Source: a plasmid. Taken from it: a stretch of DNA of 35,665 bases. Numbering within the stretch: the first letter of the stretch is position 1; every line of letters starts with the position of its first letter. The notes below the pieces were generated by a model that ran no database searches, was not told the origin of the DNA, and saw only the letters and a list, made by a program, of their open reading frames with translations. Both the position numbers and the translations under genes were made by a program. Where the stretch lies: sequence record CP051992.1. One strand, given 5' to 3'. This document shows, piece after piece, positions 1 to 35,665 of the stretch.

Positions 1-5
1 AACTC

Positions 6-43
6 GTGTAATTTACACAAATGTAATTTACATTTGTGTAAAT
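6..43. promoter_or_regulatory. Array of TGTAA/TTACA half-sites with ~15-bp periodicity (overlapping 14-bp palindromes ttacacaaatgtaa and ttacatttgtgtaa) upstream of the first gene
   Basis: Read directly: TGTAA at 7, 22, 37 and TTACA at 13, 28. Related perfect palindrome ttacacatgtgtaa at 7993-8006. Confidence 0.4.
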
Positions 44-84
44 TAAAATTATGAAATAGGTTATTTGAAAATGGAGTGATTAAA

Positions 85-324
85 ATGAAATATTTAAAAG
101 TTATATATTATTTACTAGCAATAATCTTTTTAGGATCACTATTAATATTTGGATTTGTAGATATTTTCGGAAGTGCTATCAGTGAGGGTTTTTCTGGATT
201 TATAAATGACATGACTGCTCTTTCTTTAAAATATCCGGTAGCTTGGCATATAGGATGGTTTATATTTAGTCTTATTTTATTAATAATAGGATTACAATTG
301 TTGTTTTCATCGACTCGACCATAG
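85..324 (+). CDS. small hydrophobic membrane protein (~79 aa, 2-3 TM segments)
   Basis: ORF track 76..324. ATG at 85 lies 6 nt after GGAGTG. Hydrophobic stretches LLAIIFLGSLLIFGFV and IGWFIFSLILLIIGLQLLF. Confidence 0.5.
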   Translation: MKYLKVIYYLLAIIFLGSLLIFGFVDIFGSAISEGFSGFINDMTALSLKYPVAWHIGWFIFSLILLIIGLQLLFSSTRP

Positions 325-388
325 AAAGAATTATTTGTAATGCTATTTAATTGATAAATATGTACTTTTAATTTATTAATTTCAATTT

Positions 389-490
389 ATGTTAGAACTA
401 TCTGTAAGAAAGAAAATAAATCGATTAGCAAATGAAAATGGGTATACTTCATCTTCCGAATTTATAAATGAGTTAATAAAGAATATATAA
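389..490 (+). CDS. possible 33-aa ribbon-helix-helix-like mini-ORF, may be a remnant
   Basis: Translation MLELSVRKKINRLANENGYTSSSEFINELIKNI has a beta-strand/helix/G-x-S/helix pattern. No clear SD. Confidence 0.15.
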   Translation: MLELSVRKKINRLANENGYTSSSEFINELIKNI

Positions 491-525
491 AAGAAACACA
501 TATTTATAATTATCAATTTGTTTTA

Positions 526-553
526 TAGCGTCTATATAATAGGCGCTTTTTTT
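526..553 (+). terminator. hairpin plus T-run
   Basis: agcgtct..aggcgct stem followed by ttttttt. Confidence 0.35.
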
Positions 554-574
554 ATAAAAAATTTTCGAAATAAT

Positions 575-614
575 AGTAGACAAAGTAGACAAAGTAGACA
601 AAAGGTGTTATAAT
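575..614 (+). promoter_or_regulatory. Promoter with three perfect tandem 9-bp repeats (agtagacaa x3), each carrying a -35-like TAGACA, then 17 bp to an extended -10 TGtTATAAT
   Basis: Repeats at 575-583, 584-592, 593-601. TATAAT at 609-614 with TG at 606-607. RBS aagaaagaggg and ATG at 649. Confidence 0.5.
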
Positions 615-648
615 GTAATTAACAAATAAAAGAAAGAGGGTTTTATAA

Positions 649-861
649 ATGGAAAACAAAACACATTATTTTGAAGCACATGGAAAAGATTACAAATTAG
701 AAGTTGCGAAAGATATGTTCGGCTGCGAGGCTGTTACAGTAGTTGAAAATGGTTTGTATATGGGAATGATAGACTGTACAGACGAGAGAGACTATAAGCG
801 AATTGAAAGTATGATTAGAGCAGATAAGCATTTTGTTTATACTGATGAAGTTTATTGTTAA
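649..861 (+). CDS. small acidic hypothetical protein (70 aa)
   Basis: ORF with strong SD (agaaagaggg, 7-nt spacer). Rich in D/E. Confidence 0.55.
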   Translation: MENKTHYFEAHGKDYKLEVAKDMFGCEAVTVVENGLYMGMIDCTDERDYKRIESMIRADKHFVYTDEVYC

Positions 862-968
862 AAAGGATAAGTTAAATAAATAACTTACCCTCAGCATAAA
901 AAAAGAAAGTTGACGGAACAATTGCCGTTGTTCCGTCCATATTATAACAAAATATGGAGGGTTTTAAA

Positions 969-1256
969 ATGTATGTAGCAAAAGAAGAAAACGGACAAAT
1001 TTTATCGGAAAGCCCATTTATTAGTTGTGTAATTCAAGATGTTATTGAGCAGAGAATAGAAAACTTTGAAAGATATTACAATCACTATAAAGAGAATTTG
1101 GAACTTAACTACTATATTTATATCGGAAATTTAAATAAACTTTATAACAGTATTGAAGATTATACTAACGAATTGTCTTTAATAGATGATTTTTATAAAG
1201 CTTATAATGATGAAAGTTTTGTTCATAAATCTCAAATAGTGAGGATAGAAACATAA
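969..1256 (+). CDS. small acidic hypothetical protein (~95 aa)
   Basis: ORF track 954..1256. ATG at 969 preceded by atggaggg. Acidic, Tyr-rich. Confidence 0.5.
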   Translation: MYVAKEENGQILSESPFISCVIQDVIEQRIENFERYYNHYKENLELNYYIYIGNLNKLYNSIEDYTNELSLIDDFYKAYNDESFVHKSQIVRIET

Positions 1257-1330
1257 ATCGAGGGGGATTGGTTTCCTCCTCATAATTACCCTATAATTAA
1301 AGTAAACATAACAATGGAGGTAACCTAGAA

Positions 1331-1513
1331 ATGAATGACAATAAAAAGAAATATGAAAGCCAAACTAATAGACGTAATGTTAAGGTATATAAAAAAACCG
1401 ACGAAATTGCAAGCGAATTAAAATTTGAATTACGTGTTAAAACCAAACAGGAAGTTTATGATATCGCAATCGAAAAACTGTATGAACAAATAACAGGTAA
1501 AAAATATGAATAA
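1331..1513 (+). CDS. small basic protein (60 aa), possibly an RHH-type DNA binder
   Basis: SD ggaggt 9 nt upstream. NVKVYKK..DEIASELKFELRVKTKQEVYDIAIEKLYEQI has a strand-helix-turn-helix pattern. Confidence 0.4.
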   Translation: MNDNKKKYESQTNRRNVKVYKKTDEIASELKFELRVKTKQEVYDIAIEKLYEQITGKKYE

Positions 1514-1551
1514 GACAGTAAAATTAATAACTTTTTGAGGAGGATATTAAA

Positions 1552-2502
1552 ATGAACAAGAAATTAATAGCAAGCGGAACAATTGCGTCTATTTTATTGT
1601 TAAACACTGGTGGTGTAGCATTTGCAGATAGTAACAAGCTTAATGAAGATATCTTCATTAAAGGTGCAGACTTGAACAGTCAACAATTGGAAGAAACTAA
1701 AAAGAAGCTTGATGTTGATGATGGCTATAAAGAAATTTCTATAACAACTAATGATGTTGCTAAATATACTGGAAATAACAATTTAAGCTTTATTCATTCT
1801 AGTGCAACTATCACACCAAAAAAGTTTAAAAAAGGCGTAACAGTTGATATAGAAACGCCAGAAAACATTACTAGAATTACAAAAGAACAGTATACAAATG
1901 CGGCTATCACAGCAGGTATACAAGATTCTGAAATCAAAGTTGCTTCGATCGATAAGGTATCAGGCGAGGGTGCTTTAACAGGGATTTACAAAGCATATGA
2001 AGAAAATGGCAATAGTTTAAACAAAGACGATGTTCAAAATGCTAATAATGAAATGAATGACCTAGCTTCAATTAGTGAACAGAATAAAGGGCAGAAAGGT
2101 TATTCAGATGAGGCGTTAAATAACGCTATTGCTGAAATGAAGAAAGAAATAGCGAGTGAAAAACAAGATGGAAAGAATTTAACTCGTGAAGATATTAGTA
2201 AGATTGTTAATGATATTCTTAAAGAGAATGGCTTGAATAAGATTTTAAGTGATAATCAAATCAATTCTATTTATAACATTATGAATAATGTTTCTAATTC
2301 AGAAATACTAAACAAAGACCCTAAAGCATACGAAAAACAAGCAAAAGATTTAGCAAGCAATATTAAAGACAAAGCAGGTAATTTGCTAGATAAGGCTAAA
2401 GAACTAAATACAGAAGAAAACCGTAATTTCTTACAGAAAATTTGGGACTCTATTGTTGAGTTCTTTAAAAAAATCATTAATTGGCTTTTATCATGGTTTT
2501 AG
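1552..2502 (+). CDS. secreted protein (316 aa) with N-terminal signal peptide and coiled-coil C-terminal half
   Basis: SD gaggagga. Signal peptide MNKKLIASGTIASILLLNTGGVAFA/DS. Possibly DUF1002-like, which I cannot verify. Confidence 0.65.
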   Translation: MNKKLIASGTIASILLLNTGGVAFADSNKLNEDIFIKGADLNSQQLEETKKKLDVDDGYKEISITTNDVAKYTGNNNLSFIHSSATITPKKFKKGVTVDIETPENITRITKEQYTNAAITAGIQDSEIKVASIDKVSGEGALTGIYKAYEENGNSLNKDDVQNANNEMNDLASISEQNKGQKGYSDEALNNAIAEMKKEIASEKQDGKNLTREDISKIVNDILKENGLNKILSDNQINSIYNIMNNVSNSEILNKDPKAYEKQAKDLASNIKDKAGNLLDKAKELNTEENRNFLQKIWDSIVEFFKKIINWLLSWF

Positions 2503-2526
2503 TGGCTAAAGAATAATAAGAAAAAA

Positions 2527-2628
2527 GCCGTAGACTTCTGGGGGAAGCTACGACTCAAGCATTTATAAAAACACTACAAAGATAATCATAATTTATAAAT
2601 GCTGAATAATCAAGAGGAGGCATTTATT
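2527..2628 (+). promoter_or_regulatory. Conserved leader element, copy A: hairpin (gccgtag..ctacgac), then aagcatttataaaaa, ~17 nt, taatttataaatgc, SD
   Basis: Near-identical architecture and 15-mers recur at 35380-35484. The inverted repeat gcatttataaa / tttataaatgc brackets a -10-like hexamer (gataat). Confidence 0.5.
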
Positions 2629-2778
2629 ATGAATAAAGAAACATTGATTGACCTTATAGATATGATGATAGGATTAACTGAAATTGAAAGAAAAAGATTG
2701 TCAGAAATGGAAATGCGAAAAGTAGAAATACGTTACAAAATGGCATTATCAGAAAAAACAGATGAAATGATAGGATAA
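2629..2778 (+). CDS. 49-aa hypothetical protein
   Basis: ATG 2629 with SD agaggagg. Translation MNKETLIDLIDMMIGLTEIERKRLSEMEMRKVEIRYKMALSEKTDEMIG. Confidence 0.4.
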   Translation: MNKETLIDLIDMMIGLTEIERKRLSEMEMRKVEIRYKMALSEKTDEMIG

Positions 2779-2810
2779 TACCTAATAACGCTTTAGAAAG
2801 GTACTATTTC

Positions 2811-3260
2811 ATGAAAAAAATATATATAGAAAATATTGATGATTATATACTTGTCGATGATGAAGATTTTGAACGTGTAAACTTTTACAAATGGCACAAA
2901 TCATATGCTCACGACACACAACGTTTTTTAGCCCAAATACTTGGTAAAAAAACGGCACTACCAGTATTCATACTTAACAATCAATATGCTTATCAAAAGG
3001 TTAAGAATAACGATTTTACAAGAGGCAATTTAGGTGCTGATAAACATTCTTTCAGATATCGAGCACCTCAAAAGAATAGTAGTTCAAAATACAAAGGTGT
3101 TTCTTATGATAGCAAACATAACAAATGGGTTGCTAGTATCTATGCAGAGGGAGAGAAAAAATATCTAGGTAGATTTGTAGATGAAAAAGAATGTGCTAAA
3201 GCTTATAACAAGGCTGTGCAGAAATATTGGGGCGGAGACGGTTATTTAAACGACGTATAA
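2811..3260 (+). CDS. AP2-domain DNA-binding protein (149 aa); N-terminal half resembles a catalytically degenerate phage HNH_3 module
   Basis: C-terminal SKYKGVSYDSKHNKWVASIYAEGEKKYLGRFVDEKECAKAYNKAVQKYWGG matches the AP2 fold motif (YRG..W.A.I...G+...LG.F...EEAA.AYD.AA). Upstream ..KNNDFTRGNL resembles the HNH_3 tail but lacks the catalytic His. Confidence 0.7.
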   Translation: MKKIYIENIDDYILVDDEDFERVNFYKWHKSYAHDTQRFLAQILGKKTALPVFILNNQYAYQKVKNNDFTRGNLGADKHSFRYRAPQKNSSSKYKGVSYDSKHNKWVASIYAEGEKKYLGRFVDEKECAKAYNKAVQKYWGGDGYLNDV

Positions 3261-3277
3261 AAAGGAGCTGTTAACAA

Positions 3278-3508
3278 ATGTGCGATAGTTATAAAAAGTT
3301 ACCGGAAAACGTCATAAAATTCGACGCTATAATAAAGTCGAAAAATGACAAGGTGGAATGTCAGTGCGGAGACAAGGCTAAATATCGAATAAACGAAAGA
3401 TATAAGCTAGTAACATGCGAAATCTGTGGAAAGAATGTAGACCCATTTACAGCATTATTAGTGATTGTGAAAAGACTAAAGAATTTTTATCATAATAGCA
3501 GAAACTGA
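3278..3508 (+). CDS. small zinc-ribbon protein (76 aa), translationally coupled to the AP2 gene
   Basis: CxC...CxxC (CQCGDK ... CEICGK). SD aaaggag 18 nt after the AP2 stop. Confidence 0.5.
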   Translation: MCDSYKKLPENVIKFDAIIKSKNDKVECQCGDKAKYRINERYKLVTCEICGKNVDPFTALLVIVKRLKNFYHNSRN

Positions 3509-3655
3509 TAGAGAGCGTGCATTATTAGGTAATGTTATTGCAATATTCAAAACATATTCTGTTTTACTTATAATAGCACCAATAACACAAATTTTAATTT
3601 ATAATCTTGCCTTAGATTTTAAATTTCAAAAATCAAGTTCACCAAGTTCACTAAA

Positions 3656-3690
3656 TAAAAACCAATGATAAAAAGTCATTGGTTTTTATT
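3656..3690. terminator. bidirectional intrinsic terminator between convergent genes
   Basis: aaaa-ACCAATGA-taaaaag-TCATTGGT-ttttt, perfect 8-9 bp stem flanked by A-run and T-run. Confidence 0.6.
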
Positions 3691-4105
3691 ATTCCACACT
3701 AACAATATAGTTTAAGGATATTTTTATTTTAGTTCCTCTATGTTTACTAGTAACTACCATTACACGTTCTAACAAGTCAACTTTGTTTATATAGCATTCC
3801 ATTGAATTTATATAGCCGTTATCCCAATAACTTAATTCTGTAAGAATATTGTTCATACTGTTGTAGTAAACTGTTTCATTAAGTATCTGTAATTGATCGT
3901 CAGACAACAAAGGCATATCAACTTTGTTTTGTTCTTCTATATACTCATCTAATAACTTATACTGGTCAGATACTGTCTTAAATGGAGACCATTTGACTTT
4001 ATCTCTTCCCTTAGGAATATTGTTATCAAGTAATCCTTTAGGAATTTTTCTATAATCAGTTTCATATTTATATGGCTCGGGCAGTTCTGGATTAATCACA
4101 TACAT
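3689..4105 (-). CDS. hypothetical protein (~138 aa)
   Basis: ORF track 3689..4135. The internal ATG (MYVINPEL..) has SD gatgaggtg; the first ATG has none. The only minus-strand gene in the accessory region. Confidence 0.5.
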   Translation of the reverse strand: MYVINPELPEPYKYETDYRKIPKGLLDNNIPKGRDKVKWSPFKTVSDQYKLLDEYIEEQNKVDMPLLSDDQLQILNETVYYNSMNNILTELSYWDNGYINSMECYINKVDLLERVMVVTSKHRGTKIKISLNYIVSVE

Positions 4106-4270
4106 TTTTAACACCTCATCACCATTATAGAACATACGTTCTTATAAGTGAATAGAAGTTTTGTTATATTATAAGTGGTAATAAAACAAAGAATAAGTAT
4201 TATTGATATTTATAGTTATTTCTCATGATAGATTTACTATAATTCTCATTAAATTTAAGAGGTGTATATA

Positions 4271-4663
4271 ATGATTTTAAGTAAAACAGCAAACAAAATT
4301 TTAAAAGAATTAAAGAATAAGGAAAAATATTTCTCAAATCTTTGTATTGAGAATAGAGACGTAAATTCTTCAAAACTTACTTACAAAGAAATAAAAGATA
4401 AATTTCCTGACACTTCTCATATAGTAATTTCTATGACTGTCAAATATTTATTAGAAGAAAAATTTATTTTTAACCATACTGCTGGCAAAGAGAGTACTTT
4501 TGATATTGAAGACGCAGAAAAGGGAGATTCACAATATGTTATTGGTGAAAAAGGGATAGCTTATTTAGAGCAAAAGAAGTTTATTTTATTTGCAAAAATA
4601 GTACCAATTGTTATTTCTTTTGTTAGTTTGATGATTTCTGTGGCTAATTATATTTACAAATAA
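4271..4663 (+). CDS. winged-helix-like protein with C-terminal membrane anchor (~130 aa)
   Basis: ORF track 4262..4663. ATG 4271 follows aagagg. C-terminal FILFAKIVPIVISFVSLMISVANYIY is hydrophobic. Confidence 0.4.
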   Translation: MILSKTANKILKELKNKEKYFSNLCIENRDVNSSKLTYKEIKDKFPDTSHIVISMTVKYLLEEKFIFNHTAGKESTFDIEDAEKGDSQYVIGEKGIAYLEQKKFILFAKIVPIVISFVSLMISVANYIYK

Positions 4664-4762
4664 CTTTTTTAAGAAACAAGTTTGGTGTACCATATAAAAA
4701 TGTTTACTTAAAATGAATGTTTACAATTACATCTAGTTTGTTATTTGCATATTTGCACGTTG

Positions 4763-4807
4763 TTGATAGTTCCTTTTTTAAAGTGTATAATATATAAAAA
4801 AGGAACT
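4763..4807 (+). promoter_or_regulatory. sigma-A-type promoter TTGATA-17-TATAAT with a 12-bp inverted repeat (agttcctttttt / aaaaaaggaact) straddling the -10; likely autoregulatory operator
   Basis: ttgata 4763-4768, tataat 4786-4791, inverted-repeat arms 4768-4779 and 4796-4807. Direct repeats aatgtttac x2 lie upstream at ~4699 and ~4722. Confidence 0.5.
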
Positions 4808-4823
4808 TTAAGGAGTGAATCTA

Positions 4824-5723
4824 ATGTCTCAAACGAATTTAAATGAAGTTATAAAAAATGTCGAAACGTTATTAAGAAGTTCTATTACATTAAAAGAAAT
4901 AAGCGAATCCACAGGCATATCAGAAAGTGTGTTAAAAAAATTAAGCTCAGGCGATCGAGAAGTGTCAAATGCGAAATTTGAAGTTATAAATCAGTTGTAT
5001 CAATTTTATCTGGAAAATCAGAATAAAATATTTAAAGATAGGTTTTATATGGAAGAACTATCTAGAGTCAATTTACCTAAAAATATAAGAAATTTCATAA
5101 AAGATTTAAGCAATGCAATAGACCAAGTAAATAATAATGAACAAGAAATGTTATATGAGGTTAGAACTATTTATATTAAAGATAAAAAGGGGAATATAAA
5201 AGAAAAAGGTAAATGTATTGCTATTGATGAATATATGGGCTTAGATTTAGATGTTAATACCGGTCATGCAAAAGAAATATATGATTTGAAAATTATTAAT
5301 GAAATAGCAGACCCTGTAGATGAATTGAAGCAAGTTAAAATAATTTTTGATGAAATAGGGCTTGTAAAAGCATTAAAGCAAATTAAGTATGACGGGGGTA
5401 AGATTAAACTTTCAAAAGAAAAGCGTCATATAATGGTTTACCCAAAAGGGACGTCTTTATATGAATATAATAGATTTGATTATATAGGTTCGTTCGAGCG
5501 TATGTTCTTTTCTTTAGAGTATAATCAAGAAAAGAATTATAGAATTTTTAATGAAGATGTCTCCTTTAATGTGTTTATACAACAAATAATAGACTATTTA
5601 GGAAATTATCCTGCAGATCCCAAAGGCGAACGTTTAGCGGTTGTAAGACAAATTATTATCGAAAATGGTTATAAAGACACGGAAGATTTCTTAAACCGAT
5701 ATATTTTCGGAGAACAGTCCTAA
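4824..5723 (+). CDS. hypothetical protein (~299 aa) with N-terminal XRE-like HTH
   Basis: ORF track 4815..5723. ATG 4824 is 8 nt after AAGGAG. HTH-like ITLKEISESTGISESVLKKLSSG. Confidence 0.55.
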   Translation: MSQTNLNEVIKNVETLLRSSITLKEISESTGISESVLKKLSSGDREVSNAKFEVINQLYQFYLENQNKIFKDRFYMEELSRVNLPKNIRNFIKDLSNAIDQVNNNEQEMLYEVRTIYIKDKKGNIKEKGKCIAIDEYMGLDLDVNTGHAKEIYDLKIINEIADPVDELKQVKIIFDEIGLVKALKQIKYDGGKIKLSKEKRHIMVYPKGTSLYEYNRFDYIGSFERMFFSLEYNQEKNYRIFNEDVSFNVFIQQIIDYLGNYPADPKGERLAVVRQIIIENGYKDTEDFLNRYIFGEQS

Positions 5724-5963
5724 AAATGAACGTTTTTGAGACAAATCCCTAATGATAAATTAAGAAGATAGATTAAGAAATTTATCCTTGAATTTAATGG
5801 GGATTTTATTTTGGCCATAATTCCTTTAACTTGTGTTATAATCTATGTATCATAAATTTCAAAAAATACGAGTTTTTAGACGATGACAGACTTGTTTATT
5901 TGCATCGAGAGTTAACCTTAGTGTGTAAGTACTAATAAAACGATGAAGGGAGGTAATATTTAA

Positions 5964-6519
5964 ATGGCTAAAATTGGTTATGCACGTGTATCAACGAAAG
6001 ATCAAAGTCTTGACGGCCAAATTGATACACTTAAAGAATTTGGGTGTGAACGTATCTTTAGTGAAAAAATAAGTGGCCGGAAAGTCAAACGTACAGAGCT
6101 TGATAAGTGTTTAGATTATTTACGAGAGGGAGACACATTAGTTATCTATAAGCTTGACCGGTTAGGTAGAACGACAAAGCAATTGATTGAATTATCACAA
6201 TGGCTCGATGATAACGGGATTGATTTACAAATTATTGATATGAACGTTTCAACGAAAGACGCAATGGGTAAAATGTTTTTCACGATGATGAGTGCCTTTG
6301 CTGAACTTGAAGCTAACTTATTAAGTGAGCGTACAAAAAAAAGGGTTAGCTGCTGCGAGGGCAAGAGGTAGATTAGGAGGTAGACCGTCTTTACCAGACC
6401 ATAAGAAACGAGAAATTAAGTTCTTATACGATGAACAAATGATGACTGGAGAAGAGATTGCTAAGAAAACAGGAGTAAGTCGCTCTACTGTTTATCGTAT
6501 AGTTAAGGAAAGAAAGTGA
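5964..6519 (+). pseudogene. serine recombinase (resolvase/invertase family, Bin/Sin-like) split by a +1 frameshift in an A8 tract
   Basis: N-terminal MAKIGYARVSTKDQSLDGQ...LDRLGR is the catalytic resolvase domain. The second ORF (6325..6519) continues ..GLAAARARGRLGGRP.. with a C-terminal HTH (GVSRSTVYRIV). The two frames join if the run at 6335-6342 is A7 rather than A8. Confidence 0.7.
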
Positions 6520-6539
6520 TATAATCACTTTCTTTTTTA
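6508..6539 (+). terminator. intrinsic terminator after the recombinase gene
   Basis: gaaagtgat-ata-atcactttc followed by tttttt. Confidence 0.55.
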
Positions 6540-6548
6540 TTTGTAAAA

Positions 6549-6768
6549 TTTTAGAATTTATTTTTTGTGTTGATACGCTCACACGCACAATCAGAGATTG
6601 TGCTTTTAACAAGCCTACGTGATATTGCAAGGGGCAAAAAACTTTTTATTTGTGGCCATATGGCCAGTCTAAAAACTTTTATTGCTTGTACCCTTGCAAT
6701 CTCCAGCGTAACGGCTTGTTTCAGTGGCTATACAACACGAAAAAAATAAATAATTTCTAAAAGAAAAA
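6549..6768 (+). repeat. 220-bp structured direct repeat, copy 1
   Basis: 97% identical to 7280-7499 (7 mismatches). Contains hairpin gcacaatc-aga-gattgtgc+tttt, nested inverted repeats caagcc..ttgcaaggg / cccttgcaa..ggcttg, and palindrome tggccatatggcca. Ends directly at the SD of the 121-aa ORF. Confidence 0.8.
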
Positions 6769-6781
6769 AGGAGTTAAAAAA

Positions 6782-7147
6782 ATGGATAAAAACAAACTTG
6801 AAATTTATTTGAGAATATGCGAAAACATCAAGGAATATAAAAATTTAGAATTTGAATGTTATAACGAAGATGAAGAAGTTTTTGATTCAAACTTACAATG
6901 TCCTTTGGCATATACTACAAAAGGAGATAATGAGGAATTTGAAATTCAGGTTACATTAGATTTAAATAATAACCAAATTATTAAAGAAATATCGCATGTG
7001 TATATAAATTATAAAGAATATGAGTGTTTTAAAGATTGGGAAGAAATAGCATCTAAAACTTTAAACTTTGACGATTTAATTATGACTGATATGGACGTAG
7101 ATGATTTACTAGAAGAAATTCCTAATAAAAAAGGAATAAAATATTAA
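6782..7147 (+). CDS. strongly acidic hypothetical protein (121 aa)
   Basis: SD aaggag. About 34 D/E against 15 K/R. Flanked by the two 220-bp repeats. Confidence 0.6.
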   Translation: MDKNKLEIYLRICENIKEYKNLEFECYNEDEEVFDSNLQCPLAYTTKGDNEEFEIQVTLDLNNNQIIKEISHVYINYKEYECFKDWEEIASKTLNFDDLIMTDMDVDDLLEEIPNKKGIKY

Positions 7148-7181
7148 ATAAACAATAAGAACAAAGCAAAAATCAAAATGA

Positions 7182-7218
7182 GTGAATGTGATGTATTAGC
7201 TATGCACATCACATTCAC
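7182..7218 (+). other. perfect 13-bp stem hairpin (gtgaatgtgatgt ... acatcacattcac)
   Basis: Read directly; not followed by a T-run. Confidence 0.4.
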
Positions 7219-7242
7219 ATTTAAAAACCAAATTCAAAAATG

Positions 7243-7279
7243 GAGGGAAAGTGAGGTATCACTTTCCCTTTATTTCATT
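7243..7279 (+). terminator. intrinsic terminator (gggaaagtga / tcactttccc + T-rich)
   Basis: 10-bp stem followed by tttatttcatttttt. Confidence 0.5.
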
Positions 7280-7499
7280 TTTTAGAATTTATTTTTTGTG
7301 TTGATACGCTCACACGCACAATCAAAGATTGTGCTTTTAACAAGCCTACGTGATATTGCAAGGGGCAAAAAACTTTTTATTTGTGGCCATACGGCCAGTC
7401 TAAAAACTTTTGTTGCTTGTACCCTTGCAACCTCAAACGTAACGGCTTGTTTCAGTGGCTACACAACACGAAAAAAATAAATAATTTCTAAAAGAAAAA
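7280..7499 (+). repeat. 220-bp structured direct repeat, copy 2
   Basis: See copy 1. Ends at SD caaggagga of the 29-aa peptide ORF. Confidence 0.8.
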
Positions 7500-7515
7500 T
7501 CAAGGAGGATTTAAG

Positions 7516-7605
7516 ATGACTTACTTACTAATACTCATAATAATTATTGGTTTTTGTGTCATGTGTTTTCAAATATTACAGTGTATCAAGTCTTTCAAAA
7601 AATAA
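7516..7605 (+). CDS. 29-aa hydrophobic peptide MTYLLILIIIIGFCVMCFQILQCIKSFKK, type I toxin-like
   Basis: Strong SD (caaggagg) 7 nt upstream. Single TM helix with a basic KK C-terminus. Confidence 0.4.
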   Translation: MTYLLILIIIIGFCVMCFQILQCIKSFKK

Positions 7606-7632
7606 TATAAATTTTGAAAGGGGGTGATATTA

Positions 7633-7752
7633 GTGAAAAGAATGCAGAGAAAGGAAGAAGAACAAAAAAATAAGACTGTAAAAGCTAATTTGGTATTACT
7701 GTACCTTAACATAGCTTATACAATCTTACAGATACTTGGCAAAGTATTATAG
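7633..7752 (+). CDS. 39-aa peptide with charged N-terminus and hydrophobic C-terminus (GTG start)
   Basis: SD aaggggg 5-6 nt upstream of GTG. Terminator hairpin follows immediately. Confidence 0.25.
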   Translation: MKRMQRKEEEQKNKTVKANLVLLYLNIAYTILQILGKVL

Positions 7753-7758
7753 TTCTTC

Positions 7759-7790
7759 AAATAGGGGTTCACGTCCCCTATTTCTTTTCT
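7759..7790 (+). terminator. intrinsic terminator (atagggg-ttcacgt-cccctat + T-rich)
   Basis: Read directly. Confidence 0.5.
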
Positions 7791-7814
7791 ACTATTATAA
7801 CATAGGAGGTTTAA

Positions 7815-7892
7815 AATGGAAAATTACAATAAACTTGTGTTTATTTTATTACTATTCCTTACGTGTTTGAATCTATTAAATTTTATATTGTA
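7815..7892 (+). CDS. 25-aa hydrophobic peptide MENYNKLVFILLLFLTCLNLLNFIL
   Basis: SD taggaggt 8 nt upstream of ATG. Confidence 0.3.
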
Positions 7893-7992
7893 GGTTTTAT
7901 AATGATTAAATGCAAACAGTTTCAAAGATTAAAAGAACATTATTTTAATGGTTTAACTGTTCAATTAATATAATAAAGCGCTCTTCGGTAAA

Positions 7993-8006
7993 TTACACAT
8001 GTGTAA
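7993..8006. promoter_or_regulatory. perfect 14-bp palindrome ttacacatgtgtaa at the 3' end of the minus-strand transfer operon
   Basis: Shares gtaaaTTACACA / TGTGTAA half-sites with the array at 6-43. Confidence 0.35.
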
Positions 8007-8018
8007 CTATCCAATCGC

Positions 8019-8624
8019 TTAAATGTTTTTTGTGTACTTACAATTAGGATAGTTAGAACAGCCTAAAAACTGGCCGTTTTTGCCTGTTCTAACTACTAAT
8101 TTATGATTGCATCTTGGACATTTTTCATTATTTGAAAAATCGGGATTTATACTAATAATCCATTTAGATAAGCTTGTTCTATCTTTCATAACGACATCGC
8201 ACGCCTTACCTAACTCGACTGCACTTTTAGTATAAAAACTATTAGTCACAAGCCATGCTTCATCGGCATTGTAAAAACGTTGTGCGGTGTATATTTCTTG
8301 CACAGCTTTAATACCTATCTTACTGTTACTCCGTTTTGCTTGTACAACTATTTTTTTATTCTCTTTTTTTAATATTAAGTCTGCACCATAGTCCCTTGAA
8401 GCTTTCGTTACAATTGGCTTATATTTTAACTTTAAAAACAATGCTTCGAGATAATATTCGAATTCTATGCCTTCCATTTTATCTATATCAATTATATGTG
8501 CTCTTCTATATAATGCTTGAATTTTTTTCTTCTTAATAAATCTATAAATGACGGGCGTTAACTTATATGCGATAACTAACATAAATATTAGTAGTAAAAT
8601 ATTGTAGATGTTTATTTCAGTCAT
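8019..8624 (-). CDS. membrane-anchored Mrr-like (PD-(D/E)xK) restriction-endonuclease-fold protein with C-terminal topoisomerase-type C4 zinc ribbon (201 aa)
   Basis: N-terminal TM (ILLLIFMLVIAY). GADLIL...VVQAKR nuclease-core pattern. C-terminal CPRCNHKLVVRTGKNGQFLGCSNYPNC. Ends 2 bp after the primase-like gene. Confidence 0.6.
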   Translation of the reverse strand: MTEINIYNILLLIFMLVIAYKLTPVIYRFIKKKKIQALYRRAHIIDIDKMEGIEFEYYLEALFLKLKYKPIVTKASRDYGADLILKKENKKIVVQAKRSNSKIGIKAVQEIYTAQRFYNADEAWLVTNSFYTKSAVELGKACDVVMKDRTSLSKWIISINPDFSNNEKCPRCNHKLVVRTGKNGQFLGCSNYPNCKYTKNI

Positions 8625-8626
8625 GT

Positions 8627-9658
8627 TTATATCTCCCTATCATCTTTTTCGTTATGAGTTTGTTCTTTCAATTGCTCTTTTATTTCATTTTTTTGATATA
8701 ACGTTTTTCCGTCAGTTATCGCTTTATCCTTTTTTAATTGTTCGTTCCAATCTTTAGAGTTTAAAGGTAAATCTATTGTAAAGTCATTTTCGTAAGTATT
8801 AACGATGCTGCTTACGAAATTTTTCCCTGCCTCATCGTTATCAACGGCTAAAACTATACTTTCTAGTGGGTATTCTTTTGGTTCTTCTCCTAGTTTCAAA
8901 TTATATTTGCCAACATCTAAAATGTGCTGTTTAAAAGTTTCTAATTTAAGGCCTGACAGTGAGGCTATTCGAGTTTGTTTTAAGTCCCTATGCGAGTCAT
9001 AATAACTGAGGGCATCTATAGGACTTTCCGTTATAACAACATTACGAATACCTATATTTTTATCTTGAATGATATCAATGTGAAATCCACTATGTTGCTT
9101 TGATCCTTCTACAATTTGTTTAAAAGCCTTTCTCCCTGTACCACGTTTATCTACCCCGACAATGTTATTTTCATTATCTAACCATTTAAAACAAACATTG
9201 TTCTGTTTGTCTTGAGCTATAACTCCTGTATTGAACCCCCATCTAACAAGTTTTGGGTCTAAACACCTTTCATTTACTAAGTAATTATAAGCTCTTGTAC
9301 TATCTTTCATTTCAGTTTGTGTATTGTAATTTAAAGTCTTTTTTTCTTTTATAGAAAAATTGTCATTTTTATATTGAGAAAAACCATCTTGCGTTAAAAT
9401 AGACATTGCTTCTTTAAAATCCATGTCTAATACATCTATACAAAAAGATAAACCGCCATGTCCTTTTACGCCTTTAGAGTTCCAATAATAACTTTGTCCT
9501 TTTAGAATCAATGAATCGTGCTCTATGCATCTATCATATTTGCCTTCTTTTTTAAATGTAAGTCCATAAGCTTCTCCTATTTCTCTAATGTCAGTTTTTC
9601 TTGCATGTTCTTTTTCTTCGTTTGTATAGGATTGTTTACTCATATTAAAAACCTCCAA
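8627..9658 (-). CDS. DUF3991/Toprim-domain protein (conjugative primase-like, 343 aa)
   Basis: Toprim motifs VVITESPIDALSY and LAVDNDEAGKNF. Confidence 0.65.
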   Translation of the reverse strand: MEVFNMSKQSYTNEEKEHARKTDIREIGEAYGLTFKKEGKYDRCIEHDSLILKGQSYYWNSKGVKGHGGLSFCIDVLDMDFKEAMSILTQDGFSQYKNDNFSIKEKKTLNYNTQTEMKDSTRAYNYLVNERCLDPKLVRWGFNTGVIAQDKQNNVCFKWLDNENNIVGVDKRGTGRKAFKQIVEGSKQHSGFHIDIIQDKNIGIRNVVITESPIDALSYYDSHRDLKQTRIASLSGLKLETFKQHILDVGKYNLKLGEEPKEYPLESIVLAVDNDEAGKNFVSSIVNTYENDFTIDLPLNSKDWNEQLKKDKAITDGKTLYQKNEIKEQLKEQTHNEKDDREI

Positions 9659-9697
9659 AAAAGAACAGTCTTTGATTAAGGACTGTTCTAAATATTT

Positions 9698-11047
9698 TTA
9701 TCTTTCATAATTTTCTTGTTCGGCAAGTTCTATATATTCTTTTGGAAGAGGATTTTGATTATTTGATATAACGTTTTGGTTGGATTTCACAACAGAGTTT
9801 TCTTTGTTTTCAGAATATTTAAATTCTCCTGTTTGGGTATTATACGTAAATTCAAAAATATCTGCATTCTTTTGTATTTTCTCCTTATCTTTATCGTTTA
9901 AAGTTAACGCGTATAAATTTTCATCAACTTCTACAATTATTTCTCCTTGCTCTATTCCAACAAAATTTGCCTTTTCTAACTCAGATGGTTCTTTTTCTGG
10001 AGTTACAGCAAAAGTATTTTGATTGTTTAATGTTTGAAATAACTCTGATTCCTGTATTTTTCCTGCTTCGTATATCTCTTTTTCCCGCTCTAATTCTATA
10101 ACTTTATTTTCTTTTATAGCTTGTTCGGATTCTTTAGTAAGTGAGCGATGAACGCCTTTTAACTCCTTGTTAAAATTTTTCAAGTTATTCTCTGTAAAAT
10201 TTAAAGATGTATTCCTGTTATTTTCTAAATGATTAAGTCTGCTTTCATTTAAGTCTTTTGCGTTTATACTTGCTTCTATTTTTTGTATGCCTTGTAGAGT
10301 GAATTGCTCTAATTGTAATTTATTATAATCGTTATCTATAGAGTAAGGATCACTGAAATGAATTGCCTCATTAGCATCTTTAAGATAATTATATAGTTCC
10401 AACATTTGCGTTTGGTTATCTTGATTACTCCAATCTATGTGTTTACTGAAATTATTGAAGTTATATTTGTTTTCTGTTTCAGGATTGTCTTTGAGCGCTA
10501 GTGTTTGTTCTATAATTTCTAATCGAGTTATTTGTTTATAATTCCTTAACTCTTTAATATTTTCCGCATTGTTTATTATGTTATAACTATCCTTCATCAT
10601 ATCTTGTAAGTCACTAAACTTTTCACTTAACAATATTTCGTTATTTAGCTCTGTATGCCTTAAATTTTGTTGTTCCTCTTTAAAAAGTGTTTTTATTTTT
10701 GAAAATGCATCTACCACGTTATCTTTACTTTTGCCTAACAACTCTTTAATATTTTCGCTGATAATTTTAGGATTTATGGCATAATCGGAGAGAAAAGCCT
10801 TGATTCCATGTATATTTTTATTGATGGTTTCTCCTGTGAATTTTTCATGTAAGCGCGCTTTAATGCCTGTAATAGATTGTTGTAATTCAGTGAAATAACC
10901 ACTTAGTCCTAAGTTTTCACGCGATTTTGAACTCATACGTTTTAAAAGTTCTTTATCAACTTGTTTTGCAATTAGCTCGTGCAAAGCTTCTTTGTCTATA
11001 TCTATTTTATATTTTTCCTTCAAAATGTCTTTGATAGGTGTTTCCAT
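9698..11047 (-). CDS. hypothetical coiled-coil protein (449 aa)
   Basis: Long ORF with SD gaggcg. No recognisable motif. Confidence 0.5.
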   Translation of the reverse strand: METPIKDILKEKYKIDIDKEALHELIAKQVDKELLKRMSSKSRENLGLSGYFTELQQSITGIKARLHEKFTGETINKNIHGIKAFLSDYAINPKIISENIKELLGKSKDNVVDAFSKIKTLFKEEQQNLRHTELNNEILLSEKFSDLQDMMKDSYNIINNAENIKELRNYKQITRLEIIEQTLALKDNPETENKYNFNNFSKHIDWSNQDNQTQMLELYNYLKDANEAIHFSDPYSIDNDYNKLQLEQFTLQGIQKIEASINAKDLNESRLNHLENNRNTSLNFTENNLKNFNKELKGVHRSLTKESEQAIKENKVIELEREKEIYEAGKIQESELFQTLNNQNTFAVTPEKEPSELEKANFVGIEQGEIIVEVDENLYALTLNDKDKEKIQKNADIFEFTYNTQTGEFKYSENKENSVVKSNQNVISNNQNPLPKEYIELAEQENYER

Positions 11048-11088
11048 ATTATTCGCCTCAATTCTAGATATTATTTATATTGATCGTA

Positions 11089-13202
11089 TTAATCAAAACT
11101 AATGTTATATCTCTTCGTTCCTGTTTTCTTATCTTCTGTCAAAATTAAATATGCTTCATACGTTTTTCCAGCTTTGTTTTTTAATTTCAATTTTTTTGAG
11201 GTTTTACCATTAAAAATCAATTCTTGAATTTGTTTGTCTGTTAATTTTTTCTGATAAAAATTTTTGAAGAATACTTGTTCACAATTTGTGCAACTAATAA
11301 TTTTGTTTTTATCTATGAGTTGACCATCTGTACAGTTAGGGCATTCTCCAAATTCATTATCTTTTGCAACAATATTACTTTGGTTGATTATCGACTTGTC
11401 TTCACATTTCTCTTGGTATGCTTTAATTTCTTTATCTATGAATTTCATTGTTATATCAATAAAGTTATCAGTATTTGCTTGTCCTTGTCCGATGAGCTTT
11501 AAGCGTTTTTCCCACGCTGCTGTCATTGTAGCACTAGCAAGCAGACTCCCTTTTACTGCTTTACAAAGCAAAATCCCTTTTGCTGTAATGTGCACTTTAT
11601 TTTTTTCGATTTTGATATAATTTTTATTTTTTAGACTCTGTATAATTCCATCTCTGGTTGCTTCTGTGCCAATACCTTGTATTTCTTTTAATATTTCAGC
11701 TTCTTCATCGTCTAAATACTTCCCGCAACTTTTCATCAGTGTTATAAGCTGGCCTTCTGTATAAAGCTTTGGAGATTGAGTAATCCCTTATTTGAATAAA
11801 TATTAGCCTTTACACATTCATTTTTTATGAGTTTTGGTAATTGTTGTTCTGGAGATTTTTCATTGCCTTTGTGTTTAAATAGGATTTTCCAGCCTTTTTG
11901 TATTTCGGTGTGACCAGTTGTGTAAAAAATAAGTTGGTTTACATTGGTTTCAATTTTTGTTTCGTCATATACATAGTCATTCGCAAACATACTTAGTGTA
12001 GTACTTACTACTTCATCAAGCACATATTTTTCATCTTGACTTAATTTCTCAATGTTTTGTGGTGTAGGTATTTGAGAGGTAGGTATAATTGCATAGTGTT
12101 CTTTTACTTTTTCGTTATTTACATATCGAGCTCTTGGCTTATCATACACAATTGAAAAATGTTTGTTATATACATTCATTAGTGATTGCAAGTTTTCCTT
12201 CAAATAAAGATATTCTTCACTCGTGATGTAGTTACAATCCGTTCTTGGATAAGAAAGTATTTTTTTCTCATACAAACTTTGAACAATATTCTTAGTTTTT
12301 TCAGGACTATATTTATACTGTTTATTGATTTTAGATTGTAATGTTGATAAAGAGTGTAGTTTAGGTGATGATGTGCGCTTTTCTTGAGTCTCTAGTTTAG
12401 TAATTATGCCTTCTTTAGCATCTTTCAAATTGTGCTTTTCTCCCAAATTAATAATTTCTTGTTTATCAGTTGTTTTTATTTTGGCTTTTCCTTTATAGCA
12501 ACCATTTTTAGATTCGAACTCCCAAATATTTCATAAAATGTTTCAGGTTTAAAGTTTTCGATTGCTAAGTAACGTTCGTAAATCATATATAACGTTGGCG
12601 TTTGAACACGCCCGATTGAGAAAACATCTTGAACACCTTGCAATTGAAATATTTTTGAATATACAGGGCTCAAATTCATACCAATTAAATAATCGCTTGT
12701 TTGTCTTGCGTAAGCTTCTTGATAATTTTGATAATCTTGATGGTTATTTTGTAATTGTTGAAACCCTTTTTTTATTTCCTTTTCTACAAGAGAGTTTATC
12801 CATAGTCTTTTTATGGTTTTGTTTTTGACTCCGGTCAGTTTTAATGTTGAATAAAAGATATTACTTCCTTCCCTATCAATATCTGTTGCATTGATCAAAA
12901 TGTCAGCGTCTTTAAATAAAGTTTTAACAATGTTAAATTGCTTGCTTTTACCTTCTGATACTTTGTATTCAAATGGACTTGGACGATAAGGTAGGTTTTT
13001 TAAATCCCAATTATTTATAGGGTTTGAGTAATCTTTTGGCAATTTTAATTCCACTAGATGGCCAAAGCCCCATGTGATTATGACTCCCCGTCAAACATAG
13101 GATTTACACCTTCGATATAACCATCTTTTTTGTGTGATATCCTAAAGCATTGGCATAATCTCTTGCTTGTGAGGGTTTTTCAGCAAAAATAACTGTTTTC
13201 AT
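11089..13202 (-). pseudogene. topB: type IA DNA topoisomerase (topoisomerase III, TraI/TopB-like) disrupted by four single-base deletions
   Basis: Fragments, N to C: MKTVIFAEKPSQARDYANALG (start 13202), 192-aa Toprim fragment (DIDREGSNIF..SIGRVQTPTL), 234-aa fragment, 215-aa C-terminal fragment with zinc-ribbon cysteines. Frames rejoin with +1 nt at ~13126-13131 (A6 for A7), ~13078 (aa for aaa), 12521-12523 (CCC for CCCC) and 11785-11787 (CCC for CCCC). Confidence 0.7.
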
Positions 13203-13225
13203 ATTGATGCGTCACCTCTTATGTT

Positions 13226-13900
13226 TTATCTTTCTAATTCATTATCTTGCTCATCTACAACTTGTTTCTTAAGATGTCTTGGCGTCTTTTCTAAGCCGTC
13301 ATTGCTCATTTCTATAGTTTCTGTCTTTTCTTTGTATATGATGTTTCCTGTTGATTTATCTAGCATGAAATCGTATCTATTTGGTGCCTCCTTTACTTTT
13401 AAATATGATTCATGGGGGATAGTGACTTGATAAAGCTGATTTGCAACTTCAAGCTCTATTTTCCCATCTTCAAAGCTTGCGATTTCACATTTGTTTAATT
13501 GTGTTTCCATTGGCTCTGTATGTTCGATTTTAGCTATTTGAAAACGTTGATTAATATAATTGAAGTTTTCTTTATTTTGATTTGATTTTTGATAAATAAT
13601 GTCTTCATATTTTGAAAATGCATAATCTTTTATTTCGATATTTTCTACATTTTTCATTTGATTTTCTACTTCTCTTAAACCTTTAGTAGCCTTGTCTAAC
13701 TCATAAAAAGGTGAAATAACGTTTGCTACACTCTCTTCAATCACTGCTTTGATGTTGGGATTTAGGTTTTCTTTTAAATGTTGTAAGTCATTTTGTTCTC
13801 TTTCTGTTAGAGCTTCAACATTGAAAAGCGGTTTATCCGAAAAAAATTCTTTCAATAAGTATGTTTGATAAATTTTACCCTGTTCATTTTGATTCATCAT
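13226..13900 (-). CDS. hypothetical protein (224 aa)
   Basis: ORF in operon context. Confidence 0.5.
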   Translation of the reverse strand: MMNQNEQGKIYQTYLLKEFFSDKPLFNVEALTEREQNDLQHLKENLNPNIKAVIEESVANVISPFYELDKATKGLREVENQMKNVENIEIKDYAFSKYEDIIYQKSNQNKENFNYINQRFQIAKIEHTEPMETQLNKCEIASFEDGKIELEVANQLYQVTIPHESYLKVKEAPNRYDFMLDKSTGNIIYKEKTETIEMSNDGLEKTPRHLKKQVVDEQDNELER

Positions 13901-13918
13901 TTATAGCCTCCTTTATTT

Positions 13919-15244
13919 TTAGCGCTCTATCTGATTGTCAGAAGTATAAATATCAATAACTTTTTTGTTTTGTGCATGTTTAATAGACTGCGAGTCTTTC
14001 TCAATAGCTCTATCCACTTTAGATTTAGAACTTGGATCTTGGGAGACGATATATGTCTTGACGTACTCGTAAAATGTTGGCTGTTCTAACATCGTTTGCT
14101 GAGGTGCATAGCTAAATGGTATGCCTTGTATAATGTTTGTTTTATTGTTTTCTTGATGCGCTAACGTAGGTGTAAATTGACTATACATTTCTTTAGAAAA
14201 ATAATTAGCGTCTTGTATGGTATATAGCTGATCGTTTCTAAGAAAAGTATTGTTTTTAGTTTTGTTTGGTTTAATCATAACTTCACTTGGATATTTGTTA
14301 ACTTCTAAATAAATGTCATTAGCGTCTTTATCGTTAATGGCTTTTATCATTTCACTAGATACTTTTTGAACATTTTTCATCAACATCATTTTATCTTCGG
14401 CAGACATATTTTTTGCGTATCCATATATATACTGTATTGAATCATCATTATTATCTAATCCCATATAGCTACCTACAATTAACGCTGTCATTTCTGCTTG
14501 AAACTCTTCTTCTTTCATTCCCAAAGTCGTTGGTGTTTCAATTATTTTATCCTTTCCATGTAAAAGCGCATGACTTAATTCATGTATCATCGTTCTTGTG
14601 TTTTCTGCTTGTTCATTATCTTTATTTAAGATGATTTTTTTATCTCCGGTTGACGTTTCTGTATAGTATCCTCTTGCGCCTTGAATGCTGTCCTCGCTTT
14701 CCTTCACATCTATATTGTAAGCTTCAGCAATAGCGTTTAGGCACTGTATTTTCTTTGCATAATCAGTTACTTCTCCACGTAATTGTTGAATCATTTGAGG
14801 GTATTTATCCTCAGGCATGTCTGTTTGTCGAATATCAAATACACTGCCTTTTACAAAAACCAGTTGCTTATTTATTTTAATTTCGCCTTTCTTCATAAGT
14901 GCTTTCTCTTCTTTTGTTGCTTCCTTTATTGGCAAAACAGATTTTTTATTATCTATGTCTCTTACAAAGGTTTTCCTTTCAGATGGTACAAGTATCTTAA
15001 TAGCTTTTTCTCCCTTTTGTACTTGTGCGCCTAATGATTGCCACTTTTTATAAGGTGCTATTGCTTTTGCGCCTTTGTATTGATTAGCAATCAATAATTG
15101 GTTTCTAGGGGAGTAATTATAGAATTGAGAAAGAAAGCTTATATATTCTTCTACGCTGTCTGGAGAATAAAAAAATTCTTCTATTTTTTTTAAAGCTTGT
15201 TCTGAAGTTTCTTCAATAAAATGGTTTAACTCAGCCTTTTTCAT
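13919..15244 (-). CDS. ardC: ArdC-like antirestriction protein (N-terminal ssDNA-binding ArdC_N/DUF1738, C-terminal HExxH metalloprotease-like domain)
   Basis: N-terminal YSPRNQLLIANQ...KGEKAIKILVP pattern. HELSHALLH motif. Confidence 0.65.
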   Translation of the reverse strand: MKKAELNHFIEETSEQALKKIEEFFYSPDSVEEYISFLSQFYNYSPRNQLLIANQYKGAKAIAPYKKWQSLGAQVQKGEKAIKILVPSERKTFVRDIDNKKSVLPIKEATKEEKALMKKGEIKINKQLVFVKGSVFDIRQTDMPEDKYPQMIQQLRGEVTDYAKKIQCLNAIAEAYNIDVKESEDSIQGARGYYTETSTGDKKIILNKDNEQAENTRTMIHELSHALLHGKDKIIETPTTLGMKEEEFQAEMTALIVGSYMGLDNNDDSIQYIYGYAKNMSAEDKMMLMKNVQKVSSEMIKAINDKDANDIYLEVNKYPSEVMIKPNKTKNNTFLRNDQLYTIQDANYFSKEMYSQFTPTLAHQENNKTNIIQGIPFSYAPQQTMLEQPTFYEYVKTYIVSQDPSSKSKVDRAIEKDSQSIKHAQNKKVIDIYTSDNQIER

Positions 15245-15804
15245 TGTTCATCATCTCCAAACATCATATTCCCCAACTGTAAATCACCTTCATCAAAATC
15301 AGACATATCATTCAAAATTATTTTGTGAAATTCAGGACTATATGAAAAATATACTTTGTCTATATCATCTGTTTTTTCGAAACTTTGTAACGTGTCTTTA
15401 ATAACTTGATAAACATCTTCTTTAATAAATAAAGTTAGATGTTCATTATCTTCTGTTTCTATTTCTGCGTAATGCTTTCCTTTAACGCTAAATAATTTTA
15501 CAATTTCACAAGTTTTTGACGTTATAGGCATATCTTCAATGGCGAAAAAATAATCTTCGATATTGTCTATTTCACTTTGTTGCGTAACGTCATAATCATT
15601 ATCAATCACAATGATCCCTTTATCTGGATTGATAATAAAATTAAGTTCATTATCCTTGCTTAGCTTTTGATAACATTGTTCTAATTGTGCATCTGTAAGT
15701 CTGAAGTCATATTCAAATTCTTCTGTTTCTACCGTTATAATATTCCCAGCCAATTTGACAAATGTAGCTGGTTCAGCATCACTAATTAAAAAATTATTTT
15801 CCAC
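15241..15804 (-). CDS. acidic hypothetical protein (187 aa)
   Basis: Translationally coupled (ATGA overlap) with the ArdC-like gene. Confidence 0.5.
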   Translation of the reverse strand: MENNFLISDAEPATFVKLAGNIITVETEEFEYDFRLTDAQLEQCYQKLSKDNELNFIINPDKGIIVIDNDYDVTQQSEIDNIEDYFFAIEDMPITSKTCEIVKLFSVKGKHYAEIETEDNEHLTLFIKEDVYQVIKDTLQSFEKTDDIDKVYFSYSPEFHKIILNDMSDFDEGDLQLGNMMFGDDEQ

Positions 15805-15806
15805 GC

Positions 15807-16193
15807 TTAACCCCTCCTATTTTTATTAGTCATCTTTCTAATTCTTTTTTCTTCTATTTGCGTTTCAACATCTTTTTTCGCACTTTCTAACCAACTTGTA
15901 GGTTCGCTATGTGCGCTTCTATTTTCGTCAAAACCTTCTAAATAGGCAGTCGTATTCGCAAATTCAACTAGTGTTTTAATATCCTTTGAATTTTGATTCA
16001 TGATTAATGTTATTTTCTTCATATTACTTATTAACTCTGATGTTTCATCAACTCTTTCTTTCAACATTAGATATTCATTAATAATATATTCAATAGCTTC
16101 ACCGCTATTTTTAAAGTCATTTTCTCTTTGGATTTTTGTTAATAAATCCAAATACTTTCCTTCAATTCTTATACGTTGTTGAATTTTAGACAT
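15807..16193 (-). CDS. RHH-like relaxosome accessory protein candidate (128 aa)
   Basis: N-terminal QRIRIEGKYLDLLTKIQRE..GEAIEYIINEYL strand-helix-helix pattern. Immediately downstream of the relaxase gene. Confidence 0.4.
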   Translation of the reverse strand: MSKIQQRIRIEGKYLDLLTKIQRENDFKNSGEAIEYIINEYLMLKERVDETSELISNMKKITLIMNQNSKDIKTLVEFANTTAYLEGFDENRSAHSEPTSWLESAKKDVETQIEEKRIRKMTNKNRRG

Positions 16194-16202
16194 ATCATTT
16201 AA

Positions 16203-17354
16203 CTACCTTTCTCTATATGATTGCTTATCAAATTCTTGATAGTATTGCTGTATATTTTTTTCTTTATCATAGTCACTGCGCAATGCATATTTTGTTCTAT
16301 ATAGTGCTTGATTAAGACACTTTCCTATTTTTAACTTTGTTATAGTTGCATTCGATTTTGAATGTGTAGATTGTTGCTTTACTTTCATTAAATCTTGGTC
16401 TAATTCTTTGATGTTCTTTAATATTGTATTACCCGAACGGGCATATAAATCTTTCATTTTTGTTTTTTCATATGAGCCATAATTAGAATTTTCACCGTAA
16501 GTTTCTTTGTACAAATTGGTTTGTCTTTTTAAGTCATTTTTAAAAACTTCAAAATCTTTACTGTGATAATTTTTTATATAGATATCTGTTATTTTATCAA
16601 TTTCTGGTCTGATATATTTCAAAATATTATTGTTATAATTCCACTGATTCCTTGGGATATCTTCCAATAACTTATGAACTTTTTTTATTTGCTTTTTCAT
16701 GCCTTTGTCTTTACATGGTTCAGATTCATCACGAATACCTTTAACTATCCTTTCGCGTATAAACTCATTTATTTTTTGACGTTCTCCCTTTATATCAAAA
16801 AGCTCATTGGCAAAGGTAGATTTCATATGTTTTAGTGTTGCTGGCTTTCTTTTTCCTCTAGTGCGTTTAATTACTTTTTCTACTGCTGCAACATGAACAT
16901 GTATGTTATCCGTGTTATAGTGAATTGCGCCAGACCAAACTAAATTGTCTTCAAGCCCTTCTTTTTTCTCAAACCTTTTCATCATTTTTCTTGTAGCTTC
17001 TTTAATTTTTTGTTCATCTAATGTATGTGTTTTTGAATCATATATACCTACACTTTCTAAAGCTGAATTATCAAAACTGATAACATCTTTCCACATCATA
17101 CCTTTATTTTTTTGTGCATGACTAAAATCACTTTTAATTTTATTTATCGCCTTTTTCGACATAAAGTTATCATGTTCATTAAACATATTCTGACTTTTTT
17201 CTTCATCAAACATGTAGTGTGCGTAAACATCGTATTTAAAATCATCTTTATTGTTTTGTGCTTCTCCACGTTTCATATAATTAACATAATTACTGTATTC
17301 ATAAAATTCATTTGGTTGTTCAAATTGAGATACTGTTACAATCTTTGGCATCAT
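16203..17354 (-). CDS. conjugative relaxase (HUH nickase, MobP/MobQ-like, 383 aa)
   Basis: Histidine-triad motif HYNTDNIHVHVAAV. Position next to oriT and the RHH gene. Confidence 0.65.
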   Translation of the reverse strand: MMPKIVTVSQFEQPNEFYEYSNYVNYMKRGEAQNNKDDFKYDVYAHYMFDEEKSQNMFNEHDNFMSKKAINKIKSDFSHAQKNKGMMWKDVISFDNSALESVGIYDSKTHTLDEQKIKEATRKMMKRFEKKEGLEDNLVWSGAIHYNTDNIHVHVAAVEKVIKRTRGKRKPATLKHMKSTFANELFDIKGERQKINEFIRERIVKGIRDESEPCKDKGMKKQIKKVHKLLEDIPRNQWNYNNNILKYIRPEIDKITDIYIKNYHSKDFEVFKNDLKRQTNLYKETYGENSNYGSYEKTKMKDLYARSGNTILKNIKELDQDLMKVKQQSTHSKSNATITKLKIGKCLNQALYRTKYALRSDYDKEKNIQQYYQEFDKQSYRER

Positions 17355-17371
17355 ATCACCTACTCATTGAT

Positions 17372-17626
17372 TTAATATTCTAAATCATTAATAGTGTTAT
17401 AAACTCGGTCTATTTTATCCGCTAATTCTTTTAAAGCTTTCGTATTTTGTGCTTGTTGGTGAGATTGTTCGGCATACAAACTTCGGTAACATTCTAATGG
17501 ATCAATCTGTTCTATTATGTCCAATAAAAATTCGTTCCTTGATATGTTTTTTTGCTTTGCCATTCGGTCAATTCTCTTTATAGTTTCTACATCAACGCTT
17601 CTTATTTTAATATCTCTTGTTTCCAT
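17372..17626 (-). CDS. ribbon-helix-helix protein (84 aa), candidate oriT-binding accessory factor
   Basis: IKIRSVDVETIKRIDRMAKQKNISRNEFLLDII RHH pattern. SD ttaggaggt. Confidence 0.55.
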   Translation of the reverse strand: METRDIKIRSVDVETIKRIDRMAKQKNISRNEFLLDIIEQIDPLECYRSLYAEQSHQQAQNTKALKELADKIDRVYNTINDLEY

Positions 17627-17689
17627 AATTCTGTTAACCTCCTAATCAAAAATACTTAAAATCTTTTAAAAATAAAATTTTCGTAAGAG

Positions 17690-17875
17690 CATAAGGGAAA
17701 TATGACCCCATATTTTATGGGTGGCTGGCAAAGCCAGCCATTTCAAGGTTTTTAAAGAATTTAAAGTGACCCCACAATAAACTATAGTGTCACAGTTTTG
17801 TGACACTATATATTGTGTTTGTCACAGTTTTGTGACACAACATGTAGAATTTGTCTTATTTTTGTGACACTTGTT
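17690..17875. other. candidate origin of transfer (oriT): GC hairpin tggctgg-caaag-ccagcca (17722-17740), 11-bp perfect inverted repeat tatagtgtcac/gtgacactata (17783-17810), second inverted repeat (17819-17838) and a third TGTGACAC copy (17862-17869)
   Basis: Read directly. Lies between the T4SS operon end and the RHH-relaxase operon start. Confidence 0.55.
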
Positions 17876-17877
17876 TT

Positions 17878-18723
17878 TTAGCTTATTTTGTTTGTTGCTT
17901 GATATTTTTTATTCAACAAATCGATTTTTTCTTGTAGCTTTTTCTCAGCTTCTTCTACATTATTTATTTCGTTTTCTTTCTCTTTTATTTCAGATTTTTT
18001 AGCTTCTATTTGATTGTTTGTTTCTTCTTTTTCATCTGAAATTTGATATGTTTTTTTGGCATCTAACAAATTAATTTCTGTATTTAAATCTTCTATATTT
18101 TTCTTTAATTCTCCTTTTTCTTTTTCCTTATTTTTTAAATTTTGTTTATTAATTTCAATATCATCTTTAATAAAAGATAACTGGTAATCTTCTTTCGTTG
18201 GCAATGTTTTTTTCTGTTCTATTGATACATTTTTTTCATTACCAAACACTTTTAATATCTCTTCTTCATTATCTGATTCTTTATCTTTACTTAATATTTT
18301 AACTACTAAAACTTCAAAATTAGGTTTGACATCGTAAACTCTAATCGCTTGTTTATTATCCATTTGATTTATAATTTTATATTTACTTTCAATATCAGGT
18401 GTCGCATTAGGTATTATTTTATATTGAACATTTTGAATAACATCTTTCCCTAATTCTTGCTTATATTCAATAACAAAATCCATTGTTTTTTTCTCTTTGT
18501 TCCATGTCCATTGGTTAATTCTCACACTGCCAGAAGTAGATGTATTTTGCCATTTTTTTATAGGTGTATGAACATTAGTTACTGGGTCTTCTGTAAAAAA
18601 ACGACTACCTAAGATAAGTACAAATGAACCTACAATAAAGACAGTTAGCATATAGAATAGCCAACTGCCTTTGTTTCTTATAGAAGTTTTTCCAGGTATA
18701 AAAGCTCTAAATAACTCTTTCAA
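17878..18723 (-). CDS. bitopic membrane protein with coiled-coil domain (281 aa), conjugation apparatus component
   Basis: N-terminal TM (WLFYMLTVFIVGSFVLILG), K/E-rich coiled-coil C-terminus. Confidence 0.5.
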   Translation of the reverse strand: MKELFRAFIPGKTSIRNKGSWLFYMLTVFIVGSFVLILGSRFFTEDPVTNVHTPIKKWQNTSTSGSVRINQWTWNKEKKTMDFVIEYKQELGKDVIQNVQYKIIPNATPDIESKYKIINQMDNKQAIRVYDVKPNFEVLVVKILSKDKESDNEEEILKVFGNEKNVSIEQKKTLPTKEDYQLSFIKDDIEINKQNLKNKEKEKGELKKNIEDLNTEINLLDAKKTYQISDEKEETNNQIEAKKSEIKEKENEINNVEEAEKKLQEKIDLLNKKYQATNKIS

Positions 18724-18735
18724 AATACCACCTCT

Positions 18736-19347
18736 TTAATTACTTTCTTCTATTTTTTCTTCATCAAATTGTTTAAATTTACTTACTTTCCAAATGTTAT
18801 TGCCTTCTTGTTTAAGCGTTAATTCCGAAGCAATTTTTCTTTTGTCTATACCATCTGAACTGCCTTTTATAGCTTGAGTTAACGTCAAATACATATGATA
18901 TTCTTTCTTCTCAGGAGAATATCTTTCATTATAAATTTTAACATCTTGTATATCTGTTTCGTATTTAATAGGTGAACGTCTTGTCTCTCCAAAATACTGA
19001 TCAGCAAGTGATTTATCCATTAATTCTTTTGCTTTTTCATACCTTTTTTTGTCATCTGTTTTAGTACTTGTCACATATAATACCTTCACAAATTCTTCTG
19101 CTTTTCCTCTAAGTTCTTCTTCTTCCTTAACAAGATTTTTATTATCTAATCTCTCTATTAACTTTTGTTTTTCATCATTGTCTTTTTGTAAACTCTTTAT
19201 CTTTTTACTTTGTATTTCTACAGTTTTATTCAATTCATTGTGGTCTTGAAAAACAAAATAAATTATAAGACCTATTACAGATAATAATATAATTACGGTG
19301 CCAAATAGTTTACCATTTTTATTCGCATGCTTTTTATTTTTAGACAT
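18736..19347 (-). CDS. TcpC/VirB8-like bitopic protein (203 aa)
   Basis: N-terminal TM. Extracytoplasmic domain resembling NTF2-like TcpC/Tn916-Orf13 family proteins (weak call). Confidence 0.4.
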   Translation of the reverse strand: MSKNKKHANKNGKLFGTVIILLSVIGLIIYFVFQDHNELNKTVEIQSKKIKSLQKDNDEKQKLIERLDNKNLVKEEEELRGKAEEFVKVLYVTSTKTDDKKRYEKAKELMDKSLADQYFGETRRSPIKYETDIQDVKIYNERYSPEKKEYHMYLTLTQAIKGSSDGIDKRKIASELTLKQEGNNIWKVSKFKQFDEEKIEESN

Positions 19348-19367
19348 TATTTTACACCTCTAATATT

Positions 19368-20522
19368 CTAATATATAAATGTTTCATCGCCGTCTAATTT
19401 GAAAGTTCTTTCTCCATAAGTAAAAGGAATAATGTTATATTCGCTTACTCTTATTTCACCATTTTTCTTTACTTCTTCTACAAAAGCGATGTGACCATAT
19501 GGCGTTGAACCAAATGCTTTTGAATTGTATGGCCAAGATATCATAGCGCCCACTTTAGGGGTTTTTCCTGTTTTATATCCTTGTGCTTTTGCTTTGTCTG
19601 CCCAATCACCGCCATTACCAAAAGATAGCTCCACAGGCAAACCTAATTCTTTTCTACGGTTATAGACATACCAAGTACATTGATGATAAGCATATGTGTT
19701 TGGTTCAAATGTTTTCTTTCCATATTTTGGCAACTTCCCACCATGTTTTTCAAGAACTTTTTTCAATTTTTCGATAGATTCTCCCGCTGGTATGTCGTTG
19801 TCGCAACTAACCGTTGTACCGCCTTTTTCTACTTCTCCTAATGATTTCATATTACTTTTTACAGTTGGAACCCAACGCGCATTCATATTACTTGGATCAT
19901 TAGCAGCACCTACAGGTGCATATTTAGATCCTATTTTTTCAGGTGTTGTTAACCCTTTAGAGATGTATAAGTCATATAAATTTCTTGCGCCATCTTCTAA
20001 TCCGTCTTCTATAGTTTTATATGTTGAATCTTGTATTGATTTGTTACCCATTACAGATAGTGGGTTGTTTTGTCTTGTCGCATTTGCGCCTTTTCCCCAT
20101 CCGGATTCAGAAGCTATAATCGCCATAAAAAGTGAAGGTGGTATTTTGTTCTTTTTAGCAATTTCAACAATTTTTTCTGACTTACCTTCTAACGCGCCAC
20201 CTTTAGCGTTTTTTTCAAATGTTTGTAGTCCTCCTTCTTTTAGGTTACCTCCTACAACTTCACAACCTTTTGACGATGATGTAGCTTGCTCCTGTTTGTC
20301 CTTTTCTACTCTAACCGCAGTTATAATTGTCCCAACAATAACAATCGTTAATAAAATAGAAAATAACACAGCACCCAATAATAGCCATATCTTCCATAAA
20401 GCAATATTCGCTTTATGAGCAATAAATTTTACAGCTTGTTTGGCTGCTCTTTTTGCTATAGTGCGCTTTTTCAATATTACGCACCCCACCAAACAAGTCA
20501 TTCTCTTCTTCGCTAATATCAA
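19368..20522 (-). CDS. cell-wall hydrolase with lytic transglycosylase (SLT-like) and C-terminal CHAP domains (VirB1/TraG-like)
   Basis: TM near N-terminus. IPPSLFMAIIASESGWG SLT-like motif. CHAP Cys/His (YHQCTWYVYN ... GHIAFVEEV). TTG start; overlaps the VirB4 gene end by 110 bp. Confidence 0.65.
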   Translation of the reverse strand: MILAKKRMTCLVGCVILKKRTIAKRAAKQAVKFIAHKANIALWKIWLLLGAVLFSILLTIVIVGTIITAVRVEKDKQEQATSSSKGCEVVGGNLKEGGLQTFEKNAKGGALEGKSEKIVEIAKKNKIPPSLFMAIIASESGWGKGANATRQNNPLSVMGNKSIQDSTYKTIEDGLEDGARNLYDLYISKGLTTPEKIGSKYAPVGAANDPSNMNARWVPTVKSNMKSLGEVEKGGTTVSCDNDIPAGESIEKLKKVLEKHGGKLPKYGKKTFEPNTYAYHQCTWYVYNRRKELGLPVELSFGNGGDWADKAKAQGYKTGKTPKVGAMISWPYNSKAFGSTPYGHIAFVEEVKKNGEIRVSEYNIIPFTYGERTFKLDGDETFIY

Positions 20523-22473
20523 TTTTAAACTTTACATTGTTTACTCCAGCAATATTTAAAATAACTTCACCTGTTCCCAACTGAGGGATTACACTTAACT
20601 CAGAATCACTCAACTCTTGTGAAAATACATTACCTAATTTTTCAACATTTGAAGTGTCCTGTCGCATAATGAACCTATACGTTGTTTGAGAAAACAATGT
20701 CTTCACTTTCGCAACATTCTGTTCTTGTGAATCCTCTGGAATAAAGTCTTTAATATCTTGAGAAGCAAATATAAATCCAGCAAAATACTTTCTATCTTCT
20801 CGAATAAATTTTTCGCATTTTTCAACTACAGGTGCATCTGTTTCACTTGCAGAAATTAAATTATGCGCTTCATCAAAAATCAATCTATACCTTACCGCAT
20901 CCTCTAATTTTAATTCGCGTCTGTTATAAGCTTGAAATTGAGGAGAGCCAAAGTAAACCATTTCATCAAACAACAAGTTCATTACGTTAAATAATTGTGC
21001 CTTTTTTACTTCGTCACCCATTGCATTTAATTGTCTAATAGAGAAGTTAATAATAGAGAACTGCTTAAAGTTTTCAATCGTTGTATGGCCATCAAACATT
21101 GCGCCATTAGATGAAATAATATCTTGAAGCGTTAACTCTATTGATTGATATTGTTTCAACCTATCCTCTGATATATTTGGTCTCACATTTTTAAACTCTT
21201 GATCTTCATATACTAATTCGCGTAAGTACTGTAACAACTCTGAAAAAGTAGGATAGTCTTCAGGATTTAAGTTAGTGATATTGGTTTGCTTATCAGGATT
21301 AGCACTCCATAAGCCAATATCTTTGTAAAATTGGTCTATAACAATTCTGAAAAGCTGCTTATCTTTTGCTTTGGCATCTGGATTCATCAATCCATAAAAC
21401 GTACTTAATTTATGCTTATGCTGGTTAAAAGATGTGACTTCATCGATTTCTTGCACGTTTTTGCCTAAATCATCAACTTTTTCTCTTACAGCTACTGCAT
21501 TTACTTCTAGCGGGTTTATCATGCCGTCTGTACCATCTAAAGATATGGTCTTTCCTCCTAGAACCTCTACCAATTTTACAAATTCTCCTGTAGAATCAAT
21601 TGTTCTCATTCTGTGGCCTTGTATTGCCTCTTCTAATAATATCTTCTTAAGAGCGTGAGATTTCCCTGCACCTTTGGCACCTACAAAAACGCCATCATAT
21701 GAAGTACGTCTACTGTCTTTATAGAACAAATCAAGCAGGATATTTCCTCCCGTATCAGATTCTCCGAAATACACACCGTGTTCATCATTCAACGATACTG
21801 AATGAAACGGCACGCCTATTGCTATTGTTTGCGACGGTATATCTTTTTTTATTCTTGGTAGTACAGATTCTTGTTGTGTTAAGCTCATTGTAAGTGCCTG
21901 ACTTTCAAATTTTTGCTCATTAAGATAAACAGTGCCTTTAAAGTCCATTGCATTAAGAAAAACAAAAATTTCATTTAATTTTTCGTCGACTTCATCTTTT
22001 GTCCTTCCACTCACATACAGTCTTATAACCACTTCTTTTATCGACTCTCCACCATTTCGAACGTTTCTTAATAATGTATTGAGTTCTTGATACGATTCTT
22101 CAGCTTCAGTTCTTGAAACAACATCTCTATCATTATGCATACGATCCAAATATTCTGTCATACCTGTTTTTAAATTGTTCTTGATTTCTTCTTTTGTTTT
22201 TGTCCTCAAATCCATTGTAATAATGGTATTATCCATAGTCATGATTTGTCCTAACCAAAAATCTTCTACATCAGTTGGCGTCTCATAGATAGTTATACAA
22301 GTCTCATATCCCGTGCCTTTTCTTACATAGAAGTCATTTTTAAAATTAACGCCGCCTCTTGGTTGTATCTGAGAGAGTAATTCAATATCAAAGTCAGATT
22401 GTGATAGTGTGCCGCTATCAATCGCCTTCTTAACTTTTCTTCGTTCTCTCCATCTGCTATACACACTACTCAT
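20413..22473 (-). CDS. VirB4-family conjugation ATPase (686 aa)
   Basis: Walker A GAKGAGKSHALKK, Walker B LIFDEAHN. Confidence 0.75.
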   Translation of the reverse strand: MSSVYSRWRERRKVKKAIDSGTLSQSDFDIELLSQIQPRGGVNFKNDFYVRKGTGYETCITIYETPTDVEDFWLGQIMTMDNTIITMDLRTKTKEEIKNNLKTGMTEYLDRMHNDRDVVSRTEAEESYQELNTLLRNVRNGGESIKEVVIRLYVSGRTKDEVDEKLNEIFVFLNAMDFKGTVYLNEQKFESQALTMSLTQQESVLPRIKKDIPSQTIAIGVPFHSVSLNDEHGVYFGESDTGGNILLDLFYKDSRRTSYDGVFVGAKGAGKSHALKKILLEEAIQGHRMRTIDSTGEFVKLVEVLGGKTISLDGTDGMINPLEVNAVAVREKVDDLGKNVQEIDEVTSFNQHKHKLSTFYGLMNPDAKAKDKQLFRIVIDQFYKDIGLWSANPDKQTNITNLNPEDYPTFSELLQYLRELVYEDQEFKNVRPNISEDRLKQYQSIELTLQDIISSNGAMFDGHTTIENFKQFSIINFSIRQLNAMGDEVKKAQLFNVMNLLFDEMVYFGSPQFQAYNRRELKLEDAVRYRLIFDEAHNLISASETDAPVVEKCEKFIREDRKYFAGFIFASQDIKDFIPEDSQEQNVAKVKTLFSQTTYRFIMRQDTSNVEKLGNVFSQELSDSELSVIPQLGTGEVILNIAGVNNVKFKIDISEEENDLFGGVRNIEKAHYSKKSSQTSCKIYCS

Positions 22474-22491
22474 GTGAAAACCCCTTAAGTA

Positions 22492-23307
22492 TTACTTAAT
22501 TTCTTCGCATTGATTATTTAACTTATAAAGTATTTTTATTTCTTGTTCTTTCGTTAATTCTTTAATTGGAAAACCTCTAGCCATTGACTTTTTATATGTT
22601 TGAATGTTTACATTAAGTTCTTGTGCTGTTTTGCCAAATAACATTGCTAAAAAAGAACGTTCCATTCTTGATGACTGTTCTAAATATTCCAGTTTTTTTA
22701 TCCTCTGTTCTAAGAAGTACCTGTATATACCTACTTCTTCTTTCTCATATTTTCTGATTAAATGGCTTCTTTGCGTTTCTGTATCTATCGGCATATTTAA
22801 CGCGATAATCTTATTGTCTTTGTTGTAAGTTTTAAGCATGTTAAGAAGCACGCCCATATCATATAATTGCTCATGTGAATTTCTACTCATAATATCTTTT
22901 GGATTCACTTGAAAGAATTTCATATAGGTGCCATCTCTAAGTACATATAAGCCACCTTTATGGTCTTCTGTCCTTCTGATGATATTAGATATATCCAAAA
23001 AGGTTTTTGATGCTCTATAAGGCTTAAAAAGCTTTATAGGCCTATTTTTGTGTTCAACTCTTTTTTTACGTAGTTTCTTCTTTTTGATTTTGGTTTCGTT
23101 AATATCTCCAAAAATAGTTGAAGTTGATTCATCTTTTTTAGAAGATATTTTAATAGTTTCTTCCTCAAAAACTTTACCAAATAAAGAAGAAGCATCATCT
23201 TTTTCTGATGATGCCTCCTTAAATAAAGTTTTATTAGAGGAAGTCTTTGTAGTTTCTTGTGGCGTTTTGAACATTGCCATGATTTGTGACCTCCTTGTCT
23301 TTTTCAA
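22492..23307 (-). CDS. hypothetical conjugation protein (271 aa)
   Basis: ORF in operon. Overlaps the upstream gene by 74 bp, so the real start is probably later. Confidence 0.45.
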   Translation of the reverse strand: MKKTRRSQIMAMFKTPQETTKTSSNKTLFKEASSEKDDASSLFGKVFEEETIKISSKKDESTSTIFGDINETKIKKKKLRKKRVEHKNRPIKLFKPYRASKTFLDISNIIRRTEDHKGGLYVLRDGTYMKFFQVNPKDIMSRNSHEQLYDMGVLLNMLKTYNKDNKIIALNMPIDTETQRSHLIRKYEKEEVGIYRYFLEQRIKKLEYLEQSSRMERSFLAMLFGKTAQELNVNIQTYKKSMARGFPIKELTKEQEIKILYKLNNQCEEIK

Positions 23308-23602
23308 TCATTTCATATGGAATTTCTGCATAAACATTTCTATCTTTTCTTACGGTAATCCAAAAAACCCTTAGACTTCTCCGTTTAGGATTTGTTGCAA
23401 ATGGACGTATTATTAAAGTTAATATAACAATAAGTTGTAAGATGTTCATATACAAAGTGGCGCTTTCAGGTACAATTCGAATTGCTTGAAGAATATAACT
23501 CCCAACAAATACTATTAAAAACGTCATAACATCTTTCATATAAAGCCAACGCGTAATTTTAGCTTCTACGTTTGTATTTTCTGGTATTCTATTGGACATC
23601 AA
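23234..23602 (-). CDS. small membrane protein (122 aa), VirB3-like candidate
   Basis: Two hydrophobic helices. Position between the VirB6-like and VirB4 genes. Confidence 0.4.
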   Translation of the reverse strand: MMSNRIPENTNVEAKITRWLYMKDVMTFLIVFVGSYILQAIRIVPESATLYMNILQLIVILTLIIRPFATNPKRRSLRVFWITVRKDRNVYAEIPYEMIEKDKEVTNHGNVQNATRNYKDFL

Positions 23603-23609
23603 AAACCTC

Positions 23610-25451
23610 CTAACGTTTTGGTTTTATATTTTTAGAGCTATTTTTATTAATAGGTTTATTCACATGTGATTTTGGAATTGATTTATTTACAGGTTTGTTC
23701 GTTTGTACCGGCTTCACATTTTGTACATCTTTATAACTTTTTGGAGATGGGTTATTTTGACTTGTGTTTTGTTGTTTTGAAAAACCATTATCAGTTATTT
23801 TTCTTTGCGCTTTAGGCGCATTCATAGGGTTAGATTTAGGTGTATTAGTATTAAGTTGATTAGTCTTTGGTGTGTTAGATTTTTCTCCTTGTGTTCGTTT
23901 GATAACATCGTTAAGCGTTTCTTTCTTTCGTCCTCCGTCTGGAGCTCTGTTTGCCCATAGTTGCGAATGACTTTCGCCAACACCTTTGAATGTATTATTT
24001 CCGTAATTAGAATTTTTCATCTCTTCGTCAAGAGACTGTCTGTTGCTGTTAGATTGGCCGTTATGACTACTGTTTGATTCTGTGTTGTTTTGCCTATCGT
24101 TAACTTGACTATTACTATCTATACTCTGATTATCTTTAACATTTTGTTGTTTGTCTGTATTTTGATTATTCGAGGCCTTATTGAGTTGTTCCGACTTAGA
24201 TTGTTGTTCATTGCTGTTATTATTAACGTCATTTCTTTTTGATTTAGAAAAATCATCTCTCACTGCTTTAATCATACTACTTGTTCCATTAGCCGTATTT
24301 GTCGCTAGCGCAGTTGCCGCCTTACCCATTCCATACATACCGGCCATCGTGTAAAACGGTGATCTAAGACCGGCATCATAACCAAATTTACGCTCAATGG
24401 ACTTTGGACCATCTATCATAAACCATGTCGCAGCAATAAGTCCTACCAACCATATACCTGTTGGCTTATCGTTTAAGAAACTAACAACTTCTTTGTATAA
24501 GAACAAACAGAAGAAAATCATAATAACACTTACAAAACCGTTTAAAATATCGATAATTGTTGATTTAAGGCGTTCTCCTTGTAGTGCATGTGAAAAGAAA
24601 ATAGCTAAAATTTTATTTACAATTATCTCTAAGGCAATACTTGCAACACGTAATGCAGCTAAAAAGTGACCCAAAGCTAAACATATAAGCCCCACAGCAG
24701 CAGTAAACCACTTCACATGAAAACGATAATATTTTTCGTCACCTAGGCCAAACCAGTTTTTGTCCAAATCTTCAACTTTTTGTCGACCTGCTTCATCGAC
24801 GACTAACTTTTTCTTAAGTATCTCTTTAGACTCTTTCTTTTTAACTTCTTTTTCCTCTAATTCTTGGTTAATGTTGATATGCTTAATTGTGCTTGCATTA
24901 AGGTTGTTATATTTTTGATTGTTTCTTGTCGTTTTAACATCTGGAAATCCTTTTTCCGCCATCAACTGGATATCTACAATGCTTTTAGCAAGCATCGAAG
25001 AACCCACTTTAGTGCCGTCTGTTTGTTTTTTACTATCTGGATCAAAATTTTCTATAGCTTTACTTGCTTCTTTTGTTAATTCAGAGCCTTTTTGTAAACC
25101 TATATTCACACTACCTAAAAACAAAACTGCAACAACCAATGTAGCAAAAATATCAGCTTTATTAATTGGTCTTCCTAACATTAATTTGATACCTATATAA
25201 ATGATGGCCAACGCTAATACTGAAATTAATACTGGCTTCGCTTCAAGAATTAATCTGCTAATACTGTCTTGCGTAAGTAATCCAAAAAGTGTCAAAACTT
25301 GAATAGTAAGATTTGAAACTAAATCAGTAATCCAAACAAGAAATTGTAAGAAGTACCAACCTATCCAGCGTAACATGTTAGGTACAATTTCAGACATTTG
25401 TAAAACATCTTGATATTTTTCTAATACCTTCTGTGTTGCACTATCTCTCAT
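23610..25451 (-). CDS. polytopic membrane protein, VirB6/TrbL-like, with ~230-aa N/S/Q/K-rich low-complexity C-terminal tail
   Basis: Multiple TM helices in the first ~380 aa. Tail NNNSNEQQSKSEQLNKASNNQN... Confidence 0.55.
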   Translation of the reverse strand: MRDSATQKVLEKYQDVLQMSEIVPNMLRWIGWYFLQFLVWITDLVSNLTIQVLTLFGLLTQDSISRLILEAKPVLISVLALAIIYIGIKLMLGRPINKADIFATLVVAVLFLGSVNIGLQKGSELTKEASKAIENFDPDSKKQTDGTKVGSSMLAKSIVDIQLMAEKGFPDVKTTRNNQKYNNLNASTIKHININQELEEKEVKKKESKEILKKKLVVDEAGRQKVEDLDKNWFGLGDEKYYRFHVKWFTAAVGLICLALGHFLAALRVASIALEIIVNKILAIFFSHALQGERLKSTIIDILNGFVSVIMIFFCLFLYKEVVSFLNDKPTGIWLVGLIAATWFMIDGPKSIERKFGYDAGLRSPFYTMAGMYGMGKAATALATNTANGTSSMIKAVRDDFSKSKRNDVNNNSNEQQSKSEQLNKASNNQNTDKQQNVKDNQSIDSNSQVNDRQNNTESNSSHNGQSNSNRQSLDEEMKNSNYGNNTFKGVGESHSQLWANRAPDGGRKKETLNDVIKRTQGEKSNTPKTNQLNTNTPKSNPMNAPKAQRKITDNGFSKQQNTSQNNPSPKSYKDVQNVKPVQTNKPVNKSIPKSHVNKPINKNSSKNIKPKR

Positions 25452-25456
25452 CTTAA

Positions 25457-25903
25457 CTACCTCTTTTCTATTCCTTCAATGAACTTATTTAATTTTGAAA
25501 TTGCCAACTCAATGTTGGACGTGTCTTTCACTGCTAAATCTTGATAATCCATATCATCTATTTTCTTGCCTTTTTTTGCGAAATATAATCGTGAAGTATC
25601 ACCTAAAAACTCCCCATTCTCATTCCAATCTTTTTGATGCTTATCGTTCTTGACATTATAAATTGTGTAATAAATTTTAATCCCTTGTTCTTCTGCCACT
25701 TTTTCTAGAATCTTTTTAGAATTATAAATATGTTCTTCTCCAGCCCTACTCAAATCACTAATTGCGATAACATATTCATTCTTAGGATTTTTTAATTTAT
25801 CATGTGCTTCCTTAGGTGATATTTCTTCTATTCCAGATTTTGAACAACCCGACAAAAGTAATATCACGGTTAGAAAAATTACGAATCCAACTATATTTTT
25901 CAT
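25457..25903 (-). CDS. lipoprotein (148 aa)
   Basis: Signal peptide plus lipobox LLLSGC. Confidence 0.55.
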   Translation of the reverse strand: MKNIVGFVIFLTVILLLSGCSKSGIEEISPKEAHDKLKNPKNEYVIAISDLSRAGEEHIYNSKKILEKVAEEQGIKIYYTIYNVKNDKHQKDWNENGEFLGDTSRLYFAKKGKKIDDMDYQDLAVKDTSNIELAISKLNKFIEGIEKR

Positions 25904-28674
25904 GTTGTCTTTGCCTCCTTGATAAATTTTTGAATCATTTCAATACGCTTAGTCTTTTCTTCTTCTTTTACCTCATTATCAGCTGAGACCAGTTCTTCTA
26001 ATTTTTTTTGCGTTATAGTATTAACATTTTTACCTTGTTCTGCATATGTTCTTAAGTATCTTTCGAAACGTCTTGTAATTTTGTCAAAAATAGCGTCTCC
26101 TACTTTTTCTTTCAAGGTTTCTAAACGTTTAACTCGCACGGCAACATTGCCTTCTTCATTGCTTTGTTTATATTGGTTAATGTCATTAATATTTTTATTT
26201 TCTTGTTCTTTTTGACCGTCTATCCCTTCTTGCATTTCTTCAATACGTTTATCCCAATCAACTAATGTCGCTTCAAGTTGTAAATGCCTGTGCTCACATC
26301 GCGCTTTTAACATAGGTCTAAAATGAATAATACTTTGGCTTGTATCCATTAAGTCTGATAAGTACTGGTAACGATATTTCATTGCATACTTGCCGTCGTT
26401 GAAAATTGGATAAGACATTACTTTGTTTCGTTTTTTATCTTGTCGTTTCAAGTTTCTAACAACGACTGTCTCACCTTCTTGTAAGCGCGCTAATTCATCT
26501 GGTCGTAGTAACGGTCTTTCTTCTTGATTCTCAGTAATGCTTGACTTAATTGCTCCTGCCTCACCCGAACGACTATGAACTGTGATTTGTTGACTTCCAA
26601 TCATTGCGCTAAAATCTTTTAATGTCTGTTCTTGCGTAGCCATGATATACACCTTGTTTTGGCAAGCGTCCATAATCGCATCATATGCATCACCGTATTT
26701 ATCTTTAAATTGAGAAAATGCTTGAACAAAGAAATTAAAACGTAATCCTCTTGAAAGAGATACGTTCACTTTTTGAGATAAATTCGGTATCGGAGGCATA
26801 TTACCTGCTTCATCAAGGTGGAAAATAACGCGTCGATACGTTGATTGATTTTCCGTATATAGCTGAGAATTTTTCGAAATTTCAAAAACAATTTGGTTAA
26901 CGAGTATAGACGCTATACCATGGTTAGCATTGTTATAATCTGGTACAACCATAAATACCGCTATTGGTTTTGGAAAACTATTGAACTTTCTTATCGTAAT
27001 ATCTGAGTTATCTAATTCGCCTTTTTGATTAAATGTGACCTGTCCTTTATCATCTATATGATCAGCATAAAAATAACTTGTGATAACTTGATTATTTCCG
27101 TCTTTCTCTATTGTTTCTATTCTATCTCCGACTTTAAGTACTGTTTTGAACGGATATTGCCAATACCCATATTCATTTACACCTATTTGAATGCCTTCTA
27201 CTTCTTCGTATTCAATGCCGTTTTCACCATCTCGTAACACTTGTACGCCCAATTCAAATGTACTATCTTTGGTTGCGTAACCATCAATAATACTTGGAAA
27301 TCCTAATTTATTAATGTCAAAAGAGGTGTGACTTGTTAATTTGGCTATGGTGTCAGTTGTAAATGGTTGTAATGCCTTTAAAGCCGTTCCGATGATAGAC
27401 GAACGCATTTTGTCTGGTGCAGCTTGAACTGTCGCATATTGCGTTTTAGCTGGACTATGACTAGGGAACCTTTCCATATACTCATCTAATGCCGAAACCT
27501 CAATTAATTGAACTTTGTTTCCAATTGCAATTTCTTTATAAAACCTTTTTGTGCTTAATGTTTGTAACATGTTAGACACACTATAAAGTGTGACTTTTTC
27601 TGGGTTCTTCGGTAGGGTTTCTTCACATAGTGCAAGTATCATAGCGTTAATCAATGCACCAGCCATCAAGTTCCATTCGTTGTCTTCTACACCTTCGTTA
27701 TTGGTTAACGTATATGTAATTTGCTTTGTCATCTCTTGTGCTTCTCCCAAATCGCCTTTCATATATTCATCAATAACTTGTTGCAATGGGTTGAAGCTCA
27801 TCGTTGACTCCATAGGTTGATCCAAATTAAAGATCTCAACTTGGTATCCTCTATTTTCCAACGTTTTATACGATGCAGAAAAAAGTTCTCCCTTCATGTC
27901 ATTTACAATTAATGATGGTTGTTCTGAAGATCTTGAATAGTTTTCTATCATTGATAAAACAACAATTTCTCCCTTACCAGAACGAGATGTACCCACAATT
28001 AAATTATTGGTTGGTGACTCATCAATAAATGTAAATTCGCGTTTTGAGAAAAATGTAGTAGCGAATTCTTTATTCATTTTTCCTAATTTATCTTTGCGTA
28101 ATTCTAATTTTTCATCAGCTGTTAAATCAGTAATTCCGTTAATTTCTCTAATAGCAGTTTTTCTTTGTTCTAAATATTGCTTCGTTTTAGTCACAAAGTC
28201 ATATACACCAAACATTGCGACAGGCAAACCACCTTCTCCTTCAAATGCATGCTCCCTTTGTGGTATTGCTTTATACTGTTGCGTAATTTCCTTTCGTGTG
28301 GCAAATCGCCCTGACGCTTTTTCGTTGTTGTTTAGTGATTTGAAACGCTGTCTAAATTGATATACTTTTTTTCCAAAAAATATAAAGACGAGTACCCAAA
28401 TTGGTATATATAACAACACAGCATCTAAACGAAAGTTAAATATATAATCTGTATATTTCGTGTTCAGTTGTTTCATATTTGTGAAAATGTCATGATTTCC
28501 AAAAAACACTGTCATTAAGATGTTAATCAAAAAATTTGCAATTGCAGTGGCCAATAACATAATTAATAATAATATGCTTACCAATATACATGGATGTGCA
28601 AGCAAATGTTTATTTTGAGAAAACGATAACTTTTTCCTTCTATAGCCATGTTTGTCTTTTGAACCAAACCTCAT
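25900..28674 (-). CDS. type IV coupling protein (VirD4/TraG/TcpA-like, 924 aa) with ~230-aa coiled-coil C-terminal extension
   Basis: N-terminal TM helices. P-loop NLIVGTSRSGKGEIVV (GKG rather than GK[ST]). T4CP-like SLIVNDMKGELF. The start may be internal. Confidence 0.65.
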   Translation of the reverse strand: MRFGSKDKHGYRRKKLSFSQNKHLLAHPCILVSILLLIMLLATAIANFLINILMTVFFGNHDIFTNMKQLNTKYTDYIFNFRLDAVLLYIPIWVLVFIFFGKKVYQFRQRFKSLNNNEKASGRFATRKEITQQYKAIPQREHAFEGEGGLPVAMFGVYDFVTKTKQYLEQRKTAIREINGITDLTADEKLELRKDKLGKMNKEFATTFFSKREFTFIDESPTNNLIVGTSRSGKGEIVVLSMIENYSRSSEQPSLIVNDMKGELFSASYKTLENRGYQVEIFNLDQPMESTMSFNPLQQVIDEYMKGDLGEAQEMTKQITYTLTNNEGVEDNEWNLMAGALINAMILALCEETLPKNPEKVTLYSVSNMLQTLSTKRFYKEIAIGNKVQLIEVSALDEYMERFPSHSPAKTQYATVQAAPDKMRSSIIGTALKALQPFTTDTIAKLTSHTSFDINKLGFPSIIDGYATKDSTFELGVQVLRDGENGIEYEEVEGIQIGVNEYGYWQYPFKTVLKVGDRIETIEKDGNNQVITSYFYADHIDDKGQVTFNQKGELDNSDITIRKFNSFPKPIAVFMVVPDYNNANHGIASILVNQIVFEISKNSQLYTENQSTYRRVIFHLDEAGNMPPIPNLSQKVNVSLSRGLRFNFFVQAFSQFKDKYGDAYDAIMDACQNKVYIMATQEQTLKDFSAMIGSQQITVHSRSGEAGAIKSSITENQEERPLLRPDELARLQEGETVVVRNLKRQDKKRNKVMSYPIFNDGKYAMKYRYQYLSDLMDTSQSIIHFRPMLKARCEHRHLQLEATLVDWDKRIEEMQEGIDGQKEQENKNINDINQYKQSNEEGNVAVRVKRLETLKEKVGDAIFDKITRRFERYLRTYAEQGKNVNTITQKKLEELVSADNEVKEEEKTKRIEMIQKFIKEAKTT

Positions 28675-28688
28675 TATAAAATCACCTC

Positions 28689-29132
28689 TTAAAATGGCAA
28701 GTCTTCAGTAACGAAACCTTTTGCTTTCTGGAAAGTTGTGTTATTTTCATTCACTTCTGTATGTTGTTTATCATCAAATGTTAAGTTATCTAAATTATCA
28801 GTGCTATGCTCTAATTCATTTTCTGATTCTTCTACTTTTTTATTACTAAGATACACAATACGACCAGCAACAAGGTTCATATAATATTTATCAACGCCAT
28901 TAACACTTTTTTTGTTCGTGCTTACATAACCTTCAACATAAACCATGTCGCCTTTTTGATTATATTTCACTAAATTTTCTGCTGTTTTATCAAAAGCCGT
29001 TATGTTTAAAAAGTCAGTGCCATATGCATTATTTACTGCTAGTGTGAAGTTACATCTCGCTTGCATGTTCTCTTTAGTTGTTAGTTCTAAGTCTCTAGCA
29101 ATACGTCCTATAAATTTAAACTCATTTAGCAT
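28689..29132 (-). CDS. ssb: single-stranded DNA-binding protein (147 aa)
   Basis: OB-fold N-terminus (FIGRIARDLELTTKENMQARCNFTLAVN). Acidic tail ending DLPF. Confidence 0.75.
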   Translation of the reverse strand: MLNEFKFIGRIARDLELTTKENMQARCNFTLAVNNAYGTDFLNITAFDKTAENLVKYNQKGDMVYVEGYVSTNKKSVNGVDKYYMNLVAGRIVYLSNKKVEESENELEHSTDNLDNLTFDDKQHTEVNENNTTFQKAKGFVTEDLPF

Positions 29133-29146
29133 TGTTTCACCTCTAT

Positions 29147-30289
29147 TTATTTAAGTTCTTTTTTGAATTTTTCCAAATTCTCGTTTGCTTCTTTAAGCGC
29201 TTTTTCTTTATTTTCAATATCAGATTTCTTTTCTTTTTTATCTTTCGCTTTCTTTAAATCATCTTCTTTACTCTTAACGGCTTCTTCTAGCCCTTTCAAG
29301 CGCTTGTTTTGTTCATCTGCAATCATTTTTGTAACTTCTTTGTCTTCCGTTGTCGCTGCTAATTCTTTCGCCTTATTTAAATTGTCTGTCTCTATATACG
29401 CTTTTACCAGTTGTTTTTTTCTATTGTTTGTTTTATCGATACCTTGACTGTAATTAATGGCATCAGAAAACTTATTCTGGTGTATAGCTAAATCAAACTT
29501 CCCATTATTAGTTGGATATTTCTTATTAAATTCTTCTAAAGCGCTATAATAGTCTCTGCTAATTAAATACGCTTCTACAAATTTTGCATCAGACAACTTA
29601 ACCGCCTTATCATACTCTTCTTTTTGAGCTAATAATTGCGCATATATTTGTTTGTCTTTTTTGGTTAATGTCTCTTGGTCTAATTTAGCAAAATTATCAA
29701 TGGCTTTTTCTTCTTCTCCTAAAAGAGCTTGTTGGTATATTTCTTCTTTTGTCGCAACGTCAGATGCTCCTTTTTTGTTTGGATCTGTAACAACAAGTAT
29801 ATATACTAACAACATTACAAAAACAATCAGCCCCAAAAACATTAATCCGCGCTTTCCCTTTAATTTTTCAAGTATTTCTTTTTGCTTAGTTTTATTTGCA
29901 TTGTTTTGTCTTTGGTATTGAAATTTTGTATTGTCTGGATTATTTTTCTTTTTATTCATAGCAACTTTTTTGTCACGATATGACTTATCCACTTCCTGTA
30001 GGGCAATTAAGTACTGTCGTTTCAGTCTTTTCAATTCTTCTGTGTCAGGCGCAGTTGCTTTAAGCAATGTATAAATTTGTTGTTGTATATTAATATAACC
30101 ACTATTCACTTTGTACGTTGACTCTAAAATATCCTCATATGTTTGTTCGTCATACATTACGTAATCAAATTTATCTAGTGATTCTGGAAATTTCCCTGCT
30201 TCCATATCTTCTGTATAGGACATCATTTCTTCTAATGAAAAATCACTTTGATTTTTGATGTGAAACGATTTCGTTTTTATTCTCAACAA
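29147..30289 (-). CDS. bitopic coiled-coil membrane protein (380 aa)
   Basis: Central TM (GLMFLGLIVFVMLLVYILVV). K/E-rich coiled-coil C-terminus. Confidence 0.5.
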   Translation of the reverse strand: MLRIKTKSFHIKNQSDFSLEEMMSYTEDMEAGKFPESLDKFDYVMYDEQTYEDILESTYKVNSGYINIQQQIYTLLKATAPDTEELKRLKRQYLIALQEVDKSYRDKKVAMNKKKNNPDNTKFQYQRQNNANKTKQKEILEKLKGKRGLMFLGLIVFVMLLVYILVVTDPNKKGASDVATKEEIYQQALLGEEEKAIDNFAKLDQETLTKKDKQIYAQLLAQKEEYDKAVKLSDAKFVEAYLISRDYYSALEEFNKKYPTNNGKFDLAIHQNKFSDAINYSQGIDKTNNRKKQLVKAYIETDNLNKAKELAATTEDKEVTKMIADEQNKRLKGLEEAVKSKEDDLKKAKDKKEKKSDIENKEKALKEANENLEKFKKELK

Positions 30290-30301
30290 GTTTTATCTCT
30301 C

Positions 30302-30341
30302 CTTTAAAAAAAAACGAACAAATTATTAATTTGTCCGTTTA
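30302..30341 (-). terminator. intrinsic terminator/attenuator after the pilin-like gene
   Basis: On the minus strand: aaacggacaaatt-aata-atttgttcgttt followed by ttttttttt. Confidence 0.55.
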
Positions 30342-30635
30342 CATAAAAATTATTTGTAATGTATCTATAACTGCAAACTTAGTTTCTGTCGCTGACGGAA
30401 ATACTGCACTGACATTAACTATTTTTTTAAATGAACGTGCATAAACAAGGGCTCCACCAGATAATACCGCACCAATTATTGCGCCTATCAACGTTCTCTT
30501 TGCCCAGCGTACACCAGTATCCCCAAACATCATTACAGCACCGGAAACAAATATCGAAAGTGCCAATAATGTAATGATAAGTGGTTGAGCATCGTTAATA
30601 AGGGCTACAATTTTTTCATTAAGTCCGTTAAACAT
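30339..30635 (-). CDS. small two-TM membrane protein (98 aa), VirB2-pilin-like candidate
   Basis: Two hydrophobic helices. First sizeable gene of the operon, followed by an attenuating terminator. Confidence 0.4.
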   Translation of the reverse strand: MFNGLNEKIVALINDAQPLIITLLALSIFVSGAVMMFGDTGVRWAKRTLIGAIIGAVLSGGALVYARSFKKIVNVSAVFPSATETKFAVIDTLQIIFM

Positions 30636-30638
30636 GTT

Positions 30639-30833
30639 TTATTCCTCCCAAGCTGTATTATTTTTATTTTCAGAATAAAAACGCAAGGCTTCCATAACAA
30701 CATCTGTATTTTCTGATAAATAATTTTGATATTGGTTATACAGCCATTCGTTATGTGTTTCTCCAGTTACTTTCATTATTTCTGTCACTTGCTTTTTTAA
30801 TTGATTTAAATCATTTTGTGTAATTTTAGACAT
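30639..30833 (-). CDS. small hypothetical protein (64 aa), first gene of T4SS operon
   Basis: ORF 4 bp upstream of the next gene. Confidence 0.4.
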   Translation of the reverse strand: MSKITQNDLNQLKKQVTEIMKVTGETHNEWLYNQYQNYLSENTDVVMEALRFYSENKNNTAWEE

Positions 30834-30904
30834 GATAATTTACCCTTTCTTTTATTCTAAAAAGAAAATTAGGTGAAACACCTTATTCTTTTTTAAATTT
30901 TGCT

Positions 30905-30945
30905 TTATACTAAAAAAGGACTTTTCTTTAAAGTCCTCACAAAAA
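30905..30945 (-). terminator. intrinsic terminator for the upstream 96-aa gene
   Basis: On the minus strand: aggactttaaagaaaagtcct followed by tttttt. Confidence 0.5.
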
Positions 30946-31094
30946 TATTATTCTAGTTCTTTGATAATTACATATATGTGCCTATAGGCTATTTAATGTA
31001 GCTCTAGCATACTTTTAACTAATCTGTCTTTTCAAACAGTCAATAAATTTTACGGTAAGTAAATTTCACTCTTATTAAAATAAGCAAACACTGC

Positions 31095-31385
31095 TTAAAC
31101 ACTTTTGCTTATACTGATGTTTTTGACGCTTTTTAGTTCTTGACTTACTTTCTTACGATAAGCAATTAGTCCATAATTGTCATTAAATACCGTTTTCGTT
31201 TTATAAATAACTTCTGACAAATGGCGTAGTGTTTTTCTCTCGTTTATATCCAAACGTTTATGATCAATTCTCTGACAACGCATACCTTTGATTCGATAAG
31301 TTTTACCATCAAACGTACGTATTTCATCAGCAAAAAAGTAAAAGGCTATAAAATCAAAACGTTTATTTTTCTTATAACAAAGCAT
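31095..31385 (-). CDS. basic hypothetical protein (96 aa)
   Basis: SD catggaggtg. Weak, unconvincing resemblance to a Rep_trans segment (..KTYRIKGMRCQRIDHKRLDINERK). Confidence 0.45.
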   Translation of the reverse strand: MLCYKKNKRFDFIAFYFFADEIRTFDGKTYRIKGMRCQRIDHKRLDINERKTLRHLSEVIYKTKTVFNDNYGLIAYRKKVSQELKSVKNISISKSV

Positions 31386-31420
31386 AAAACAACACCTCCA
31401 TGAGTAAAAGTTATTACGAT

Positions 31421-31460
31421 TATCTAGTATCTCTTGATGTATCTAGTATCTCTTGATGTT
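31421..31460. repeat. perfect 20-bp tandem duplication (atctagtatctcttgatgt x2)
   Basis: Read directly in the leader of the 96-aa gene. Confidence 0.8.
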
Positions 31461-31479
31461 ATGATTGAAATATATAAAT

Positions 31480-31620
31480 TATAAAATATGGGTTCGGATT
31501 GTCAGCACTTTTCACTGCCCGACCCTTGCGGTTCTTTCGTCTTCCCGCTCGCGCTATTCAGGCTGTATTTGTTTCATCTGGTTCATCGGGACTTCCCCTC
31601 CCAGTTTATACACAAAACAG
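31480..31620 (-). promoter_or_regulatory. GC-rich (~50% against a ~29% background) structured leader containing a 10-codon uORF (MNQMKQIQPE, 31554-31586) with strong SD GGGAGGGG
   Basis: Local GC spike. uORF ATG at 31586 with ggagggg 7 nt upstream. Lies ~100-230 nt upstream of the 96-aa gene. Confidence 0.4.
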
Positions 31621-31821
31621 TGTTTGATTAGAATAGTTTAATAAGAATGAAATTCACAGGTTTAGGATTACCCGTTTAACCAATAGTCGTATACCTTATC
31701 TGTATTGAATTCCTTATAATACAGGGGCACGCATATGTAATTATCAAGGTCCAAGTAACCATTAATGGTTACTATAATTATAGCATTACTTAATATTTTA
31801 AGCAAGGAGTTATGATAAAAA

Positions 31822-32142
31822 GTGCAAAAATATCCACGTGTTTTTAGAATCAAATCTACTACAAAACAGTTAATAAAAATAACAAGTGCAATAAACGATT
31901 TGAATAATTCAGATTTTGTAGAAAAAATCATTCAAGAAACTGAATTAAGCAATATTGATTTTAGCAGTTACAATAATTACGGTAAAAAAAGCTATAATAC
32001 TGTACAAGCAACTTATACAATTAGTTATTCAAGTAATGAAAAAATTGAAGCAGTAGCACAGAAACACGGATTAACACGATCTCAAGTGCTTAATTTGTTT
32101 TTATCAAAATATTTGAATATTCCAATAGACCATAAAGACTAA
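31822..32142 (+). CDS. tandem ribbon-helix-helix regulator (106 aa)
   Basis: Two RHH-like units: RVFRIKSTTKQLIKITSAINDLNNSDFVEKII and ATYTISYSSNEKIEAVAQKHGLTRSQVLNLFLSKYL. GTG start. Confidence 0.5.
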   Translation: MQKYPRVFRIKSTTKQLIKITSAINDLNNSDFVEKIIQETELSNIDFSSYNNYGKKSYNTVQATYTISYSSNEKIEAVAQKHGLTRSQVLNLFLSKYLNIPIDHKD

Positions 32143-32149
32143 ATGTGTA

Positions 32150-32192
32150 ACACTCTCAAATGTTGCACATTTTTATTTTACTATATTTCTTT
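32150..32192 (+). terminator. intrinsic terminator
   Basis: atgtgtaaca..tgttgcacat stem then ttttatttt. Confidence 0.5.
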
Positions 32193-32366
32193 TTAATCCG
32201 AAATAATTTTTAATATATTTACACCCTAGATTGTTTTAATATTTTTTGTCAGACAAAGAAGAGGCTATTGCCATAATAAAGAAAATCATAAACACAAATT
32301 TGATTGTGGTTAAAGTAATGATAAAGAATATTTTTACAACCGGAATAAAATAACCTCTAAAAAACA

Positions 32367-32531
32367 TCATGTATATACTCCATATAGCAAACACAGGAAT
32401 AAAAACATACCCCAAAAAAAGCCTGTTAAATTAAGCAAGGCAGATAAAACGTATAAAAAAATGAGCACTAAAATGACAAAACCTTTTAAATTTTCTTTTG
32501 TTAGGCCGCCTATATAGTTTTTATTTCGCAT
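32367..32531 (-). CDS. small two-TM membrane protein (54 aa) immediately downstream of rep
   Basis: ORF track 32367..32549. Internal ATG has SD aaaggagag. Confidence 0.35.
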   Translation of the reverse strand: MRNKNYIGGLTKENLKGFVILVLIFLYVLSALLNLTGFFWGMFLFLCLLYGVYT

Positions 32532-32575
32532 AGTTTTCTCTCCTTTCATTTTTACAAAAAAGTACGTTTGTAATA

Positions 32576-33565
32576 TTAATCATTTTGGCTAAAAATATTC
32601 CAAGAACTATTTTTAAAATTCTTTTTTCGCATGTTTAATGAATGTAATTCTTCAAGTTCCATTTTTATACATTTCATCAAATATCCTTGCATAGTTTCAA
32701 CACTTTCGTTTTTCATATAAACTTTTGCTTTAAAGCGTTTTAAAACATTTACAAGGTCATAATCGATATCTTCTAGCATATAAGTTGTGTTATGTTCAGT
32801 ATTAAACGATTTCTTTGCTTTTAAAATAATTTCTTTTACTACTTTGAGTTCTCTATAAGAAAAATTATTAAGATAGTGTTTTGATTGTTCAGGGAATTCT
32901 TGAAGTTCTGTGAATTTCAAAGCTTCTTCATCAGAATTTAGTGAATCATGATTTGAATGATTTGAATGATTACTAATTTTATTTTTGAACTCTATATCAT
33001 TCAAGTCATTCATATCATTATTGTCAGTATCAATATATTCAGTATTACTTAAATCAGTATCATTAGTGTGCGATTTTCGCATTTCTTGTTGTGCGATTTC
33101 AGCATTTCTAGAAATGCGATTTTCGCATTTCTTGAAATGCGAAAATCGCATTTCAGCGTCATTACTAGGTTCAACACTTGTTTCTTCTTGTTTTTTTAAT
33201 TCATAAACATCTTCTTTAGTAATTGTAGGATTCTTCAAATATAATTTGTTTGGTTTACCTTGACCACATCTGACTTGTTCTAAAAGATCAGCTTTAGATA
33301 ATTCTTTTTTAATTTTTGTTAATTTTCCATCGTGACAATTTAATATAGTTTTAAGATTTTCGTTTGTGAAGATGAAAAATATATCACCATTTTCATCAAA
33401 CCAATTATTTTTAATTGATAATTCTAGTCTATCCTTTAACAATGCATAAGCAATTTTTGCATCATTGCTTAATTGCATATATTTTTCGTTAGTAAAAAAT
33501 ACTTTTGGTAGTTGGTAAAATTTCTCTCTATATTGTTGTTGGATATTAAATCTTTGTTCAGACAT
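32576..33565 (-). CDS. rep: RepA_N-family plasmid replication initiator
   Basis: N-terminus MSEQRFNIQQQYREKFYQLPKVFF...LSNDAKIAYALLKDRLELS...NWFDENGDIFFIFTNE...GQGKPNKLYL is the RepA_N domain. ATG 33563-33565 with SD aaagagg; the ORF track extends to 33682. Confidence 0.8.
   Translation of the reverse strand: MSEQRFNIQQQYREKFYQLPKVFFTNEKYMQLSNDAKIAYALLKDRLELSIKNNWFDENGDIFFIFTNENLKTILNCHDGKLTKIKKELSKADLLEQVRCGQGKPNKLYLKNPTITKEDVYELKKQEETSVEPSNDAEMRFSHFKKCENRISRNAEIAQQEMRKSHTNDTDLSNTEYIDTDNNDMNDLNDIEFKNKISNHSNHSNHDSLNSDEEALKFTELQEFPEQSKHYLNNFSYRELKVVKEIILKAKKSFNTEHNTTYMLEDIDYDLVNVLKRFKAKVYMKNESVETMQGYLMKCIKMELEELHSLNMRKKNFKNSSWNIFSQND
33074..33166. repeat. four ~22-bp iteron-like repeats (tgcgattttcgcatttcttg variants) inside the rep coding sequence; candidate oriV
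   Basis: Read directly; each unit contains the palindrome gcgaaaatcgc. Confidence 0.6.
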
Positions 33566-33649
33566 AATAAAAACCTCTTTCCGAATTTTAGTTTGGTAAG
33601 AGGTAATAAAACGTTTACATTTTTTGTGTTTATTTAATAATCTAGGTGC

Positions 33650-33762
33650 TTGCACTAAAGAGAAAATCATTATATAATACAAGTATCAATTTTATATTAA
33701 ATAAACGTTTGCAGACGTTCTATTACCAGAGAGCAACTAATTCCAGTAGTTGCTCTTTTTTC
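33650..33762 (+). ncRNA. candidate countertranscript (antisense) RNA opposing the rep leader: promoter TTGCAC-17-TATAAT, ~77-nt transcript ending at a hairpin plus T-run
   Basis: ttgcac 33650-33655, tataat 33673-33678, terminator agagcaact..agttgctct+tttttt at 33730-33762. Antisense to the rep 5'UTR. Confidence 0.45.
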
Positions 33763-34112
33763 ATTTCTTATAGATTAATAATAACATGTTGTTATTATTT
33801 GTAAAATTTATTTTTGAATCCACTTACATTATTACTTCGCTATCTCTTAATTACAATTTAATCTTTTCCACTTGCAAAAAGCATTGCTGTAAATACTATG
33901 AAGATCAAAGCTACTATAGTTCCTAATAGAATAAAGATTGCAGAAATGATATTCCATACGATAAAAAATATTTTTTTACCCCCCACCACTTCAATTTATT
34001 TATTGCAAATATTAAAAGACATAGAATGCCCACAAATACGAGTGATGAAAAAGAGATATTTACAGTTTGAATATCCATAGTTATCACCTCTTTATTAGAT
34101 TATACCGTAATT

Positions 34113-34157
34113 TAAACCATTAAACAAGTATACTAGTATAATAGTTTAATGGTTTAA
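34113..34157. promoter_or_regulatory. ~45-bp near-perfect palindrome (aaaccattaaac..gtatactagtata..gtttaatggttt) overlapping the par promoter; centromere/operator candidate
   Basis: Read directly. TATAAT at 34137-34142 lies inside the palindrome. Confidence 0.5.
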
Positions 34158-34224
34158 TGTTAATCTTGTTTAACAGTATACTTTGTGCTAAACTTAGAGC
34201 ATCAACAAAAAAGAGGTGATTAAT

Positions 34225-35091
34225 ATGGATTTTCCATCAAAGTTTTGGAGTAACAATAAAACTGAAAATGAATTGTTAAATAAAATTAAAAACAAAGATG
34301 AGGCTATTGTTTTGACAATAAATATGTTTAAGGGTGGCGTTGGAAAATCGACTTTAACTAATATGTTTGGTTATATTGCCAATAGATATGATTTAAGTGT
34401 TTTATTTATAGATACTGATCCACAGAGAACTTTAACAAAAAAATTGAGTAAAAATTTTAGTACCAAAAAAGAAGCAAATTTAAGTTTTATGGACGGTATA
34501 AAAACAGGTACACTTGAAGATTCTATTTCAACTTTAAGCAATAATATAGATCTTATTAAAGGTGATTGGAATTTAGCTTGGTTTGATAGATATTCAAGAA
34601 GATCATTAAATGTTAAAGATGAATTTTACGTTTATAGTAGTCTAATAGGAAAACTAAAGAAAAATTACGATTTTATATTTTTCGATTCTGTTCCAACTAC
34701 AACAACATTAACTCATAATTGTATTGTTGCAAGTGATTATGTGATTGTACCTGTTGAATCAGAAGAAGATTGTTATAATAATTCAATTGATTATATGTTC
34801 TACCTTTCACAAATGAAACAATATAATAGTAAATTAGATGTATTAGGTATACTTATCTATTTAACAGAAGAAGATAATAAGACAAATAATGAATATGTAA
34901 AAAAGTATCGTAATGAATATAATGATATAGTGTTAAAAAATGTTATTACTAGATCAAGGAGAGTTATGACATGGGGATCACAAGGTATTTCAGAACACAA
35001 ACCTTATGATAAAAAAACATTGAAAAAATATTTAAATGTCTTTTGGGAATTTATGTATAGACTAGATGAAAGAGGTGCTTTTAATGAGTAG
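34225..35091 (+). CDS. parA: ParA-family partition ATPase
   Basis: Deviant Walker A KGGVGKST. ORF track starts at 34216; ATG 34225 follows SD aagagg. Confidence 0.75.
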   Translation: MDFPSKFWSNNKTENELLNKIKNKDEAIVLTINMFKGGVGKSTLTNMFGYIANRYDLSVLFIDTDPQRTLTKKLSKNFSTKKEANLSFMDGIKTGTLEDSISTLSNNIDLIKGDWNLAWFDRYSRRSLNVKDEFYVYSSLIGKLKKNYDFIFFDSVPTTTTLTHNCIVASDYVIVPVESEEDCYNNSIDYMFYLSQMKQYNSKLDVLGILIYLTEEDNKTNNEYVKKYRNEYNDIVLKNVITRSRRVMTWGSQGISEHKPYDKKTLKKYLNVFWEFMYRLDERGAFNE

Positions 35092-35305
35092 TAATTTAGA
35101 TAAATATAGTGCAAAGAAAAGAGAAACCAATGAAATTAAAGAAACACCGTTTGATAAGAATATAAAGAAGAAAGAAGATTTTAAATTAGTTAAGATTGAT
35201 CCAAAAATTCATGTAGATTTAAAGTTTGCAGCTCTAAAAGAAGATACAACAATGAAAGCGGTGGTTGATAAGGCAATTAAAGAATACTTGGAAAAATATC
35301 ACTAA
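35084..35305 (+). CDS. small RHH centromere-binding protein (ParG/ParB-like)
   Basis: Overlaps the parA stop. C-terminal KLVKIDPKIHVDLKFAALKEDTTMKAVVDKAIKEYL RHH pattern. Confidence 0.55.
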   Translation: MSSNLDKYSAKKRETNEIKETPFDKNIKKKEDFKLVKIDPKIHVDLKFAALKEDTTMKAVVDKAIKEYLEKYH

Positions 35306-35326
35306 CAAATAAACTAATAAATTAGT

Positions 35327-35367
35327 TTACTAGTATATAAGTATACTTTTAAACTAGTATACTTATA
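35327..35367. repeat. cluster of (a)ctagtata / agtatact half-sites downstream of par, related to the upstream palindrome
   Basis: tttactagtatataagtatacttttaaactagtatacttat. Confidence 0.45.
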
Positions 35368-35379
35368 AAACGAAAATTA

Positions 35380-35484
35380 AGTCGTAGGTATTCTTGGCAG
35401 ACCCTACGACTAAAGCATTTATAAAAATACTTACACTTATAGAATAATTTATAAATGCCTGTAAATCAATAGGAGGCGTTTTAA
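35380..35484 (+). promoter_or_regulatory. Conserved leader element, copy B (perfect 9-bp-stem hairpin agtcgtagg..cctacgact, aagcatttataaaaa, taatttataaatgc, SD aggagg)
   Basis: Homologous to 2527-2628. Confidence 0.5.
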
Positions 35485-35665
35485 ATGATAGAAAATTACG
35501 TTGAATGGTTTTGTGTATTTATCAATGTACCGTATGAAAGAAATGAAACACTAGAATCATGGATAATTAATAGAAAGCAAAATAAAGAATTTGAAATAGG
35601 AAATGTATCTGTGTTACAAAACAACACAAAACAATTATCATTATGCGATTTTGATATTGACATGT
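35485..35665 (+). CDS. hypothetical protein, 3'-truncated by window end
   Basis: ATG with SD aggagg. Translation MIENYVEWFCVFINVPYERNE... Confidence 0.4.
   Translation, partial: MIENYVEWFCVFINVPYERNETLESWIINRKQNKEFEIGNVSVLQNNTKQLSLCDFDIDM

Follow-up and report, generated by a model that had tools for sequence, protein, structure and literature searches.

A recurrent leader of staphylococcal plasmids with a predicted antisense RNA gene and two competing helices

On a Staphylococcus aureus plasmid (sequence record CP051992.1), two unrelated small genes are preceded by what appears to be the same leader, which raises the question of what kind of element such a leader is and how it might act on genes that have nothing else in common. 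A sequence-only reading of the locus had offered two answers, an operator for a dimeric repressor and a control element acting at the level of RNA. We compared the two copies with each other and with their relatives on other plasmids, and examined which strand of the leader carries which of its parts.

Two copies on a circular plasmid and their relatives

Megablast against plasmids identified the window, by which we mean the whole 35,665-nt stretch of DNA that was analyzed, as an entire circular plasmid of S. aureus belonging to the pWBG749 conjugative family; window position 35665 adjoins position 1 in CP030696. Because the ends are joined, copies A (2527–2628) and B (35380–35484) lie ∼2.8 kb apart across the junction; the separation of 33 kb given in the sequence-only reading was an artifact of linearization. 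Between the two copies lie the 60-aa open reading frame (ORF) that follows copy B and crosses the circular junction, an 82-aa membrane ORF, a 33-aa ribbon-helix-helix (RHH) mini-ORF (389–490), a terminator, a near-consensus promoter (586–614), and four genes, the last of which encodes a DUF1002 protein.

The repeated leader itself is real. Both copies were found where they had first been described, extend over ∼110 bp, and are ∼83% identical (83% mean column identity over 143 columns of the pairwise alignment). All of the parts originally listed are present in both, each copy consisting, in order, of a G+C-rich hairpin, the identical 15-mer AAGCATTTATAAAAA, a variable stretch of 17 nt, the identical 14-mer TAATTTATAAATGC, AATCAA, GGAGG, and ATG. 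Exact matches to the 15-mer occur in the window only at 2557–2571 and 35413–35427, and those to the 14-mer only at 2589–2602 and 35445–35458, with the same 17-nt spacing between them in copies A and B. A family-profile search of the window returned these two copies only (E = 1e-23 and 1e-30). Two sites with ATTTATAAAT (196–209 and 458–471) had been considered as extra copies and were rejected because the family profile finds A and B alone.

On the plus strand, copy A leads through a Shine–Dalgarno (SD) sequence into a 49-aa ORF (together 2615–2778; AGGAGG at 2615–2620, ATG at 2629, stop codon ending at 2778), and copy B leads in the same way into the 60-aa ORF (35471–35665; AGGAGG at 35471–35476, ATG at 35485, ORF ending at window position 2). 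The two products are without detectable similarity, as had been claimed, and neither belongs to a Pfam, NCBIfam, or PHROG family at the curated cutoff; the single match below the cutoff was a weak one of the 49-aa ORF to NCBIfam BH0509 (E = 0.0079). Both are charged and hydrophilic rather than membrane peptides, and further genes follow the ORFs. A type I toxin–antitoxin system was rejected on this ground, the products not being hydrophobic peptides.

Beyond this plasmid, ∼115 plasmids in PLSDB, nearly all of them staphylococcal, carry the element (blastn). Their hosts are S. aureus, S. argenteus, S. saprophyticus, S. haemolyticus, S. equorum, S. xylosus, S. nepalensis, S. pseudintermedius, and Mammaliicoccus, and among the carriers are members of the pWBG749 conjugative family, the exfoliative-toxin plasmids of the pETB type, and many plasmids that are non-mobilizable. 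The search for further copies that the sequence-only reading had proposed yielded none elsewhere in the replicon and, overall, a set of 29 distinct copies. These represent plasmids of at least nine Staphylococcus/Mammaliicoccus species as well as metagenomes, and were drawn from diverse plasmid examples, three true matches of a genome scan, and metagenome contigs reached via the 49-aa protein. The scan of genome contigs, which used the inverted repeat alone as an exact pattern, returned 97 loci; nearly all were chance matches in unrelated phyla, and the true copies were L025, L086, and L094 only. The viral contigs that were scanned contained no copy of the element.

The boundaries of the element are sharp, and we refer to it as a cassette. 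In every case it starts directly after the end of some upstream unit, and its other end invariably coincides with the start codon of a small ORF from the 49-aa or 60-aa family. The upstream units are four ParB/RHH types with centromere-like repeats, DUF1002, and other hypothetical genes, amounting to contexts with at least five different upstream genes and differing downstream ORFs. Some homologs of the 49-aa ORF lack the cassette (L113, L130, and L131), which is therefore dispensable. Two copies are decayed: L012 has lost the right arm of the inverted repeat and the −35 element, and L094 has lost the SD and the start of the ORF, with everything leftward, including the RNA module described below, intact.

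Polarity of the hairpin and a predicted minus-strand RNA gene

The hairpin had been described as sharing one family of stem sequences in both copies. Both do have a hairpin, but the 5′ stem of copy A reads GCCGTAG and not GTCGTAG, and it therefore contains a C·A mismatch on the plus strand and a G·U pair on the minus strand. Read on the minus strand, the copy A hairpin (2521–2554) has the form GUCGUAGCUUC-CCCCA-GAAGUCUACGGC followed by UUUUUU, with a folding energy of −15.7 kcal/mol (−11.0 kcal/mol on the plus strand). Its complementary A-run, at 2521–2526 of the plus strand, precedes the hairpin there, which is why a U-run follows the hairpin on the minus strand. The corresponding minus-strand feature of copy B occupies 35367–35410, with a stem at 35381–35410 followed by UUAAUUUUCGUUUU (−15.4 kcal/mol on the minus strand and −14.5 kcal/mol on the plus strand).

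This polarity is a property of the whole family. A minus-strand U-run follows the hairpin in 28 of the 29 copies, the exception (L008) using another hairpin further left, and on the plus strand of the window copies there is no U-tract after the hairpin (two of the next eight bases are U). In 25 of 29 copies the minus-strand form of the hairpin was predicted to fold more stably than its plus-strand counterpart, with a difference of up to 10 kcal/mol, because variation in the stem gives G·U on the minus strand and C·A on the plus strand. At least four independent positions of the stem show this asymmetry, namely position 2 in most copies and other positions in L003, L012, and L132. Judged by these features, the hairpin is an intrinsic terminator of the minus strand and not a leader hairpin of the plus strand; a plus-strand terminator was rejected in view of the U-run on the other strand and the C·A mismatches. 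Covariants of the stem include GTAGG/CCTAC, GTAGT/ACTAC, GTAAA/TTTAC, GCCGTA/TACGGC, and GGTCG/CGACC, and over this covarying stem the loop CTTGGCAG is constant, even in L013 with its wholly different stem. The plus-strand loop holds a YUNR-type tetranucleotide that is usually UUGG; copy A has CUGG.

To the right of the hairpin, the minus strand of all 29 copies carries TTGAWT (TTGAAG once), a spacer of exactly 17 nt, and TAnnnT, with TTGAWT being the reverse complement of the AATCAA that adjoins the SD. The leftward promoter of copy A, found in a promoter scan, spans 2585–2613 (TTGATT at 2613–2608, a 17-nt spacer, and TATGAT at 2590–2585), and that of copy B, found in the 29-copy comparison, spans 35441–35469 (TTGATT at 35469–35464, a 17-nt spacer, and TATTCT at 35446–35441). 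The three inner bases of the −10 element vary, giving eight hexamers (TATGAT, TATTCT, TATTGT, TAATAT, TAGAAT, TATTAT, TAAACT, and TAAAAT), and the loop of the inverted repeat is otherwise variable, such that −12T, −11A, and −7T are its only invariant bases across the 29 copies. In a functional −10 element, −11A and −7T are important, and the invariance of −12T, −11A, and −7T is the signature to be expected of such an element. Each promoter hexamer matches the consensus at just four to five of six positions, and the promoter scan returned 52 sites against 48 expected, a single match in AT-rich DNA not being significant alone.

Since a terminator stands ∼25 nt past this minus-strand promoter, a leftward RNA of ∼58–68 nt is predicted. 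From the positions of promoter and terminator, we infer an RNA of ∼58 nt for copy A (sRNA-A, 2521–2578, minus strand) and one of ∼60–68 nt for copy B (sRNA-B, 35367–35434, minus strand). The predicted RNA is complementary to the plus-strand leader and has a single-stranded 5′ tail of ∼25 nt containing UUUAUAAAUGC; its gene is the sole component that always travels with the cassette. When the plasmid was scanned for trans targets with the RNA tails, the cognate leader and the sister leader dominated, and some cross-reaction between A and B is predicted because the tails share the 15-mer (tail–sister leader duplex energies of −23.7 and −18.5 kcal/mol). A weaker trans-target site lies near 8490–8535 on the minus strand. 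The leader most likely holds a small RNA gene on its opposite strand, controlling translation of the downstream gene.

A three-repeat leader and the readings it allows

The plus-strand leader contains GCATTTAT three times: in the left arm of the inverted repeat, inverted in the right arm, and once more between the SD and the ATG, where the third repeat reads GGAGGCATTTATTATG or GGAGGCGTTTTAAATG. Because the motif occurs three times, the right arm can pair with two partners. Pairing with the left arm (helix H2) corresponds to the inverted repeat that had been reported to bracket a −10-like hexamer, which is indeed present in both copies. In copy A, H2 extends over 2559–2602 (left arm GCATTTATAAA at 2559–2569, a 22-nt loop, and right arm TTTATAAATGC at 2592–2602; −9.6 kcal/mol), and in copy B over 35415–35458 (left arm at 35415–35425 and right arm at 35448–35458; −7.9 kcal/mol). 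The outer-edge span of the repeat is 41–49 bp across the 29 copies and 43–45 bp in 26 of them. The alternative helix (H3) of copy A (2594–2627; −6.9 kcal/mol) joins AUAAAUGCU in the right arm to GGCAUUUAU at 2619–2627, between the SD and the AUG. That of copy B (35447–35487; −10.1 kcal/mol) joins the right arm to AGGCGUUUUAAAU, covers part of the SD and the start codon, and is the minimum-free-energy fold of this leader. Part of the H2/H3 complementarity is built in, since TTTATAAA is its own reverse complement. When the 69 SD–ATG sites of the plasmid were ranked by complementarity to the right arm, both ribosome-binding regions were among the top three.

The two helices are mutually exclusive, with energies 1–5 kcal/mol apart in the predictions for 16 variants, and in the predicted folds the SD is open with H2 and closed with H3. 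Across the alignment, 94% of H2 cells are paired, with two compensatory pairs that include an A-T to G-C change in both arms of L111, and 95% of H3 cells are paired, with changes only between U-A and U·G and between C-G and U·G; the copies are close relatives, the majority of H2 and H3 pairs are invariant, and the covariation rests on few sequences. The G·U changes of H3 give pairs that are valid solely in plus-strand RNA. When the stretch of leader that the RNA would cover was masked, the predicted accessibility of the SD–AUG region fell in 23 of 28 copies (mean from 0.45 to 0.26), a change that is modest, absent in five of the 28 copies, and thermodynamic in its prediction.

We consider an antisense-RNA-gated translational switch to be the best explanation of the cassette and give it about an even chance of being correct. 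One part of the cassette would be a small noncoding RNA gene on the minus strand, with a sigma-A-type promoter of its own, flanked by the SD and the inverted-repeat loop, and with the hairpin as its intrinsic terminator. The other would be a plus-strand mRNA leader with two alternative folds, one in which the left and right arms form H2 and leave the SD free, and one in which the right arm, together with the third copy of GCAUUUAU (after the SD and before the AUG), forms H3, which occludes the ribosome-binding site. The RNA of ∼60 nt would be made constitutively and would be fully complementary to the leader in its first hairpin and its left arm. Pairing would probably be initiated between loops, at the conserved UUGG/CUGG sequence, and spread along the tail, which would take the left arm out of H2 and free the right arm to close H3, whereupon translation of the first ORF would fall. 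We infer repression as the direction of regulation, to which head-on transcriptional interference over ∼60 bp may add. A possible role would be to make the expression of accessory genes depend on plasmid copy number or on entry into a new host.

Transcripts entering the leaders from the left would be the targets of such an RNA. A promoter scan found the near-consensus plus-strand promoter TAGACA-17-TATAAT (586–614), overlapped by three copies of GTAGACAAA, which is the likely source of transcripts reading through 649–2502 into leader A; no plus-strand terminator was found between 614 and 2629, nor was one found between parAB and leader B. In L005 and L011, the distance from the end of TAGACA-17-TATAAT (11 of 12 matches) to the hairpin is ∼10 nt, and L013 has TTGATA-18-TAGACT at the equivalent place upstream of the hairpin. 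As for promoters inside the leader, the −10-like hexamer noted between the arms is real and reads as TAnnnT on the minus strand in every copy, whereas a good plus-strand promoter (TTTATA-16/17-TAnnnT) exists in just 10 of 29 copies, all of them leaders of 60-aa ORFs; the other leaders have plus-strand spacers of 13–15 or 21 nt or are missing −12T. A conserved internal plus-strand promoter was accordingly rejected as a general feature and retained for leaders of the copy B type. In the window, copy B only has such a candidate (TTTATA-16-TAGAAT, 35418–35445, plus strand, from the promoter scan), which overlaps the leftward promoter, and an mRNA begun at the internal promoter of a leader of this type would lack the region complementary to the RNA.

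These promoters allow a simpler reading, in which the cassette is an ordinary intergenic unit made of a compact bidirectional promoter that drives the ORFs and a terminator on its left, the short RNA having no regulatory role. The terminator would then keep a leftward by-product from running antisense into parAB and the centromere repeats, or into the DUF1002 operon, and the centromere-like repeats do end directly at the terminator. A plus-strand TAnnnT is offset by one base from the minus-strand −10 element in 18 of 29 copies, including copy B, and has TTTATA 16–17 nt away in 10 of those 18; that the ORFs can exist without the cassette also agrees with this reading. Against it, the plus-strand promoter is poor or absent before the 49-aa ORF while the minus-strand one is perfect in all copies, a by-product RNA leaves the conserved terminator loop over a covarying stem without explanation, and the same holds for the third copy of GCATTTAT and the H2/H3 competition. 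We regard a bidirectional promoter as an unlikely account of the cassette, though a plausible one for copy B. The operator proposed by the sequence-only reading would be the inverted repeat GCATTTATAAA-N22-TTTATAAATGC, at which a repressor, dimeric or tetrameric and of plasmid or host origin, would shut the overlapping promoters and join the two ORF blocks in a regulon. Its arms stand on either side of the −10 regions and within the promoter spacers, its span is kept at 43–45 bp in most copies, and the plasmid encodes potential partners, namely RHH proteins (a 79-aa ParB-like protein and the mini-RHH at 389–490) and, just downstream of copy A, an AP2-domain protein. The full range of spans (41–49 bp), the compensatory changes in the arms, and extensions of variable length that keep pairing rather than a fixed half-site nevertheless speak more for base pairing than for a rigid dimeric operator. 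None of the genes for DNA-binding proteins is found with the cassette in every context (there are several ParB/RHH types, and the AP2 protein is often absent), the evident operator-like repeats of the plasmid are other sequences (ACTAGTATAC and GTAGACAAA), and an operator would explain neither the oriented terminator nor the G·U pattern of H3. Of the two original options, control at the RNA level is thus favored by the evidence, and we think a repressor operator improbable but conceivable, for instance with a host factor as the binding protein.

It was also conceivable that the hairpins function during conjugation, while the DNA is single-stranded, as a single-stranded promoter or an Frpo/ssi/sso priming site for early expression in the recipient. 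Elements of this class are marked by a long imperfect hairpin with the −35 and −10 held in its duplex stem, as in the Frpo type, or by RSB/CS-6 motifs, whereas the stems of the cassette are short (8–13 bp), with the −10 in the loop and the −35/−10 pair outside any duplex stem. The cassette is common on non-mobilizable plasmids, and far better candidates exist elsewhere in the window in the form of 220-nt hairpins at 6549–6768 and 7280–7499. In favor of such a role, the minus-strand hairpin tolerates G·T pairs, and the oriT core is found at 17685–17695 of the minus strand, so the transferred strand could be the template for plus-strand genes; we still consider it highly improbable. An oriT or oriT mimic was rejected, as this is the only match to the pWBG749 oriT core sequence CTTATGCTCTT (PMC4652767) and lies 15 kb from the cassette; an oriT of this kind has IR1–3 next to its core.

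Returning to the antisense-gated switch, a more far-reaching version would make the cassette a portable, self-contained post-transcriptional gate, composed of the small RNA gene and the three-repeat switch, that fronts different accessory or establishment operons. Because the dose of the RNA would track plasmid copy number, the genes behind it would fire only at low copy number or just after entry into a new cell. On plasmids with two copies, the gates could act independently, since the loops of their first hairpins have diverged (CUGGGGG in copy A and UUGGCAG in copy B). We advance this version tentatively and think it improbable.

Relation to known antisense systems

Rfam gave no match at the gathering threshold anywhere in the window and only chance-level matches at a permissive threshold around copy A. 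A full-text literature search for the motifs found no mention of the sequences, and the papers on pWBG749 do not mention the element. The cassette belongs to no curated family and is undescribed in the literature searched; its predicted mechanism is of a type familiar from plasmid control. General concepts would be unchanged, because antisense control of plasmid leaders is classical. If the switch is real, it would add an undescribed family of small RNAs and leaders to the biology of staphylococcal plasmids, place unannotated backbone gene blocks beside the partition locus under antisense control, and provide a compact, testable cassette in a conjugative family, that of pWBG749, which mobilizes many resistance plasmids.

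Several known systems offer partial parallels. With hok/sok and the Fst RNA I/RNA II pair of par(pAD1), the cassette would share a small antisense RNA, repeats complementary at the ribosome-binding site, a YUNR-type loop in the terminator-proximal hairpin, and translational control of a very small ORF. It differs in that its ORF products are hydrophilic and further genes follow, and in that its RNA would be divergent from or antisense to the leader instead of convergent over a shared terminator. Bidirectional promoters that arise from −10 symmetry have divergent starts ∼18 bp apart. TAnnnTA likewise gives a −10 element on both strands in copy B and 17 other copies, and the predicted divergent starts of copy B (35434 and 35452) are ∼18 bp apart; unlike in those promoters, the leftward promoter alone is conserved in all copies and comes with a dedicated, conserved terminator. 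The Inc RNA (RNAI) of IncI-alpha, IncB, and IncFII plasmids has the loop hexanucleotide 5′-UUGGCG-3′. The leader loop of the cassette is UUGGCA in most copies and UUGGCG in L013, again with a conserved loop on a covarying stem, although the cassette has its UUGGCR loop on the target (plus) strand and not on the antisense RNA, the hosts are Gram-positive, and there is no evident pseudoknot activator, so we note a resemblance and do not imply homology.

As a putative countertranscript control of a plasmid leader, the cassette also resembles the classical CopA/CopT. In the RNAI-rep system of the staphylococcal RepA_N plasmids pSK41 and pSK1, and in those of the pT181/pIP501 type, a short antisense RNA is transcribed from inside the mRNA leader and ends at an intrinsic terminator, and its binding is proposed to refold the leader such that the SD is sequestered or transcription is attenuated. 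The target of the cassette is not rep, and there is no sequence similarity to the rep leader of this plasmid (∼33.7 kb), which has a terminator-like hairpin of its own (33728–33758). The cassette is moreover portable, occurs twice per plasmid, and precedes small ORFs. In placing a predicted antisense RNA within the leader and ending it at an intrinsic terminator, it would nevertheless follow the plan of pSK41/pSK1 RNAI and of pT181/pIP501, and with pSK41 and pSK1 it shares both its hosts and its type of plasmid backbone.

Repeats and small genes associated with the cassette

At 577–614, we identified three tandem GTAGACAAA repeats together with a near-consensus promoter, TAGACA-17-TATAAT, whose −35 they overlap. 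The same TAGACA-repeat promoter lies immediately 5′ of the hairpin of the cassette (the ∼110-bp leader comprising a predicted minus-strand sRNA gene, a hairpin, an inverted repeat, and an SD) at two other loci that carry it, L005 (1950–1992) and L011. The GTAGACAAA repeats resemble an operator to which a plasmid repressor would bind. An unlisted 33-aa ORF (MLELSVRKKINRLANENGYTSSSEFINELIKNI) at 389–490, followed by a terminator at 527–547, has the appearance of a minimal ribbon–helix–helix protein; its C-terminus is similar to CopG/ParB proteins encoded upstream of the cassette at loci L003 and L010.

Transfer genes and 220-bp hairpin repeats

The pWBG749 oriT core (CTTATGCTCTT) was found on the minus strand at 17,685–17,695. 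Upstream of this core, at 17,788–17,871, are three copies of a 20-bp repeat (TGTCACAGTTTTGTGACAC). Both elements lie midway through the transfer gene cluster. Within the final ORF of the transfer operon, the minus strand at ∼8490–8535 reads UCAAGCAUUAUAUAGAAGAGCACA, which is similar to the left part of the cassette copy preceding the 49-aa ORF. The duplex between this site and the tail of the RNA predicted from that copy (sRNA-A) was estimated at −19.5 kcal/mol, ∼4.6 SD below the plasmid mean.

Two 220-bp direct repeats (6549–6768 and 7280–7499; 97% identical) flank an ORF at 6782–7147; the fold of each repeat is one imperfect hairpin, ∼200 nt long. Folded as RNA, the repeat reached −80.8 kcal/mol versus −43.7 for shuffles (z = −8.7); folded as DNA, the minus strand reached −54.7 and the plus strand −51.1. 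The repeats matched no family in Rfam. They are present in 41 plasmids (39 conjugative) and lack annotation there. Candidate roles for them are single-strand origin and ssDNA promoter. A serine recombinase gene (5964–6519) seems to be divided between two overlapping ORFs, 5964–6371 and 6325–6519, probably reflecting a frameshift or a pseudogene.

The rep–par region and copy B

The RepA_N-type rep ORF (32,576–33,682) contains 23-bp iterons (TGCGATTTTCGCATTTC…) at 33,069–33,154. Between rep and parA, a small and very hydrophobic minus-strand ORF (…KKIFFIVWNIISAIFILLGTIVALIFIVFTAMLFASGKD; 33,858–33,989) could encode a membrane peptide, be a toxin-like gene, or form part of a rep antisense region; a terminator-like hairpin lies close by on the opposite strand (33,728–33,758). 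Repeats of the ACTAGTATAC type lie on either side of the parA/parB pair (34,126–34,150 and 35,320–35,365), in which parB encodes an omega-like ribbon–helix–helix protein. Other plasmids have different repeats (TGTGTAAnTTACACA, TGCATGCATAA) at the corresponding site, directly adjoining the cassette. These repeats are probable centromere or operator sites.

Copy B, the cassette preceding the 60-aa ORF, was also present together with that ORF in a PLSDB record labeled Klebsiella quasipneumoniae (NZ_CP031260.1), at 93% and 83% identity, respectively. This record is probably a mislabeled or contaminating staphylococcal plasmid.

Follow-up and report, generated by a model that had tools for sequence, protein, structure and literature searches.

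What do two nearly identical, highly structured repeats do directly in front of two small genes of a staphylococcal conjugative plasmid? The window, that is, the whole stretch of 35,665 nucleotides (CP051992.1) analyzed here, belongs to a pWBG749-family Staphylococcus aureus conjugative plasmid. As an earlier note made from the sequence alone had described, it contains two direct repeats of 220 nt (6549–6768 and 7280–7499) that are 97% identical, differ by seven substitutions and lie 731 nt apart from start to start. Both end at a ribosome-binding site (RBS): copy 1 at GGAG (6770–6773), followed by an ATG at 6782, and copy 2 at AGGAGG, followed by an ATG at 7516. The reading frames that they lead are the ones first reported, a 121-aa acidic ORF after copy 1 and a 29-aa hydrophobic ORF after copy 2. 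The sub-structures named at that time were all found, namely the side hairpin followed by tttt, the caagcc/ggcttg and ttgcaaggg/cccttgcaa arms, and the palindrome at the apex. The full unit exceeds the 220 nt originally delimited, with a terminator-like hairpin preceding nearly every member of the family described below. A search before the remaining plus-strand genes of the window revealed no comparable hairpins. The features of the locus are as follows.

6512–6538, plus strand: terminator-like hairpin of module 1, gaaagtgat-ata-atcactttc followed by a T-run; the motif is conserved in the family.
6549–6768, plus strand: element copy 1, a branched hairpin of about 215 nt, identified by repeat comparison, folds, covariation and the family HMM (E = 2e-60).
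6585–6603, plus strand: side hairpin (helix 2) at the three-way junction, gcacaatc-aga-gattgtgc, then tttt.
6653–6666, plus strand: apex palindrome tggccatatggcca (helix 6), adjoined by a conserved GCCAGTC motif; from sequence, alignment and covariation.
6770–7147, plus strand: first led gene, consisting of the RBS (GGAG, 6770–6773) and the 121-aa acidic ORF (6782–7147); from the ORF list and family searches.
7183–7222, plus strand: inter-cassette hairpin gtgaatgtgatg...catcacattcac; a related hairpin occurs seven times in pNY5A.
7238–7275, plus strand: terminator-like hairpin closing cassette 1, ahead of module 2; from the terminator scan and conservation.
7280–7499, plus strand: element copy 2, identified by repeat comparison and the family HMM.
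7505–7783, plus strand: cassette 2, with RBS, 29-aa ORF (7516–7605), 42-aa ORF (7624–7752) and terminator (7759–7783).

The left arm of the hairpin at 6512–6538 overlaps the stop codon of a frameshifted resolvase gene.

The whole repeat forms one long imperfect hairpin with a side branch, and it folds far beyond chance. The predicted energy was −54.7 kcal/mol (z = −9.4) for the minus strand as single-stranded DNA, −51.1 kcal/mol (z = −7.8) for the plus strand as single-stranded DNA, and −79.4 kcal/mol (z = −7.4) for the plus strand as RNA, with 0 of 200 shuffles as good in each case. The consensus fold came from folding the copies singly, projecting these folds onto alignment A1 and taking the majority; it replaced the poor consensus that RNAalifold gave on a plain MAFFT alignment including degenerate copies. 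Across 30 intact copies, the 73 pairs of this fold are 95.5% paired, compared with 40–46% when the partners are slid. Both-sided changes occur at 14 pairs (123 cells), and the observed covariation score was reached by 0 of 500 shuffles. Pairing in helix 2 reaches 99.3%, with covariation between subfamilies at two of its pairs (CA/TG to TC/GA to CC/GG). Compensatory changes over the intact copies thus keep the fold.

The pairing looks like DNA pairing, with 94.5% of cells Watson–Crick and only 1% G:T. A:C combinations occur in 37 cells at 11 positions versus 22 cells at 5 positions for G:T, and the A:C cells are wobble pairs in the template strand only, a strand asymmetry that is a weak signal of about 12 events versus about 6. 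In 31 of 37 copies the more stable fold is that of the template strand (mean difference 3.4 kcal/mol). Five of the seven substitutions between the two window copies fall at unpaired positions; the remaining two turn A:T into A:C on the plus strand, and both are T:G wobble pairs on the minus strand. The earlier note had counted all seven as nonsynonymous in an embedded 60-aa ORF and had concluded that the element is not coding. The count has to be corrected to five nonsynonymous and two synonymous, while the conclusion stands because the ORF is not kept in other subfamilies and conservation follows the base pairs. Copies on non-conjugative plasmids with truncated relaxase genes fold at only −17 to −29 kcal/mol as single-stranded DNA, compared with −45 to −57 kcal/mol for intact copies, and are decaying.

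The two repeats belong to a family carried by about 82–85 staphylococcal plasmid records with one to seven copies each. Among 72,556 plasmids searched with blastn, matches were confined to staphylococcal sequence, in Staphylococcus records and in one Klebsiella-labelled record that carries staphylococcal plasmid sequence, apart from a weak and partial match (E = 4e-3) to an Arthrobacter plasmid; the enterobacterial plasmids of this set gave none. Neither Bacillus plasmids in distant blastn searches nor a phage collection gave a match, and the plasmid searches returned no similarity in small rolling-circle plasmids. A loose pattern scan of genome contigs gave 67 matches, mostly by chance, the real ones being S. 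aureus and four probable contaminant contigs. The first reading had recognized no RNA family here and, consistently, Rfam had no match at gathering thresholds over the whole window. A permissive Rfam search of 6400–7950 gave chance-level matches only (E ≥ 0.3, far under gathering scores), mostly to the flanking terminators. No published description of the element was found in the literature searched. These hairpin modules of about 215 bases are a previously undescribed and uncatalogued family of structured elements.

About 40 copies each end within about 15 nt of an RBS, and each leads a different gene, with which the element is always co-oriented. The led proteins of at least 60 aa are nearly all strongly acidic (pI 4.1–4.8), and some of the led genes are toxin–antitoxin-like. 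They include a 121-aa, a 190–232-aa and a 65-aa family. The 121-aa protein of the window has a pI of 4.2 and a net charge of −17, and the fold predicted for it bears a weak resemblance to secretion-chaperone or immunity proteins. No significant family emerged for ten led proteins and three small peptides in Pfam, PHROGs, NCBIfam or the PDB sequences, and the small ORFs of cassette 2 had no match in NCBIfam. Acidic led proteins of no known family are typical of leading-region anti-defence genes, and their traits fit the leading-region rules of PMC11541004. Annotation pipelines place spurious ORFs over the element itself.

How are the led genes transcribed? A conserved terminator hairpin, GGAAAGTGA-nnnn-TCACTTTCC followed by a T-run, lies 8–20 nt 5' of nearly every copy, with AAGTGA..TCACTT plus the T-run as its core motif, and the cassettes end in terminators, so that terminators insulate the modules. 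A scan of the duplex for sigma-70-type promoters found none inside the elements of the window and of pNY5A, and the overall counts were not above those of shuffles. As there is no sigma-70 consensus in the element and a terminator lies directly upstream, initiation must occur inside the element. Inspection by eye for sigma-B-like, extended −10, outer-stem and side-hairpin-removed promoters showed nothing conserved. A plus-strand match of the form TTGRYA-17 nt-AnAGAT was rejected as its −10 falls in the variable loop of the side hairpin. A speculative candidate lies on the opposite strand.

6603–6630, minus strand: speculative candidate promoter, TTGCAA (complement of 6625–6630), a 16-nt spacer and TAAAAG (complement of 6603–6608).

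The −35-like TTG(CAA/TAA/TCA/CAT) sits on the non-template arm. The candidate −10 TAAAAG has its T in a pair and the remaining AAAAG open at the junction; this −10 is weak, matching at 4 of 6 positions and missing the conserved T at −7, and so is not canonical. The combination TTGnnn-16 nt-TAAAAG/TAATAG is present in 28 of 30 intact copies with a divergent spacer, as a motif that was chosen after seeing the data.

[quoted passage not shown]

17685–17695, minus strand: oriT core CTTATGCTCTT, located between smpN and smpO; inverted repeats lie on its 5' side on the minus strand.

From the rule that the inverted repeats lie 5' of nic and from the minimal-oriT mapping of O'Brien 2015, the minus strand is predicted to be the transferred strand, entering in the order 17685, 8019, 7499, 6549. 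At 16 loci with both an element and an exact oriT core, all 31 elements are opposite to and 3' of the core-bearing strand, and this strand is the template of the element-led genes in 31 of 31 copies; with respect to the oriT core, the polarity of the elements is fixed. The elements begin 0.6–2.9 kb past the core in plasmids of S. epidermidis, S. capitis and S. saccharolyticus, where they would therefore enter before any other DNA, and 10–17 kb past it in pWBG749 and pNY5A, outside a strict leading region. These two layouts differ in the orientation of oriT with respect to the MobP2 relaxase gene, and the polarity of the elements tracks oriT, not the relaxase gene. Because oriT and the element may travel as one module, the polarity counts as evidence from no more than about two independent layouts. 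One three-element cluster in pWBG731 has the opposite polarity, which we explain as an IS257-flanked cointegrated remnant. A kinship of the relaxases with MobL of pLS20, suggested by the PGAP label in S. epidermidis plasmids, was dropped since NCBIfam puts them in MobP2 together with SmpP.

We propose, with a probability of about 0.5, that the element is a hairpin promoter active on the entering single strand, similar to Frpo/ssi and unrelated to it in sequence. Of the roles suggested in the earlier note, the single-strand promoter of the Frpo/ssi type is the best supported, by the covariation with its nearly exclusive Watson–Crick pairing, the polarity in 31 of 31 copies, the place directly in the leading region in one plasmid group, the lack of a double-strand promoter and the upstream terminator. 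Among Gram-positive bacteria, the modules are currently the strongest candidates for single-stranded-DNA promoters. Each would consist of a terminator hairpin, the branched hairpin of about 215 nt, an RBS, one or more genes and a terminator, and would control "establishment" genes of staphylococcal conjugative and mobilizable plasmids. In the resident double-stranded plasmid, the polymerase would meet no recognizable sigma-A promoter, and upstream transcription would be shielded off; the led genes should therefore be largely silent. During conjugation, the oriT-nicked strand, predicted to be the minus strand in the window, would enter the recipient 5' end first and serve as the template of the led genes. 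The entering strand would fold into a long, almost perfectly Watson–Crick hairpin with a three-way junction, and the host RNA polymerase might recognize its pseudo-duplex. Its non-template arm offers as candidate signals a helix rich in A/T and similar to an UP element, a TTGnnn within a GC-clamped helix and, 16 nt past it, the TAAAAG that would be pre-melted at the junction. The polymerase would exit through the base of the hairpin and then transcribe across the RBS, and the burst of expression would stop once the complementary strand is made. The same RNA could additionally prime the synthesis of the complementary strand, as for Frpo.

F and ColIb-P9 have in their leading regions Frpo and ssi, which are described as promoters on single-stranded DNA (PMC6294495 and PMC11541004, as cited there from Masai and Arai 1997; Bates 1999; Nasim 2004). 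Our element resembles them in being a long imperfect hairpin on the (here predicted) transferred strand, which is the template of the downstream genes, in having these genes point toward oriT, and in occurring in several copies per plasmid, each before genes of the establishment/anti-defence type. In both cases no activity is expected in the double-stranded state; the place of the −10, here a weak candidate, is predicted to be melted in our element as well. However, the element has no sequence similarity to Frpo/ssi and is found in Gram-positive hosts. It is branched, with a three-way junction bearing a side hairpin, and its −10 match is poor. In the pWBG749 family it lies 10–17 kb from nic, past the relaxase-to-primase genes. 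Its module has a conserved upstream terminator of its own, and its role as a promoter is a prediction.

The closest Gram-positive parallel in layout is EGeRS1, the "establishment gene regulatory sequence type 1" of Bacillus pLS20-family plasmids (Val-Calvo et al. 2021, PMC8708921). By the definition given there, EGeRS1 is multi-copy, rich in inverted repeats and located directly before the RBS of putative establishment operons, as is our element. Both have a G+C content above that of the plasmid (here 35%, core 42%, versus 30%), no sigma-A promoter consensus, and terminator-like features, which in our case are predicted in silico upstream of and inside the element. The operons of pWBG749 and pNY5A are also convergent with a pLS20-like conjugation operon, whose 3' end they face. 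The element is shorter, though, at about 215 nt versus 420–750 bp, and a sequence identity above 60%, as defines EGeRS1, is not supported by the distant blastn searches, which matched no Bacillus plasmid. The nick of pLS20 has been mapped experimentally, and its establishment genes lie on the non-template side of the nicked strand, whereas here the predicted nicked strand is the template. Modules so alike on the opposite strand side mean that such modules need not be single-strand promoters.

The ssoA/ssoU origins of Gram-positive rolling-circle plasmids and the sso of ICEBs1/Tn916 are folded single-stranded DNA regions of about 150–250 nt that work in one orientation. They are recognized by the host RNA polymerase and are active only while the DNA is single-stranded; ssoA carries a conserved RSB and a CS-6 (TAGCGT/A) loop motif as hallmarks. 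[quoted passage not shown] It differs in having no RSB or CS-6 motif, in being joined to an RBS and arrayed, and in being carried by large theta-replicating plasmids (annotated "replication initiator protein A"). TAGCGT is not conserved across the 30 aligned copies, the nearest sequence being cAGCGTa in the pWBG749 subfamily only.

Could the element act in the plus-sense transcript or on the polymerase in duplex DNA? Similar to EGeRS1, it would then terminate or insulate read-through until some factor or condition releases the gene. We consider this unlikely. The plus-strand RNA is predicted to fold very stably, TTTT follows the side hairpin in most copies, and element and led gene always share one orientation, with the RBS of the gene directly adjoining; moreover, EGeRS1-B of pLS20 stops read-through in its native orientation only and without a double-strand promoter. 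In RNA, however, the A:C cells are mismatches, and they outnumber the rare G:U (1% of cells). The terminator 8–20 nt upstream leaves no space for a promoter that would give a full-length leader, the U-tract has just four residues and is broken in the S. capitis copies, and the RBS is free, not sequestered in the fold. Such a leader finds no match in Rfam and leaves the fixed polarity relative to oriT unexplained. The structured RNA 5' leader of the earlier note is accordingly weakened by the rarity of G:U, the upstream terminator and the Rfam result. A hairpin on the transferred strand might also be just a primer site, used by the host RNA polymerase, DnaG or the plasmid DUF3991-Toprim primase for discontinuous synthesis of the complementary strand, with the adjacent genes being incidental. 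The polarity of the 31 copies fits this equally well, several copies are spaced 0.7–1.3 kb along the entering strand, and every conjugative carrier examined encodes a DUF3991/Toprim protein. Single-strand origins recognized by RNA polymerase are established in Gram-positive rolling-circle plasmids. Frpo itself is described as both promoter and primer site (Masai and Arai 1997, as cited). Yet a pure primer site needs no RBS within about 15 nt in about 40 copies before many genes. Being conserved ORFs that lie between terminators and lack another promoter, the led genes must have their transcription started by something in the element. The CS-6 hallmark of ssoA (TAGCGT in the loop) is not conserved, and the plasmid searches showed no similarity to small rolling-circle plasmids. 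Priming as the sole function is thus quite improbable, and priming as such is compatible with the hairpin promoter.

That the repeats serve cassette exchange or deletion, as sites for the adjacent serine recombinase or as MITE/IS ends or scars, is very unlikely. A resolvase gene does lie directly upstream of copy 1, and the same element stands before different genes in different plasmids in a cassette-like pattern. A natural variant with fewer copies, as the earlier note had suggested looking for, was found in CP049438.1, with just one element, a hybrid, and no 121-aa cassette. RecA-type exchange between 220-bp repeats suffices for this deletion, however, and both copies are kept in pWBG749, where the resolvase is intact, and in the window, where it is frameshifted. 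The res sites of serine resolvases are single, adjacent to the resolvase and built of subsites, whereas the element forms arrays of two to seven copies far from recombinases, most copies having none adjacent. It is one long hairpin under base-pair selection rather than a set of recombinase-binding subsites, and its orientation always matches the downstream gene. No terminal inverted repeats or target duplications bound the element, the phages gave no match, and the plasmid searches returned this element family alone. The serine recombinase sites put forward earlier are thus not supported, with arrays of up to seven copies at many loci without an adjacent recombinase and nothing res-like about them, and a known IS or MITE end has no support from the plasmid and phage searches.

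Plasmids of the pWBG749 family, together with oriT mimics, are thought to mobilize about half of the sequenced S. aureus plasmids (PMC4652767). Should the modules be promoters activated on entry, they would be the first Gram-positive counterpart of Frpo and would allow a comparison with EGeRS1 of Bacillus pLS20. They would also provide a sequence tag that directly lists the establishment genes, with dozens of small acidic proteins as prime anti-restriction/anti-defence candidates. More tentatively, and with somewhat less confidence than in the promoter itself, we suggest that this might be the first Gram-positive family of single-stranded-DNA promoters, of an origin independent of Frpo and with the three-way junction as a pre-melted fork. 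The family might then mark a complete establishment/anti-defence regulon of those staphylococcal plasmids by which most S. aureus resistance plasmids are moved and, beside oriT mimics, allow non-conjugative plasmids also to fire early genes on entry. The hypothesis is open to standard mating, reporter and in vitro transcription experiments. Whatever the mechanism is, the family remains a strongly conserved structured element of staphylococcal plasmids that had hitherto been uncatalogued.

The window is essentially a complete pWBG749-family conjugative plasmid of Staphylococcus aureus, 98% identical to CP127661.1 (35,675 bp) across 25 kb and 97.5% identical to pWBG749. The two direct repeats described in the earlier note lie at 6549-6768 and 7280-7499 (220 nt each, 97% identity, seven substitutions). 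The side hairpin, nested long-range arms and apex palindrome named there were all found, as was a Shine-Dalgarno sequence a few bases beyond the 3' end of both copies. Copy 1 leads an acidic 121-aa ORF (pI 4.2, net charge -17) and copy 2 a hydrophobic 29-aa ORF, as proposed. The embedded 60-aa ORF carries five nonsynonymous and two synonymous substitutions, not the seven nonsynonymous ones claimed.

Features of the two copies and of oriT in the window
6512-6538, terminator-like hairpin upstream of copy 1
6549-6768, copy 1 of the element
6585-6603, side hairpin of copy 1, followed by TTTT
6653-6666, apex palindrome of copy 1
7238-7275, terminator-like hairpin upstream of copy 2
7280-7499, copy 2 of the element
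7516-7605, ORF of 29 aa after copy 2
7624-7752, ORF of 42 aa after copy 2
7816-7893, ORF of 25 aa after copy 2 (these three mostly hydrophobic)
17695-17685, minus strand, oriT core

The entire unit is predicted to fold as a single long imperfect hairpin with a side branch, at -54.7 kcal/mol (z = -9.4) for minus-strand ssDNA, -51.1 kcal/mol (z = -7.8) for plus-strand ssDNA and -79.4 kcal/mol (z = -7.4) for plus-strand RNA. Of the seven positions that differ between the copies, five are unpaired in the fold; the remaining two, T-to-C changes at 6700 and 6731, convert A:T to A:C, equivalent to a T:G wobble on the minus strand.

The start codon follows the element's 3' end by 10-20 nt in every copy, while the downstream genes differ between copies. 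Nearly every copy, in all subfamilies across the fetched loci, is preceded at 8-20 nt by a conserved terminator-like hairpin (GG(A)AAGTGA-nnnn-TCACTTTCC with a T-run), so the repeated module extends past the reported 220 nt. Terminators also close the cassettes. Since terminators flank the unit and an RBS adjoins each copy, the order is terminator, hairpin, RBS, gene(s), terminator, and there is no room upstream for a promoter able to transcribe the whole element as a leader. A consensus scan of the window and the pNY5A array found no sigma-70-type promoter inside the elements. Transcription of the led ORFs must begin somewhere, and the element, as the sole conserved sequence upstream of them, is the only conserved candidate. 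The left arm of the 6512-6538 hairpin contains the recombinase gene stop codon. More repeated hairpins lie between cassettes, at 7183-7222 in the window (gtgaatgtgatg...catcacattcac) and in pNY5A (L075 19294-25067; seven of GTGAATGAGATGAG...CTCATCTCATTCAC and five of TTGACCTCAAATTAAC...GTTGATTTGAGGTC).

The led ORFs encode conserved proteins, with recurring families of 121-126, 190-232 and 65 aa; for the 121-aa family, 23 homologues were found, none outside Staphylococcaceae. Almost all led proteins of at least 60 aa are strongly acidic (pI 4.1-4.8, net charge -8 to -28), and none has a significant relative in Pfam, PHROG, NCBIfam or PDB. The led regions also carry annotated RelE/ParE-type toxin-antitoxin pairs or small hydrophobic peptides. 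This content matches the leading regions described by Samuel et al., in which genes for toxin-antitoxin systems and for small acidic proteins outside known families are read from the transferred strand (PMC11541004). The small ORFs after copy 2 matched no family; together with opposite-strand promoter-like sites (7572->7543 and 7822->7794, TTTCCA-17-TATAAT with TG), they recall type I toxin-antitoxin loci. Automated annotation places spurious ORFs over the element (L075 22902-23198) and extends led genes N-terminally into it (172-198 aa against the 121-aa post-RBS ORF; P0002-P0012).

The element is a family and not a local duplication. Blastn of plasmids returned it in 82-85 records, all staphylococcal or staphylococcal DNA filed under another label, and the phage collection gave no match. 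A profile search of the fetched loci found about 40 copies, in four sequence subfamilies with 70-78% identity to the window copies. Plasmids carry one to seven: S. haemolyticus pNY5A has seven, pWBG731 five and an S. epidermidis conjugative plasmid three. Near-identical staphylococcal plasmid sequence, with elements and oriT core, also occurs under unrelated genera (L023/L052 Actinoplanes; L028 Gemella; L010/L021 Pseudoroseomonas; NZ_CP031260.1 Klebsiella quasipneumoniae), which is probably contamination or mislabelling.

For covariation analysis, 30 intact copies were aligned, with the structure taken as a majority vote of single-sequence folds. Pairing across its 73 pairs is 95.5%, and 40-46% with partners slid by 1-3 columns; 14 pairs are altered on both sides (123 cells), and none of 500 shuffles matched the observed score. 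The fold is under selection, and the check across homologous plasmids proposed in the earlier note thus yielded compensatory changes.

Compensatory changes among the intact copies
Side hairpin: gcaCAatc/gatTGtgc to gcaTCatc/gatGAtgc or gcaCCatc/gatGGtgc
caag arm: caagCc/gGcttg to caagTc/gActtg or caagTt/aActtg
ttgcaagg arm: ttGcaagg/ccttgCaa to ttAcaagg/ccttgTaa or tGAcaagg/ccttgTCa

Degenerate copies occur on non-conjugative plasmids with truncated relaxase genes (L005-L007, L077-L079, L081). Their defects are a 3' truncation, a missing side hairpin or a weak fold, and short ORF remnants (41 aa) follow them. Fold energies are -17 to -29 kcal/mol on plasmids without a functional relaxase against -45 to -57 kcal/mol, as expected if selection acts via conjugative entry.

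The key result of the analysis is the polarity of the elements relative to oriT. O'Brien et al. mapped the pWBG749 oriT between smpN and smpO, with inverted repeats 5' of the core CTTATGCTCTT and dispensable sequences 3' of it (PMC4652767). The core is on the minus strand in the window. Relaxase recognition hairpins generally sit 5' of nic on the nicked strand, and because the inverted repeats are 5' of the core, the minus strand is the predicted transferred strand. The predicted entry order is 17685 -> 8019 -> 7499 -> 6549, and the entering strand would be the template of the plus-strand element-led genes. The gene at 8019-8624 (minus), the last of the conjugation cluster, is convergent with the element cassettes; it is annotated as "restriction endonuclease" in related plasmids, and its C-terminal part matches the corresponding region of topoisomerase I models.

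The exact core and the full set of elements were mapped in each fetched locus. Among these, 16 loci have both, and in each of the 16 the elements, 31 in total, are opposite to the core strand and 3' of the core. Two layouts were found. Along the core strand of pWBG749 and pNY5A come the inverted repeats, core, smpO, relaxase to primase genes (sense) and finally, at 10-17 kb from the core, the elements. In plasmids of S. epidermidis, S. capitis and S. saccharolyticus, the relaxase operon has the core on its template strand (L002 24210-24220; L004 44813-44823) and the elements start 0.6-2.9 kb past the core, in a classical leading region whose genes point toward oriT; several of these plasmids are non-conjugative, with truncated relaxase genes or oriT alone. 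The relaxases of both groups are of the MobP2 family (34% identity), and the core with its inverted repeats is on the sense strand in plasmids of the pWBG749 type (window 17685-17695) and on the template strand in those of S. epidermidis and S. capitis. The two groups therefore have oriT in opposite orientations relative to the relaxase gene, and element polarity follows oriT; the predicted transfer direction relative to the relaxase gene is reversed. The lone exception is in pWBG731, where a further cluster of three elements, in an IS257-bounded segment beside a second, truncated topoisomerase gene, appears to be the remnant of a cointegrate. As oriT and elements may move as one block, the independent polarity evidence amounts to about two layouts.

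An RNA leader or insulator would account for the stable RNA fold and for the side hairpin, which resembles a weak terminator. However, the upstream terminator leaves such a leader no promoter, the RBS is free and not sequestered, and the polarity relative to oriT is unexplained. Structured RNAs usually tolerate many G:U pairs. Here, Watson-Crick pairs make up 94.5% of 2,177 pair cells, and G:T (G:U in plus-sense RNA) accounts for 1% (22 cells, 5 positions), fewer than A:C at 1.7% (37 cells, 11 positions), a mismatch on the plus strand and a G:T wobble on the minus. The pattern is thus DNA-like and leans to the minus strand, which is suggestive only, the independent events being few (about 12 against 6). 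With DNA parameters, the minus strand is the more stable in 31 of 37 unique copies, by a mean of 3.4 kcal/mol. Rfam has no model for the element, in line with the earlier note's failure to recognise an RNA family.

A site for priming only shares the polarity evidence of a single-strand promoter and is compatible with one, Frpo doing both, but it explains neither the RBS abutting every copy nor the expression of promoterless genes. A recombinase site or mobile-element end was suggested by the neighbouring serine recombinase and by a possible deletion of the 121-aa gene. The sister plasmid CP049438.1 does have a single, hybrid element (L086 1501-1719), with copy 1 body alleles and a 3' junction to the 29-aa gene of copy 2, the 121-aa cassette of window 6549-7499 being cleanly deleted; yet homologous recombination between 220-bp repeats would yield this variant. 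Moreover, the element forms one hairpin, and most copies lack a recombinase nearby. The recombinase gene directly upstream of copy 1 is frameshifted (ORFs 5964-6371 and 6325-6519, A-run near 6340); that of pWBG749 is intact (555-nt ORF, L001 8417-8971).

By function, the closest system is Frpo/ssi of F and ColIb-P9. The earlier note's suggestion of a promoter of this type agrees with the hairpin and with the template polarity on the predicted transferred strand. The element has no sequence homology to Frpo/ssi. By layout, the closest is EGeRS1 of Bacillus pLS20, which is multi-copy, rich in inverted repeats, higher in G+C than its plasmid, adjoins the RBS of establishment operons, has no double-strand promoter and blocks read-through (PMC8708921). 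Unlike the staphylococcal element, it is 420-750 bp long, and no Bacillus plasmid came up in plasmid searches with the latter. The EGeRS1 authors decided against a single-strand promoter, since the nick mapped in pLS20 places the establishment genes on the non-template side (PMC8708921); the staphylococcal polarity is opposite and, for the predicted nicked strand, permissive. We found no description of the staphylococcal element in the literature searched.

In the folded transferred strand, the 3' arm would be the physical non-template strand for gene-ward transcription. From the apex it would present an A/T-rich, UP-element-like helix AAATAAAAAGTTTTTT, then CC-TTG(CAA/TAA/TCA/CAT) within a GC-clamped, covarying helix, a covarying stem of exactly 16 nt, and TAAAAG (TAATAG in S. 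capitis), whose T would be paired and the rest unpaired at a three-way junction resembling a fork junction. A junction-proximal start would give an A-rich leader of about 50 nt plus the RBS. The TTGnnn-16 nt-TAAAAG/TAATAG arrangement is present in 28 of 30 copies, with a poor -10 match and no T at -7. The duplex plus strand has the same TTGnnn and no matching -10-like motif, so that the combination occurs only in the hairpin. Picked after viewing the data, this candidate motif is a lead, not a result.

We consider it very likely (probability about 0.85) that the element is a cis-regulatory module for its cassettes. Of the mechanisms, a promoter active on the single strand as it enters has the best support, at roughly even odds. 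The finding is real, non-trivial and reaches well past the window: the element represents a conserved, uncatalogued family of structured cis-elements that marks gene cassettes on staphylococcal plasmids.

Follow-up and report, generated by a model that had tools for sequence, protein, structure and literature searches.

A conserved locus on a conjugative plasmid of Staphylococcus aureus contains two genes for small membrane peptides, ORF2 and ORF3, separated by an intrinsic terminator and by a predicted promoter on the opposite strand. We propose that these four parts make up a module resembling a type I toxin-antitoxin system, not described before, in which two peptides are combined with a single antisense RNA. 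This reading is suggested by sequence comparison, and we assign it a probability of roughly 45%. The window, the whole 35,665-nucleotide stretch analysed here (CP051992.1), is a nearly complete pWBG749-family S. aureus conjugative plasmid. The features of the locus, in window coordinates, are:

6549-6768, copy 1 of a hairpin element of about 220 nt, 97% identical to copy 2
7280-7499, plus strand, copy 2 of the hairpin element, a direct repeat ending just 5' of the Shine-Dalgarno (SD) sequence of ORF1
7516-7605, plus strand, ORF1, 29 amino acids, ATG start, MTYLLILIIIIGFCVMCFQILQCIKSFKK; SD AAGGAGG at 7502-7508
7633-7752, plus strand, ORF2, 39 amino acids, GTG start, (M)KRMQRKEEEQKNKTVKANLVLLYLNIAYTILQILGKVL; SD GAAAGGGGGTGAT at 7616-7628
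7647-7791, plus strand, conserved RNA fold of ORF2 codons 5-39 and the terminator (RNAalifold, covariation)
7759-7790, plus strand, intrinsic terminator of the ORF1-ORF2 transcript, AAATAGGGG-TTCACGT-CCCCTATTT, then CTTTTCT
7664-7787, minus strand, predicted cis-antisense RNA of about 120 nt, its start placed from the promoter position and its extent from the minus-strand fold
7794-7822, minus strand, predicted sigma-A-type promoter, -35 TTTCCA (7822-7817), 17-nt spacer, extended -10 TGTTATAAT (7802-7794)
7816-7893, plus strand, ORF3, 25 amino acids, ATG start, MENYNKLVFILLLFLTCLNLLNFIL; SD TAGGAGG at 7803-7809
7902-7973, plus strand, remnant of a DUF4314 gene, 23 codons, MIKCKQFQRLKEHYFNGLTVQLI

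Results

The region between 6500 and 9000 is overlapped by 32 ORFs of at least 20 amino acids, and the presence of an ORF is no evidence there by itself. ORF1, ORF2 and ORF3 keep their frame, order, SD sequences and length in plasmids that are 6-40% diverged at the DNA level; because they remain open and in the same order at up to about 40% divergence, they are taken to be genes. The dN/dS ratios of the three ORFs among the relatives compared range from 0.1 to 0.67, with values of 0.14-0.27 for ORF3. A base-by-base comparison of seven pWBG749-family copies revealed only three coding differences: V15I in ORF1 and M4I in ORF2, both conservative, and a third-position change in codon 18 of ORF3 that leaves the peptide the same. 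The coordinates and GGAGG-type SD sequences given for these ORFs in a first-pass annotation of the window were confirmed, and its description of tiny hydrophobic peptide ORFs is supported, in that these are genes for small peptides with a single transmembrane (TM) helix.

All three peptides are hydrophobic, shorter than 60 residues and predicted to span the membrane once, like type I toxins in general. Their best 18-residue Kyte-Doolittle (KD) means, 1.7-3.1, fall within the range of Fst, PepA1, TisB and BsrG sequences. ORF1 has an N-terminal TM helix followed by a basic C-terminus (KD 3.06, hydrophobic moment 0.09), ORF2 a lysine-, arginine- and glutamate-rich N-terminus and a C-terminal TM helix in which Asn and Gln residues are conserved, and ORF3 a TM helix with a conserved LTxLN motif. 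None of the three, nor any homologue, contains proline. As judged from these comparisons, ORF1, ORF2 and ORF3 are genuine genes for small, single-pass membrane peptides.

The genes differ in how widely they are distributed. ORF1, the least conserved, is found in loci L004, L019, L006, L009, L010, L017 and L020; it is absent from p3020.C01b (L005) and from the distant loci L027-L030. The sole antisense-promoter-like site of ORF1, on the minus strand within the gene (7572 to 7543), was rejected on the grounds that it is not conserved in L019. These observations indicate that ORF1 is a lineage-specific, dispensable extra membrane peptide without an antisense partner of its own.

Relatives of ORF3 are 28-29 residues long and end in FILEVL or EVIK; the ORF3 of the window is shortened by a GAG to TAG change at 7891. 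The DUF4314 gene that follows is intact in relatives (71-74 amino acids), where its start overlaps the ORF3 stop, and the p3020.C01b protein matches DUF4314 at 8.5e-28. A general link between small ORFs and DUF4314 was rejected, because no small hydrophobic ORFs precede the more distant DUF4314 genes of S. epidermidis, Macrococcoides, S. capitis and Enterococcus. A candidate plus-strand promoter for ORF3 in the 3' end of ORF2 (7725-7753) was also discarded, being unconserved in L004, L006 and L027.

Homologues of ORF2 occur in all lineages, every one of them with a GTG or TTG start, and a near-consensus SD precedes the gene in each lineage. The reading frame survives an in-frame insertion of 9 nt in pNY5A and about 25% nucleotide divergence, with conservative amino acid replacements. 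Synonymous divergence in ORF2 (pS 0.34-0.40) is nonetheless lower than in ORF1 and ORF3 (0.53-0.78). No promoter belonging to ORF2 itself was found in any lineage, and other genes always come before it, making it the second or third cistron. With six proteins among 1.84 billion cluster representatives, the family is a very small one. Genome contigs gave no match by a scan with the ORF2 alignment or by exact DNA pattern, a phage collection gave no tblastn match for ORF2, and plasmids gave none for the distant homologue P0005. The deposited records LC757492 and LC756921 label ORF2 "posD, hypothetical protein"; literature searches with posD, tra25, plasmid names and peptide strings returned nothing relevant, and posD is a record label only. 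ORF2 is the candidate toxin of the proposed module.

ORF2, the GC hairpin terminator, the minus-strand promoter and ORF3 constitute an invariant core in at least five staphylococcal lineages (the window group, the pNY5A group, L027/28, L029 and L030). In each lineage an ORF2-like gene is followed directly by a GC hairpin, and some 20 nt with ATTATAAC then lead to an SD and an ORF3-like gene. The hairpin at 7759-7783, with its T-rich tail, lies directly 3' of ORF2, exactly where a strong terminator had been annotated, and a GC hairpin terminator stands immediately behind every ORF2 homologue. It is 100% paired in nine sequences and has two compensatory pairs, having been kept through compensatory changes. 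The accompanying claim that the ORFs have their own terminators applies to ORF2 only, since the terminator scan found none after ORF1 or ORF3.

The terminator is part of a larger conserved RNA fold in which a purine-rich 5' coding segment of ORF2 pairs with a pyrimidine-rich 3' tail, and which holds a long internal hairpin (7672-7727) as well as the terminator hairpin. RNAalifold applied to five sequences identified six compensatory pairs; with nine sequences from at least five lineages the fold has 37 pairs, 12 of them compensatory, and is 91.9% paired, versus 41-55% in slid controls, a result matched by none of 500 shuffles. Such long-range 5'-3' pairing is characteristic of the structured mRNAs of type I systems, although here the predicted pairing covers codons 5-10 and not the SD. 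Because the fold can form on either strand, the covariation is silent on which RNA uses it. Neither ORF1 nor ORF3 has a comparable fold.

The predicted minus-strand promoter, with 10 of 12 consensus matches plus TG, sits between the ORF2 terminator and the ORF3 SD, and its -35 element overlaps the ORF3 ATG. The same layout recurs in every lineage: a -35 of TTTTCA, TTGCAA or TTTCCA, 17 nt, and then TGnTATAAT, TAAAAT or TAATAT. This arrangement (-35, 17 nt, TGnTAWAAT) is kept where the flanking DNA averages 57% column identity. The motif TGNTATAAT occurs 10 times in the whole window versus 4.6 expected. Conservation of the promoter is partly explained by coding and translation signals, since the -35 coincides with the ORF3 start and adjoins the SD. 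The first-pass annotation saw no obvious antisense partner and had missed this promoter, which could supply a cis-antisense RNA.

The transcript that we infer from it would begin with a 5' hairpin complementary to the ORF2 terminator and continue into a long 3' hairpin (7727 to 7672) followed by U7 (7670 to 7664). The minus-strand long hairpin and U-rich run are found in every lineage (nine sequences). A simple terminator scan does not call the predicted antisense terminator, in which there is a large internal loop.

The structured element of 220 bp noted upstream of ORF1 in the first-pass annotation is real. It is a direct repeat that folds as one long hairpin (-79.7 kcal/mol, z -8.5), with 11 covarying pairs among 21 copies. 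Copies were counted at 164 places in 81 staphylococcal plasmids, up to seven of them in a single plasmid. At the mapped loci all copies stand directly 5' of unrelated gene modules and share their orientation. Mean folding energies of the two strands are close, the minus strand being slightly the more stable (-77.8 vs -73.5 kcal/mol for the plus strand). The same annotation had offered the element as a source of an antisense partner; since it is a multi-copy hairpin preceding unrelated gene modules, it is not a dedicated antitoxin. Gene arrays punctuated by hairpins are common on staphylococcal plasmids, and no mention of them was found in the pWBG749 literature searched.

The oriT core, CTTATGCTCTT, suggests how the element is oriented relative to plasmid transfer: the core is a minus-strand sequence preceded on its 5' side by its repeats, so that the minus strand is the likely transferred strand. 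The hairpin thereby resembles Frpo/ssi elements, the single-stranded-DNA promoters of conjugative-plasmid leading regions (PMC11541004): it is a long, imperfect hairpin, copies of which precede small genes that all point the same way, and the genes 3' of it have the inferred transferred strand as their template. The resemblance does not extend to the promoter itself or to its place on the plasmid. No -35/-10 hexamers are reconstituted in the stem, the host is Gram-positive, and the array starts about 9.7 kb from oriT, behind smpO-smpX. A -35/-10 pair with at least 10 of 12 matches (extended -10 credited) was absent from the hairpin and from the 90 nt upstream, on either strand, in 18 of 19 copies; the exception, in S. 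capitis, is one minus-strand site (TGGACA-18-TATTAT) at the 3' edge of the scanned stretch, beyond the hairpin. To regard the element as an Frpo is speculative; the orientation fits, no -35/-10 motif was found in the hairpin, and the strand difference in folding is slight.

Comparison with known families yielded no relatives of the peptides. In Pfam and NCBIfam, including the Fst/Ldr models, no profile matched any of these peptides at E<=1, and PADLOC and PHROGs gave nothing significant; weak matches to Cas13d (E=0.0099) and to PHROG "membrane protein" families (E=0.02 or worse) appear to be driven by composition. No Rfam family reached its gathering score in the window, and matches with E up to 5 in 6300-8100 are at chance level only. 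A related S. capitis plasmid does carry a toxin assigned to the Fst family by NCBI annotation, which indicates that this annotation recognises real Fst toxins in this setting. In Fst/Ldr toxins a charged C-terminal tail comes after an N-terminal TM helix that has a conserved proline or glycine; the peptides here lack the proline, and only ORF1 combines a TM helix with a basic tail. Fst/Ldr membership, suggested in the first-pass annotation by a resemblance of ORF1, is largely refuted, while the broader idea of a type I toxin is reasonable for ORF2.

Discussion

In the mechanism that we propose, rightward transcription of ORF1 and ORF2 behind the 220-nt hairpin would end for the most part at 7759-7790. 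The ORF2 mRNA would be compact, its 5' coding purine tract being paired with the 3' pyrimidine tail, and little peptide would be made because of this fold and the weak GTG/TTG start. From the opposite strand, an RNA of about 120 nt would run from near 7787 to near 7665, ending past its hairpin and U7, and would be complementary throughout to the 3' two-thirds of the ORF2 mRNA. The examples of bsrG/SR4, txpA/RatA and yonT/SR6 suggest that it would bring about RNase III-dependent decay or a block of translation. Antisense transcription would also oppose read-through expression of ORF3, and of DUF4314 in relatives, because the promoter overlaps the ribosome-binding site and start of ORF3. If the antisense RNA were lost, for example with the plasmid, the Asn-, Gln- and Thr-containing helices of ORF2, and possibly those of ORF3, would enter the membrane and harm the cell, and such harm would favour plasmid retention.

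Known type I systems share parts of this arrangement. In the 3'-overlapping systems bsrG/SR4 and txpA/RatA of Bacillus subtilis and sprA1/SprA1AS and sprG/SprF of S. aureus, a convergent antitoxin promoter lies just past the toxin terminator, the RNAs overlap by about 100-120 nt, and a structured, monocistronic mRNA with its own promoter encodes a small TM toxin with an N-terminal helix and a charged C-terminus. The predicted promoter position and overlap, the structured mRNA and the TM peptide are alike here, whereas ORF2 is polycistronic, lacks its own promoter and has its TM helix at the C-terminus, and the locus has no matches in Pfam, NCBIfam or Rfam. The par locus (Fst/RNA II) of pAD1 and its staphylococcal Fst-like counterparts also encode a plasmid-borne hydrophobic peptide, with convergent transcription (predicted here) around a terminator. 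In par, however, the two RNAs share a bidirectional terminator, while the antisense promoter here lies beyond the terminator; nor did we identify 5' direct repeats, a match to the Fst profile or a proline in the TM helix.

The closest layout is that of yonT/yoyJ/SR6 in the B. subtilis prophage SPbeta, where two toxin ORFs on a polycistronic mRNA have a 100-nt antisense RNA between them (PMC5848175). SR6 overlaps the yonT mRNA at its 3' end and yoyJ at its 5' end, and binding to the yoyJ ribosome-binding site has been suggested by those who described it (PMC5848175). Both loci have two small same-strand ORFs flanking an antisense gene, an antisense RNA of about 100 nt that overlaps the 3' end of the first toxin mRNA, a polycistronic transcript, a mobile element and a Firmicute host; the antisense RNA and its overlap are predictions in our case, and the match is one of layout only. 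There is no detectable sequence similarity, and our module is predicted from sequence. YonT has 58 residues and ORF2 and its homologues 39-44, with a C-terminal TM helix; moreover, the predicted start of the RNA here (about 7787) precedes the ORF3 SD, and the promoter alone overlaps the beginning of ORF3.

The toxin reading draws on the coding conservation and TM character of the peptides, the invariant core, the conserved promoter and the covarying fold, together with the low synonymous divergence of ORF2, its universal non-ATG start, the yonT/yoyJ/SR6 precedent and the plasmid setting. Toxin-antitoxin genes are common in the leading or accessory regions of plasmids (PMC11541004). Against it stand the position of ORF2 behind other cistrons, which is unusual for a type I toxin, the charged N-terminus and C-terminal TM helix, the reverse of most Firmicute type I toxins, and the small size of a family that resembles no known type I toxin or antitoxin RNA.

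A second explanation we consider a serious possibility, if a doubtful one: the peptides may be non-toxic small membrane proteins, accessory cargo of a unidirectional small-gene array with no toxin-antitoxin relation, serving perhaps as modulators of membrane processes or as exclusion or establishment factors, while the terminator, fold and convergent promoter only set expression levels or insulate the module. The ORFs do lie in polycistronic modules headed by the same hairpin as many unrelated genes, ORF3 is translationally coupled to the DUF4314 gene in relatives, ORF1 has an exposed strong SD and ATG that would be unexpected for a lethal peptide, and no toxin family is matched. However, a convergent promoter conserved exactly behind the terminator and a covarying fold within the ORF exceed the needs of a simple operon, and the start of ORF2 is always GTG or TTG. 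Plasmid and prophage genes for hydrophobic peptides paired with a cis-antisense RNA have, in addition, repeatedly proved to be type I toxin-antitoxin systems. The strong fold across ORF2 and its reduced synonymous change would also suit a product that is RNA only, a structured small RNA or an attenuator of read-through into ORF3-DUF4314, with the peptides untranslated. We think this very unlikely, given an ORF2 frame kept through insertion and divergence with conservative replacements, the near-consensus SD in every lineage, and dN/dS values below 1 in ORF1 and ORF3, which have no such fold.

The view implied by the first-pass annotation, of three independent Fst/Ldr-type toxins with their own terminators, possibly controlled by an RNA from the 220-nt element, fits the size, single TM helix and basic C-terminus of ORF1 in a general way. 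It carries little credibility in the light of the missing profile and Rfam antitoxin matches, a terminator confined to ORF2, the absence of ORF1 from several lineages with no conserved promoter-like site of its own, and the generic nature of a multi-copy element found 5' of unrelated genes. A staphylococcal plasmid that encodes several small peptides in succession might also bring to mind secreted membrane-damaging products, either PSM-like cytolysins, as had been proposed, or a leaderless multi-peptide bacteriocin. That we regard as barely credible: the hydrophobic moments are 0.09-0.18 for ORF1 and ORF3 and 0.33 for ORF2, versus 0.48-0.58 for PSM sequences, and the KD means of the latter, 0.75-1.3, lie below those of the peptides, which by these measures are of the transmembrane type and not amphipathic and PSM-like. 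Furthermore, no transporter or immunity gene adjoins the cluster in the loci examined, and Pfam and NCBIfam show no match.

The proposed toxin-antitoxin-like module might be placed in a broader setting, though we think this improbable: ORF2, the antisense gene and ORF3 would represent the first cargo in a Gram-positive counterpart of leading-region or cassette arrays, in which the 220-nt hairpins act on single-stranded DNA and the module is expressed within minutes of entry into the recipient, enforcing establishment or retention. The hairpins of such an array might serve the incoming transferred strand as promoters or priming sites, or else be recombination sites like integron attC for the adjacent serine recombinase.

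Conclusions

Plasmids of the pWBG749 family are responsible for mobilising a large proportion of the resistance plasmids of S. aureus (PMC4652767), and their retention by the host is not addressed in the pWBG749 literature searched. If ORF2 and ORF3 do form an RNA-controlled two-peptide toxin, the locus would be a candidate determinant of plasmid maintenance or establishment in this family. The known toxin families would gain one that is missing from most record annotations or labelled hypothetical there, and the locus would provide a second example of a single antisense RNA between two toxin genes.

Plasmid context of the cluster

The window is an essentially complete pWBG749-family conjugative plasmid of Staphylococcus aureus; its 7150-8020 region shares 100% identity with NC_013325, AP018563 and LC784012, and 97.9% with pWBG749. 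A long minus-strand operon, running from about 30.6 kb down to 8019, is the counterpart of smpA-X, the conjugation cluster of this family (PMC4652767). The ORF1-ORF3 cluster is positioned just past the final gene of that operon, at the downstream end of a gene run that lies on the plus strand throughout, save for one YolD-like gene.

Features of the cluster and its surroundings
3689-4135, minus strand: YolD-like gene, sole exception in the plus-strand run
5964-6519, plus strand: serine recombinase (resolvase/invertase), member of the plus-strand run
6549-6768 and 7280-7499: direct repeat, two copies of the 220-nt hairpin element
7516-7605, plus strand: ORF1, 29 aa
7633-7752, plus strand: ORF2, 39 aa
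7816-7893, plus strand: ORF3, 25 aa
8019-8624, minus strand: Mrr-type nuclease with zinc ribbon, last gene of the minus-strand operon
32576-33682: RepA_N replication-initiator gene, adjoining the smpA-X-like operon

The recombinase gene carries an extra A at 6335: a poly-A run is 1 nt longer here than in pWBG749 and pTDC04C, which splits the gene into ORFs 5964-6371 and 6325-6519. Either the extra base is a sequencing error or the gene has become a pseudogene in this plasmid.

Three small protein-coding genes

The first-pass annotation had proposed three short peptide ORFs, each behind a strong SD and with its own terminator. The ORFs and their SDs were confirmed. ORF2 begins with GTG behind GAAAGGGGGTGAT, a near-match to the consensus complement of the 16S rRNA 3' end. 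The terminators held for ORF2 only, which is followed directly by a hairpin at 7759-7783 with a T-rich tail; the terminator scan found none for ORF1 or ORF3.

Because this AT-rich DNA has many small ORFs (a single 2.5-kb stretch is overlapped by 32 that are 20 aa or longer), diverged copies were sought by plasmid DNA and protein searches, a protein search, a metagenome pattern scan and a full HMM search over 1.84 billion cluster representatives.

Diverged copies of the cluster, with DNA identity to the window
L004, S. aureus IVB6202, 94%: ORF1, ORF2, ORF3
L005, p3020.C01b, 88%: ORF2, ORF3
L019, metagenomic S. aureus-type contig: ORF1, ORF2, ORF3, intact DUF4314
L006, L009, L010, L017 and L020, S. 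haemolyticus pNY5A and relatives, 74% (pNY5A): ORF1, ORF2, ORF3, DUF4314
L027/L028, L029 and L030, three distant lineages too diverged for DNA matching: ORF2-like, ORF3-like

The order, frame, SD and length of the ORFs are kept in every lineage that has them. Relative to the window, dN/dS is about 0.5 for ORF1, 0.5-0.6 for ORF2 and 0.14-0.27 for ORF3, and a 9-nt insertion in the pNY5A ORF2 is in-frame. A base-by-base comparison of seven pWBG749-family copies showed no coding differences beyond two conservative replacements (V15I in ORF1, M4I in ORF2) and a silent third-position change in ORF3 codon 18, and the sole indel falls within the G-run of the ORF2 SD. By these comparative criteria, all three ORFs are therefore judged to be protein-coding genes.

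In the relatives a DUF4314 gene lies 3' of ORF3, its start overlapping the ORF3 stop. The window retains 23 codons of it (7902-7973), and a GAG>TAG change at 7891 both removes three residues from ORF3 and abolishes the DUF4314 SD. A stretch of the S. shinii plasmid p14AME19-3 (L007, 1497-1559) matches about 52 nt of the ORF2 3' end (window 7700-7751) at 90.6% identity; it looks like a module remnant, because the N-terminal part of ORF2, the terminator and ORF3 are missing.

Most database records omit the ORFs, a few call ORF2 a "hypothetical protein" and two label it posD with no function described. A literature search found no mention of the peptides.

Character of the peptides

All three peptides reach a best 18-residue Kyte-Doolittle mean of 1.7-3.1, with a hydrophobic moment that is low in ORF1 and ORF3 (0.09-0.18) and moderate in ORF2 (0.33). 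This profile resembles those of Fst, PepA1, BsrG and TisB and is unlike that of PSMs and delta-toxin (Kyte-Doolittle mean 0.75-1.3, hydrophobic moment 0.48-0.58); the earlier suggestion of PSM-like peptides is thus disfavored. ORF2 has an N-terminus of about 17 residues rich in K, R and E, and a C-terminal helix in which Asn and Gln are kept in most homologues (LNI...Q); ORF3 has a conserved mid-helix LTx[LI]N motif. Conservation of polar residues within short TM helices suggests oligomerisation.

A resemblance to Fst/Ldr-type toxins had also been proposed. No Pfam or NCBIfam model matches any of the peptides at E<=1, PADLOC and PHROGs gave no meaningful match, and no known antitoxin RNA was found with Rfam; membership in Fst or Ldr was therefore rejected. 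A related S. capitis plasmid does carry a toxin that NCBI annotation assigns to the Fst family.

A conserved core with a predicted minus-strand promoter

ORF1 is missing from L027-L030 and from p3020.C01b, which has an 81-aa gene in that position. Every lineage has a four-part core in fixed order: an ORF2-like gene, a GC hairpin, a spacer of about 20 nt, and an SD with an ORF3-like gene. The start codon of the ORF2-like gene is always GTG or TTG, preceded by a near-consensus SD, and the hairpin (..TAGGGG-loop-CCCCTA..) directly follows the gene or overlaps its stop codon. The spacer contains ATTATAAC, or ATATTAAC or ATTTTATC in two lineages, and reads on the minus strand as an extended -10.

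Extended -10 in the core spacer, minus strand
TGTTATAAT: window, p3020, L027, L029
TGATATAAT: IVB6202
TGTTAATAT: pNY5A group
TGATAAAAT: L030

A spacer of 17 nt separates the extended -10 from a -35 (TTTCCA, TTTTCA or TTGCAA) that overlaps the ORF3 start codon. This -35/-10 site ranked top for the region in a promoter scan, with 10/12 matches plus TG, and TGNTATAAT occurs only 10 times on both strands of the whole window. The ORF3 start imposes some of the constraint on the -35; the -10 falls in non-coding spacer, where it is kept at divergence down to 57% mean column identity.

Each of the three distant lineages encodes a conserved 65-71-aa acidic protein (MNY.EI...VVKAIF.YE...) beside the ORF2/ORF3 pair, downstream in L027 (1319-1516) and upstream in L029 (3767-3970) and L030 (3713-3928); the window lacks it.

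RNA fold and a predicted antisense RNA

The fold predicted for ORF2 codon 5 through the terminator tail has three helices. One closes the structure by pairing the purine-rich 5' coding tract with the pyrimidine-rich tail; the others are a long hairpin within the TM-coding part and the terminator hairpin. Across 9 sequences the 37 pairs of this fold are 91.9% paired, versus 41-55% with slid partners, and 12 pairs show compensatory changes, versus 3-6 in slid controls; 0 of 500 shuffles reached the observed values. The covariation is compatible with use of the fold by either RNA, because G-U pairs occur on both strands. Synonymous change is lower in ORF2 (pS 0.34-0.40) than in its neighbours (0.53-0.78), which fits an additional constraint at the nucleotide level.

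On the minus strand, a U-rich run (U7 in the window) follows the long hairpin in every lineage. A minus-strand RNA that starts about 7 nt past the -10, near 7787, could thus terminate near 7665. At roughly 120 nt, such a transcript would have a hairpin at either end, a single-stranded segment between them and a U-tract after the 3' one.

The 220-nt hairpin element and plasmid transfer

The 220-nt element upstream of ORF1 had been put forward as a possible antisense source. On either strand it folds as a single long imperfect hairpin, with 11 covarying pairs across 21 copies, and it was located at 164 sites on 81 staphylococcal plasmids, including seven copies in pNY5A (L011). At the mapped loci, which further include L005, L008, L019 and L021-L023, every copy is co-oriented with a gene module and directly 5' of it; the modules behind successive hairpins consist of small genes unrelated to one another, and the array frequently begins with a serine recombinase gene. 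Copies are more alike within a plasmid than between plasmids, being homogenised within each. Because it is widespread, multi-copy and 5' of unrelated modules, comparison across plasmids marks the element as a generic array element, not a peptide-specific partner.

It could promote transcription or allow priming on single-stranded DNA, act in RNA as a leader or processing site, or serve for cassette-type recombination. In 18 of 19 copies, neither the hairpin nor the 90 nt before it contains a -35/-10 pair with at least 10/12 matches, and the one passing site (S. capitis) lies outside the hairpin. Only one promoter-like signal with the potential to transcribe the array was detected: a plus-strand extended -10, TGATATAAT, at 6517-6525, at the recombinase 3' end and about 25 nt upstream of the first hairpin copy. 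The single-stranded-DNA promoter remains a lead. The published oriT core (PMC4652767), CTTATGCTCTT, lies on the minus strand at 17695-17685, in the stretch 17627-17877, with repeats 5' and smpO 3'. Because the core is on the minus strand with the repeats 5' of it, this strand would, by the usual convention, be the one transferred; smpO-smpX would enter first and the small-ORF array next. The incoming minus strand would be the template for the plus-strand array, which would suit such a promoter.

The 6769-7279 module comprises a 121-aa acidic ORF (6782-7147), a bidirectional-looking terminator (7238-7275) and one hairpin copy. In IVB6202 this module is missing, the recombinase gene being followed directly by a single hairpin copy and then ORF1, and CP049438 has only one hairpin copy; these arrangements suggest module gain or loss by recombination between copies. 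In L029 (1182-7085), an S. xylosus-like plasmid contig, gene modules, among them the one with the ORF2/ORF3 homologues, are separated by another, much longer intergenic repeat of about 600-850 nt, present in 4 copies. This unit has a terminator at its start and a palindrome (TATACTTTC..GAAAAGTATA) and SD at its end.

Interpretation

Firmicute type I toxin-antitoxin loci such as bsrG/SR4, txpA/RatA and sprA1/SprA1AS have the layout seen here. The likeness extends to the small TM peptide, the weak start codon and, as predicted here, compact folding of the mRNA, a convergent promoter immediately past the terminator and an overlap of about 120 nt with the 3' part of the mRNA. The nearest published layout to ORF2-antisense-ORF3 is yonT/yoyJ/SR6, a polycistronic mRNA with two toxin ORFs and a 100-nt antisense RNA between them that overlaps the yonT 3' end and the yoyJ 5' end (PMC5848175). 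Because of this shared anatomy we favour, at a probability of about 0.45, a new type I-like system of two peptides and one antisense RNA.

The main rival, which we consider somewhat less likely, is that the peptides are ordinary small membrane proteins without toxicity and that the signals serve only to tune their expression. In its favour, ORF2 is monocistronic in no lineage, its topology is atypical of type I toxins, the type I module is a prediction from sequence, and the ORF2 family is tiny, with 6 proteins among the 1.84 billion cluster representatives. If the type I reading is true, the module would represent a new family of a known kind.
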